Shown: positions 1-64,000, counted from the first letter of the stretch. The stretch: 64,000 nt of DNA from Tubiluchus corallicola (GCA_030141605.1 JAQGDQ010002373.1:29470-93469); one strand, 5' to 3'. A program made the numbers and translations. Notes: generated from the sequence alone by a model not told the origin.

Positions 1-378
1 ATTCTATACATATGAAAGTCACTTATTCTATACATATGAAAGTGAGTCATTCTATACATATGAAAGTGACTTATTCTATACATATGAAAGTAAATTATTC
101 TATACATATGAAAGTGACTTATTCTATACATGCGAAAGTGAATTATTCTATACATATGAAAGTGAGTCATTCTATACATATGAAAGTGACTTATTCTATA
201 CATATTATTCTATACATATGAAAGTGACTCATTCTATACATACGAAAGTGAATTATTCTATACATATGAAAGTGACTTATTCTATACATACGAAAGTGAG
301 TCATTCTATACATATGAAAGTGACTTATTCTATACATATGAAAGTGAGTTATTCTATACATATGAAAGTAAATTATAT
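1..378. repeat. 24-bp minisatellite (ATTCTATACATATGAAAGTGACTT), about 15 copies, cut off by the window start
   Basis: Unit visible directly; explains the YSIHMKVT-repeat ORFs. Confidence 0.95.
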
Positions 379-689
379 TAATTAAGAAGCAGTTAAGCAA
401 CGAAACTTAAGAAAAATAAAATCCGCCAAAATTCAAGTGGAAATTTAATGAAGTTAATGTGCTCTTACGTGCTGAAGTTAGAAAAATAAAAACCTTGTAG
501 TTTCAAAAAACGTATTTGTCACGTGATGCTACATAACAGCAATTAGTCATGCAGAACAAGAGCAATTTTTTCAGAACTCCAAAGTGTTTAAAGTATTTAT
601 GGTGGTGATGATGGTGTAAATGAAGTACATAATTTAATGAAATAATTTTTTTCTTTTTTTAATATTACTACAGTACATATATTTACAGT

Positions 690-895
690 TTATGTATGTG
701 CGTGTGTGTGTGTGTGTGTGTGTGTGCATGCGTGTGCGTGCGTGCTTGCGTGCGTGAGTGTTTATGTGTGCGTGTGTGCGTGCGTGAGTGTTTATGTGTG
801 TGTGTGCGCGTGCCTGCGTGCTTGCGTGTGCATGTGCGTGTCAGTTTATATATGTGTGTGTGCGTGTGCATGCGTCCGTGTGTCAGTTTATATAC
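690..895. repeat. (TG)n/(TGCG)n compound microsatellite
   Basis: Direct inspection. Confidence 0.95.
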
Positions 896-1160
896 AATTA
901 ATATGTAATTACAGCACTGCATAATGCTAATTTAATACTCAGTTTGGGTGGCTGATTCGATAACTATATTGTTCGCCACCCCTTCTCATTTGTTTGATTT
1001 TTTTAATTTATGCCTATTTTTCTATGTATTATTACTGGGATGAAAAATGAATGATTTGATTTGATTTTGGTGGCTGTATAGTAGGGCAACCATGACGAGG
1101 AAGCAAGATGTAAATAAAGTACCACGCTTTGTGATGAAGAAAGTAGTGCGAACAGGGTGG

Positions 1161-1459
1161 CATAGTCGTACGATCCGGGGGGGGTGCAGCTCCCTTCATT
1201 CGGGCAATCATTTTTTCGGGCACCGGCCAAATGAAGAAAAGAATAACATTTATATTATATATTTAATAAAGCTAAAATAAAAAATATTTTTCGTAAAAAA
1301 AATCTGGAAATTCCTCCATGCCGTCAAATGAAGTGGCCGAAGTCCGGACATTTTTTTGTTCAAGGGGTGGGGTGGGACAGTTCTGGACTCGGAGTTGACA
1401 TGCACTTTTCGGGCAAAAATAGCTCACTCCTTCTGGAAAAATCGACCCGTACGCATATG
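1161..1459. mobile_element. Old hAT-like MITE
   Basis: Imperfect terminal inverted repeats (TIRs) CATAGTCGTACG ... CGTACGCATATG; target-site duplication (TSD) degraded (CAGGGTGG vs CAGATTGT). Confidence 0.45.
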
Positions 1460-3192
1460 CAGATTGTTAGCGTCGTGCAGCATCTTGATGGTGGTGGTGG
1501 TGGTGGTAGTTTGCGGCAGCGGCAGTGGTGATGATGGCGACAATGTTTGTTCAAGATGAGGTTATGGCGTGAAAACGATGTTAGTTGTTACAGCATCGTA
1601 GCCTGTAGAACAGTTCCTCTCTTACTCTGCGCTGTTGTCTATTCAATGGTTTATTTACCATCTGAGTAAACAGATTTAAAGTGCCCGAACTGCCTTGGCC
1701 TTGTTTTATCTTAGCTGAAAACGGCTGGGTAAATCAGTACAGTTTCGAGGACACTGCTTTATTATACCACGAGCCGTGAATTTAGACGATCATTATTCCA
1801 ATTTATTCGCTTTAAAATCCCTTTTGGGCGTTTATTTTAAAGGACAAGAAAAGGGGCACCTGAAGTAGGTTTCAGAAAAATCGTCTCAAAAAATTGTATT
1901 ACTTTATAGCAATTTTATGCACATATCTTACTCACACTGAAAGGAATTTTAGTTTGTTTTCATTTTAAATCTCCCGCAATACTGTTCCGAAGTCGCCATT
2001 ACATGACGTCATGTACCAAACGTAAATGAAGGGAAGAAAAGGCAATGTTAAATTATGTCTCAAAAGACTTTCCATGCAAATCTATTTTACTTGGATTTTC
2101 GCTTGCCTGCTAGAAAGACTTATGTAACTAGAAAAAGAATTATTAATTATTTAAATGTTTTCACCAATTGGTAAAATGTCGCTGACTCGCCCTGCAGGGT
2201 GCACCACCCACTAACCAAAAAACGTATTTTTAATCTTATTGACAAGATACAGTAATTTTAAATTATATTTAGTTAGTAACATGTGTGCTACGAATGCTCT
2301 GATTATTTTTTCAAACTTTACAAAATGTTATCTAAACTTGTTTCAAACGACCTGTCGTAAAAATGGCTGCGTCTAACGGTCATCGCCGGAGTCTAAATTG
2401 AAGTCCTGCATGCAAAAAGGCAGTAAGTAAGCGATGTAAAATTTCAAAACGAATTTTTTAAGCTTTATGTTTATGAAGGGTTTTCGTGTGCTTTAAATCA
2501 TAAGGCGCATCTGAACAAGCACTGGTCGTAAGATAGTGGCTGAGCACCATTGCTGTAGTAAAAACTTCGTAAAATCATCAGAATTAGTTCAATCTATGCA
2601 TTTCATGAAAAAATGGTAGTCCGTTAGAATAATATACAGTTATAAACAAAGTATACGTGTTCACAATACGGTCTTGTTGAGTCATTTACTAAATCTTAAC
2701 AATTACAATGCGTCTTAAAAACTAAAAACAAGTTTCTTAATCGTGAAAAATTCGTGACAATTTTTTTTTGTTACTGCCAGTGTCTGCTATTGACATTGTT
2801 ATTTTTTGTAATAAGCGCTTACGACTTTCACTAAAGAAACCGAATTTAGTGTCCTAACTGCTTTTAAAGCGTCATTAATTTGTGTTGTTCAATCTCTGTG
2901 CAAAATGTGATTAAAATGAACGATATACACATAAGCTTACTTCTCAAAGCGTATTTTTTTTTAAAAAATGCCTACTCGCGTGCTGTATTAACAAAGGAGC
3001 AGGCCAGATGAAATACGTGAAATGTGGTTGGTAAGTTATCAATGAAATTGGCAAAACGAAGCGAGATTTTAATTTGCTTAAACGTTAGTATTGAAATGTT
3101 ACGTAAACGATTAATCACGCATTGTCATTGGAATCGAATGTTAAGATATTCGTTTTTGCAGGGTGACAATGATGCCCATAGTGTCTTTTCAG

Positions 3193-3290
3193 CAGGGCCT
3201 ATTTCAAGGGGGGATACTTCCCCGGGGCCTCACCCTCCAGGGGGGCCTCGCGCCAAGGTAACATTTTTTTGCTTTATGCGAACATACTGC

Positions 3291-3377
<87 letters not shown>

Positions 3378-3636
3378 CCGCACGCGCGCCGTTTGCCAGT
3401 ATTGACAAGTATTAAGGACTGGTCTTGAGAATAAAGCAGTTTTTCTTTCAATTGTTCTTTCCTTTAACAACTGTATAACTCCATATTTTCTCTTCGAAAA
3501 TGCTTCTCCGGCGTTCTAGCAGTTCAAAAATTTTCTGGGCGCCAACCATGGTAGCGCTCGCCGCCCCACCCCACCCCCCGTTGGGGCCTCACACGCCCCA
3601 CTTCCCCGGGCCTCGCCTAGGCTGAAATAAGCCCTG
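3193..3636 (+). mobile_element. hAT-type MITE family A with internal (CT)n
   Basis: TIRs CAGGGCCTATTTCA ... TGAAATAAGCCCTG; 8-bp TSD CTTTTCAG/CTTTTCAA; four more full copies in the window. Confidence 0.9.
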
Positions 3637-3871
3637 CTTTTCAATGCCCAAAACTTCAGAAAGTTAAACGAAGAAACGTTAAAGTTTCATTAGCGGCTTG
3701 CATACGGTACATAAGCTCACTGAGCAACAGAATGGTGCAGTGACACAGCTGTTTCAGCTAGAATAAATCTTGTCTAAGATTTAATTAGGAGGTAACTGAC
3801 GTGAAATAATGAGCATAACCAGTTTTCCACCCAAGTACGCAAACGGTTGCACGTACCTCATGTGAGAAAGC

Positions 3872-3948
3872 TATATAAAATAAAATATATAATATATATG
3901 TCGCTTACAATATTTAATTGTTTTATATATACATATACATATAATATA

Positions 3949-3983
<35 letters not shown>

Positions 3984-4034
3984 ACAATTAAATATTGTAA
4001 GCGACATATATATTATATATTTTATTTTATATAT
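3872..4034. repeat. Inverted repeat with ~52-bp arms around a (TA)/(CA) core
   Basis: TATATAAAATAAAATATATAATATATATGTCGCTTACAATATTTAATTGTT recurs reverse-complemented at ~3983-4034. Confidence 0.85.
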
Positions 4035-4219
4035 GTATAATATAACATATATATATATATAACATATATATAAAACTGTAGTAATTATTTTGTTGGTCTG
4101 TATTGTTACTATATTTCAAAATTAAAATTAGGTGTATGTCTTATTTTTTTCCCTGTATTGTATGTATTTTTGGCACTAATAAATATGAAATGAAATATAA
4201 ATACATTATATATATATAT

Positions 4220-4654
4220 GAAGGATGCCCACACTGTATCTCGACACTAGGCGGAGGAGCTGCACAAGCAGCCAACGGCTAGAGGGCGGAGGAGGTCAAG
4301 TGACCCAACGGCCATGTGTAGAGGAGTAAACCTTCCAAATCAGGAGTGGAGCCCCGAAGGCGGACCAGTGCAGCATGCTCACTGACTCCGGCAGCTTCGT
4401 CAGCCAACCTGGTGCCAAACGTATCGCTCCGCTTTCCTGTGGACTACACCAGGGAGGAAGAGAGGGGGTTCCTGTTGTCTGGGCAACTCAGGATCTCCAT
4501 ACACCTTGCCCAGGCGTGCACCCTGGAGACGTTCAAGGATCGCACTGCTCAGCCACAGTCGACGCTGCAGCTCCATCAATGTGATCAATAACTGACTCTC
4601 TTGGCGCACAATCCATTGTCTTCCGAGACAGAAGGATGCCAACAACAACAACAA
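4220..4654 (+). mobile_element. 5S-derived SINE copy lacking the 5S head
   Basis: Body matches 18793-19223; ends GAAGGATGCC(AAC)n; sits in (TA)n. Confidence 0.9.
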
Positions 4655-5220
4655 TATATGTATGTGTATGTATAATGTATAGACGCAACATCTTCTTGCT
4701 AATGTCGAATGGCTGTGGCAGCACCAGTATCTATTTTTTCTGTCGAAGTTAATGTTCTAAGCTAACTTAACTAAGACATTAAGCCGTCACCCACCCAAGT
4801 TCGCAAGTGAGTAGGAGTAGCGATGATGACAACAGCGAGGAAGCAACAGCGAAAATGGCCGTAGTGAGGATGGCAAATGTCAATACATTGAGGCAACAAA
4901 TACAACATGTTAACAGTCCTGGGGATTATTTTAACATTAGACATGTTTGATTGGCAAGTTGACGCTGCCCAACGGCAATGATTAAACATTTACGAATTTA
5001 GAAGAAATATATTTGTAAGATGAATTGCCCATTCAAAGCGTAGGTGATATTCTTGTAGGTGTTGCTTAGGAATAAAACCAACATTACCTTGAAGCTTAGG
5101 AACCAGATCAGGTAAGGCCTAAGGCCATTTTTTCCATGGACAGCGAAGTAACCAGAACAGGCTTTTGGCATTCCCGTTTGTAAACTAAGCAGAAGAAAAT
5201 GTTAATAAACTGCGTGCATA

Positions 5221-5911
5221 ATGCTAATGGTCCTATAGTTATAGTCCTAGGTCCTAGGTCCTAGGTGCTAATGGTCCTAGAGTTATAGTCCTAGGTCCTA
5301 GGTGCTAATGGTCCTAGAGTTATAGTCCTAGGTCCTAGGTGCTAATGGTCCTAGAGTTATAGTCCTAGGTCCTAGGTGCTAATGGTCCTAGAGTCATAGT
5401 CCTAGGTCCTAGGTGCTAATGGTCCTAGAGTTATAGTCCTAGGTCCTAGGTGCTAATGGTCCTAGAGTTATAGTCCTAGGTCCTAGGTGCTAATGATCCT
5501 AGAGTTATAGTCCTAGGTGCTAATGGTCCTAGAGTTATAGTCCTAGGTCCTCGGTGCTAATGGTCCTAGAGTTATAGTCCTTGGTCCTAGGTGCTAATGG
5601 TCCTAGAGTTATAGTCCTAGGTCCTAGTTGCTAATGGTCCTAGAGTTATAGTCCTAGGTCCTAGGTGCTAATGATCCTAGAGTTATAGTCCTAGGTCCTA
5701 GGTGCTAATGGTCCTAGAGTTATAGTCCTAGGTCCTCGGTGCTAATGGTCCTAGAGTTATAGTCCTAAGTCCTGGGTGCTAATGGTCCTAGAGTTATAGT
5801 CCTAGGTCCTAGGTGCTAATGGTCCTAGAGTTATAGTCCTAGGTCCTCGGTGCTAATGGTCCTAGAGTTATAGTCCTAGGTCCTAGGTGCTAATGGTCCT
5901 AGAGTTATAGT
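5221..5911. repeat. 37-bp minisatellite (GTGCTAATGGTCCTAGAGTTATAGTCCTAGGTCCTAG), about 18 copies
   Basis: Unit visible directly; contains GTCCTAG sub-repeats. Confidence 0.95.
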
Positions 5912-6570
5912 CTATGAGCTCAGGAAAGGTTATCCAAAGTCCTTGTATATGCAGCCCTTGATGAAGGCTATATAATAGTCATTTAAAATAATGATTATTT
6001 TACTATTTAGGGCTGAGTAAGTTAGTAATCACGGCATAGTTAAGCAGCACAGATCCTGATTAGAAAATGGATATGTGACCACATCATTCGGGAAATTGTT
6101 TTTGGCTGGTTTCACCATCGGCCGTGCACAGGAAGGCTCTATGCACGTGGCTAATCCCCGTCTACGGTTTAATATCTCACTTTGAGAGGGTCAGTTTTAT
6201 GAAGAGCTAGATTCCAGTCCCGTCTCAATCATCCAACTTTACTAAGCTAACACTTTTCACGTTTAGTGTTGGATCCCTGGTTCACAGTGTTATGAATCGC
6301 ATCATCATAACATTATGATTATGTTCTTTAGCTTGCATATCTAGGCCCTGTATATACGTATGTGTAGTGCCCAAATGTATTTTGTAAATTGTCCGTCGCG
6401 TTTTTTGATTGTAATCAACTGCTCGTATTTTTTCGAAAAAATATTTTTTCAACTTTTTGTAATTGCCTAGCAGTGATTCACGTAATATGCTTAGGAAAGA
6501 ATACTTTTTTTTATAAAACTGTAAATAAGTGCATATTGTAGAGAATGGTGCTGTGCTGTGTTTATATATA

Positions 6571-7420
6571 TATTAATTCTTTATTTGTCATTAAAATGGT
6601 TCACTCATTATAATAAAATTGAGTAAGCCTCAGCGTAATGTTAAAATAACAACACTGTTCAAGACAAATGCGTCCAGTGCTGACTAAAAAAAACTAAAGT
6701 GCAAAACTAAGGCCTAATTATATACAATAAATGAACATATTTACAAACACCATATTAATATATTTTTACAAAACAATATTACAAAAGTACATTCAATTTT
6801 ACATGACATATTTTACACTATATATACATTCGACATGACACAATTAACAGAAACATGCTTTACATTACATAAATTTCACTCATTACATTTACACTATTTA
6901 TACATTTTTTCAAAACTGACATAACACGTATTACATTACATAATTTTTTTAAAAAATTTCATTTTTAATCGTTATATGGAGTCAGGGGCGGGGGTAGATG
7001 AAAGTTGAGTCTGTGTAATTAGTATCAGATGCACAATGTGGAAGTTGAAACCTGTTATATTGATATTCTTTTAATTTCTTTTTAAAGTAGTGGAGAGATT
7101 CTATTTGTTTTATTTCACTGGGTAGTAAGTTCCGTAAACGTATGGCCTGTTTTCATATAGAGTTATTTCCAAATTTATTGCTTACTGTAATTTGCTTTAA
7201 ATTGTCTGTTACATATTGTTTAAATTGGTATCAGGAATGAATGCTAAGGGATTGTTTATAAATGGAATGCTCAGTTTATTGATATATTTATAAAGAAATA
7301 TCAGTGTTTTGTAATCTCGATAGGCTTCTGATATTGGTATTTTTGTGGACGTTCTTAAGCTTGTTGCAGAAGCAGCATGTTGTTTAGCAGTTTTGTTAGA
7401 GTAGCCATGAATTGCTTTCA
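6571..7420 (-). mobile_element. 3' end of a CR1/L2-group LINE (family 2), degenerate
   Basis: ORF 7209-7421 (TLIFLYKYINKLSIPF) resembles the end of ORF 11105-11935; 3' region shared with 14232-14757; partial second copy at ~7470-7630. Confidence 0.7.
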
Positions 7421-8647
7421 ATTTATACTATTATAAAATATCCAGGGAGAATGGTAAGTTTTATGTTTAAATTTTACATTTTTAATCGTTTTATGGAGTC
7501 AGGGGCAGGGGTAGATGAAAGTTGAGTCTGTGTAATTAGTATCAGATGCACAATGTGGAAGTTGAAACCTGTTGTATTGATATTCTTTTAATATCTTTTT
7601 AAAGTGGTGGAGAGATTCTATTTGTTTGATAGGCCCTCGTGTCTAATACGCGTAAAAGTTGGAAACAGCGATTTATATTTACATGAAAGCAGAACTGAAT
7701 CATTATTATTCAGAACGACAGCTGAGTTGATATTCTCATTCTGTTCCGTGTACACTGACAGTAAACTTAATGCAAACACTTAGATAAACAGAAAACCAGT
7801 TTATAACCAATAGGAAGCACAAGCTGTGCATTATTGTAAGCCCAACGCAGCACTTTTAATCTACAGCTGAGTCTTGACAACAATCCATAGTGGAACTAAT
7901 GGCTGGCCTGGCAACAAGGAAATGCTGAAATAGGTGTGCGTGATGTTCGAACAAAGGAGACTGAATCGGGGACTCCCTTTGTCTGCTCCCATTTCAATGA
8001 ACGTCGCCAGCTGGTTAGTGCTTTCCAAGCCTTTCCTGTTGCAAATTGGGATTAGGTCTATTTTGGATCAGGTGGGTAGGGGCGGCGAAGGTACACTCCG
8101 TCGTACATGCCTTGCTATTTTGTCCTGCCTTTTGTCCGCGTTATGACAATATATCGATAAACGTAAGATTGTGGTCATGAGAAGACTTTAGTTCAAAGGA
8201 GGTGAAACAAAACCAGAATCAAAACTAGACAGTAACCTTGAGCTAGTTAGCTTGTCCCAAATTTACGGTTCTTCCTATTCGCAACCCCTTTTGCATCAGC
8301 TTCTCACCCTTATACAATTATCAATCTGAATTTACTATGTAAAACAGTTTTATTCTAGCAGATTTTTCCTTCAGACGGGAGCTGTACAAAACTCTATAAG
8401 CGGCTTGGCTATGATCTCTCATGTTTGAGTAAAACATCAACGTCAATCAGCTTTCTAAGTCAAATCTCGTTTTTTCGCGACTTTTTAACTGAAATACTCC
8501 ATTTTCGTAGTCAGAGTAACTTCAGTCTTCCAGTGGGAAAACCTATAAAAAACATCGAGACATTTTGTCGACTGGCTTTTGCGGTGTTGCCTGTGCACTA
8601 CTGCTTCTTAAAATGATTATGGATATCTTGGCTAATATATATATATA

Positions 8648-9066
8648 TCCTTATTTGCCATAAAAAAAAATCGATATTCATAACTATAAAAGAACATCGC
8701 AGCATGAGAATAAAATTCACGCAACTGTTAAAGGCAAATGCGTCCAGTGCAAACTAAAAAGTACTGTGCCAAAAATTTAAAACAAAATATACATTATAAT
8801 GTTACACGGAAATTATAATAGACTATATAAAATATATACATATAATTTAAAATGGACGTGGGTAAATAAAATTTGTGCATGAATATATATATTATTGTTT
8901 ACGTATGTAGGGTTTTCAAAACGATTTAATGTATGTATTTTTAATTTTGATTTGAATTCGTAGAAAGACTTGATTTGTTTTAAATTTGATGGCAGGGTAT
9001 TCCAAAGTTGAACTCCTTGTTTAGTGATAGAATTGTTGCCGTATTTGTTATTAGTGCGTATTTTCG
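8648..9066 (-). mobile_element. 3' end of a related LINE (family 3)
   Basis: Minus strand reads IRTNNKYGNNSITKQGVQLWNTLPSNLKQIKSF, matching the end of ORF 11105-11935; ends next to (TA)n. Confidence 0.7.
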
Positions 9067-9765
9067 GTCCAAATCTTTAAAGGAATGTTAACGGTACAGT
9101 TTCTAAAGAGACATCTTGTCATACCAAGTTATCGGATTTGATGGCTTAATGAACACTAGATTTTTTCTCCTAAGTACGTTTAGATAGCTAGGTTGTTATA
9201 ATAAAGTCCTACATCTTACTTTCGAGGTACCTTTGGGAGACTGTCATACTCCTCATTTTACTGAATCGATCCAGTAGTATTGGTATTTCGGTGTGTTTTC
9301 CAGAATTCAGGAAACGAGGTTAATTTAAACTGCGCCGGCGCTTTACCACTCTGGACGCTCTCGTTTTGTCGTGTCATTCCACAAAGTTGTAAAAATAGTT
9401 AAGTGCTGTGTTGATGTTTTCGCAGATGTAAACTGGGCTTACTGTACTGAGTAGCGTTGAGGGGAGGGCCGGCAGTAATGATGCTACAAACGTAAGCGGA
9501 CGGATGCATATCGAAAATTGTCTTAAAGGAAAGAACAATCCAAGCAACATATTGGGTTTAGTTTAATTTTGTTAGGTAAAAATTCAAATTTGAGCAACCG
9601 TTTACTTTAAAATAACTTTCAGACGAGAAATCTCACAAATACTTGCGCTCCTGGCGGGTTATTAGGCACCTTCGATATTCCCGCTAGGATTGTCAACTGC
9701 ACAGTTACGTAACATTATCCTAGTCGCGTCTTGGATTTAGGATTGTACTGGGACCTGTTTTGATT

Positions 9766-9855
9766 ACAAGTGGTTGTGCGGTTTAGTGGTGCTGGCATTG
9801 GAGTTGTAATTCAGAAGTTTCTGGTTTAAATCAATGTTGCGTCTCGATTTTTTTC
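9766..9855 (+). other. Possible degenerate tRNA-derived head (pseudogene or SINE remnant)
   Basis: A-box-like TGCGGTTTAGTGG and B-box-like GGTTTAAATC at tRNA spacing, then a T run; cloverleaf not convincing. Confidence 0.25.
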
Positions 9856-10019
9856 ACATAGCCTCCTTTTACACAGACAAGAAGTTCAAAACTTTATGGA
9901 TTGAGGATTTATTCTGCTAGTCGGGTGCTTATTTTTCTTTGTGGGTTTTAATTTATTCCCAGCATTTCTTTTATAATAAGAATTTTTACGTTGCAGTTGC
10001 GACGAAGTTTAGACTTTAG

Positions 10020-10125
10020 CAGGTTCTATTTCGGGGGGGGGAAGGGGGGACACTTCCCCGGGCCTCACCCTCCAGGGGGGCTCGCGCCAAGGTAACTTTT
10101 TTTGCTTTATGCGAACATACTGCCT

Positions 10126-10174
<49 letters not shown>

Positions 10175-10388
10175 CCGTTTGCCAGTATTGACAAGTAAGG
10201 ACTGGTCTTGAGAATAAAGCAGTTTTTCTTTCAATTGTTCTTTCCTTTAACAACTGTATAACTCCATATTTTCTCTTCGAAAATGCTTCTCCAGCATTCT
10301 AGCAGTTCAAAAATTTTCTGGTTGGCGCCCGCCCCCGGCGCTTCAATACCCCCCTCCCCGGGCCTCGCTTAGGCTGAAATAAGCCCTG
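10020..10388 (+). mobile_element. hAT-type MITE family A
   Basis: Same TIRs; perfect 8-bp TSD GACTTTAG. Confidence 0.92.
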
Positions 10389-10891
10389 GACTTTAGACAA
10401 AGAACACTGAAGTCAAAACCCGGGTCACCCGATCCATTCTGTCCATTAACTATAATCAGTACAACGTTGTTGCTTATAGTAATGAGCGCATAAATCAATC
10501 ACAAATAATTCTTTTCTTCTCTGTTTTTTTATTGAGTAACTTGTTGCTGTCCCCTCGCCGCTAGCTCTCCCCTCATCGAGGTTCTACCAATGGACTTGCC
10601 TAGCAACCCGAAACGCCGCAGGGCTCGCTACAGTATGCTTAATACACAAGCGTAGGCTGGGCACGCTGCTTGAGCCATGTTTGCGGCATTGCGCGTTGCT
10701 ACCACAGCTGTTGCAGTTCTGTCAAAAGCAGTTTGCAAAGGCCAAAGTGCAAAACATTGCTCACCGTATTATAACTTACGTAAACAAGTTTTCTGCTGGC
10801 TAGATATTTTTATCCAAGGCTAAATTCTATAGGTCGTAAAACCGTGCTCACTACGTTCATATAATAAACATAATATATATATATATATATA

Positions 10892-12060
10892 TAATAATCT
10901 TTATTGGCCATTAAAAACATTGATAATCACTGATAAAAACTTTACAGAGATAATCAATCAGTGTTAGTTAATAAAAACTTACACTGCTGAAGGCAAATGC
11001 GTCAGTGCAATCTAAACTACTGTGCAGTAATGGAAAGTAACGACGAATAAAATCAAACATATTTATAACTATGCATAAAAAAATAAAAAAAAACTATGAT
11101 TTAATTAATATGGCCGTGGGTATATGAATTCTGAATTAGTGTGTATGCTGTCGTACTGGTGTGATGGTATTTCATATCTGGTTAATATTAGTGATTTTAA
11201 TTTTGTTTTAAATGCTGATAGGGACTTGATTTGTTTAACCTGTAATGGTAGAGAATTCCAAAGTAAAATTGCTTGTTTTATTACAGAGTTCGTTCCATAG
11301 TGGGTATTTGTCCTAATTTGTTTTAGATTGCTTGTTCTGGAATTAACGATAGGATTTGGAAAAAAGTTAAATCTGTTATTCTGGAATGGTTTGCTGATGT
11401 TGTTAATGTATTTAAATATAAAAAGCAGAGTAAAATATTCTTTGTGTGCTTCAATGATTGGGAATTTTAAAGTTTTTCTCAGGTTAGTTGCTGAAGCTTT
11501 GAATTTTTGTCTACCTGCCTTATGTTTGTATGAGTACCCAGCTATCAATCTCAATGCATAGTTTTGAAGGAGATTTAATTTTAAGTAATTTTCTCTTTTG
11601 GTTTTTTGAAGTAGCGTACATCCATATAAGAAGTGTGGTAGAACTAAAGTTTTATATATTAGTGTTTTAGTTTCCTTTGTTAGTTGCCCTTTAACTTGCC
11701 GGAGATATGATGTGCTAGATGCCATTTTTGTGTATATGTTATTAAAGTGTTCATCCCATGAAAGATTATTGTCTACCTGTATGCCCAAGAATTTAACATT
11801 GTTAGTTTGTTTGATTACAGCATTATCTATTGTCAAAGTGGTTGATGATGCATCATTAGTATTTAATGAGGGTGACAGTATCATGGTTTCTGTTTTGTCA
11901 TTATTCATATTTAGCTTGTAATGATTAAATACCATATTTATATTTTTTATATCTTCTTCTAAATAATTTTTGCAGTTTGGACATTTTCATGGACATTTGG
12001 ACATTTGGCTATGTAGATTGTAATGTCATCAGCGTATTGCGTTATTTGTGAGTGTTTTAA
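10892..12060 (-). mobile_element. 5'-truncated CR1/L2-group LINE (family 1): reverse transcriptase C-terminus plus 3' UTR
   Basis: ORF 11105-11935 has LNMNNDKTE, VKFLGIQVDNNLSW, LIYKTLVLPHFLYG and LWNSLP; QYADD reads upstream at ~12025-12039 in a broken frame. Confidence 0.9.
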
Positions 12061-14231
12061 AAATTTATAAAATAAAATTATACCCTTAGTTTGTACGTAC
12101 ATTACGCCAGAAGTGTATTATACAGATATATCTATATATATATATGGGTGCTCAGGCTTAAAAATAACAAAATTCCAATTATAGTGTAAAAATCATGAAA
12201 AAATGCTATTCATTAAAAAAATGTTGTTCATAATTTTAATACGTTTTCATCAGCTGGCAAGACATTCCATTTCGCTTGTTTTCCATTCATCATAAACCTT
12301 ACATTATATTATGATGTAAGAAAAATTTAAACACTTCAGTATTGATTCTTAAGAAATAAATGTACTTGGGGCATTGCGGCGAGCAGGGAGTCCTGGCGTA
12401 GAGGGAGGTGAGCAGAATCATGTCACTGGACGTGTGATTCATTGGATGATGATGATGATGATGATGATTACATTATATGCGTCATATTAGCATTGATGTG
12501 AATTTATAAAATTTGCTCGCCCGAACAAAACAGTACTCAGCAGCCTCAACCACGTTGCGTAACAATGCGAGTTAGCCGCCTACGCAGAAACAATGAGTTT
12601 AGACACCTTCCTGTGTACACGTCACTCGTTACCATGACATCAGCACCCTAGTTAAATGCAGTAAATGCTTCTCTCTCTCTTCGCGAAGATTTGCTTACGA
12701 TTCTTATTGTATTTAAATGTATTATAATTTGAACTTCGTAAAAGGGTTTAGTTTCATTTTTTTTTAGAATCTGGCGATGAATACTGACTATAAGGTTAAA
12801 TTATTAAGTTGGTTTGTTAGCAAGGTCCTTTAGTGTACATAATTCACACAAAAAGGAGGAAGTAAATCTCGATGAAAATGAGTACCATTTTCTTGTCACA
12901 TATTTTACCTTCTAATTTTACTACGTAGCGCAAATAAGTATCTATGAAAAGTGCTACGTACACGAAAAGTGTGCCTACATGAAAAGTACAGTGTGTGAAT
13001 CTATCACAGACGAGATGACAAACAGCTACAGGACGCCAGGTTTTTCTTGAACTTCTACTTCCTACTTCACGTTTAAAACTCATTATAATTGTTATTGCCT
13101 ACACGGAAATTCACTTGACATAGTTTATACTGGAGGCATTGTGCTGTAGTAAAAGCCTATTCTAGTAAACAGAGTAATTGTATAGGAAGTAAGACGTTTA
13201 TTATTGTTATTATTATATCACTTGAATTTTATTCTAGACAGACCTAGCTACTAGTATTATTGTTTATTGGCAGGCCTTAACATCACAAAAGCTACGTACA
13301 TTAGGCAGTAACGCAACCTTTGTAGACTAATTTTCGGAAGGCGTTCTCACCATTGTATAAAAGTTAATAAAAAAAATCTTGTCGAGCAAACAACAAGCCA
13401 AATATTATGTTATAAAAACCTTGAGCAACCTTATTTGTCTGCTATATACTGACAAATTTAGAAAATAATACATGTACCAGCCTGCTCTCTTAGTTACTCG
13501 CTTTAGCGCCAGCTCATGGCGCTTGCGCTGTGCTGTTTAGTTGAAGGTCGTTCGTATTTTTGCCACACCTGCGGGGCTTAAACGCAATAACACTGGCTTG
13601 TTTTAATGACGAAGAACAAGTTTTATATGGCCTTAGTCGAGAAAAGCTGATAATGGTGAGCAGGCAGTTTTTACTGAATTATAAAAGAGGCTACGTGCGG
13701 AGCTTCAGGCAAAAGCTGCTTTAAGTTGCTCGATTGTAAAATTTGTAAACGCCAAACTCATGACGATGAGTTCTCTTAAGCAGTGAGACGTTAAGAACTA
13801 CAGCGTTTCGCAACTTGTAGCCGCTGCTTTAAATTTGAACTTGAAAAACAACTTACCTTCTGTTTTGCTTGACTATCGTTTGTGTAGTTTTAGTTTTATG
13901 TCAATAAAAATATTCTGTTTCACAATGGTACCATTCATGAGCAGACAACTTTGTAGATTGGATTCCAGGGTGCGTTTCTAACAATTTTAGTAGAATGGTA
14001 GTATAAATATCAAGAGAGCAGTAACGAAATTTCCTAAAATTGTATGGTAAAAAAAATTTCAAATTAATATTTAGGCTGTATTATTTGTCCATCATGATAA
14101 AATCTGAAGAAGCGTGTGGAAATTTAATTAAAATCAATTAGTTTGGAAGATTTACAGCAAAGAGTCTTTTTAAGTTAAAATCTCGCGTGATCGTTTCGTG
14201 TGGTTTTTTATTATTGATTTTATTATATTAG

Positions 14232-14757
14232 AAATAGAATCTCTCCACCACTTTAAAAAGAAATTAAAAGAATATCAATATAACAGGTTTCAACTTCCAG
14301 ATTGTGCATCTGATACTAATTACACAGACTCAACTTTCATCTACCCCCGCCCCTGACTCCATAAAACGATTAATAATGTAAAATTTTTAAAAAATTATGT
14401 GATGTAATACGTGTCATGTTAGTTTTGTAATGTCAAATGCATAAATAGTGTAAATGTAATGAGTGAAATTTATGTAATGTAAAGCGTGTTTCTGTTAATT
14501 GTGTCATGTCAAATGTATATATAGTGTAAAATATGTCGTGTAAAATTTGATGTACTTTTGTAATATGGTTCTGTAAAACTATTTTAATATGGTGTTTGTA
14601 AATATGTCCATTTATTGTATATTATTGGACCTTAGTTTTGCACTTTTTAGACTGCATTGGATGCATTCGTCTTGAACAGTGTTGTTATCTTTACGCTGAG
14701 GCTTACTCAATTTTATTATGAGTGAACCATTTTAATGACAAATAAAGAATTAATAAT
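14232..14757 (+). mobile_element. LINE family 2, 3' end
   Basis: Reverse complement of ~6571-7110. Confidence 0.8.
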
Positions 14758-15652
14758 AAAATTGCTGCTTCACTTTGTTATAGATTAGTATATTATACGG
14801 TAAAAACAATTTGTAATTGATTTTAACCTTATTCATTGCTTTATAGAAACACTAAAAGCTTTCACACGTTGTTAATTTAAAAGTTGCCTGGCTTTTATTG
14901 GACGTTATCTTGGATTATTATAATAATGTTAGGCCTAAAATTGTGTAGAAAATGCCAATAATATATTACAGCTCGAACGCGCATGCGCTCTTGCACTGCA
15001 CAGAGGATGAGTCATGCAGTATTGATCGAACAGTAGCAGAATTGCACGCATAAGGTAGTTAGCTGCAGCCTACAGTAGAATAAAATGGGTCAATACTCAT
15101 TACTCAATACGTTGAGCGATAAATCTTGAACGAATGGGGACGAAAGGTCTAGTGTGTATAGTTTTCAAGAAACGAAATGTTTTGTCTACCATGATTACAC
15201 AGTTATTGTAGACGATAAGCTCTCTGAAATAATTATTGTAGCAATAATTCTCGGCTACTGGCCTGGAAAGTTGGCATACGAAGCGTTCAGTAGTATCTTA
15301 ATTTCTTATAAAATTATTTAGGTTAATTCCACGGTGGTTTTCGAAGTCGACAAAGGAAAATGTAAATGAAATTTCGTTGCTGTTTTTTGAATAACAAATC
15401 ACAAAGCTCAAATGAGTCCAATAATAAAAACATTTTTAATTCGAATTAACGCAATACTTTTGTAGTGTATTTAAATAAAAACGACGACCTCAATTAAAGA
15501 AAAGATGGATGCAGATTTTTCATAGTGAGAAATATTATCACGATGTTTCAGTTTAATACTTCGCGTTTCTGTTAGCTCAAAAGAGAAATCTGACGACTGT
15601 GTTTTTCTGAACAAAAGATGATGTTTCACTTTAAAAGCTGTGAGCGTATAAC

Positions 15653-15913
15653 CAGGGCCTATTTCAGCCTAAGCGAGGCCCGGGCAAGTAGGACGTCTGA
15701 TGCCCCCTTGGAAGGGGGGGGGGCGCCCAGAAAATTTTTGAACTGCTCGAACGCCGGAGAAGCATTTTCGAAGAGAAAATATGGAGTTATACAGTTGTTA
15801 AAGGAAAGAACAACTGAAAGAAAAACTGCTTTATTCTCAAGACCAGTCCTTAATACTTGTCAATACTGGAAAACGGCGCGCGTGCGGCAAGAGAGAGAGA
15901 GAGAGAGAGGGGG

Positions 15914-15967
<54 letters not shown>

Positions 15968-16084
15968 AGGCAGTATGTTCGCATAAAGCAAAAAAATGTT
16001 ACCTTGGCGCGAGGCCCCTTGTAGGGTCAGGCCCCAGGGAAGTATCCCCACTTCCCCCCCCCCCCCCCCGTGAAATAGGCCCTG
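15653..16084 (-). mobile_element. hAT-type MITE family A
   Basis: TIRs present; perfect TSD CGTATAAC. Confidence 0.92.
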
Positions 16085-16807
16085 CGTATAACACGAATAA
16101 ACCCTCAGTTAAAATAGTCAATGTTCCAAAAATCTTTGCTAACGATTTCCTAATTATGTTGATGATGACGAGTTGACGACAACGTTTGCGCCTACGTTTT
16201 GACATTCCATTTTAGCTATGTTAGTGAAAACAATCATTTCTGAATAATGTATTTAATGTAATGTACTTATTCATCTATAGTAAAAATTAAAATTTTTGAA
16301 CCCAATTCGTAACAAATCCGAGCTTTGTGACATTTTGGACTAGTTTGATTCTTTGAATTTAGGCCTCGTTCGGTTAATTTTGAAACTTTTGAAACAGGAA
16401 GTTTGTCCTAAACCTCTTTTGAGAAACACCTCATTAACTCTATCAATTAAAAATTACCTAAAAATATTAATAATCGTGATATCTCGAAAGATTCGCAGTT
16501 ATTTTACTTTTTTCTGTACTTTAATTTAGCATTTAGTTTAGCATTTAGCAATAAAGAAAGCTTCAAAGTTAAACCACTGTCAATAAGTAAAAACTATCGA
16601 AGATAAGATAAGGCAACTAACAGCAATTATTATCATCATCATCATCATCGTAACAATAATAATAATAATAATGATGATTATTATTATTATTATTAAACTG
16701 AGAACGCTGTAGGTCTACAGATCCTACACTTCAGTAAAGTCCGAGCACACTTACCCGAAAACATATGTAGGTCTAGAAAAAAGGAACGGGGCTATTCAGC
16801 GAGCGTT

Positions 16808-17293
<486 letters not shown>

Positions 17294-17784
17294 TAAACGC
17301 TCGTTGGATCACTTTTTTCTAGATATACATGGATTTTCGGCTAAGTGTGCTCGGACTTTACTGATGTGTATGAAATGAAAATGATATAGTGTATGACATA
17401 AGTGTAAGAAATATTCTATGAAAATCTAAATTAACATGCATTCAAGTCTCGATAAGTTTTTCGAGTTTGCGGCATTCGCACAATTTCAACACGCTTAACA
17501 AGTTGTTCCGGGTACCAACTTTTCATACCGTGCTAAAGTAACTTCGCAGAATTACTATTATGTTAAACTCATTACCTGCATCGGTTATATACCGTATTTC
17601 TTCTTGCATGAAAACAATAGAGAGTTTGACTGTCTGTCTGTCTGTCTGTCATTCGAGAAACGTCGCTGGTTTTTGTTATTTCTTACAGATGACCCATCAG
17701 ACATTTACAATAATTTTCATGAAAACAATAGAGAGTTTGAGGTCTGTGTGTCTGTCTGTCAATCCAGAAACGTCGCTGGTTTTT

Positions 17785-17830
<46 letters not shown>

Positions 17831-17833
<3 letters not shown>

Positions 17834-18205
17834 CTTTATTTGCCATTAAAATACATTGATAATCACTGATAAAAACTTTACAGAGAAGATCAATCAGTGT
17901 TAGTTAATAAAAACTTACACTGCTAAAGGCAAATGCGTAAGTGCAATCTAATCTATTGTGCAGTAATGGAAAGTAACGACGAATAAAATCAAACATATTT
18001 ACAACTATGCACAAAAAATGAAAAAATGATGATTTAATTAATATGGCCGTGGATACATGAATTCTGAATTAGTGATTTTAATTTTGTTTTAAATGCTGAT
18101 AGGGAGTTGATTTGTTTAACCTGTAATGGTAGAGAATTCCAAAGTAGAATTGCTTGCTTGATTACAGAGTTCGTTCCATAGTGGGTATTCGTACTAATTT
18201 GTTTT
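17831..18205 (-). mobile_element. LINE family 1, 3' end
   Basis: Matches ~10896-11320 with an internal deletion; abuts (TA)n. Confidence 0.85.
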
Positions 18206-18672
18206 ATATTTCTTGCAGATGACTCATCAGAAGTGTAGAATAATTTTCATGAAACCATAAATTATTAATAAAAATGTATGGATTTCGACGAATCAACGGC
18301 CCCATAACAGCCATTAAATTCATTATACAGGGCACCCACCCACCCACTTTGTTTCCTCCCCCTTGCTCACCGTGCTAGAGTCAACCTAACCAGAACAAGC
18401 TTGAAAGCTCACGAACAATAATATCTCTAGCTTTGTAGAGCTAACAACCTTACACATGAGAAGGTATTAATGCTAATCGCAGCGCAATGTACTGCAATTA
18501 TAATGAATATAAGCTGCATGGTTGATGAAATCAGCTCATAAGCGAGCAATGCAGGCATCGAACCGAAGTCTTTTCTGCATATTCATAATGCCGTCAAATT
18601 CGGCGTGATAAGACAAGTTCAGTAGCCTAGTTTTACAATCCAGCTTTACAATCAAGATTATTTAACCTACAT

Positions 18673-18792
18673 GACTACGGTCATATCACGTTGAAAACAG
18701 CGGCTCTCGTCTGATCACCGAAGTTAAGCAACGTAGAGCCTGGTTAGTATTTGGATGGGTGACCGCCTAGGAATACCAGGTGCTGTAGGCTT
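18673..18792 (+). pseudogene. 5S rRNA-like sequence forming the SINE head, not a rDNA gene
   Basis: CTCGTCTGATCACCGAAGTTAAGCAA...GGATGGGTGACCGCCTAGGAATACCAGGTGCTGTAGGCTT; no oligo-T terminator follows. Confidence 0.85.
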
Positions 18793-19223
18793 GCGGGATG
18801 CCCACACTGTATCTCGAGACTAAGCCGAGGAGCTGTACAAGGCAGCCAACGGCTAGAGGGCGGAGGAAGTCAAGTGATCCAACGGTCATGTGTAGAGGAG
18901 TAAACCTTCCAAATCAGGAGTGGAGTCCCGAAGGCGGACCAGTGCAGCTTGCTCACTGACTCCTGCAGCCAACCTGGTGCCAAGCGTATCGCTTTGCTTT
19001 CCTTTGGACTACACCAGGGAGGAAGAGAGGGTGTTCCTGTTGTCTGGGCAACTTAGGACCTCCATACACCTTGCCCAGGCGTGCGCCCTGGAGAGGCCAC
19101 TCCAGTGGTTCGAGGATCGGATTGTTCAGCCACAGTCGACGCTGCAGCTCCATCAGTGTGATCAATAACTGACTCTCTTGGCGGACACTCCATTCTCTGC
19201 CGAGACAGAAGGATGACAACAAC
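18675..19223 (+). mobile_element. Full-length 5S-rRNA-derived SINE (SINE3 type)
   Basis: Complete 5S head at ~18673-18792 with A box and C box, ~430-bp body, (AAC)n tail, 12-bp TSD TAACCTACATGA. Confidence 0.92.
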
Positions 19224-20443
19224 TAACCTACATGAGTTGTACTGCATCTTCCTGTTAAAAAAGTCTGTGTGTTAATTTGTTTATTTATTTACACAGTTAA
19301 TTAATTATTGGTCATACACATTAATTAACCAAATATCTATGTTTTTCATTCGTATCTAGTCTTCCATTCACAGAGGTTTTGTCTATTTAGTTTTAATTTT
19401 ATTATTTTACTCTGTATTTATTTGTCATTAAATTCGACAGAGTTTATTTTCACTTATTTTTTATTGTAATTAATTTTATTGCCTTGAAATTTTTCTTTTT
19501 GTTCTTTACAATGCTGCTATGAAAGCGTTTTTGTTGCTCAGCGCCAATAACCAGACCCTGGCCCATCAACAATAATAATTTCCAGTACAAAAGAATAATA
19601 TCTATAATGTATACTCTCAAACCAAAATTGCGTTCCCATATCTATGTTAGTTTATTCTGCAAAAAATACAAATTTTCTGTAGTCTACAATTACTACCTCT
19701 ACAAAACTACTGAAATAAGTGCTAGAAAATAAGTGCTACAGATTACTACGTTACACTAAAAAGCTAAAATACATACATTGTTGGTCCAATATTGAGTCGA
19801 GAAAAAGCCAGAATGTCAGTAAAAGGTAGCAGTATAATTATACGTCAAATTTTAAATGTAACAGAGGCGTGTGTACATAACAAGTTCCACCTATACAATG
19901 TCAGAGTAGAAAAAGTAGTCTAGCTTGTTGAACTACAGTCTAATATATTTGTGGCTTCTAATGCATATACTACCTTGGGAAATAGTGTAGCTTGTTGAAC
20001 TACAGTCTAATATATTTGTGGCTTCTAATGCATATACTACCTTGAGAAGGGATAATGGACCCAAACATTTGTACCTGCAACAATATCTTTACACTAATAC
20101 ATGTTAATTAGGAGTTTTATAATTGAAGGGACAGTGCCATAATAATAGGGAATGAAATATGATATACCTTTCTATTTTCTTTTTCGCACTTTCGCAAGAA
20201 ATATTATTTCCATTGGCTTCATCCGTTTAGTCTACGTAATAGCGAGTGGGCGTAAAGCGTGTGACGTCAGCCACACACGCAAGGTATTGAATTGAAGCCC
20301 ACATTAAACTACCACACGATGCTGAAAGGTCCAGGAACAAAATAGACTACGGCTATTCATTTTAATACTAACAAAGCTAAGCTAAAATGTAGCCCACTTC
20401 ATCCTTAAGCACATCTATTTCTTTTCACTTTATACCCCTTATA

Positions 20444-20701
20444 CAGCGGCGGATTATGATTTTATGGGCCTTAGGCTTGAGCTTGGAACGGGCCTTTTAA
20501 ATGTTGCTACACTGCTGAGCTGACGTGTTTTTGTCGAGCTCTCGTCGTTTGTAAGTTTGTTTAATTTTGTGAGTTTTTGCCCACCGATTGTGATAAAAAT
20601 TATATCTTCTTGATCCTTGAGTTGTTTTTTTTCGTTTTATTTTGCCGGGCCCCTTTTGATCCCGGGCCTTAGGCTTCAGCCTATAGGGCTATCCGCTACA
20701 G
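20444..20701. mobile_element. hAT-type MITE family B
   Basis: Imperfect TIRs CAGCGGCGGAT ... ATCCGCTACAG; 8-bp TSD CCCTTATA. Confidence 0.8.
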
Positions 20702-21054
20702 CCCTTATAGCATAACTATTACATAAAAAGCAGTTTAAATGATGACACATTTTCTGTGTTTAAAACTGAGAACTCCATGTCAAGTGTTTATGCCCCTATC
20801 TCTTCTATTATGCATTTTTACTGCTGCGTTTATAAAGAACTCATCAGGTTGGCAGTCTGTGACGGTGATAGTTAAAAGTCACGCAAGGGTGCAATTAAAT
20901 GATACTATTTTTTAGATACGTACGTGCTGTCTGATTTCTGCTCAGCGATAAAATAAAATGGAAGCTGCATTGGGAAATTGGAAAATACGAGAGTGGGTAT
21001 ACTAAATGACTTGCGGTATGGCATAATGGATAAATGATCAAACTTTAGAGTGCT

Positions 21055-21305
21055 TACCTTAGACCTTAGTCCACCTTAGTCCTTCCCATGCACGGATGAT
21101 GCACATTGGGCAGACAACATTTTCCACTGGGTTCTATCGGCGGCTTCTCTTTCGATGTTCTCTCAACGTGTGTTCATAGCCCGAAGGTCTTCTTTGAAAG
21201 ATCTGCGCCACGTTGTTTTTGGCCGACCTCTTTTCCTTTTTCCACCAGGTGGTTGCCAGCGTATTACTTTAAACTGTAAACTTTTCAGTACCACTCTTGG
21301 AATCA
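21055..21305 (-). mobile_element. 3' end of an RTE/RTEX-type LINE
   Basis: WQPPGGKRKRGRPKTTWRRSFKEDL, typical RTE ORF C-terminus; short-repeat tail of CTAAGG type. Confidence 0.75.
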
Positions 21306-21431
21306 ATTTACCGGTCACTACAGCTGACTTCGCTGTTTGCTGTCTGGATAAAACACGCTTACAAAAATTTCTACGGGGCAAAAGGTTAATTTCTATTTTG
21401 CGGGTTATTAGTAAGATATCCCTCTACTCAG

Positions 21432-21856
<425 letters not shown>

Positions 21857-24800
21857 CTACTCAGTAGGCTTATTAGTTACGCGTTTATTTATTAACAATA
21901 GTACATATCTATGTAAAACAGTATTGTTTATTACTGTTATTAAAGTTACTTAATTGGACAGTCTTCGCCATTTTAAAGAAATTTTTAAAAATATCTTTTC
22001 ATTGCAGTGAATACCAAGGCTGTGCTATAGGCCTGCATGTTTGTGAATTTTTGTGATAATGTTTTGCTGCAATAAATTTTTCAAGCAGCTCAATGAGAAA
22101 CATTTCCAGGCAGGACTGCTTATTTTTTGCAGGAATGCGTATCGCGTAACGTTATGCGTAACACGTAAAAATATGTTTTGTGGTACACATGCTGTGGATT
22201 GTGGCATCTAGGTACAGTTAAGAGACATTGTTTGTGATTCACGTCAACGTGACTTCCCTCCCACAAGCAGGCGAGCGTTGACGAAAATGCCAAATTTTAA
22301 AACCGGTTACCGTGATTCGGCCGCAAACTTTTGACTGCTCGTGAGACGGAAAGTTTTTGTAAATAAACATTTTTAAACTTTGCATAATGTAAAGTTAGAA
22401 ATCACGCCAGTAAAAAAATGTAAATTTGTTAATTATTTAAAGTAGTTGACACCTGAACGTATACACTTTTTTGACTAAGTATAATTATGTTTTGTAATCA
22501 AATTAAAACAGCTAGTGGAAATCTTTGTTTAATTAAAAGATTCAATCTATCCAAGACCGCCATAAAGACGACAAGCGCTCGAAACAGTACTGTTTGAAGA
22601 TGGTATTATACAGAAATGATTTCTCATTTTCAGACGAATTGCAGTTAAATGAAATTGTCGTATTTACCAGCCAGTTCAGTATCAAAATTACCTACATATG
22701 TGACTTATTGAAATACGTGTTCTATAAAAAAATTTGAAGTACATTTTCTTTTTACTAGTAACCGATTTTTTTTGTTACGCAACTTATTTATGCTACTGAC
22801 ATTATGCTCACAGGGTACATCATTTACGCAATAATTTGAAATCATGCAATAATGCAATAACTGTATGTACGTCTGTAAACACAATGCTCTGAAACAGCAG
22901 AGAAATAATATAATAAGACAGTAAAAATAAAAATTTCTATTTTTAATAAACTATTGTAGATATGTTTACAACTATAATTTTTATTGTATTTTGTTTTATT
23001 TTCATATTTGTAAATCGTTCTAAATCGTATTTCGTTCTAATGGGAACAGTTTATTTTGTAGAAAAACGATTTTATTGCGTTTGGTATACGTTGTTTTTAT
23101 TTATTCTGCTGAAAGAATTTATAATATTAAAACTGCTGAAAAATCTTACATACGAAAATGATTATCAGAAATTTTCAAATGCGTACGAAAACGAGACATG
23201 TGTTGTCTGCAAATATGTGTTCAGAGTGAAAAAAATTCACTGAAAGTAAAAATTCCTGTACAGGTTACCATCTACGAAACTTTATAAACTATGTGACTCT
23301 TACAGTCACTAAAGAGTGACTATGTAAAGCCTGAAATTAATGTTACTGGATGTGATGCTGTTTAACCATAATACACTAGTAGCCAAGCACGCGACGTGAC
23401 ATCTTAGCTATTCCTCGCTTATTATCCAGGTTTAATGTCTTTATGAAACGCAACTGCTTTAAAAGTAAAATTTTTTTAGTCATTTTATCTAACTGCGTGA
23501 CCTCGGCGGAGCACTAACTAGTTTTATTAAAGTTTATGAGCCTAAACGCAATAAATAACTGTGATATTACTGACGAAACCCACGTGTGCTTCTGAACTTT
23601 TAAACCAATGAAGCCATCAATTCGTAAACATGTCTTTGGTAAATTGGAAGCATCGTTCTCGTTGGGGTTTGGATTTATTTTTTTCCAAACTCGAGTATGT
23701 TAATTGGGCGACGTTTGATTGATGACGTCACCAACTTTTTAGTCAGTTATGTAAGTTAGTCTGGATAAAACACGTTCGAGCCGAGATACGACTAGCACTT
23801 TTGAAAGGCTGTTGTCAGTAATTCCTCATCGAGCTTCTACTCTGATACGAATTGACAGTCAAGTGGAATTGGTATATAATTATAATTTTCTGTATAATTT
23901 CTTACATCAAGAAGCGCAAAAATAAGCCTCGTTGCTGAAGTAATAATCAAACTGTGTACGTGTCACGACTGAAAATTATTCGTACCCAAATCGTTTGACC
24001 TTCAAACGCTGTTTTTGTTTTTAGCTTGATCTGCCTGGGTGCAAAACTGGAAAAACGATATTTTTACATTCATTTCTACCAAATCATTAAAGCACTATGC
24101 TTAGCAACAACTGATCCGTGCCTTCCCATCAACCACTCACTAAACGGACCTTCTGTATAAAATGTAATTTTTAAATGTCCAAGATTACGATTTCCGTACA
24201 TCTTCTCTCGAAGCCTAAGCTTTAATTATTAATGGTGTAACAGTCGTTGGTGTTTGCAAATGAAGGATGTTTGCTGTGAACTATCAATGTTTTTGTGCCA
24301 TAGTCTTCTGTTTATAATACAGGCTTATCATTGCAAATTCGTTCTTTTTCAGAAAAATATTCGACGAAATTTGATGCTAAATGATATTGCATTTGTAAAT
24401 CCAGTCTTAATTGTAATTTGTTACTACATGGTGTTTTAATTTTAACTTAACTTCAATACTCACAGACATTAACATACAAAAAATGCAAATATTTTAATGC
24501 TCTTAATTGTCGTTTTAATATTTCATTCATCAATAAATCCAACATTTACATTTTTTACAATTTACATTTTAAAAGAACTTACAATTTACACATCACATTT
24601 GATGTATTGTACAAGATATAAGAACAATTTATGTACAATAAGCTTGTATAATACAAACTATGTCAATACAACAACAATAACTACAAGTCAGGAAAAATAA
24701 ATTCTATGTTACATACAATGCTGCCAGCAAGACAACAAGCTAAAGCCCTTTTTACACCGCTAGCTTTAAACAGAGGCCATTTTTACATTTTCATAAGATT

Positions 24801-25070
24801 ATTACAAAATACGTATTGGAGATCATTCAAGGTTGACGGTTCAATACAAAAATAGTTACGTGAGTGTTTACAATGCATTCGGCTATACACTAGTATTATA
24901 CTGCAGTGAGTTGGCTGTCCATAATTTACACGTTAATACTGCAGGAAACACGAGAATGCTGTCTCCGATGATGGCGGAGGTTAAAACTCTGCTGTACAAA
25001 TGGCTCGGGGTATAATAAAAGTTTTAACTGATGTCTCGTACGTAAGCGTGTTGTGTGTAAAACGATGCGA

Positions 25071-25550
25071 CTAGCTCGCTGCAAATGCCGCCATCTGACG
25101 GAAATCGACGCCCTTGTTGCGTTGCGTTTTAAATCCCTGCTTACACGACTTCTGGAGACGATCCCCGTGTCCCTTGGCTTTGTGCTCGTACAAGACGCAG
25201 ACCGATCCGTCCTCGCCGATGCGATAGCTCACCTCTCCCGGATCCACCCACAGAGTGAGTTCGTGGGGGAGGGCATGGTACAGGTAGTCGGGAGAAAGTC
25301 CACTTTCTTCACCGGCTCTGCCTATCATTGGGTCGAGTTTATGATTGATTCTCAGACACCTATAGCCGCTCCCGCGGAACGGTTTTTCGGGAAACCAGTG
25401 GTGCTTATAATGCTGACTTAGCAAGTCACGTAGAGTGGCCCCGAAAACGTCTAAAGTCACATCGTCCAAGAGCGGATTGTGCTTCCGAAGCAAATCTACA
25501 ATAAACCCCACTGCACACTTCAGTTCCAGCCTCATCTTCGGTTGAAACAT
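25071..25550 (-). CDS. BTG1: BTG/Tob antiproliferative protein, BTG1/BTG2 type, single coding exon, 159 aa
   Basis: Box [24 protein letters not shown], box [21 protein letters not shown], box [11 protein letters not shown]-terminal SCK; BTG1 vs BTG2 cannot be resolved. Confidence 0.95.
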
Positions 25551-25864
25551 GGGGACGGTTTAGAGGAACCACGTTTTAGATCACGATGAATGACTATCAC
25601 AAAATCTTTGGTACGTACTGCACGAATTCGCTGTTCCTTTATGCGGCTAAATGCTGCGCGGCGTTCATACAACGATGATTTCGATTCAGAAATTCTGCCG
25701 AACACTCCTCTCTTAACAACTTGCGACTCAAACTTGTTGGAAACAATTCTCTGTCGTTGCTCTGACTAGAGCGATTTAGAATAGACAACCTACGCCAGAT
25801 CGTTCTCTGCCTTTCTGTCCCTTTGTCCTCGGTCTGAGGTAAACAAGTTGGCAGGACGGCCTCA

Positions 25865-25975
25865 ATTTACGCATGACGCATGTTTACCAGAGTGTGGCAG
25901 CCAATCGGAGCAGGGCAACGCGTATTGCTGAGCCTCTTTCCATATAGGGCTGATGACGTCGAGTCACGTGACTAC
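25865..25975 (-). promoter_or_regulatory. Putative BTG proximal promoter motif cluster
   Basis: TGACGCA, AGCCAATC, CArG-like CCATATAGGG, TGACGTCG and palindromic GTCACGTGAC within ~110 bp, 320-420 bp upstream of the ATG. Confidence 0.5.
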
Positions 25976-26597
25976 CATAATAATAATAAATTACATATCC
26001 GAGCTTCTGGTCTGGGTTGAGGTTGTTACACTATGTGTGGGTAGAGTTTACAGGATGTGTTCCATTTTTTCTTGTTTTCTAACTTTTATCAATATCTTCT
26101 ACGTATTCAACAGCAAAAGCGCGTCTGAGATTGTTTCTTTAGTCCATTTTTGCGCCCTGCCAAGTAGAGTTTGAACAAGATTTCAATGCAAAATCACGCT
26201 CATTTTTGTACTCGTACTCCTTTAGATGTTATTTTAACCTCATTTAATATGCGGGCTTGCTACATGTGCACGTACATGTAGTAGGTTACACGTACGCGCA
26301 AGATACTGTAGAATCGGATTTTAGGATCTTAAGCCAAACAAAGAACAGGCCAAAGCAGGCGACTCGCCCTTCATAAGTAAATATTGCTGCTGAGTGGGCT
26401 ACGGTATTTTATCATTCTATGTTCGCTAAAATAGTTGGCTGTTTTTGATACATCTTACTGGCTGTCAACATACATTATCGTTATATTCCCTATACAAATG
26501 TCAACAAAATCTAAAACGTGTTAAATCTCGCCAAATTTGCCATACAAAAACGAATGGATGCTTCGTAATTAAAAGCCAGCCGTTAGGCGTGAATACA

Positions 26598-26866
26598 TGA
26601 GTATTCAATGAGTACATGTACTCAACTTTATGTATTCACCTACACATTTTAGCCAAATTCATCCACGAGTCATTTTCGAATTTAAAATTATACTCAATGA
26701 GTACATGTACTCAACTTTATGTATTCACCTACCCATTTTAGCCAAATTCATCGACGAGTCATTTTCGAATTTAAAATTATATAATCAATGAGTATTCAAT
26801 GAGTACACGTACTCTACTCTGAGTATAATTTTAAATTCGAAAATGACTCTTCGATGAATTTGGCTA
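26598..26866. repeat. ~89-bp tandem duplication followed by an inverted partial copy
   Basis: TAGCCAAATTCATC...GAGTCATTTTCGAATTTAAAATTATA twice, then reverse-complemented at ~26823-26866. Confidence 0.8.
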
Positions 26867-27031
26867 GCATGCGTAGGTCCGTTCAAAGCAATAATAATAA
26901 TAGTAAACGCAATAAACTACATAAAGAAAAGCATAATGCGCTGCTTGCATTTGAATAAAACATTGTTCCAGTGAGGCATCGCAAAGAAGTAATCATATTT
27001 CGGCAATCGTGAGGTCTTTTACGTTTAACAG

Positions 27032-27137
<106 letters not shown>

Positions 27138-27172
27138 TCCCTCTCTCTTGCCGCAGGCGCGCCGTTTGCCAG

Positions 27173-27217
<45 letters not shown>

Positions 27218-27233
27218 ATTGTTATATATATAT

Positions 27234-27555
27234 AATCTTTATTTGCCATTAAAATACATTGATAATCACTGATAAAAATTTTACAGAGATGATTAATCAG
27301 TGTTAGTTAATAAAAACTTACACTGCTAAAGGCAAATGCATCAGTGCAATCTAATCTACTGTGCAGTAATGGAAAGTAACGACGAATAAAATCAAACATA
27401 TTTACAACTGTGCACAAAAAATGAAAAAAACATGATTTAATTAATATGGCCGTGGATATATGAATTCTGAATTAGTGTGTATGTGGTCGTACTGGTGTGA
27501 TGGTATTTCATAACTTGTTAATATTAGTGATTTTAATTTTGTTTTAAATGCTGAT
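27234..27555 (-). mobile_element. LINE family 1, 3' end, next to a MITE-A fragment with (CT)n at ~27035-27175
   Basis: Matches ~10896-11218. Confidence 0.85.
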
Positions 27556-28374
27556 GGGGGTCAGTGCTAGTGTAAGCGTACTGAAGCGATCTTTACAAAA
27601 AAAACGGAGCTCTTGACAAAAACATATTTTTCACTCGTACGACTCTCAGTGTCGCCTCCTGTCGATGGCGCATTAAAACCTATCAGGTAAATAAAGAAGC
27701 AGACTACGATAAACAGCCAGGTAGTGCTATTGAAACTCAATTTCAAAGTACTAAAAATTCTGTTCCACGTCTTGGTGGTGTTTAAGCTTCTTCTTTGTAT
27801 GTGTCGAAGAACGTGATGCGAAAAAATGGCGCTACGTGGCGCTCTTTGTGAGTAGCTATGGTAGTGGTATAGTGATAATCAATGATATTGAACCAGAGAA
27901 TTTTGATATTTATGTAAAGACTTTTTAGTCTGTTTTTTCGATGATAGGAATGCTTTGAACTTTGTCCTTTGACCATTTTAATTTCTGACCTGTAATGGTC
28001 ACATACCTCTCGTATTTCACATTTTTTGTCATTTTACAATGAAACTGGAATCAGTAATTGCGTTAAATCAAACAGCGTTCTGAAATGTTATGTTGTTACA
28101 ATATATCGTCGTCATAAACTTTCATAATAGCACAGTATTATACCATGTTTTATAACAGTTTTGCAAAGAAAAAGCACTAATTTTACAAATCGTCTATATT
28201 ATTGAAATCTATTATGTTTAATAGCATCCGTCTTTCACTCTAGACTTGGGGCTAGATTTTTTGGACTTTTTATTTTCCGTTGTCTTAATTTTTTATTTTA
28301 GCTAACGTTGTAAATAATATATTATAGATTTTTTTCATTCCTAACTTAATTTTATTTTCCTATAATTTCAGATT

Positions 28375-28549
28375 AATTTGTATTCGTCTTTTAATCGTTT
28401 GTAATTTGTATTCGTCTTTTAATCGTTTGTAATTTGTATTCGTCTTTTAATCGTTTGTAATTTGTATTCGTCTTTTAATCGTTTGTAATTTGTATTCGTC
28501 TTTTAATCGTTTGTAATTTGTATTCGACTTTTAATCTTTTGTAATTTGT
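28375..28549. repeat. 28-bp tandem repeat, about 6 copies
   Basis: Unit AATTTGTATTCGTCTTTTAATCGTTTGT. Confidence 0.9.
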
Positions 28550-28572
28550 ACATTTTGCAAATTCTCGTCCAT

Positions 28573-29152
28573 TTCAAAGCTTCAACAACTAACCTGAGAA
28601 AAACTTTAAAATTCCCAATCATTGAAGCACACAAAGAATATTTTACTCTGCTTTTTATATTTAAATACATTAATAACATCAGCAAAGCATTCCAGAATAA
28701 CAGATTTACCTTTTTTCCAAATCCTATCGTTAATTCCAGAACAAGTAATCTAAAACAAATTAGGACAAATACCCACTATGGAACGAACTCTGTAATCAAA
28801 CAAGCAATTCTACTTTGGAATTCTCTACCATTACAGGTTAAACAAATCAAGACCCTATCAGCATTTAAAACAAAATTAAAATCACTAATATTAACAAGTT
28901 ATAAAATACCATCACACCTGTACGACAATATACACACTAATTCAGAATTTGTATACACACGGCCATATTAATTAAATCATAGTTTTTTCATTTTTTTGTG
29001 CATAGTTGTAAATATGTTTGATTTTATTCGTCGTTACTTTCCATTACTGCACAGTAGTTTAGATTGCACTGACAAGTTTTTATTAACTAACACTGATTGA
29101 TCATCTCTGTAAAGTTTTTATCAATGTATTTTAATGGCAAATAAAGATTATT
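28573..29152 (+). mobile_element. LINE family 1, 3' end
   Basis: ORF 28546-28971 nearly identical to the end of ORF 11105-11935; ends in (TA)n. Confidence 0.9.
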
Positions 29153-29671
29153 TTATATATATATATATATAAATGTAAAATCAATTATAAGGGGTTATAT
29201 ATATATATTTACCCGTATTCACTGCTTTATTTTGTCAATAATTATAAACTCAAAATTTGAAGCAAAGAAGTAAATAAATAAAAAATATTATTTTGACATC
29301 AGAAATGGCACAACGTTCGGTTTACGAGCAATTAATTATATAAGATCTAAAGTTATAAATGTTTCCATAATGCATCAGTTATTATATGTACAAAAACTAT
29401 ATAATGTATTAATCGAGGTACTTTTTTATAATTACGCGATACTGGATACATGAGCGGCTCAACTCTTGTGGTACGGATACATTACTAAAAGACAATTAAT
29501 TATTCTCAACGTCTAAATTATTATCAGTGGTAGGTCAAGACCATAACTTGAAAGGCAGGAAATGTGAAAACCTTGGGATAGTGCCTGGATTTGTCATTTG
29601 GGATTTATACGATCACCACCGAATAGTAAAACAACGTTGTGCCACTTTGCAAATCAACACTTTTGCAAGTT

Positions 29672-29867
29672 ACTACTACGAACGTGCTCTAGCAGCATAT
29701 AATCGCTCTGCGTCATCAACGGTCAAAATAAACACTACTACGAACGTGCTCTAACAGTATATAATCGCTCTGCGTCATCTAACGGTCAAAATAAACACTA
29801 CTACGAACCTGCTATAGCAGCATATAATCGCTCTGCGTCATCTAACGGTCAAAATAAACACTACTAC
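29672..29867. repeat. ~62-bp tandem repeat, 3 copies
   Basis: ACTACTACGAACGTGCTCTAGCAGCATATAATCGCTCTGCGTCATC(T)AACGGTCAAAATAAAC. Confidence 0.9.
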
Positions 29868-30699
29868 ATTTAAGCAGTCTGCTTTATAGGAGTCTCATGA
29901 AAATTATCTCAAATTTTTAAACACTGAGATTGATATTAGAGTATTTTTTTCTAAACACGAAAGCGTTAAATTTGTAACTTTTAAAAACATTTTCGTGTCA
30001 AAAAATTAATTGCTGGAACAATGTCAGCTGTAGTCATCAACTGAAAACAGCTACATTCAGGCATAAAGTACTTAACCCTTTCAGTCCCAAATTATTTTTA
30101 ATAAGAAAAAAATTTTTGGCTTGGTACTTTTGTTCAGTATGTCCATCTTGTTTACACATAATAATTATTTTTTTCTACCTGTGCCCGCGTGCTAAATATA
30201 GCCTGTATCCCACGGGATACATTGGGATTCAATGGAAGCATAAAATGTGTTTCATTTTGCAACTGCTGATAATTTTTTAAAGTATTTAAGACATTTACTA
30301 TGCATGCTATGCTGATCTGTACAAAGTCGTCTCTAAAGTACTGTACCTTGCGCAGTTTTTTATGCTATGTAGATTTTCTAGTTTGCCATTTTATCACCAT
30401 TTTAGTCTATTGTTATTGGCTTAAATCAAAGTAACTATTAACAGACCAAATAACTATCAGTTTTAAAATTTTATTAATTTTCTATAAATTAATCCGGGTC
30501 TTAATCCTCTCGATTATGGGTTTCCTGTGGGAGTTCCTTTAAAGAGGAAGTGTATTACAATGGCCATGCAAGCCGCTTGATGCAAAGAAACTAAAGAACA
30601 TAAAATGGTTGATAAAAAGAAGCGAGAAACTGTATTGGAAGAAATGCCATCATTTAGTTTGCAGTGAAAAATAATAATTTTTCCTAATTTGACCTAAAA

Positions 30700-31850
30700 A
30701 TAAACCTGCAAACTATAGGCCAGTTGCAATTACCAGTACTGTTGGCAAACTGCTTGAGAGCCATGTCGTTTCAATGTAATACTTGTCTATCTGAAATCTA
30801 ACAATTATTTGAAAAGATCTCAACAAAGGTTTCTCAAGAAATGGTCAGTGACAAGTAATTTACTAGAGTTTTTCGAATATGTATTTTCCACATTGGATCA
30901 CCGTAGCTCTTTTGTTTTAGTATAGCTAGACTTAGCAAAAACATTTGACAAAGTCCAACATAGAAGGTTACTGCTTACACTTGAGGCTTGTGGTGTTCAA
31001 GGGCAACTGCCTAACAGGATAAAAGCACGGCTAAGTGACAGATTTCCAATATGCCGAAGTTGAGGGTTGTGCCTCATCTACTGTCCCAGTTCTGTCAGGA
31101 GTGCCACAAGGAAGCGTCCTCCGACCCCTTTTATTTCTCATCTTTATAGATGATGTAAATGATAATGCAGTTAGTTGGCTACTCAAGTTTGCTGACGATA
31201 CCAAATTAGCATATCCAATATGTTCTTCTATGCAAGTGAGACAGCTTCAAGAAGACTTGCACCAAATCTGTGCATGGTCTGATAAATGGCAGATTGAATT
31301 CAATACACTTGATGGTAAATGCAAGGTGCATCATATGGGTAATCAGACCAATCCAACCACATACAGCTTTGGTGATGTCAATTTGCCTGTAGTCACTGAG
31401 GAGGTAGATCTTCGACTGTTAGTAGATAGCAAACTAAATTTTCACAGGCATGTGTCTAAGAAAATTAGTAAGAGTAACAGAATCCTTGAATTAACTTGTA
31501 GAACCATAACTTCCAGAAGAGCTGAGATAATTCTCCCACTACACAAATCTCTTGTTCATCCTCATCTTGAATACCTCAGTCAGGTATGGGACATTTATTA
31601 TGTCAAGGACATCCGTACTCTCGAGCAGGTGCAAGCATGAACTGTGGACATACTCGCAAAAACTGCAACAATTAGACCTGTATCGATTTTCTGCAAGAAG
31701 ACGTGGGGGGGGGAGACTTATTGAAGTGTTCAAGATTCTTAAGGGACTTACTGTCAGCAATGCAAACCAGTTTTTTACACTCAATAGAAGCATTACATGT
31801 GGTCATAGTGCTAAATTGTAAAAGCATAGAAACATTACTGAAAAGTATCC
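30700..31850 (+). mobile_element. Degenerate CR1 LINE reverse transcriptase
   Basis: NYRPVAITS, LDLAKTFDKV, SGVPQGSVL, KFADDTKL, LIEVFKIL, with stops and frameshifts. Confidence 0.9.
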
Positions 31851-32087
31851 GCATGTTTTTCACAAGCCGAAGTGAAACGAGGAACTCGTTAATTGATTCA
31901 GAATTCCGTGCAAGAAACCTCCTATTGTAATATCGGTTTGGTATATTATTAGGAGGAGAGTAAACCAACAACGAATAAGTGGACAAGGGGTGTTTTTTGG
32001 CTAGCTACTCAGTGGATGAGAGATTGGTGCAAGAGATGGAAATCAGGGTTTACTCACCACGAAGGTGAGTATATCCGTGTTAACCGG

Positions 32088-32483
32088 TAGGGGTGAGCAT
32101 CGAATGTTGGAGTTCGAAGGTTCGAATCGAATTCGAACGAGATTTTTTAGTTCAAACTCGATTCGAATCCAAAACTATAGATTCAAATAATTCAGCATTT
32201 CAGTCACATACGTTCTTTATCATTAAACCGATTGAAACATCATGCAATTAGCATAATTCAGCTGTGATTTCTGTGCACAATTTTATACCAATTACTAGTC
32301 GTTTTATTGCAGAAGAAAATCTAGTGATATGCATGATCTTTGTAAGACTAATTTTTACTGCTGGTTCGAAAACTTGTTCGAAAATCTATCAATCTCATTT
32401 CGAATTCGGTTCGATTAGAATTCGAAAGTTCACAAATTCGGTTCGATTCGAATTCGCTTTCTGGTAGAGAATGCTCACCCCAA
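32088..32483. mobile_element. hAT-type MITE family C (TTCGAA-rich)
   Basis: TIRs TAGGGGTGAGCAT ... ATGCTCACCCCAA; TSD TTAACCGG. Confidence 0.9.
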
Positions 32484-33569
32484 TTAACCGGAAATTTTTT
32501 TGTGATGAATGTCAAAGTATCCATGGTCAGACATAATATCTATGAGCTGCGTTACAAAAAAATCGGTGCATGTGTCTTGAATTTCGCGACGAAAGTTAAA
32601 AATATTACAGTGAACGGAGTGACGTGACTGAACTAGTCAACTTCTTGCATTTGAGCCAAAGAAACGTTATTTCACGTTCGCGAAGTGAAAGCGATGAGTT
32701 GCGTAATCTGAATCCTTGTTTTATTACATCGCTCTATGCATTGTCTAAATTTTGAGAAAAACTGACTGAAATGTTACCCGATAATAATTATAGTATAGGG
32801 AATTTTTAAAAGCCAAGCATCCAGTGTTTAACTTAAGAACAACATTGCATCATACTTTATTATAGCCAAAAAAGGCATTGGCTGCTTGGTAGGAATGAGT
32901 GGATATCTCAGTTTTGTGAAATTTGCAGTTATTGAATGCACAAATTTACTACGCATTGATATAAAAGATTTCACACAAGTTCACTAATGCCTAATGAATG
33001 ATATCTATAGCTTCAGTCATTGATGTTATTATTACAACATTTCAGTTTTGTTTTTTCTTATTTGCTTCTGTTTTCTTTGTTTTGTTTTGTATGATTTATA
33101 TTTACCTTATTTTTCCTTAGTGTAATTTATTATACTCTTTATGAACATCTTTGGTTGACCATTCTACTTTTTTATGTCAGATTTTTTTTAGTTAATGCTC
33201 ACATTATCCATTTTCTGTTATGTTAAAAATCTTAAGTTGCTTTTATTTTGTTTGCATCGCATGTTCACAGTATTTTAGAATTGTAAATTTTTGGTTATTT
33301 AAATTATAATGTTCTACAATATTGCGTTTCTCATCAGTTAATTGCCAATTACACACGTCAACAGAATTCAAATTTAAATTGAAAACGGTGCCAAAATTAA
33401 TTTTACTTAATCGTTGCTATTTAAGGGTGGCTGACTAGATAACCTACGTGTTCTTCGCTGCCCTTCTCCTTTGTTACATAATATTGCATGCATTCCTAAT
33501 ACTGTATTTTCTTAATTCTTGATGAGTTAATAAATAAATTGAATCGAATTGAAATTATAGTAGGTTGTG

Positions 33570-33771
33570 ATGTCTTCCAACCGAGGTGAACTACAAAAAC
33601 GCAGACAAGGAAAGCCATTAAGCAGGCTTCGATTGAGAAGGGGGCAATGTAACGTCAGTCGGCTCAAGCCTTGTTTGCAGTTCGATGAAAGCGATCTGAA
33701 CCAAGATCAGTTTTTGTCGTGCACTCCATATGATGAAGGAAACTTATCATCGTCCATCTGTACTAGTCCTG
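33570..33771 (+). CDS. EIF2AK1: HRI-like eIF2-alpha kinase, coding exon 1 (phase-1 donor)
   Basis: ATG at 33570; QFDESD resembles the HRI N-terminal (Y/F)DESD; splices in frame to 35805; donor G|GTATAA is weak. Confidence 0.7.
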
Positions 33772-33885
33772 GTATAAAATCTCATTTTAAATTTTGGTTT
33801 ATGTAAAATTAACATTTTGTTTAATGGAATGATGTAGTTTAATGTAGAAGAAAATGTAAATTATGGATTTGTAATTGAGAACTAG

Positions 33886-34687
33886 TGTGTTGGGAGCCAA
33901 GTAAACCACTAGCCCAAGTAGGACAATTGGTGTATATGGGCCAGCCCAAGTAGAACGCGGCGTATATGGACTATGCCAAGTAGGACGCGTCGTACATGGG
34001 CTAGCCCAAGTAGGACACTAGAGACAGGTCGCGAATTGAGTTGTTAAGCGTACCGGCACCGTCCGTTGTCCTTGTTTACGTAATAATAATAATTAAAAAC
34101 GTCAATACACGTTGAATAATTTATTATACATCTGATAAAATAAAAGAATTTTATTTTGAGTTAGTAAAATTTCCAATATTAAATTTGGCTTCGATATTAA
34201 TCTTTTTGAAGCGAAATAAGCCCGTTCTTAGGCGATTCGTTACCGATTCGATTCCAACATTTGCTTAAGGTATATCATTTTTTATTTTGTCTCGCTTCGC
34301 AGACGACAGGTGATCCGCTTCACTACCTCTTGGACAAATAATTGTTTTCTACTAAGTAAACGGGCTAGCGAGTTATGTGCCCTACATAGTTTCTCTCTTT
34401 AAAGCACTAGATACCTAGTTGAATGTTAAGATGATATTAATGGAGCTAATAATAATGATGATATTACTGTAAAAAACATTGTAAATTGTCAAGGAGTATC
34501 CATCATTATTATAAAGTTACTTTTTTCTAAAACAAATTTAGTTTTACGTTTCATGATGTCGTAATTCTCAACAGCAATCGTCCTACTTGGGCTGCCCGTG
34601 TACGACGTTGCTTTTCCGCAAATTTAGCACATGCGTTTTACCGGAAGTGTCCTACTTCGGCTAATGGTTTACTCGGCGCCCTACACA
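33886..34687. mobile_element. Non-autonomous TIR element with subterminal repeats in HRI intron 1
   Basis: ~40-bp TIRs with 5 mismatches; subterminal AGCCCAAGTAGGAC repeats; TSD not resolved. Confidence 0.7.
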
Positions 34688-35048
34688 GTGTTATAAATTC
34701 GCCAGAAATAAGTTTTAATTGTTCAAACGTGGATAACTAAACTTTGAATGCCTATATTATCATGTATGTAAATCTCAAGAAATTGAAACATGGTATGATA
34801 CAGTACTTTTTAATGCATCTTTTACTGTCCAGATCAAATCATATTATATTCGGGTTTGTGTCATCTGAATTTCTGAAGGCATCCAGCCTCTCTGTTAGCT
34901 TGATAAAACTCTCTGGTGGCATTTCAAACCCGTTGTACTGACTATCAGTATTAGAGTAGAATGTTCCTTTTAAATAAATTATGCCACTTACTTTGTGCAC
35001 TACTGTTCAAACTGAAGTGTTATACTGTCATGATTAGGGGTAAAGCGA

Positions 35049-35587
35049 GTTGTTGGCATCCTTCTGTCTCGGAAGACAATGGAGTGTGCGCCAAGAGAGT
35101 CAGTTATTGATCACATTGATGGAGCTGCAGCGTAGACTTTGGCTGAGCAGTGCGATCCTTGAACGTCTCCAGGGCGCACGCCTGGGCAAGGTGTATGGAG
35201 ATCCTGAGTTGTCCAGACAACAGGAACCCCCTCTCTTCCTCCATGGTGTAGTCCAAAGCAAAGCGTAGCGATACGTTTGGCTGCAGGAGCTGCTGGAGTC
35301 AGTGAGCATGCTGCACTGGTCCGCCTTCGGGGCTCCACTCCTGATTTGGAAGGTTTACTCCTCTACACATGGCCGTTGGGTCACTTGACCTCCTTGGCCC
35401 TCTAGCCGTTGGCTGCTTGTGCAGCTCCTCCGCCTAGTGTCGACATACAGTGTGGGCATCCCGCAAGCCTACAGCACCTGGTATTCCTAGGCGGTCACCC
35501 ATCCAAGTACCAACCAGGCAGCTCTACGTTGCTTAACTTCGGTGATCAGACGACAGCCGGTGTTTTCAACGTGATATGGCCGTAGAC
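35049..35587 (-). mobile_element. 5S-derived SINE, full length
   Basis: Reverse complement of the 18675-19223 family, including the 5S head at ~35465-35587. Confidence 0.92.
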
Positions 35588-35804
35588 ATCACAGACAGAC
35601 TACGTTATATACACACTTTAAGCGAGCTATATTAACAATATGAATGCTAATAAATTATTGCACTACAAAAAGATTACCGTGCGGTAAGATTATTGGGTTC
35701 TTAAATTAACAATACGCATTCTAGTAATAAATCCATTTAACTTTGCACCAAAGTTGATTTATTAAGGAAAGTATACCGTATATTTAAAATTTTAAAACTT
35801 GCAG

Positions 35805-36019
35805 CTCTGGATTTCCAGGAACGACCTGATTTGGCCGCTACAACTGCGTTAGCTAATGAAGATCATGTTAAAGCAGTCCACGCAGTTGATGCTATGTTTG
35901 AGCCATCGTATCTATTCATGGCAGCGCTCATTGAGCATCTGTGTACGCTGTACGGTGGAGACGAGGATGCATCACAGAGCCTGTTTCATGTAGTATGGCA
36001 CAAGCTTGTTGAAATGAGG
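35805..36019 (+). CDS. EIF2AK1: HRI-like kinase exon 2
   Basis: PSYLFMAALIEHLC...SLF...KLVEM matches the HRI N-terminal domain (LLLVSLLEHL...VF...FIKM); AG/GT borders. Confidence 0.88.
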
Positions 36020-36877
36020 GTAATTTTTCACTGACTATGACTTCAGTAAAGCTGAGCAAAATAATTTTAACAAGTCCAGGCTTTTTTTCACAATTTAAAT
36101 TTGTTTTTGTCTATTCTTAACCTTTTTCAATTGTTCACTAGCACATATCATGTACATTGAACACCCTGGAAAAAATGCCACTTGACCAAAGTTACTTACA
36201 ACTTGTTATCTCTCAGGCTAGCCTGGGTACAGTGAAGCCAGGTGTGTTGATTCTAGAGAGTCATGAATTTTTGCGTTACCTGTAGCGTTTGTTTGACATG
36301 CCTGGCCGCTCTTGTATGAGAGGTTAGATAGCCTTAGAATAGGGAAAAATCCTGTTTTAGTGGTATAGAGGCCAGTAGTTGTGTGGTCAGTATGCCACTG
36401 TTGTAAGATCAGTATGTCTCTCAAATTTCTCAACGCGTACCTTCATCACAGCTTGCCTTCACGGCATCCACGCTGCCCAGCAGACACCAGCTTACGTCAT
36501 TTTTTGCAAACACAACGGCAGCGACGTTTGTTTGGCGGGAGATGAAAAATATTTAAATTTCTTTTACATTTTTAAGCAAAACGTTCTATGCGCATATATT
36601 GGGTAGTGATTTCAATATTTTTAATTACATACAAAAATGCAATAAATGTTGTTCGAGGGTTGATTTTTCCTTTAAAATGATTTGGTTGGGCGTGGTCAAG
36701 TAAGTTGTGCTTGTCGTTAGTGTGATTAGCTACATGTTTTATGTCAACTTATTGAACCTTAATCTTTTTTATAATCCTTGGCGATTTATAATCAGAAGGT
36801 TTAATCAGTTTTTATTTGTTGGCAATTATTGTACTAATATTTTCTTTTTAGTTTACAACGTTCTTGTGTTTGTGTAG

Positions 36878-37065
36878 GTTGTGTCTCGCTGTTATACTGT
36901 AGAGCATCTGAATCGATTTCGGCACGTTTATCGGAGTCCGTTCGAATTTCTGCTGCTGAGTGCTAAAGAACATGTTTTAAAAAATCACAAGATTATACTG
37001 CATCCTTCGCTTAGCAGTGGCGACAAAGCAAGGCTTTTGTTGCAGCCCCAAATCAACAATTTCAG
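36878..37065 (+). CDS. EIF2AK1: HRI-like kinase exon 3
   Basis: VVSRCYTVEHLNRFRHVYRSPFEFLLLSAK; splice phases fit both neighbours. Confidence 0.85.
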
Positions 37066-37099
37066 GTAATCAACATGAATTGAGAGCGTATACGACTGC

Positions 37100-37138
<39 letters not shown>

Positions 37139-37195
37139 GTAAAAAGAAATATTTATTAAGATACGTTTGAGTAATAGCAAAAACTATGAAGCAAT

Positions 37196-37471
37196 CAGGG
37201 CCTATTTCAGGGGGGGGGGGAAGTGGGGATACTTCCCCGAGGCCTCACCCTCCAGGGGGGCCTCGCGCCGCGGTAACTTTTTTTTTGCTCTGTGCGAACG
37301 TACTGTATAACTCCATATTTTCTCTTCGAAAATGCTTCTCCAGCATTCTAGCAGCTCAAAAATTTTCTGGGCGCCAAAATGCGTTGGCGCCCACTCCCCG
37401 GTGCTTCACCCCCCCCGAGGAGGCCTCACGCCCCACTTTCCCGGGCCTCGCTTAGGCTGAAATAGGCCCTG
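37196..37471 (+). mobile_element. hAT-type MITE family A, internally deleted, no (CT)n
   Basis: TIRs present; perfect TSD GAAGCAAT. Confidence 0.92.
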
Positions 37472-37697
37472 GAAGCAATTAAACCCTCTCTTATTATAGA
37501 GAATAAAAATGCGGCTACGTGTCATGTCGGCTTTACATTTTTCTCAGTTTGCAGACTTAACTAATTTCTAAGTTTGAAATAGGATTAAATTGTATTGCTA
37601 CTGAAATACGTTTGACAGAGCAAGGTGAGGTGACTGTGCCTGACTGAACTGTTGTTGTAATATCGTGTTTATGTAACACAAGTTTTTTCTTAACAAG

Positions 37698-37803
37698 GTT
37701 GCCAAGCTGGAATTTGGAATACACGTTTGACTTGACGCGTTACCTGAATGAATTTATTGAACTGGAACAAATTGGCAAAGGTGGATTTGGTTTTGTTTAC
37801 AAG
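37698..37803 (+). CDS. EIF2AK1: HRI-like kinase exon 4 (subdomain I)
   Basis: TRYLNEFIELEQIGKGGFGFVYK. Confidence 0.92.
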
Positions 37804-37827
37804 GTATCGTGAATTTTTTTAAATCTT

Positions 37828-38180
37828 TAAAAACTCATATAGTAAGTTCTTTCGTGTTTCTATTGTTATATAAAACTCACATTGTAAGGCCTTTCTTGTT
37901 TCTATTGTTCTATAAAACTCACATTGTAAGGCCTTTCTTGTTTCTCTTGTTCTATAAAACTCACATTGTGAGTTCTTTCTCGTTTATATTGTTCTATAAA
38001 ACTCACATTGTAAGGCCTTTCTTGTTTCTATTGTTCTATAAAACTCACATTGTAAGGCCTTTCTTGTTTCTATTGTTCTATAAAACTCACATTGTAAGGC
38101 CTTTCTTGTTTCTATTGTTCTATAAAACTCACATTGTAAGACCTTTCTTGTTTCTATTGTTCTATAAAACTCACATTGTA
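37828..38180. repeat. 42-bp tandem repeat, about 8 copies, at the start of HRI intron 4
   Basis: Unit TATAAAACTCACATTGTAAGGCCTTTCTTGTTTCTATTGTTC. Confidence 0.95.
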
Positions 38181-38529
38181 CTCGATTCGAATCCAAAACT
38201 ATAGATTCGAATAATTCAGCACTTCAATCACATATGTTCCTGATCATTAAATCGATTGAAACATCATGCAATTAGCATAATTTAGCTGTGATTTCTGTGC
38301 ACAACTTTAAAGAAATTACTAGTCGTTTTATTGCAGAACAAAATCTAGTAATATGCATGATCTTTGTAAGACTAATTTTTACTGGTGGTTCGAAAACTTG
38401 TTTGAAAATCGTTCAATCTCAATTCGAATTCGGTTCGAATTCGAAACACCGGAGTTCGGTTCGATTCGAATCAGAAAGTCGCAAATTTGTTTCGATTCGA
38501 ATTCGCTTTCTGGTAGAGAATGCTCACCC
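38180..38529. mobile_element. MITE family C, left end missing
   Basis: Matches ~32156-32480. Confidence 0.85.
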
Positions 38530-38653
38530 GCACTTTTTAAGGTTGTGATATATGACCATCATGAAATTAAATGTACTTTTTCTATTGTCTGCATAATCCT
38601 GCTGAGTTTTTAAAGAAGCATCCAGGTATTATATCCACTAACTATTTCAACAG

Positions 38654-38789
38654 GCACGAAATCGACTGGATAACAATGAGTATGCGGTAAAGAAAGTGCT
38701 TTTTCCAAAGAATTTTACTCAGTGCAAAATAGCAAAGATAATGCGAGAAGTTACGCTACTTGCAAAGCTACGTCATGATAACGTAGTTG
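38654..38789 (+). CDS. EIF2AK1: HRI-like kinase exon 5 (subdomains II-IV)
   Basis: ARNRLDNNEYAVKKV...MREVTLLAKLRHDNVV(G); CAG acceptor, GTATGT donor. Confidence 0.93.
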
Positions 38790-39580
38790 GTATGTGGAGA
38801 TTTTTAATACAAAATTGTTTATATATTGTAAGAAAAGACATAAACTGTACCAAAAACTGATTATAAAAATACACAAAAACACACTGTCGTACATGCGAGC
38901 ATTTAATTTACAGTTTATTAATAATTTTGATTTGTAGTTTTAAACTTTTTGTTTTTCACTACCACTAAGTCAGTGCTGACATCTGTTTGTACACTTGGAA
39001 GTTTCCAATATATGTATGTACTTGCTACTGCTATATGTTTGTATGGAACTGGGTCACTGGGCTTCTCTGTAAATGTAGTAGTTTTTCACACTTGGTAGCA
39101 TGATGAGAGGACAGGCATGGGTTTAAACAGTTGTTTGGTTATAATAACGTTTGTGACTCAGGTGCCATGATATATTGGCTGATGGATTTATAACTTTTGT
39201 TTACTACTGTTGATTATGTTTACCATTTTCGTTTATATGTGGATTGACTATGAGACTATGATTTTGAGTAAAATACAGATCGTAAAGTTAAACCATGTTT
39301 TCATCCAGTGATTTCATCTGTTTAACAAGAACATCGAAACTTCAAAAACAGTCTGATAAACCTGCCAATGTCGGTTGTTAGCTCTCCCCAAAACACCCCA
39401 GCGACAACTTTAGCGTCACGACACACACTGTCAAACCTTTTTATACTGCCCACTTTTCCTAGCCATTTTGCAGGCTGTAAAAGAATTTGGCGTAATAACA
39501 GGAGGGGCATTATTACGACGTTTGTCTGTATTTCATTTTTAGCACAAGAAAGATTAACGAAATCGTCAAATTTGTTTTGG

Positions 39581-41414
39581 GGTTACCATCCAGCTTGGCT
39601 GGAATGTGGTTATCATGCCGCAATCTCTACAAGTAGTGAAAATTCTGGAACCTTCCAGAAGTTTACTGTAATGATCTTAATGCTATATTCTGTGTTTTTT
39701 TCTAGGTTATCATTCAGCTTGGCTGGAATGTGGTTGCCATCCAGCAATCTCTACAAGTAGTGAAAATTCTGGAACCTCCCAGAAGTTTACTGTTATGATC
39801 TTAATGCTATGTTGTGTGTTTTTCTCTAGGTTATCATTCAGCTTGGCTGGAATGTGGTTGCCATCCAGCAATCTCTACAAGTAGTGAAAATTCTGGAACC
39901 TCCCAGAAGTTTACTGTTATGATCTTAATGCTATGTTGTGTGTTTTTCTCTAGGTTATCATTCAGCTTGGCTGGAATGTGGTTACCACCCGGCAATCTCT
40001 ACAAGTAGTGAAAATTCTGGAACCTCCCAGAAGTTTACTGTTATGATCTTAATGCTATGTTGTGTGTTTCTCTAGGTTATCATTCAGCTTGGCTGGAATG
40101 TGGTTACCACCGCAATCTCTACAAGTATGAAAATTCTGAACCTCCCAGAAGTTACTGTATGATCTTAATGCTATGTTGTGTTTTCTCAGGTTATCATTCA
40201 GCTTGGCTGAATGTGGTTACCATCCAGCAATCTCTACAAGTAGTGAAAATCTGGAACTCCTAAAGTTTACTGTTATGATCTTAATGCTATGTTTTGTTTT
40301 CTCTAGGTTATCATTCAGCTTGGCTGGAATGTGGTTACCACCCAATCTCTACAAGTAGTGAAAATTCTGGAACCTCCCAGAAACAACAACACCGGTACCA
40401 CCGCAACTCTACAAGTAGTAAAATTCTGGAACCTCAAGTTTACTGTTATGATCTTGCTATTTTGTTTTTCTAGGTTAATTCGCTTCTGGTTTACACCGCA
40501 ATCTACAAGAGTGAAAATTCTAACCTCCCAGTTTACTGTTATGATCTTAATGCTATTTTGTGTTTTTCTCTAGGTTATCATTCAGCTTGGCTGGAATGTG
40601 GTTACCATCCAGCAATCTCTACAAGTAGTGAAAATTCTGGAACCACCTAGAAGTTTACTGTTATGATCTTAATGCTATGTTGTGTGTTTTTCTCTAGGTT
40701 ATCATTCAGCTTGGCTGGAATGTGGTTACCACCCGGCAATCTCTACAAGTAGTGAAAATTCTGGAACCTCCCAGAAGTTTACTGTTATGATCTTAATGCT
40801 ATGTTGTGTGTTTTTCTCTAGGTTATCATTCAGCTTGGCTGGAATGTGGTTACCATCCAGCAATCTCTACAAGTAGTGAAAATTCTGGAACCTCCTAGAA
40901 GTTTACTGTTATGATCTTAATGCTATGTTGTGTGTTTTTCTCTAGGTTATCATTCAGCTTGGCTGGAATGTGGTTACCACCCGGCAATCTCTACAAGTAG
41001 TGAAAATTCTGGAACCTCCCAGAAGTTTACTGTAATGATCTTAATGCTATGTCGTGTGTTTTTCTCTAGGTTATCATTCAGCTTGGCTGGAATGTGGTTA
41101 CCATCCAGCAATCTCTACAAGTAGTGAAAATTCTGGAACCTCCTAGAAGTTTACTGTTATGATCTTAATGCTATGTTCTATGTTTTTCTCTAGGTTATCA
41201 TTCAGCTTGGCTGGAATGTGGTTACCATCCAGCAATCTCTACAAGTAGTGAAAATTGTGGAACCTTCCAGAAGTTTACTGTAATGATCTTAATGCTATGT
41301 TCTGTGTTTTTCTCTAGGTTACCATCCAGCAACTTCTACAAGTAGTGAAAATTCTGGAACCTCCTAGAAGTTTACTGTTATGATCTTAATGCTATGTTCT
41401 GTGTTTTTCTCTAG
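39581..41414 (+). repeat. 124-bp tandem array (~16 units) built from the intron 5 acceptor and the start of HRI exon 6
   Basis: Unit begins GTTATCATTCAGCTTGGCTGGAATGTGG and ends TTTTTCTCTAG; period of 124 checked in the clean copies. Confidence 0.95.
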
Positions 41415-43039
41415 GTTATCATTCAGCTTGGCTGGAATGTGGTTACCATCCGGCAAGCTCTTCCAGCAGTGAAAATTCTGGAACCTCCCATAAGTCTTTC
41501 TCTAATGATCTTGGTGCTAATGGTGCATCTTCTATAATAAAGCTTAACAGAGTTGTTCGTGATGATGACGACAGTCAAGTTGTATTTAGCGATGAAATCT
41601 CCCAGAAGTATAATGTTTCGCAGCATTTTTCTAACACGACCCAACCAAAATGTGCTGTGTATGAGTCGGACACATCATCTGGCGACTGTTCCCAATCTCG
41701 CATGGTTGAAACTACCTCTCACGGTATAGAAACAGGAGCAAATATACCACAAGTAAAAAAGGACTGTGTCACTAGTAACGAAGCCAAAATTGAGTCTGCC
41801 AACAGCTGTACAGCATCTGGTGATGCTAACAAAGGCACTTGCATTTTAAGAGAGGGTTTGAACAATCAAGAAGCGAAGCTCACGCCCATCGAACGCATCA
41901 GGCACAAGTCTAAAAGTCATGATTCCGTGCAAAATCAAGATACAAAAGATAAGATGTTACCAGTGGCTGTTGGTTTTCATCGTAGTGCTAGTCTACAGAC
42001 AGAACCATCCGCCAGAGTGAGCATCTGGAAGCGACAGTGGTCAGATAATGCAACAATCGATCGAGTTCGAGTCATCTTGTTCATACAGATGCAGTTGTGT
42101 AACAGTACCTTGAAGGATGCATTACATCTGAGGAACAGTGAGATCACTGCCAACTGTGATAATTGCACTGTTGTCAATAGTCAAAGATTTCTCTCTATAT
42201 TTCAGCAAATTATTAAAGGAGTGTGTTACATCCATGATCAGGGACTTGTCCATCGAGATTTGAAACCAGGCAATGTATTTCTGCAGGAAGATGATCATGT
42301 CTTGATTGGTGACTTTGGCCTAGCCCGAGACACGTTTCAAGAAGGACCTCAAACGAAAAGAAGTTACAGCTTACCGTCCGAAATGTTGACAACGGATGTT
42401 GGGACGTCACTGTATGCATCTCCAGAACAGTTGAGTAACAGCGACTACAACTACAAGTCTGATATATTCAGTCTTGGCATAATTCTTTTTGAAATGTTTC
42501 AGCCTTTCGGTACAGAGATGGAACGAGTTAAAACATTAATGAATGTTCGCGAGAGCAACATACCTCGTGAGTTCTCGGATAAATGGCCACAGATAGCGCA
42601 CCACGTCAAATCAATGGTAAATGTGGACGCAACAAGCAGGCCATCGGCAGATGAGATCTTACACAGTGAACTATTCATTAGCAAAGATCAAATCATTCAA
42701 TCTCTGAAAGCAAAAATACACCGCTTGCAGGACGTTCATCGCGAAAAAGATGTGATTATTGCAACTAAGAATTCTCAAATAGCTGCTCTTCGTGCCAAAC
42801 TGGGGACAACTGCCAAAGAAAATGATCAGAAGATGCGTGTACTGGAGAAACAATTGTGCGAACGAGGTAGAAAATATAAAAAACAGCGTAATGAACAAAT
42901 GCGGCAGCATGCAAAAGAGCTAAGCTTGATGAAGCACTCTTATGAGAAGCAGCTAGACGAACAAAGAGAAATCATCAATGATTTATTGAAGAAGCAAAGT
43001 AACCTCGAAGCAGCTCAGAAAAATAGGCCAGAGTCGTAA
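41415..43039 (+). CDS. EIF2AK1: HRI-like kinase terminal exon 6 (kinase insert, subdomains V-XI, C-terminal coiled coil)
   Basis: GYHSAWLE, long insert, LFIQMQLC, HRDLKPGN, IGDFGLA, VGTSLYASPEQ, FGTEMER; six exons total 2472 nt = 823 aa plus stop. Confidence 0.95.
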
Positions 43040-43093
43040 CATCTTGTAGAATGAAATTTGCCAACTACTTTTTACGCTATCTGACTATAAGGA

Positions 43094-43408
43094 AAGTGAA
43101 AGCAGAAAGCTTGAGCCAGTTTATCTCAGTTAAAGTTGAAACGTACTAAGTCAAGTTTGCAACTTTTGCTTGTGGAAGCTAAAGAAGTAAATAGTGGCTG
43201 TGTTCTAGACAAAAGCATATTACACTGAAGTTTCGTCAAAATATTTATTGTACTTCAAAAGTACCTCAGTGTAATATGCTTTTGTCTAGAACACAGCCAC
43301 TATTTTCTTCTCTAGCTTCCACAAGTACTCGAGCAAAAGTTGCAAACCTGACTTAGTATGTTTCAACTTTAACTAAGATAAACTGGCTCAAGCTTTCTGC
43401 TTTCACTT
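43094..43408. repeat. Long inverted repeat (~135-bp arms, ~34-nt loop) just after the HRI stop codon
   Basis: 43094-43230 vs 43264-43408, about 6 substitutions and one 8-nt indel. Confidence 0.95.
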
Positions 43409-43916
43409 AATCAAAATTCCTGCACCATATTTTTGAAGGTATTTTGGAATTTTACTATCATCTCCTCCTCGATAGCAAGTCCTTACTTAATGGCGTTAAT
43501 GCATTCCAGCAAAATGTGGTATTAAGTGAAATATTGTTAAATAAAACCATGCCTTGCTTAGGGTGCAATGTGAACAGGTGGGACGCTGTACATTCCAAAA
43601 CCAAAACTCGTGAATGTTTTTATTGAAATCAATTTTTTTGTGCGTTTCATTGCTTGGATTTTTGCATTAATTTGTTTTCTAAAAGGTAAAATAATTACTT
43701 ATATTAATGGCATTGCAGTAGGTACAGTTTGCTGACCCTATGTAAAATAACAACTACAGCAATTTTATAAGCCAGTAAAAAAATTACCAGATAAGTTCTT
43801 GTGTGCATTGCTTGGGTCTAATGATCTCTTTCCAGCATTAAATGATCTTAAAATGTTTGATTTTATGTGTAAAGTTATAGATTGTCTCTTCTGTTTTACT
43901 ACAGGGAAACATGAGT

Positions 43917-44409
43917 CTTCTTCTTCCCAGCTTTTCCCTATTCGGGGTCGCCGTTGTGAATGAGTCTTCTCCACGCATTCCTGTTGTTGACCATCTCTTC
44001 ATTTATGTCTTCCCTTCCCACATGATCTTCACCGACTCTTCTTTTCAGGTGTCCATACCATCGCAATCTTGCGAGACTTCCACTACTTTTACTGTTCCTC
44101 TGATATTATTATTTCTAATTTTATCTCTTCTTGTTATTTCCACCATTCATCTCAACATCCTCATCTCCACCACACTCATTTTCTTCTCTTCAGTCTTCTT
44201 TAGAGAAGCTGCTTCCAGCCCATAGATTAGAGCGGGTCTGATCACTTCTGTGTGGACTTTCCCTTTAAGTCTCACCGACTCATTCATAGAAGGTTTTGGC
44301 GCAGTTTTTACAGGCGGATGCCCTTCCTGACCCTAACCCTCCCTATTTTTCCGGGCTTGGGACCGGCACTGAGTTGGGCTGGCTTACCCGCCCCCCCCAT
44401 TGGCTAGAT
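43917..44409 (-). mobile_element. Bipartite non-autonomous RTE element (5' UTR joined to ORF C-terminus and tail)
   Basis: 17-bp TSD TACAGGGAAACATGAGT; RTE-like [33 protein letters not shown]; 5' motif GTCAGGAAGGGCATCCG; (GAA)n tail. Confidence 0.85.
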
Positions 44410-44600
44410 TACAGGGAAACATGAGTACTTACCTAAAAATGTTTATAGTGTTGTTGGTCTAACGGGGTAAATAATATTAGCTGGTTAATGACCCATTAAC
44501 TCTTACTTAGTGTAAGACAGTGGTTGAGTGATCTCTAGATTAGCAGCAGTTAAGCCTGTCAGTCTGATAGCATTATAGGACAAACATAGTAGCTTTAACT

Positions 44601-45003
44601 CAGGGGTGTGCAAACTGCGGCCCGCAGAGAGATCTTGTGCGGCCCACGAAGAGGTTTGCAAACGTAATGAAAGTGCGGCCCACGCAATCCAGCTGAAGTC
44701 CGCGCCAATATCGCACAGATGGTGTGGGTAGTTATTTCCTCCAGATCGGATGGCATTAACCCTTACAAGACCGTTATCACTTAATGTCACTGTCGGACAT
44801 GACGAAATATATGGTTTTTAATAACTTCTAAAATAGTTTCTTGAGTGTAGTAGTGCAGTAGTAATGATGTGCACAAATCAGAAGCAAAAAAATCGTTATT
44901 AGGTCCTACTGTACTTGGCTCCTTGACCAAACTGCATGTGGCCCACAGGAATTGCGGGAATGTTTAATGTGGCCCTGCTAGTCAGATAATTTGCACACCC
45001 TTG
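44601..45003. mobile_element. hAT-type MITE family D
   Basis: TIRs CAGGGGTGTGCAAA ... TTTGCACACCCTTG; TSD CTTTAACT. Confidence 0.9.
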
Positions 45004-45214
45004 CTTTAACTTCACGAGTAATGACGTCTTTCCAGAGCATTAGCGGCTCTGTGCAACAAACAAAATTTTGCAGCTTTGACTAAAGCTAAAAATTTGTGAT
45101 AAAAATGAAACATCTATCTTTAGATGAGAAAACCGTGCCAAAGATTCATTATCGTTAAAATTAATTGTTGACGAGCGAGGGGTCATTAAGTGAGACATTA
45201 CTGAGTTTTTTGCA

Positions 45215-45718
45215 TGTTGCTGTTCTTGTTGTTGTTGGCATCCTTCTGTCTCGGAAAACAATGGAATGTGCGCCAAGAGAGTCCGATCCTTGAACGTCTC
45301 CAGGGTGCATGCCTGGGCAAGGTGTATGGAGATCCTGAGTTGCCCAGACAACAGGAACCCCCTCTCTTCCTCCCTGGTGTAGTCCAAAGGAAAGCGGAGC
45401 AATACGTTTGGCACCAGGTTGGCTGCAGGAGCTGCCGGAGTCAGTGAGCATGCTGCACTGGTCCGCCTTCGGGGCTCCACTCCTGATTTGGAAGGTTTAC
45501 TCCTCTACACATGGCCACTTGATCTGCTCCGCCCTCTAGCTGTTGGCTGCTTGTACAGCTCCTCTGCCTAGTGTCGAGATACAGTGTGGGCATCCCGCAA
45601 CCCTACAGCACCTGGTATTCCTAGGCGGTCACCCATCCAAGCACTAACCAGGTTCTACGTTGCTTAGCTTCGGTGATCAGACGAGAACCGGTGTTTTCAA
45701 CGTGATTTGGCCGTAGAC
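45215..45718 (-). mobile_element. 5S-derived SINE with internal deletion
   Basis: 5S head at ~45598-45718, body and (AAC)n tail. Confidence 0.92.
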
Positions 45719-45866
45719 ATGTGTCCCTTAGATGTCGTGTTACTAGCAACTTTTGCTGCACATTTAAGTACATCAATGATGGTCCACCAAGAATTTTATG
45801 TTACCTATGCTGCCTAGAAGTGTTTTTGTTCAACTTTTTCTGTGTTACATTGCTAAGAAATGTTGC

Positions 45867-46427
45867 ATTCATTTATTTAATGTTGTGTGAACACAGAAAT
45901 GTGTCATACTTTCATTTATTTAATGTTGTGTGAACACAGAAATGTGTCATACTTTCATTTATTTAATGTTGTGTGAACACAGAAATGTGTCATACTTTCA
46001 TTTATTTAATGTTGTGTGAACACAGAAATGTGTCATACTTTCATTTATTTAATGATGTGTGAACACAGAAATGTGTCATACTTTCATTTATTTAATGTTG
46101 TGTGAACACAGAAATGTGTCATACTTTCATTTATTTAATGATGTGTGAACACAGAAATGTGTCATACTTTCATTTATTTAATGTTGTGTGAACACAGAAA
46201 TGTGTCATACTTTCATTTATTTAATGTTGTGTGAACACAGAAATGTGTCATACTTTCATTTATTTAATGTTGTGTAAACACATAAATGTGTCATACTTTC
46301 ATTTATTTAATGAGGTGTAAACACATAAATGTGTCATACTTTCATTTATTTAATGTTGTGTGAACACAGAAATGTGTCATACTTTCATTTATTTAATGTT
46401 GTGTAAACACATAAATGTGTCATACTT
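45867..46427. repeat. 43-bp minisatellite, about 13 copies
   Basis: Unit TTCATTTATTTAATGTTGTGTGAACACAGAAATGTGTCATACT. Confidence 0.95.
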
Positions 46428-46813
46428 TTTATTATCATAATATTATATTGCTAGTGATATTTTTACACGTGTTGCAATTACCGTAAAATACTGTAATTTA
46501 TAATCTTTTTTTATGAATGTAGTGTGTAGACAAAAATGTGTCGTACCTTTTATTATGTACGCATATGTGTTAAGAGCAATGCTTTAAATCAGAAGCAAAC
46601 AAAATTAATGTTATTTTAAATGAATAAATGGAATGTATTTTACTCTTCACAACCACAACAATACTTTGCAAATAGCTAGACTAATTAAAGACAATTCTAG
46701 TCTTTAATTATATCTGATCACACCACGTGAATAATACACAATAATACACATTACATTCACATGTAACATTCTTACATGATTAAAATTGGAATTCCAAAAT
46801 AAGGTGTTTCATC

Positions 46814-47325
46814 CAGGGATGAGAATGACAGATTGCAAAAAACTGTGAAACAGACTGTGGGGTTTGGGGCCAGCTAGGCCCCCAATAGGGTTCAAGGGAG
46901 CCCCCTTGGAGCCAGCAACAAATTGCAATTTTGTGACCATAGAGTGGACTTAAAGTGGCCTCTAAGTGGACTTAAAATATCAGTTACCTTGTTTCGTGCA
47001 TAATTTAAAATAACCAACTATCAAGGATACATGATACCTAATTGTCTCAAAAATGCCTAAGTACCGGCCGCTCCTATGCAAAAGTATATAAAAACTGTCT
47101 GCACTTGACTCAAATAACTCCGGACAATTGATTATACATAGAGATATACACGGGTTACACTGATGTACGTGATGTAAACAAAGTGACGGCCTGCCAACTA
47201 GCGGTCATTTTGTGAAATAATGTACTGGGTCCGTAAAAATTTTCTCGACGAATTTACGCGATTTACAAAAATGGCACTACTGGTCTTCCAAAAACTCGGA
47301 ATTCCGCGGAAAATTCTCATCCCTG
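46814..47325. mobile_element. hAT-type MITE family E, ~107 bp downstream of the CYB561D2 stop
   Basis: TIRs CAGGGATGAGAAT ... ATTCTCATCCCTG; TSD GTTTCATC. Confidence 0.9.
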
Positions 47326-47431
47326 GTTTCATCTCAGGTATACCACTAACACACATTACTTAAACAAGTGTGAACTACTGTGATAGCTATGTAGAAAAAC
47401 TATAGTATTAAAGTAACCTTGAATTCTTAAT

Positions 47432-47932
47432 TCATCTAGCTTTTATAGCATAAGCTTTAGTAACTTGATTCATAGCTGTCAAAGCTAACATGGCTACTAC
47501 TGCCAAGCAGGAATATACTACACTTTGTGGTACCTTCTGAGTAAACCAAGCAGACAGCATACCTAACGACACGGTTACCATTCCGCACAGAAAGACTATC
47601 AGTCCCGAAGTTGCATGGAACATCTTCAGTTTGGCACGCGTTATCAATTTTGCAGTAAACGAAGGATACAGTTTTGTATTAATTCCACCAATAACTTGGA
47701 TTGTAAAATAGCAGACGGTTATTGCACCCATCGTACCATGCCAGCTGGTGAAGTGTGCCCTACCCAACCTTTCTTTGTTAAAGTATACGCATGCGGAGCC
47801 AATCAGAGCGCACGTTAGAGCTATGAATTGTAGAAAGCCATGCAGTGTAATTTTGGTTGCTCGATCCTTGGCTGGAATCAATGAGCTCTCAGGAGAGAAC
47901 ACCAAAATAGCTTGAACCACGAAGAAAGCGAA
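47432..47932 (-). CDS. CYB561D2: Cytochrome b561 domain-containing protein, coding exon 3
   Basis: AILVFSPESSL, LHGFLQ, AHFTSWHG, KLKMFHATSGL, AMNQVTKAY; TAG acceptor; three exons total 606 nt = 201 aa plus stop. Confidence 0.93.
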   Translation of the reverse strand, partial: FAFFVVQAILVFSPESSLIPAKDRATKITLHGFLQFIALTCALIGSACVYFNKERLGRAHFTSWHGTMGAITVCYFTIQVIGGINTKLYPSFTAKLITRAKLKMFHATSGLIVFLCGMVTVSLGMLSAWFTQKVPQSVVYSCLAVVAMLALTAMNQVTKAYAIKAR

Positions 47933-48214
47933 CTAAAAAAATGAAATAATTTTCTATTTTCAGTTGGCATGCATTTTCTAAAAACCTTATAATTCAACAA
48001 CTAGAGCTTAGTTCACAGTTAACACAATAACACGACGAAATGAATAGCCAAGTAGTCATGTATGGGTGCTTAGGGGCATAGCTAAGAGGGGCAATTTTCA
48101 GAGTGGCACTTTGATCAAGTGCACTGAAAGTTGAGTCTCTCAGAATGCATAGAAAGGTGCTTCAAAACTTAAATAGTGCATGTACAGTAGACAAATGTCA
48201 TTGTCTAATTTGTG

Positions 48215-48352
48215 TGTCAATACTTGTCTTGTCAATACTTGTGTTGTCAATACTTGTGTTGTCAATACTTGTCTTGTCAATACTTGTCTTGTCAATACTT
48301 GTGTTGTCAATACTTGTCTTGTCAATAGTTGAGTTGTCAATACTTGTGTTGT
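48215..48352. repeat. 15-bp tandem repeat (TGTCAATACTTGTGT), about 9 copies
   Basis: Direct inspection. Confidence 0.9.
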
Positions 48353-48544
48353 GTCTGTCTTGTATAATTCGCCTGTCATATTGGCATTTTCTTTGTTTGG
48401 AAATTGTCGAAGTATGCAGATCAGCTGTTTGATGCTGCTGTGTGGTTTTCTGAATGTTTCCACGTGTATGTAGTTTTATATAAAAATGTAGCTGTTTGGT
48501 CTATTAGCTTGTATCCACTGCACTTTTAGATTTTAAGAGCATAT

Positions 48545-48915
48545 TGTTGTGGAGATCGCTGGCATCTATTAGAATTACGTGGACCATTGTAGAATGTTCC
48601 GTTAGAATAATCGTCTTACCGTGTAGAATGTTCTGGAACAAAACTTCTAAAAGCTTCTCGGGCGTGCTATGTAAGGTGAAGCAGGCCGCTGGGACAGACA
48701 CACGCAGATTCACACCGACGTCACTTACACATTCTCTTGTATACTTGTATTTTCAGATACACTCAAACGTTTTCCAGATTTTCACATTTACCGTAAACAT
48801 TTCGCGTTCCTTCATACTTTTGTGTTGTAGAATTCTCGCTTAATAAACTAGTTTAATTTGACAAAGCGTTTTCTGGTTTTCTCTACGAGCCTTCCGAGAG
48901 AAACAAAACACAACA
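48545..48915 (+). mobile_element. Solo LTR
   Basis: Ends TGTTGTG ... CACAACA, internal AATAAA, flanked by ATAT; second copy at 54063. Confidence 0.8.
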
Positions 48916-49125
48916 ATATGTTAAGTGTAAAAGTATTGCATCTGCAGCACTCACTAAAAATCACATTCACTGTTCACTTGTGGTCACCCACCAAGACTTG
49001 CTGTACACATGTTGTTTAACTTTGAACATAAGCGATAAACATAATTGTGAGACTCTGCTATAGCTTATCTGGCATAAACTGACAATGAAACAGGTCTTGA
49101 AGGCAGAGAAAAATCATGTACATGT

Positions 49126-49459
49126 TAGGGGTGAGCATTCTCTACCAGAAAGCGAATTTGAATTGAGATCGAAAGATTTTCGAACAAGTTTTCGAACCAC
49201 CAGTAAAAATTAGTCTTACAAACATCATGCATATCAATAGATTTTGTTCTGCAATAAAACGACTAGCAATTTCTTTAAAATTATTTGCAGAAATCACAGC
49301 TAAATTATGCTAATTGCATGATGTTCCAATTGTTTTATTGATAAAGAACATGTGTGATTGAAGTGCTGAATTATTCGAATCTATAGTTTTGGATTCGAAT
49401 CAAGTTTGAACTAAAAAAACTCGTTCGAATCGAATTCGAGCGTTCGATGCTCACCCCTA
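49126..49459. mobile_element. hAT-type MITE family C, opposite orientation
   Basis: TIRs TAGGGGTGAGCAT ... ATGCTCACCCCTA; TSD GTACATGT. Confidence 0.9.
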
Positions 49460-50135
49460 GTACATGTATCTGCAGTCAAGTGCATACTAGTCAGCACAAG
49501 GCCATTGTATATAACACAAATGGTGCTATATTGGAAAGTTGCCAAAAGTTTTCAAAGTTATAACATAAAAGTCTGAACATGCTTCATATAAGAACTTAGA
49601 AGAACTTGTCTGATTTACGAGAGGCCGTCAAATCTTTATTCCTCATTATCTTAGAACAAGCTTATATGCATAGTTCTTGTTCTCATGCTACAATTTTAGA
49701 CGCTTTTCATTTTCTATAAGTTTATTTATTTCCACACTGCATCCAACAGTTATAATAAAAATACAGATAATTTCACTGAAGTACATATAAATATAAATGC
49801 AATATTATCCAGAAATTACAAAAGCGATTCTTATGCAGCATATACATGTGCAAATTACATTACAGAATAATTTTGATGCATACAGTTTGAGCCTAAAAGC
49901 ATAGCTTGACAGGCCAAACTGTACGTGGAAATCTTAAAGAAGTGATTAATAATTGAAATAATGATAATATATACATAAATGTGGGGGGAGTAGTGAATGA
50001 AAGATGAAATGGAGCGAGAACTAAGAAAAACTGTGATCATGATTATAAAGTGTTCAGTAACCTGTTGAACATCATCATGTTTTATTAAGATTACTGTGGA
50101 AAAAGAATGCAGGTGATTACCATTATCAAACTGTG

Positions 50136-50350
50136 TTACTCTCCGTACTTTTGACATATTTCTTTTCTGACGGTTTTTTTAAAAGTTGAAAGGGAATGAC
50201 TACATTTTGAATTGCGGCTTAGTCTATTCCATAGGACTGGTCCCATATAGCTAATGAAATGTTTCGCCATATTTGTTCTACAACGTCTTGGTATATATTC
50301 ATTACGTCTGGTATTGTATCTTTTTACATTTATCTTGAGTGGATATTCAA
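50136..50350 (-). mobile_element. CR1/L2-group LINE ORF2 C-terminal fragment
   Basis: YNTR..YIPRRCRT..FISYMGPVLWNRL..SLSTFKK. Confidence 0.7.
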
Positions 50351-50711
50351 AAAAAAAAAATTCACACATAAAGCCTATTTTCATGATCCTACAGACATTA
50401 GCTGGAAGTTTGGGCCCAGCAAAACTGTTACCAGTAGGGCCCCGCAGTCGGCAGCTCTTATTGGCTGGCCGTGCCGACAGCTACCCATATGAGGAATGTT
50501 CAGTGTCTCATCCAGGGAATTATCCTTAATAATGCATCTGTCATGACGCAAATAAAATTTTAATAATTTTAAGCAACAGACATCAACATTCTCTTGGGAA
50601 AATTTTAGCTGTGCTTCACATACAACCATTTTTGAAGTTAAGATTTGACAAAATAGTAAATTTATTAGGTGTATCATAGGTAATGAAAACTATAAAAAAT
50701 GTGTAACTTAC

Positions 50712-50749
50712 AGCCGCTGTCATAAGAGCAGGATGCCATGAGAACAAAG
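50712..50749 (-). CDS. CYB561D2: CYB561D2-like coding exon 2
   Basis: SLFSWHPALMTAA (first heme-ligand His); CAG acceptor, GTAAG donor. Confidence 0.9.
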
Positions 50750-51218
50750 CTGAAAACAAAAAAGATAATTTTTTTAATATATGGTGAACAACGACATTTT
50801 TTCGATTTTTCTTTTAATGCTGGGGGAATGTTTACGTTTTCACTTTAAATTTTGAAAAACCTTGTTGTGGGTCTCTGGAGAGATAGCTGTGCTAACAGAG
50901 GTAAATGCTCTGAAGGTCATTTACAGTGCACTGTACATCAGTAGCTGCTGCCAGTACACAAGATCAAGACACCAAATTATTATAAATTAAACAGAATGGA
51001 TTTTATTTGAGATAGTAAAAAATAACAATTTTTTAGCTTTAAAAACAACTCGAGAAGAAATAATAGCATTACCGATCAATAACAATAGTGACAGTTTCAT
51101 TAAATTTATCGCGGTGTGTAGCAACCCTGGAATCCAGGTAAAAAATAAATCAGGGACCGGTAATCACGTCATTGTCAAAAAAGCAGGTTAGGTAATTAAA
51201 ATTTTGACAAAAACTCAC

Positions 51219-51285
51219 ATGAACCAGGCGCAGCTGTATATATAAGAAAGGCTGTTAAAACGACACTAGTAATATGAACTACCAT
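51219..51285 (-). CDS. CYB561D2: CYB561D2-like coding exon 1
   Basis: MVVHITSVVLTAFLIYTAAPGS; GTGAGT donor; in-frame stop upstream of the ATG. Confidence 0.85.
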
Positions 51286-51542
51286 TGTTGTTGCAAGTCC
51301 AAATTAATGAAAAAAAATCAAAAACAAACAATAACTCCTTCTCAACTACTCAACTGCAAGCCACGCCGCAACAATAGCGGGAATCAAGAAAAATTTAACA
51401 CAACATTTAAAGAGGTGTGTTAAAGAGTGCGTACATTGCCGCTCTATTAACTGCCTAATGTCTACAATAAACGTGACGGGCGTATGATATATATGATAAT
51501 TTGATATATATGTATATATATATATGATGAAAACGGTATGTA

Positions 51543-52040
51543 GTTCTGTCTTGGTGTCATTTACATTCATATTGAAATTTTTCGAACGGTTTATTGTATA
51601 TTCTTTCAAAGCCTCTACTTCACCAATACTTAGCAAACTACCAAGGTATTTACATTTATTCCAAGAAGTATCACCAAATACTGAAACTGACATAGCACGC
51701 AGAAAAATATTAACCTTGGCTGCATATTCTTAGAAGCATCTTATAAAATCCAAATCTCAACACAGAAACCATACTATGTATTTTCTCATCACTTGTACTA
51801 CCTGTATTCTGGTATAATTCTGAATTGTGGACACTCAAAGTTGCCCCGTCTTAGATGGATTGGATGTGTCATTTGATTACTACAGGATTCTCCACTTAAC
51901 TGTAGTATTACATCAAACATATGAATACCCGTGCAGAAACCAAGTGAAGATAGCTGACCATATATTGGATGTTCTAAAAAAGACCTATTGACTTAAGCAA
52001 CGTGAATACTTGGCATGTAGCAGCAGATTGGTGAACATGA
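51543..52040. mobile_element. Degenerate RTE/RTEX-like LINE fragment with inverted 5' part
   Basis: Plus strand TETDIARRK...VLPVFWYNSELWTL; minus strand CKYLGSLL and NMNVNDTKTE. Confidence 0.55.
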
Positions 52041-52296
52041 TATCAAATTATGAGTGGTGCTATGTTGAGTAATAGAAGCACTCAGATGATGACTCGAATA
52101 AGAATGCCATCTACAATAGACACAATGCTTTATGATGATGCTGATGAAAGCAGGATAAACAGCTGAGCAATATTCTAAGGCTCGGCCTGGTCGAGAAGTA
52201 AGGGAAAAACAATTGCATTAGGTTATTTGTAGCCCACTCTGCTTCTTTTCTTGACACGATGCAAGGATAATGTTAATTAAAATTAATTCCTTCAGG

Positions 52297-53004
52297 CAGT
52301 GGTGTAACGACCATTGGACAAGGCTGGACAAATACCAGGGGCCCCCAAGGTCTAGGGGCCCCCAAGCCTGACCCTAAAAACATACAAATTTACAGACAGG
52401 AAAATGCGTATTTATTTGGCATTAAATCGCCTACTAATGTTGGCAACCAAAGGGGAACTGACTTCCATTCTGAAGGGTTGCCAGTTGCCACTCTTAGGGA
52501 TTTTCCCCTAGATCTAGGGATCTGGACTGGGACCCTCCGAGGTCTAGGGGCCCCAAGTCTGACCCTAAAAAATGCACCTTACAAACATTACTAATTTGGT
52601 ATAAAAATGCCTAATAATTCTGCCAACCAACAGAGAGCCGACTTCAATAGACATCGGCTATATTATGGACATGTTTGCCTATATTATAGTCACTAAGGCT
52701 CGATCAGTAAAATTTATGTAGATCAATTTCATTCCCGGGATTTCTACTTGACATACACTGTGTTTGCATTACTTGTTGCCTTATTTCTATTTTGGTGTGT
52801 CTAGCGTATTTTTGTAAACAATTTGCAATGATAATAAAGTTCGATTTCGCTTTTCATTTAATAATTTTTTGTGTTTTATAATAATTGCATTACTTCAACA
52901 CTTTTTTTTTACAAAATGAAAAATATCGTCGACATGGGACCTTTGTCCAAGGACCCCCAGCCAAGACTTGTCCAAGGGCCCCCAGTTTAGTTGTTACGCC
53001 ACCG
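52297..53004. mobile_element. hAT-type MITE family F
   Basis: TIRs CAGTGGTGTAAC ... GTTACGCCACCG; TSD CCTTCAGG. Confidence 0.88.
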
Positions 53005-54062
53005 CCTTCAGGACCGTAGGATTTCTTACATTTGGCATTTGTTTATGAAAAAATGCTTTCACTAAGCAGCAGTTCAAACATGTTAAACACATGTAGGTTT
53101 CTACTCCTCATATGATAGACTTTCATGCAAAATTATGTAGTGCATTTGTTTGCCTTAGACAAATTAGAAATCAATTTTTGACGAAGAAAATCGGAAAGTT
53201 TTCGGAAACTATATCGTTTGCACCCTAACAATGTACAGTATCACTTGTATGCAATCAGTTAATGCAGAATTTCAACTATCCAGACACCAACTACCAAAGA
53301 CTGTCTAGGCTTTGTCCTCAAATCTACTCTGGATGAATTGCTGTCAGAAGATGAGGCAACCTTAATTTTTCTTTAGCTGATCAACTAGTTTTGCCTGGAG
53401 TAGCACCTGAACTCTGTAAAATCAGTCAGTTGCCGTGTCAACGCAGTCATTGTTTTAGTTTTTCTGCTGCCACATGTAGAATTAAGCACCAAAAATTATT
53501 GTGGTGAATTATATTAAAGATTTTCCTGCTTTGAACAGTTGTTATTCTTAGTAAAAATAAGATTTCAGGAAAAATTATAGATTTCAGTACAGTATCATAG
53601 GTATTTTGTGACTGCCACATGGAAGCTTGCACAATGAATAAATTTAGAAAATTACTGTGTGTTACAATAATTCTTAATAAAAATCTACTGTAATTAAACA
53701 AACTTTTGTAACTGCAATCAGACCGTAGGATTTCCTACATCGAGATGAAATTTTAACCTATGCCTAATGAGTGAATTTTCTGAAACATATTTACATTTCC
53801 TAGTACAATGTAGCATTGTATTTGTATGCTCCTTAATCAAGCACATTGGTGAAGGTGAACAACTTCTGCTCACATGTTTGCAAGGCTGCAAATTTTCTTA
53901 GCAAAGAATGCATTTAGATGACATCTTAGATGCACACTCTGTGAAGTTCTTAGGCTATGTAGGCAGCAACAGTGTTTAGTAGTTTCTCAAGGATATGTGC
54001 CTATATATGCAATTGGAGATAACACTAGTAAATTGCACTTTCAAACTTTTTCTAAATGTTTC

Positions 54063-54419
54063 TGTTGTGGAGATCGCTGGCATCTATTAGAATCACATAG
54101 AACATTGTAGAATGTTCCGTCACAATAATTGTCTTACCGTGTGGAATGCTCTGGAACAAAACTTCTAGAAGCTTCTCGGGCACGCTATATAAAGCGAAGC
54201 AGGCTGCTGAGACGAGAGCACACGGATTCACATGGATGCCACTTACACATTCTCTTGTATACTTACATTTTCAGATACACTCAAACGTTTTCCAGATTTT
54301 CCCGTTTAGTGTAAACATTTCGCGTTCCTTCATACTTTTGTTTTGTAGAATTCTCACTTAATAAACTAGTTGAATCTGTGTTTTCTCTACGAGCCTTCCG
54401 AGAGAAACAAAACACAACA
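54063..54419 (+). mobile_element. Solo LTR, same family as 48545
   Basis: TG...CA ends; 5-bp TSD GTTTC; TATATAA and AATAAA inside. Confidence 0.85.
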
Positions 54420-54643
54420 GTTTCTTCAACTTTACAGCAATTCATCATTTCAGATTGTCCACACAGTTCCTGCGTCTATTTCTTTTCCTTCCACAGTATA
54501 AATTTAAATTTCACTTTTAGCTGTATATTAAATTTTTGTGGAGTATTTTTCAGTGTTTTTCATGGCAAGTTGTCAGCATATTTTCTGCATATTCCAGTGC
54601 ATAAGTCGGAAGTGTGAACTCTATGAAAAGAAGGTAAATTACA

Positions 54644-54784
54644 ATGGCTGCTAGCAGTTGCCTTTTGCCTAAACTCACAACAAAAAAAGAAGTTGATGAT
54701 GCAATTATGTCAACGGAGGAGTTGGTTTTGGTTCTCCGTTTTGGCAAAGAATCGGATCCGGTCTGCTTACAGCTGGACAACATT
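54644..54784 (+). CDS. TXNL4B: Thioredoxin-like protein 4B (Dim2), coding exon 1
   Basis: LLPKLTTKKEVDDAI...VLVLRFG...DPVCLQLDNI; GTAAGT donor. Confidence 0.93.
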
Positions 54785-55059
54785 GTAAGTTTCTGTCAGT
54801 CATAATTAGCATTTGACTTTTTTTACAAAGATTGGATGCAGTTCGATTAAGCTAACTAGTAATCAAAGAATGTCTAGTTGTACTTTATTGGAGTTTTCTG
54901 TCCTTGTGTTAGTGTTAAGCATCATTCGTATAACTTTCAAGACATTTTTATTAGAGACAATTCTTTTAGTTAGAGATTCATATTTTTATTGTATCAAGGC
55001 AGAAATATGCTTAGCAACAGATTCTGTCTCTATGTTTGTAATCTGTGTCAGTAAAAAGT

Positions 55060-55461
55060 TGTTGTTGGCATTCTTCTGTCTCGGAAGACATTGGAGTGTG
55101 TGCCAAGAGAGTCAGTTATTGATCATCGTATGGAGCGATACGTTTGGCACCAGGTTGGCTGCAGGAGCTGCCGGAGACAGTGAGCATGCTGCACTGGTCC
55201 GCCTTCGGGGCTCCACTCCTGATTTGCAAGGTTTACTCCTCTACACATGGCCGTTGGGTCACTTGACCTCCTCCACCCTCTAGCCACAGGCTGCTTGTGC
55301 AACTCCTCCGCCTAGTGTCGAGATACAGTGTGGGCATCCCGCAAGCCTACAGCACCTGGTATTCCTAGGCGGTCACCCATCCAAGTACTAACCAGGCTCG
55401 ACATTGCTTAACTTCGGCGTTCAGACGAGAACCGGTGTTTTCAACGTGATATGGCCTTAGA
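55060..55461 (-). mobile_element. 5S-derived SINE with large internal deletion
   Basis: 5S head at ~55343-55461; probable TSD CAGTAAAAAGT at 55049-55059 and 55475-55485. Confidence 0.9.
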
Positions 55462-55548
55462 TTACAGTATATGGCAGTAAAAAGTACTGAACAGTATAAA
55501 ATGTGGCTATTGCTATAAACTTAAATGATACTAAACTTTACATTATAG

Positions 55549-55700
55549 TTGGAAAAGACAAGTGAAGCATTGCGCAACATGGCGCGTATATACACAGTAG
55601 AGGTGACAGCAGTTCCCGTTTACACACGGTATTTTGACATAACACTTATTCCAGCGACCGTGTTCTTCTTCAACACTGAACATATGAAAGTGGATTGGGG
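55549..55700 (+). CDS. TXNL4B: TXNL4B coding exon 2
   Basis: LEKTSEALRNMARIY...VYTRYFDITLIPATVFFFNTEHMKVDWG. Confidence 0.93.
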
Positions 55701-55956
55701 GTAAGTTCAATCTAAGTTAATTCTTCGTATGCTAGTAGGATAGTAAAACAAGCAACTGACCTAAATTGCAAAATGCTTGAAATTAATTAAATTCTGAGGA
55801 AGAAACAAATTCGACCTTTTTACGGCTTGGGTTTGCTTGCCATAAACCAAAGTTGCTGTACAATGAAACAAGCCCATGTAAAATTGTTAAAAAATTAATG
55901 ATTTTGTTGATTTATTTTGATACTATTTTTTTATAAAGCTATTATTACTAATTATA

Positions 55957-56713
55957 CTAGCAAAGACCCCGCAAAAAATTTTGCATATAAATACATGTAT
56001 AATCAAAAATACGCGAACATCCTAAATAGTCCTCATTTATAACGCAAAGCCAGTAGCAGCAGCTTTTTCTGAATTAAAGCTATAGGCAGAGTATAATGGA
56101 TGACGTCAGAACAATGGTTTTGCGTCAGCAGTTTTCCGAAAAAGCGAATATTGTCAAAAATAGAACATGCAATTAACAGTATTAACTCATCGGTACTGCT
56201 TTTGGTGGACGTGTCCTAAAATATAGCCCACATCATCGTGTAGCCCTGTGTCCTTCCTCTTTCTAAAGAGCTACATATCTCCTTTCGAGAGTCCCACCAG
56301 GCGCCGCTAGAAGGTTTTTTCTGCATGCTGTTAGGTCAAAATTTCGAAAAAATCGCGAGTTGGGTCCAGGAAAACGCCCGTTACGGGACGCCGTGACCCT
56401 CTCGCAAATTCTAAATATGCCTATGACACCCACTGCTGAACGGGCTATCTATCCATAGCCAGCACCACCCTCGGCCCGTTCCCGTTCTCCAGATCTCAGA
56501 CGTATAACTTTCGCAAAAAACGGCCAGAAATGGCCATTTTTGGAGGTTTTTTGCCACCAGTTCGTCCCGATTAAAAATATAAAGCCCCAATGGCACGACA
56601 CTGGATTGAGACCTTTCGTTTGATGTATAGATCGCCGCAAATGATGCCGTCGTCGAAGCTGTAGCCTCGAATCTTATATATATATAACATACCAGTAGAA
56701 TTAATATATACGA
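55957..56713 (-). mobile_element. Non-autonomous Helitron, copy A
   Basis: Minus strand starts TC and ends with a GCAAAA..TTTTGC hairpin then CTAG; host A/T target; no TSD. Confidence 0.75.
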
Positions 56714-57399
56714 CTAGCAAAGGCCCCGCAAAAAATTTTGCTTATAAATACGCGTATAATCAACAATGCACGAACGTCTTACCTAGTGTTTGTTTACTTA
56801 CCTAACGCAAAGCCAGCAGCAATTAAAGCTATAAGTTTATAAGCTGAGTTTAATGGATGACGTCAGAACAATGGCTTTGCGTCAGCAGTTTTCCAAGTGA
56901 AAATTGCCGAAAATAGAACATCTAATTAACTCGTCGGCACTCCACTTGGTGGACGTGTTCTAACATATAGCCCAGATCATCGTGTAGCCCTGTTCTTCCT
57001 CGTTCTAAAGAAATCTTATATAAATCTTATATATATATTGTTCGGAAGATTTCTCTCTGCTTGGCCTTTAATCTAAAGTTGTACTTATTTAGAATTGCCT
57101 GTAAAACTTGGCTTCGTTATATGCATTTAGTAGGTCAACCAATCAGAATTGAGCACGTTTTTTAGTCTACTCATTGGAAGCGAAGAAATCGCCACGTATT
57201 TGATTTGTTCTGTAATATTGAATTTAAAATAAAAGTTTTTGGGATTTACTTCAAAACAACTGGTAGCAGAGAGTAGTTACGCAGTGAAACTCGTCTGCGG
57301 TAATTTATGCTGTGAAACTCGTCTGCAGTAAATATCGTTATCGTATTCGTCGTACTACATGTATCGGGTTTCATTTGACTTCATCGTATCGCCATAGCC

Positions 57400-60300
57400 A
57401 TGAGTCAGCAGCAACAATCGGCTGGAAAGGATAACGACGGGGTACGTAGCGCTAAAATTATCAACACTAGTCGGCAGGAGTTAAAAGCAGAAAAAGCTAG
57501 CGCCAAATCTGCACTTACGAAGTTAAAAAATAAACTACTGCAATTAATCTGTCAAGAAGTCCACCAGGACGAATGGGAAACACGTCAGAACATTTTAGAT
57601 TTATTTGATAAGATAGACGAGGCGCAAAGTAGAGCAATGTCGGTAGTGGAGAATTTACTGGAAAATTACCTGACAGATGAGACAGGGGGTCAAAAGATAG
57701 AAGAATGCATAGACGAGGTCATTGACGAATTGGAGAAGTTGTCTGACGAGTACGCGACAGTATACAGTAAAGCACAGGCCTACCTGCAAACCTTAAAACT
57801 GGGACATGGAGGCGGATCTACTGCTACAGCAAGGGCGTCAGCAAACATCGAATCTGACAACATGCATTCACCATGGGCTACGCCACCTGCAAAACCTCTC
57901 GGGAGTGATATCCCTACAACGTCTGCTACTGAACATTATAACGTAAAAGCTGAACTATACGAGGAAGCTCACTTCGATTCTGAGCAGCGAGAATTTAGCA
58001 ACACATCATGGACCCGCCATCAACCAGCTGATCGGTACAACACAGCAGCTACCGTGCAGCGTGAGGACGTTTCCATAGGTGTTGATATGTGGAGGCAATT
58101 AAAGAGAGTTTCCATCCCGGTTTTTAATGGAGACAAAAAGAGCTACGAAAATTGGAAAGCAGCGTTTTGTGCTTGTATAGATTCAGCGCCAGCGACAGCA
58201 GAGTATAAACTTTTGCAACTTAGACAGTATTTATCCGGTGAGGCGTTGAAGGTCATTGAGAATTTGGGACATTCGGCAGTTGCATACCAAGCTGCTAAAG
58301 AGAGATTAGATAGAAAATATGGCGGTCGTCGACGACAGGTGGCGCTGCAATTAGAAGAACTGGAAAGATTTAGGCCAATTCGAACTGAGCACGCTAAAGA
58401 AATAGAAAAATTCGCGGATTTATTGGACTTGACCGTAGTAAATTTACAAGAGGCTGGTCGACACGAAGAATTAGGTAATGGATCACTTTACGCAAAATTA
58501 AAGAAGAAAATGCCAGAAAGCATGCTGGCTCAATTCCAGCGTTGGTTATTCGAGAAACGTCGGGCAGAAAATGTTATTTCGCTAAGAGAATGGATAATTC
58601 GCGAGGCAGAGTTTTACACAATAGCACACGAGACAGTTTATGGTTTAGGGGCCAGCAATTTGGACACAAAACCAAAACCGAGATCGTACTTTGGGACAAC
58701 AGGTGATAACCAAGAAGCTGCAGTTTCCAGAAGTAGTCAATCACAAAGATTATGCAAAGTTTGCAATGGGCCTCACGGTGTTTGGAGGTGTGATGAGTTT
58801 CGCAAGATGAGCATTCCACAAAGATGGGACTCTGCAAAGCGGTTGAACTTATGCTATCGCTGTCTGGGGTCAGATCACCAAGGTCAAACCTGTCCACGTA
58901 GCAGAGTTTGTGGCATAGACAGCTGCAAATACAATCATAACAGATTTCTACATTCGTCAAAAGAAGTTAGAGAAAATAATTCGCATTTAGCCGCGACCAA
59001 CAAGAACTACAACAATGCTGTTGGTTCTACACCGTCATCAATCAAACCTGCAGCTGAAGATGGTTCATCGCATCGCAGTAGCACATCGACCATACCACCT
59101 GACAAACAAAATTCGGCTGTGACAATGACATCTGGCAATCCCAAGATAGTTGAAAAAATTATGTTGCGAACTATACCAATAATCGTGAAAAATGGAAATC
59201 GTAAATTGACAATCAACGCATTATTAGATGATGCCAGCACAAGATCGTACATCAACTCGGATGTAGCAGCAGAGTTAGGACTTGAGGGTGAGACTCAGCA
59301 GATTAACGTCAACGTTTTAAATGGGCAAACAAAAGTTTTCGAAACAAGACCTGTAACATTTAATCTACAGAGTGTCAACGGCCAGCTGGACATGAAATTC
59401 AGCGCATTAACGGCTGAAAGAGTTACCGGAAATTTGAATGTAATAAACTGGAATGAATGCAGTCACAAGTGGGACCATTTGAAAGCTATTGAATTTCCAA
59501 AACTAGGACGTCGCCTCATCGTAGACATGTTGATTGGCAGCGATTACACCGATTTACATTATTCGTACAGAGATGTTCGTGGAAAGCCAGGGGAGCCAAT
59601 AGCTAGATTAACTCCACTCGGATGGACATGTATAGGACAACCAAATGATTGCGACAGTTATCGTGTTCGCACCAATTTCGTTCACACGTATTTTTCGGCT
59701 GAAGCTAGTGAAATTCGGCTTGATGAGATGTTGCAACAATTTTGGCAGATAGATTCAGCTGGCACGATGCCAAGTTGCCGCATTCTGGATATTGATGCAG
59801 AGAACGCTTTAGCTAAAGTAGAGAAATCCATGAAAATGACGGATGGACATTATGAGGTTTGCATACCATGGAAAGATAATTCAGTTGAGCTGCCTAGTGC
59901 GAAATTGAGCTACGAAAAGGCACTGAAAAGACTACAGAGCACCGAAAAACGTCTACTAAAAAATCCAGAAGTGGCAAAAATATACGAAGATAATATTCAG
60001 CAGTATGTGAAGAAAGGCTACATACGTCAAGTGACATCATTAGAAGATCAGCAATGCGGACGATGGTTTTTACCCCATTTTCCAATAATCAGACCAGATA
60101 GAGAGACAACAAAAGTACGCATGGTGTTTGATTCGTCAGAAGAATGCGATGGAGTCTCGCTGAATGATGTCATTAGTCCCGGACCAAAGCTGCAGAGAGA
60201 TTTATTCGATGTCTTGCTTCGTTTTCGTAAAAATCCTGTAGCATTGGTATCGGACATTGCAGATATGTACTTGATGATTAAAATTGTTCCTGAGGACAGG

Positions 60301-62094
60301 GTTTACCATAGATTTCTCTGGAGGAATTTCGAAAACAGACAGCCTGACCAATATGAATTCGAAAGGGTCGTTTTTGGGGTAAATGCATCACCATTTCTTG
60401 CACAATTTGTGACGCGGAAGCATGCAGAAAAATTTCAATTGCAGTATCCAATGGCTACAGAAACCATACTCTACTCGACGTATATGGACGATAGCATGGA
60501 TTCAGCCATCGACGATGAACAAGGCATAGAGCTCTACAGTCAGTTGTCCGGTCTTTGGGAAAAGGCTGGCATGCGAGCTCGTAAATGGTTATCAAATTCA
60601 CCTGTAGTGTTAGCCGAGATACCACAAGAGGAGAGAGCATCAGAAATTAACTTAGATGAAGGACTTCTTCCGAGTATAAAAACACTTGGAGTACTGTGGC
60701 TGGCAAAGGAAGATGTTTTCACCTTCAAACCAAAATCCATGGACATCGACAATTTCTTATTTACCAAGCGTAATATACTGAGGAAGTTCGCTACAATATT
60801 TGATCCATTGGGATTTCTGGCAGCATTTCTCGTTCGAGGGAAAATTATCATGCAGGAAATGTGGACAGCCGGTTTAGGATGGGACGACGAGCTTGACGAA
60901 AACTTGCAATGGAAAGCCAAAATGTGGTTTACAGAATTGATCGAGATGCCAGAAATTCATATTCCGAGATGTTTGGTCACGGAGGGGGGTACAGATTCAT
61001 GCACACTGCACACATTCGTAGATGCATCGCAAGAAGCCTATGCAGCAGTTAGCTATCTACGTTGTACCTATCCTGATGGAACTATATCGTGTCGACTCAT
61101 CGCAGCAAAGTCTCGTGTAGCCCCTCTGATTGCAATTAGTATTCCACGACTAGAAATGATGGCTGCAATACTGGGGCTAAGGCTTACGGACCACATAGCT
61201 GGTGCACTAAACATGGAACTAAAAAATGCAATTTTTTGGTGTGATAGTATGAACGTTTTATGGTGGATAAGGAGTAGAAGTCGCACACTGAAACCGTTCA
61301 TCGCTAATCGTATAGGCGAAATTCAGAGTCAAACATTTCCACATCAATGGCGGCATGTCACATCAAAAGAGAATGCTGCTGATGCTGTGACTAGAGGGAA
61401 AACTGCAAATCAACTTATTAATGATGAAAAATGGTGGAGAGGACCGAAATTCCTTCACAAGAACGAGCAAGAATGGCCATCTAAAATTATAGAATTTCAG
61501 CAAATGGATGACGCAGAACTTAGAAAGCCAACAAAAATTAGACATGTATCTAATCGTGAAACTGCTGAAACTTACATTACTGGACCAATACAAAACCAGG
61601 ATGACAATTGGCGTCTAAAACCTGAGCGGTTTTCCAGTTGGTTACGACTGATTCGAGTACAAGCATGGGTACATCGTTTTCTAGAAAACTGTCGTGATTC
61701 AAAACTGCACAAGAAGTTTGGAGAATTAGAGCCAGACGAATTGCAAGACGTTGAGATAAGCATTGTACGAAACATGCAACGTGAAGCCTTTTCACTGGAA
61801 TACAAATTACTCCAGAATAACCAACAGTTGCCGAAGAATAGCAATTTATTAAAGCTGCAACCTAGATTAGACGAGGATGGAGTTATTCGCAGCGAAGGAC
61901 GTCTCATTCACGCAGAATACTTATCGTACGATGCACGCCATCCGATCATTCTGCCTAAGAATAACTGGGTAACCAAGTTGATAATTGGACATCATCATGA
62001 AAAAGCTCATCATGCAATAGGGGTGAATCAGACTCTTGCTTCACTGTCAGCTCGATATTGGGATCTCTGGCAGGGAAGAAATCAGAAAATTTGA
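57400..62094 (+). CDS. BEL/Pao gag-pol polyprotein (Gag Cys/His knuckles, protease, reverse transcriptase, RNase H)
   Basis: Three Cys/His knuckles, ALLDDAS, FLPHFPI, YMDD, FDPLG, LHTFVDAS, IPRLE, WCDS, ENAAD. Confidence 0.93.
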   Translation: MSQQQQSAGKDNDGVRSAKIINTSRQELKAEKASAKSALTKLKNKLLQLICQEVHQDEWETRQNILDLFDKIDEAQSRAMSVVENLLENYLTDETGGQKIEECIDEVIDELEKLSDEYATVYSKAQAYLQTLKLGHGGGSTATARASANIESDNMHSPWATPPAKPLGSDIPTTSATEHYNVKAELYEEAHFDSEQREFSNTSWTRHQPADRYNTAATVQREDVSIGVDMWRQLKRVSIPVFNGDKKSYENWKAAFCACIDSAPATAEYKLLQLRQYLSGEALKVIENLGHSAVAYQAAKERLDRKYGGRRRQVALQLEELERFRPIRTEHAKEIEKFADLLDLTVVNLQEAGRHEELGNGSLYAKLKKKMPESMLAQFQRWLFEKRRAENVISLREWIIREAEFYTIAHETVYGLGASNLDTKPKPRSYFGTTGDNQEAAVSRSSQSQRLCKVCNGPHGVWRCDEFRKMSIPQRWDSAKRLNLCYRCLGSDHQGQTCPRSRVCGIDSCKYNHNRFLHSSKEVRENNSHLAATNKNYNNAVGSTPSSIKPAAEDGSSHRSSTSTIPPDKQNSAVTMTSGNPKIVEKIMLRTIPIIVKNGNRKLTINALLDDASTRSYINSDVAAELGLEGETQQINVNVLNGQTKVFETRPVTFNLQSVNGQLDMKFSALTAERVTGNLNVINWNECSHKWDHLKAIEFPKLGRRLIVDMLIGSDYTDLHYSYRDVRGKPGEPIARLTPLGWTCIGQPNDCDSYRVRTNFVHTYFSAEASEIRLDEMLQQFWQIDSAGTMPSCRILDIDAENALAKVEKSMKMTDGHYEVCIPWKDNSVELPSAKLSYEKALKRLQSTEKRLLKNPEVAKIYEDNIQQYVKKGYIRQVTSLEDQQCGRWFLPHFPIIRPDRETTKVRMVFDSSEECDGVSLNDVISPGPKLQRDLFDVLLRFRKNPVALVSDIADMYLMIKIVPEDRVYHRFLWRNFENRQPDQYEFERVVFGVNASPFLAQFVTRKHAEKFQLQYPMATETILYSTYMDDSMDSAIDDEQGIELYSQLSGLWEKAGMRARKWLSNSPVVLAEIPQEERASEINLDEGLLPSIKTLGVLWLAKEDVFTFKPKSMDIDNFLFTKRNILRKFATIFDPLGFLAAFLVRGKIIMQEMWTAGLGWDDELDENLQWKAKMWFTELIEMPEIHIPRCLVTEGGTDSCTLHTFVDASQEAYAAVSYLRCTYPDGTISCRLIAAKSRVAPLIAISIPRLEMMAAILGLRLTDHIAGALNMELKNAIFWCDSMNVLWWIRSRSRTLKPFIANRIGEIQSQTFPHQWRHVTSKENAADAVTRGKTANQLINDEKWWRGPKFLHKNEQEWPSKIIEFQQMDDAELRKPTKIRHVSNRETAETYITGPIQNQDDNWRLKPERFSSWLRLIRVQAWVHRFLENCRDSKLHKKFGELEPDELQDVEISIVRNMQREAFSLEYKLLQNNQQLPKNSNLLKLQPRLDEDGVIRSEGRLIHAEYLSYDARHPIILPKNNWVTKLIIGHHHEKAHHAIGVNQTLASLSARYWDLWQGRNQKI

Positions 62095-63115
62095 GAAAGA
62101 ATGTGCAAAATGCCGTCAGCAGAAAGCTCAAACTGCAACGCAAGTGATGGCACCAATTCCAGAGATCAGAGTGAAACTGCCTTTACGAGCTTTTGCTAGG
62201 ACAGCAGTGGATTTTGCTGGACCTTCTATTACAGTTCAAGGAAGAGGAAAACGTCGACAGAAACGCTATCTTTGCCTCTTCACTTGTATGACATCGCGGG
62301 CAGTGCATTTAGAGATAGCCTTTGGCCTTGACACTGATTCGTACTTAAACGCCTTTTATCGCATGGTCAATCGCAGAGGTTTGCCAACTGAGATGCTTTC
62401 TGACAACGGTTTAAACTTCGTAGGAGCGAACAATGAACTACAAAGTCTATTAGCGAAATTAGACGAAGAGAAGATTCAACGGACATCTGCAAACCAAGGT
62501 ATCAAGTGGCATTTTAACCCACCATTAGCACCACATTTTGGAGGAGCCTATGAAATAATGGTAAAAGCCGCAAAACGAGCCATATTCGCTATTCTCGGAA
62601 ACGCTGACGTCACGGATGAAGAACTCATGACAGCATTTACCGGAGCAGAAGCACTATTAAATTCGAGACCATTGACGTACCAAACAGCAGATGAGAAAGA
62701 TGACATTCCCTTGACGCCAAACCATTTTTTATTTGGGCAAGTTGGTGGACAATTCGCGCCCGAATCAGTGGATAACACAGACTTTAATCCTAGAAAGCGT
62801 TGGAGGCGTGTCCAAGAATTAATACGTCACTTTTGGAAAAGATGGATGCGAGAGTGGCTTCCAGGACTCAACAGACGCAGTAAATGGAATCGTGTGCAGA
62901 GAGACATTCAAGTAAACGACATCGTACTTGTTATATCTCCAAATACACCTAGGGGACAGTGGCCTATGGGACGCATACTAGAAGTCTACCCTGGTAGCGA
63001 CGGGCACACTCGAGTTGCAAAACTGAAGATTGGCAATAGTGAACTTGCACGACCAATCACCAAACTCTGTCCACTGGAGTTCATTGAGGAAGAGAAACCC
63101 GACAATCAAAAGTGA
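62036..63115 (+). CDS. BEL/Pao integrase, continuing the polyprotein after a frameshift near 62060
   Basis: CAKC, VDFAGP, RAVHLE, SDNGLNF, GGAYE, LNSRPL, LTPNHFL, RPITKLCPL. Confidence 0.92.
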   Translation: MLHCQLDIGISGREEIRKFEKECAKCRQQKAQTATQVMAPIPEIRVKLPLRAFARTAVDFAGPSITVQGRGKRRQKRYLCLFTCMTSRAVHLEIAFGLDTDSYLNAFYRMVNRRGLPTEMLSDNGLNFVGANNELQSLLAKLDEEKIQRTSANQGIKWHFNPPLAPHFGGAYEIMVKAAKRAIFAILGNADVTDEELMTAFTGAEALLNSRPLTYQTADEKDDIPLTPNHFLFGQVGGQFAPESVDNTDFNPRKRWRRVQELIRHFWKRWMREWLPGLNRRSKWNRVQRDIQVNDIVLVISPNTPRGQWPMGRILEVYPGSDGHTRVAKLKIGNSELARPITKLCPLEFIEEEKPDNQK

Positions 63116-63671
63116 AGTTTCTACAAATACTGCAGATGATCTGGACCACTGAAAATTATTACTATGATTTTGCGATTATTCGTTTTCGTACTGCTTGCTA
63201 AAGTTTGCAAGAATTTTGTTTTTGTAGTTAAACGTAAACGTCATGTAGCACAGAATGGAAAATTTTAATTACCGAATGTTAGAATAACTTGAAACTTGTA
63301 ACTCAAAACTTAAAATTTAGCTTCCACTGCTATGTGTATTGATGGTTATATGGAAAATTAAGTAGTTTAGTAGAACTAGTTACACTGTTGATTTTGACTA
63401 GATTAATAGATTTTGTTGATATGTTTTGTTAAAACTTATCAAAGAGGGGGGAAATGTTCGGAAGATTTCTCTCTGCTTGGCCTTTAATCTAAAGTTGTAC
63501 TTATTTAGAATTGCCTGTAAAACTTGGCTTCGTTATATGCATTTAGTAGGTCAACCAATCAGAATTGAGGCAGTTTTTTTAGTCTACTCATTGGAAGCGA
63601 AGAAATCGCCACGTATTTGATTTGTTCTGTAATATTGAATTTAAAATAAAAGTTTTTGGGATTTACTTCAA

Positions 63672-63715
<44 letters not shown>

Positions 63716-63764
63716 TATATACTAGTAGAATTAATATATACGATAGTGTGTGCTTATTTTGCAG

Positions 63765-63930
63765 AACACCTGATCACACAAAATTTATAGGAAGCTTCAG
63801 GAACAAGCAAGATTTCATTGATGTCGTGGAAGTGATTTATCGTGGTGCCATGAAAGGAAAAGTGAAAGTGGAGAGTCCACTGGATCCTAACAGCATACCC
63901 AAATACGAGTTACTATACATGGAGTACTGA
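63765..63930 (+). CDS. TXNL4B: TXNL4B coding exon 3
   Basis: [32 protein letters not shown]...IPKYELLY; AATAAA overlaps the stop; three exons total 459 nt = 152 aa plus stop. Confidence 0.95.
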
Positions 63931-64000
63931 ATAAAAGAACCCTTAGGTACACAACCACTCATAACTGTGATGGAAGATTGCTGCAATAGACTGACGGTGT

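What the first reader, a model, noticed from the sequence alone, without database searches (positions are those of the whole stretch)
39581..41470. HRI splice acceptor and exon start amplified ~14 times; each unit parses as an in-frame 51-nt microexon plus a 73-nt intron
Seen: the only acceptor leading into the open kinase frame is at 41415 (TTTTTCTCTAG|GTTATCATTCAGCTTGG, GYHSAWLE). Nearly identical acceptors precede it at 39706, 39830, 39954, 40076, 40190, 40307, 40474, 40574, 40698, 40822, 40946, 41070, 41194 and 41318. The unit is 124 nt, so reading through from an upstream acceptor meets a stop in the next unit (...SSNLYK*) and loses the catalytic lobe. The repeats carry ACAA|GTAGTG where the true exon has CCAGCAGTG, giving a GT exactly 51 nt after each AG. 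The other 73 nt run GT...CTTAAT (branch-like)...T-rich tract...TAG. The one cleanly shortened unit (41318) lost 27 nt, leaving 24 nt, still frame-preserving. Inference: either the spliceosome skips 14 equivalent acceptors, or the array is a cassette of symmetric phase-1 microexons adding 0-N copies of xYHSAWLECGYHPAIST at the start of the kinase insert. That would be intron/exon gain by tandem duplication in progress, or a tunable route to truncated kinase. The CAA|GTAGTG donor is a weak match to consensus.
Basis: partly seen in the sequence, partly recalled or inferred. Interest (0 to 1): 0.85.

Follow-up and report, generated by a model that had tools for sequence, protein, structure and literature searches.

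The report
Splice-acceptor "mirage" repeat in HRI gene
The start of the last coding exon of a stress-sensing kinase gene (HRI), likely from a priapulid worm, is copied about 15 times just in front of itself, a repeat type already known from lancelets as a "mirage"; the cell likely splices at the last copy, which is untested, and the branch-point-like part of that splice site is recycled coding sequence.

Summary
The array is real: 15 units at 39582-41414, 14 upstream AG acceptors at the listed coordinates, and only 41415 opens into the 541-codon kinase frame. Depth in one DNA run fits about 15 copies or more, so it is not an assembly expansion. The microexon reading is weak. The supposed 73-nt intron is itself a copy of the exon up to about unit base 104. 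The GT is a silent AGC>AGT change, in frame because it lies in an xGT codon. CAA|GTAGTG lacks both -1G and +5G, while 5 of 5 real donors of this gene have -1G. The 27-nt loss matches an internal 27-nt repeat. A relative's protein (P0001) has one copy of the motif. No RNA run of this species was available, so splicing is untested. The structure matches lancelet "mirages" (PMC3087553), and this scan has noted such arrays in other genomes. One twist: the working acceptor's branch-point region is exon-derived and the first unit has no AG. Best reading: last acceptor used, upstream copies mostly silent (0.72). New member of a known kind; interest 0.27.

The parts
33570..33771 (+). HRI (EIF2AK1-like) coding exon 1; donor CTG|GTATAA
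   Evidence: tblastn with P0001; GT-AG model
35805..36019 (+). exon 2; donor AGG|GTAATT
36878..37065 (+). exon 3; donor CAG|GTAATC
37698..37803 (+). exon 4 (start of kinase N-lobe); donor AAG|GTATCG
38654..38789 (+). exon 5, ends in phase 1 within the Gly codon of VVG; donor TTG|GTATGT
   Evidence: 94% identical to P0001 over 47 aa
38790..39581 (+). non-array part of intron 5, mostly two high-copy dispersed repeats (about 38860-39150 and 39160-39500)
   Evidence: summed contig depth 1e4-1e5 against 178 on exon 5 in run X1
39520..39542 (+). acceptor-like pyrimidine tract plus TAG, 39 nt (in frame) before the first unit; use unknown
   Evidence: sequence; 15 of 20 pyrimidines; read-through stops at 39758
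39582..39705 (+). first, most diverged unit; preceded by GGG, no acceptor
   Evidence: 8-12 differences from the other eight full units, which differ by 0-7 among themselves
39706..40075 (+). three acceptor-bearing units (124, 124, 122 nt)
40076..40573 (+). four parsed units (114, 117, 167, 100 nt) riddled with small deletions, likely assembly error; the 167-nt one looks like two fused units
   Evidence: 35 indel events, 3 mismatches
40574..41317 (+). six full 124-nt acceptor-bearing units
41318..41414 (+). last unit, 97 nt, lacking the first 27 nt; its 3' end is the acceptor of the real exon (TTAAT at -26, 16 of 20 pyrimidines, TAG)
   Evidence: branch region homologous to exon bases 83-105
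41415..43039 (+). exon 6: end of N-lobe, kinase insert, C-lobe and tail, 541 codons to stop; template of the repeat unit (first ~105 nt shown, up to 123-126 nt possible)
   Evidence: 74% identical to P0001 over 539 aa

Best explanation
This is a tandem array of about 15 copies of the start of HRI exon 6, all but the first preceded by a splice-acceptor sequence, and the spliceosome likely joins exon 5 mostly to the last acceptor at 41415, so that the upstream copies would be removed as intron and the kinase would be normal. Shown: the array, its derivation from the exon up to unit base 104, stops behind all 14 upstream acceptors, and an intact exon 6. Inferred: (1) the array arose by local duplication and grew by unequal exchange, with interior units homogenised and the first unit left to decay; (2) the last acceptor wins because only it is followed by the full terminal exon and poly(A) signal, while upstream copies have no strong donor to define them as exons; (3) the duplication separated the working AG from its old branch region, so exon-derived sequence now supplies it. 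Whether the last 20 nt (pyrimidine tract and AG) come from the old intron end or also from the exon is unresolved.
For: Only 41415 gives an open frame, and that exon is 74% identical to a relative's protein with no stop, so the gene appears to need this junction. P0001, from an unnamed 2,629-nt contig that encodes all 824 aa and so is probably a spliced transcript, has one copy of the motif. All 5 real donors have -1G and +3A; no GT in a unit has both. Interior homogenisation with a divergent edge unit is what PMC3087553 section 16 reports for BflGb6, where RT-PCR suggested normal splicing. PMC3902484 says the Adh and TnC mirages give no aberrant mRNA (passage). In CBS 844ins68 the more distal of two duplicated sites is strongly favoured (PMC2630376, passages). 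F7 IVS7 pseudo-donors are functional yet normally silent (PMC1557585, abstract).
Against: No transcript of this species was seen, and P0001 comes from another species whose intron is unknown. The last acceptor's upstream 32 nt are identical to those of 41318, so nothing in the acceptor itself marks it, and the selecting feature is inferred. RNA folding shows no distinguishing structure (z -0.88 and -0.25). The F7 paper argues for 5'-to-3' scanning of donors; if acceptors here were scanned likewise, the first copy would be favoured.
Confidence: 0.72

Rival explanations
1. Upstream acceptors are used at an appreciable, perhaps regulated, rate with no second splice. The mRNA then stops 16-62 codons later and yields HRI lacking the C-lobe, or is degraded; array length would tune the dose of active kinase.
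For: 14 acceptors nearly identical to the working one, with 16 of 20 pyrimidines against 10-12 at the gene's other four acceptors. Exon 6 appears terminal (AATAAA at 43540), so junction-dependent NMD would not apply (inference).
Against: Lancelet mirages are reported not to disturb splicing, and the distal site is favoured in CBS. An intact, conserved exon 6 implies that most transcripts reach it.
Confidence: 0.12
2. One reading: units splice as 51-nt phase-1 microexons through CAA|GTAGTG, adding 0-N copies of a 17-residue peptide at the start of the kinase insert.
For: A GT lies 51 nt after the AG in 9 of 14 acceptor-bearing units and the C>T that makes it is present in 14 of 15 units. The 51 nt are stop-free, and the kinase insert varies freely among homologues.
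Against: The donor has neither -1G nor +5G and fits neither AG//GU nor //GURAG (PMC11732430 passages). It matches 5 of 9 consensus letters, as do or exceed 84 of 333 background GTs in this gene's introns. In-frame GTs are a by-product of xGT codons (6 of 9 GTs in a unit). The 27-nt loss equals an internal repeat spacing. The gene's other four introns are 632-2,033 nt. P0001 has one motif copy.
Confidence: 0.07
3. Stepwise removal: exon 5 is first joined to an upstream acceptor, and the AG|GT junction is then reused as a donor (regenerated TTG|GTTATC, or the next TAG|GTTATC) to reach 41415, as in recursive splicing.
For: All 14 upstream junctions read AG|GT. TAG|GTTATC belongs to the AG//GU class and is the only GT in the unit with AG in front.
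Against: The regenerated donor matches only 4 of 9 consensus letters. The intron is 2.6 kb, far shorter than the introns in which recursive sites are described (recalled). Using the next unit's TAG|GT would leave 124 nt and shift the frame.
Confidence: 0.06
4. The array is largely an assembly expansion of one or two copies.
For: Four middle units are full of indels, and no listed piece spans the array.
Against: Three unit contigs in run X1 have depth 1,265-1,521 against 175-193 on single-copy exons, ratios of 6.9-8.4, where the assembly predicts 5.1-6.9. X1 may be the source sample, and the tool warns that depth is no copy number.
Confidence: 0.03

Closest known systems
Lancelet 'mirage' minisatellites, above all globin BflGb6 (PMC3087553, passages and section 16 read; PMC3902484, one passage read)
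   Same: Tandem copies of an intron end plus exon start lying in front of the real exon. Unit of similar size (150-160 nt in BflGb6, 124 here). Most but not all copies keep a splice signal, the interior is homogenised and the edge unit diverges. The paper already proposes that a unit could be recruited as an exon.
   Different: Likely a priapulid, not a lancelet. About 15 units against 3-6. At most about 20 nt of the unit can be original intron, so the working acceptor's branch region is exon-derived. Normal splicing is supported by RT-PCR there and untested here.
Human CBS 844ins68 (PMC2630376, passages read)
   Same: A duplicated intron/exon junction in which the distal site is used and the upstream exon copy is discarded, giving normal mRNA.
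   Different: One 68-bp duplication, a polymorphism with experimental proof; here 14 spare acceptors.
Human F7 IVS7 37-bp VNTR (PMC1557585, abstract and outline read)
   Same: A minisatellite spanning an exon boundary makes a row of identical splice sites, of which only the one next to the true exon is normally used.
   Different: Donor side, with the authentic site first; here acceptor side, with the authentic site last.
Intron gain by tandem genomic duplication and by intronization (review PMC3443670, passages read)
   Same: Duplicated exon sequence has become intron, and the unit junctions read AG|GT.
   Different: No new intron is shown: the donor of intron 5 lies 790 nt upstream in unrelated sequence, so this extends an intron and may have replaced its acceptor.

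Membership tests
Mirage minisatellite | Head-to-tail copies spanning an intron/exon boundary, next to the real exon | tested here: met
   15 units at 39582-41414 abutting exon 6
Mirage minisatellite | Many but not all units keep the splice signal | tested here: met
   14 of 15 units have YAG in front; the first has GGG
Mirage minisatellite | Concerted evolution inside, edge unit excluded | tested here: met
   first unit 8-12 differences, the other eight full units 0-7; six shorter or damaged units left out
Mirage minisatellite | Unit contains a piece of the original intron end | tested here: inconclusive
   bases 1-104 are exon-derived; the last 20 nt are not significantly exon-like (874 and 1,585 of 10,000 shuffles), and no older copy is detectable upstream (2,868 of 5,000)
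Mirage minisatellite | Length varies between haplotypes or individuals | not testable with these tools
   only contigs, none spanning the array
Mirage minisatellite | Normal mRNA splicing is preserved | not testable with these tools
   no transcript of this species was examined; P0001 is from another species
Symmetric microexon cassette | Frame-preserving, stop-free short exon | tested here: met
   51 nt in 9 of 14 units and 24 nt in one, but expected from xGT codons
Symmetric microexon cassette | Donor of a recognised class (AG//GU or //GURAG) | tested here: not met
   CAA|GTAGTG has neither -1G nor +5G; 5 of 5 real donors have -1G
Symmetric microexon cassette | Inclusion seen in transcripts | not testable with these tools
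   no RNA of this species examined
Intron gain by tandem genomic duplication | Donor and acceptor of the intron both come from the duplicated AGGT | tested here: not met
   the donor at 38790 lies outside the array and no unit copy maps there
Recursive splice sites | Acceptor AG directly followed by GT | tested here: met
   all 14 upstream junctions
Recursive splice sites | Strong regenerated donor | tested here: not met
   TTG|GTTATC, 4 of 9 consensus letters (consensus recalled)
HRI / EIF2AK1 kinases (host gene) | Split kinase domain with a long insert; best named hits are EIF2AK1 | tested here: met
   most named hits among the 120 listed are EIF2AK1 or EIF2AK1-like; groups with P0001 and Priapulus HRI at SH-aLRT 99 in a quick tree of 22 rows

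The most novel reading that the evidence does not exclude
The array is a working cassette made entirely of recycled coding sequence: an in-frame duplication of the exon's first 123-126 nt forged a new acceptor, the old one was lost, and the units now splice as 51-nt microexons that add a countable number of 17-residue repeats to the HRI kinase insert. (The first half alone, an acceptor wholly forged from exon sequence, is about 0.4 likely and of moderate interest.)
Probability: 0.06. Interest if true: 0.8.

Novelty: new member of a known kind. Interest (0 to 1): 0.27.

Why it matters
As a silent mirage it extends a known lancelet repeat type to a likely priapulid. It also offers a natural test of acceptor choice: 15 near-identical sites, one open frame, and fixed marker bases that tell repeat from exon in any read. 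The exon-derived branch region shows that a working 3' splice site can be partly rebuilt from coding sequence, which bears on how splice sites turn over. It would matter much more if RNA showed a 51-nt ladder, since that would be exon birth by minisatellite inside a stress kinase.

Tried and rejected
No whole genome is held for the window, so no genome-wide splice-site model or survey of other arrays was possible. Run search: 6 runs, no RNA holder listed; this says nothing on expression. Run X3 (kind unknown, other sample) covers 22 of 30 bins of 41319-43100 but shows no cover on the array units or exon 5; with no joint across, this is not used as evidence. X5 and X6 laid only on dispersed repeats. 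X1 contigs also lack the exon-type start (about 41426-41536) and 39510-39559, so holes prove nothing, and the GGG before the first unit could not be checked against reads. No joints were listed on 41319-43100; the 15 joints shown of 125 on 38210-39705 are all in dispersed repeats. A protein search with the unit peptide among longer proteins found 1 candidate and none at E<=10; it did not return P0001 either, so it is too weak to count. The search among shorter proteins gave one distant hit. HMMER over 1.84 billion representatives gave only P0001 as a credible relative, among 3 hits. Metagenome scans found nothing. RNA folding of a decoy and of the real junction was no better than shuffles. An older unit tail upstream of the array is not significant. 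Selection for a new branch point is not shown: the exon already has CTAAT at +88 and +103, both lost in the units, and the excess divergence of bases 82-104 over 1-80 is borderline (5 of 23 against 6 of 80, p=0.065); the p=0.0003 assumes the last 20 nt are exon-derived. The Pfam scan failed on a frame slip and was not repeated. The careful tree did not finish. The paper search on priapulid, EIF2AK1 and intron listed 8 of 238 papers holding two terms, none of the 8 about this locus; the VNTR-acceptor search found 0. The original Adh3 mirage paper and the CBS splicing experiments were not read, only as cited; supplements of PMC3087553 (unit alignments) were not opened and may show exon-derived acceptors.

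Full report
Host gene. The window is animal DNA with no whole genome held. Exon 6 (41415-43039) encodes 541 codons whose named hits are mostly HRI/EIF2AK1 kinases. The closest relative is an unnamed 824-aa protein, P0001, from a 2,629-nt contig, 74% identical over 539 aa. With it a six-exon GT-AG model of 823 aa was built, identical at 635 of 828 columns. A quick tree of 22 rows groups the window protein with P0001 and Priapulus HRI (SH-aLRT 99; long branch, careful search unfinished), so the organism is likely a priapulid or kin.

Observation. No other copy lies in the window. Reading on from each of the 14 upstream acceptors meets a stop after 1-62 codons; only 41415 is open. The GT lies 51 nt after the AG in 9 of 14 units. 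The first unit has GGG in front. Four units at 40076-40573 carry 35 indel events but 3 mismatches, while nine full units carry no indel; I read this as assembly error (inference).

Is it real DNA? In run X1, single-copy exons have depth 175-193, and three unit contigs have 1,265-1,521. Taking the assembled units that fit those contigs' listed differences (their letters were not shown), the assembly predicts mean 31-mer counts of 5.1-6.9; the observed ratios are 6.9-8.4. That fits about 15 intact units or a few more and argues against an assembly expansion. Caveats: X1 may be the source sample, depth is no exact copy number, and no piece spans the array.

What the unit is made of. Alignment shows that the unit is collinear with the exon well past the GT: 74 of 80 matches over bases 1-80 and 18 of 23 over bases 82-104 (3 of 10,000 dinucleotide shuffles as good). 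P0001 keeps the matching peptide (KSFSNGLGANGVSSII against KSFSNDLGANGASSII), so the coding state is ancestral. The branch-like TTAAT at -26 of the working acceptor corresponds to TTGGT in the exon. The last 20 nt are not significantly exon-like (874 and 1,585 of 10,000). Two origins remain: a short old intron end plus about 105 nt of exon (an ordinary mirage), or a pure in-frame 123-126-nt exon duplication in which the AG arose anew. Selection for a branch point is not shown, since the exon already had two CTAAT motifs that the units lost.

The microexon idea. The GT is a silent AGC>AGT change. Because the unit starts in phase 1, every xGT codon yields an in-frame GT: 6 of 9 GTs in a unit sit at offsets divisible by 3. 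The 27-nt loss in the last unit equals the spacing of an internal repeat (11 of 16 letters alike), so it needs no selection for frame. All 5 real donors of the gene have -1G and +3A. CAA|GTAGTG has neither -1G nor +5G and so fits neither major donor class described in PMC11732430 (passages). Its 5 of 9 consensus matches (consensus recalled) are equalled or beaten by 84 of 333 background GTs; in fairness, 2 of the 5 real donors also score 5. P0001 has one motif copy, but that species' intron is unknown. No RNA of this species could be examined, so the idea is unsupported, not refuted.

Mechanism. Most likely (0.72) exon 5 joins 41415 and the array leaves with the intron. The conserved, stop-free exon 6 needs that junction. 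Upstream copies lack a strong donor, and the last acceptor alone precedes the full terminal exon and an AATAAA at 43540; that this decides the choice is inferred. Nothing in the acceptor itself or in RNA folding marks the last copy. Rivals: appreciable upstream use giving truncated kinase (0.12), microexons (0.07), stepwise removal through the AG|GT junctions (0.06) and artefact (0.03).

Comparison with what is known. PMC3087553 (passages and section 16) describes 'mirages': tandem copies of an intron end plus exon start, with many but not all units keeping splice signals, interior homogenisation, a divergent edge unit, normal splicing by RT-PCR, and a model in which a unit becomes an exon. 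Three of these features are met here (first unit 8-12 differences against 0-7); splicing and length variation were not testable. PMC3902484 (one passage) lists Adh, TnC and PGBD5 cases. CBS 844ins68 (PMC2630376, passages) and the F7 VNTR (PMC1557585, abstract) show silent duplicate sites in humans; PMC2812944 (section 6) reports 27 repeat-driven intron changes. It is not classical intron gain by AGGT duplication (PMC3443670, passages), because the donor lies outside the array. This scan's notes hold 8 similar arrays in at least 5 genomes (unchecked). A look-up for exon-forged acceptors found 0 notes with all the words, and a paper search listed 7 papers on related intron-gain routes, seen only as a listing.

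Verdict. Real, and a new member of a known kind. The exon-derived branch region is a modest twist. Interest 0.27; a 51-nt ladder in RNA would raise it to about 0.8 but is about 0.06 likely.

Noticed in passing
window 39520-39581: An acceptor-like tract ending TTTTTAG at 39542 lies 39 nt, in frame, before the AG-less first unit; reading on from it stops at 39758.
   Followed up: partly
window 41414-41457: The exon start holds an internal 27-nt repeat (GYHS...GYHP), also present in P0001; the first unit looks as if its two halves exchanged bases.
   Followed up: partly
window 41536-41541: An AATAAA hexamer lies inside exon 6 at the place corresponding to the unit end; possibly chance.
   Followed up: no
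window 38210-38560 and 38860-39500: Very high-copy dispersed repeats in introns 4 and 5 (summed depth up to 1.6e6 and 1.8e5 against 178 in run X1).
   Followed up: no
window 37830-38180: A 42-nt tandem array of 8.4 copies starts 27 nt after the exon 4 donor.
   Followed up: no
window 41486-41633, 42637-43100: Run X3 differs from the window in exon 6 by six listed substitutions (four change the residue) and a 3-nt in-frame insertion at 41558: another population or a close species.
   Followed up: partly
window 57379-63115 (+): Two long ORFs (1,571 and 362 aa) that look like the gag-pol and integrase of a BEL/Pao-type LTR retrotransposon, broken by a frame change near 62030-62090 (label recalled, not tested).
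   Followed up: no
window 25071-25559 (-) and 47432-47932 (-): ORFs resembling a BTG/Tob protein and a cytochrome b561-domain protein (labels recalled, not tested).
   Followed up: no
window 11105-11986, 28507-28971, 31035-31640: Fragments resembling non-LTR retrotransposon ORF2 ends (label recalled, not tested).
   Followed up: no
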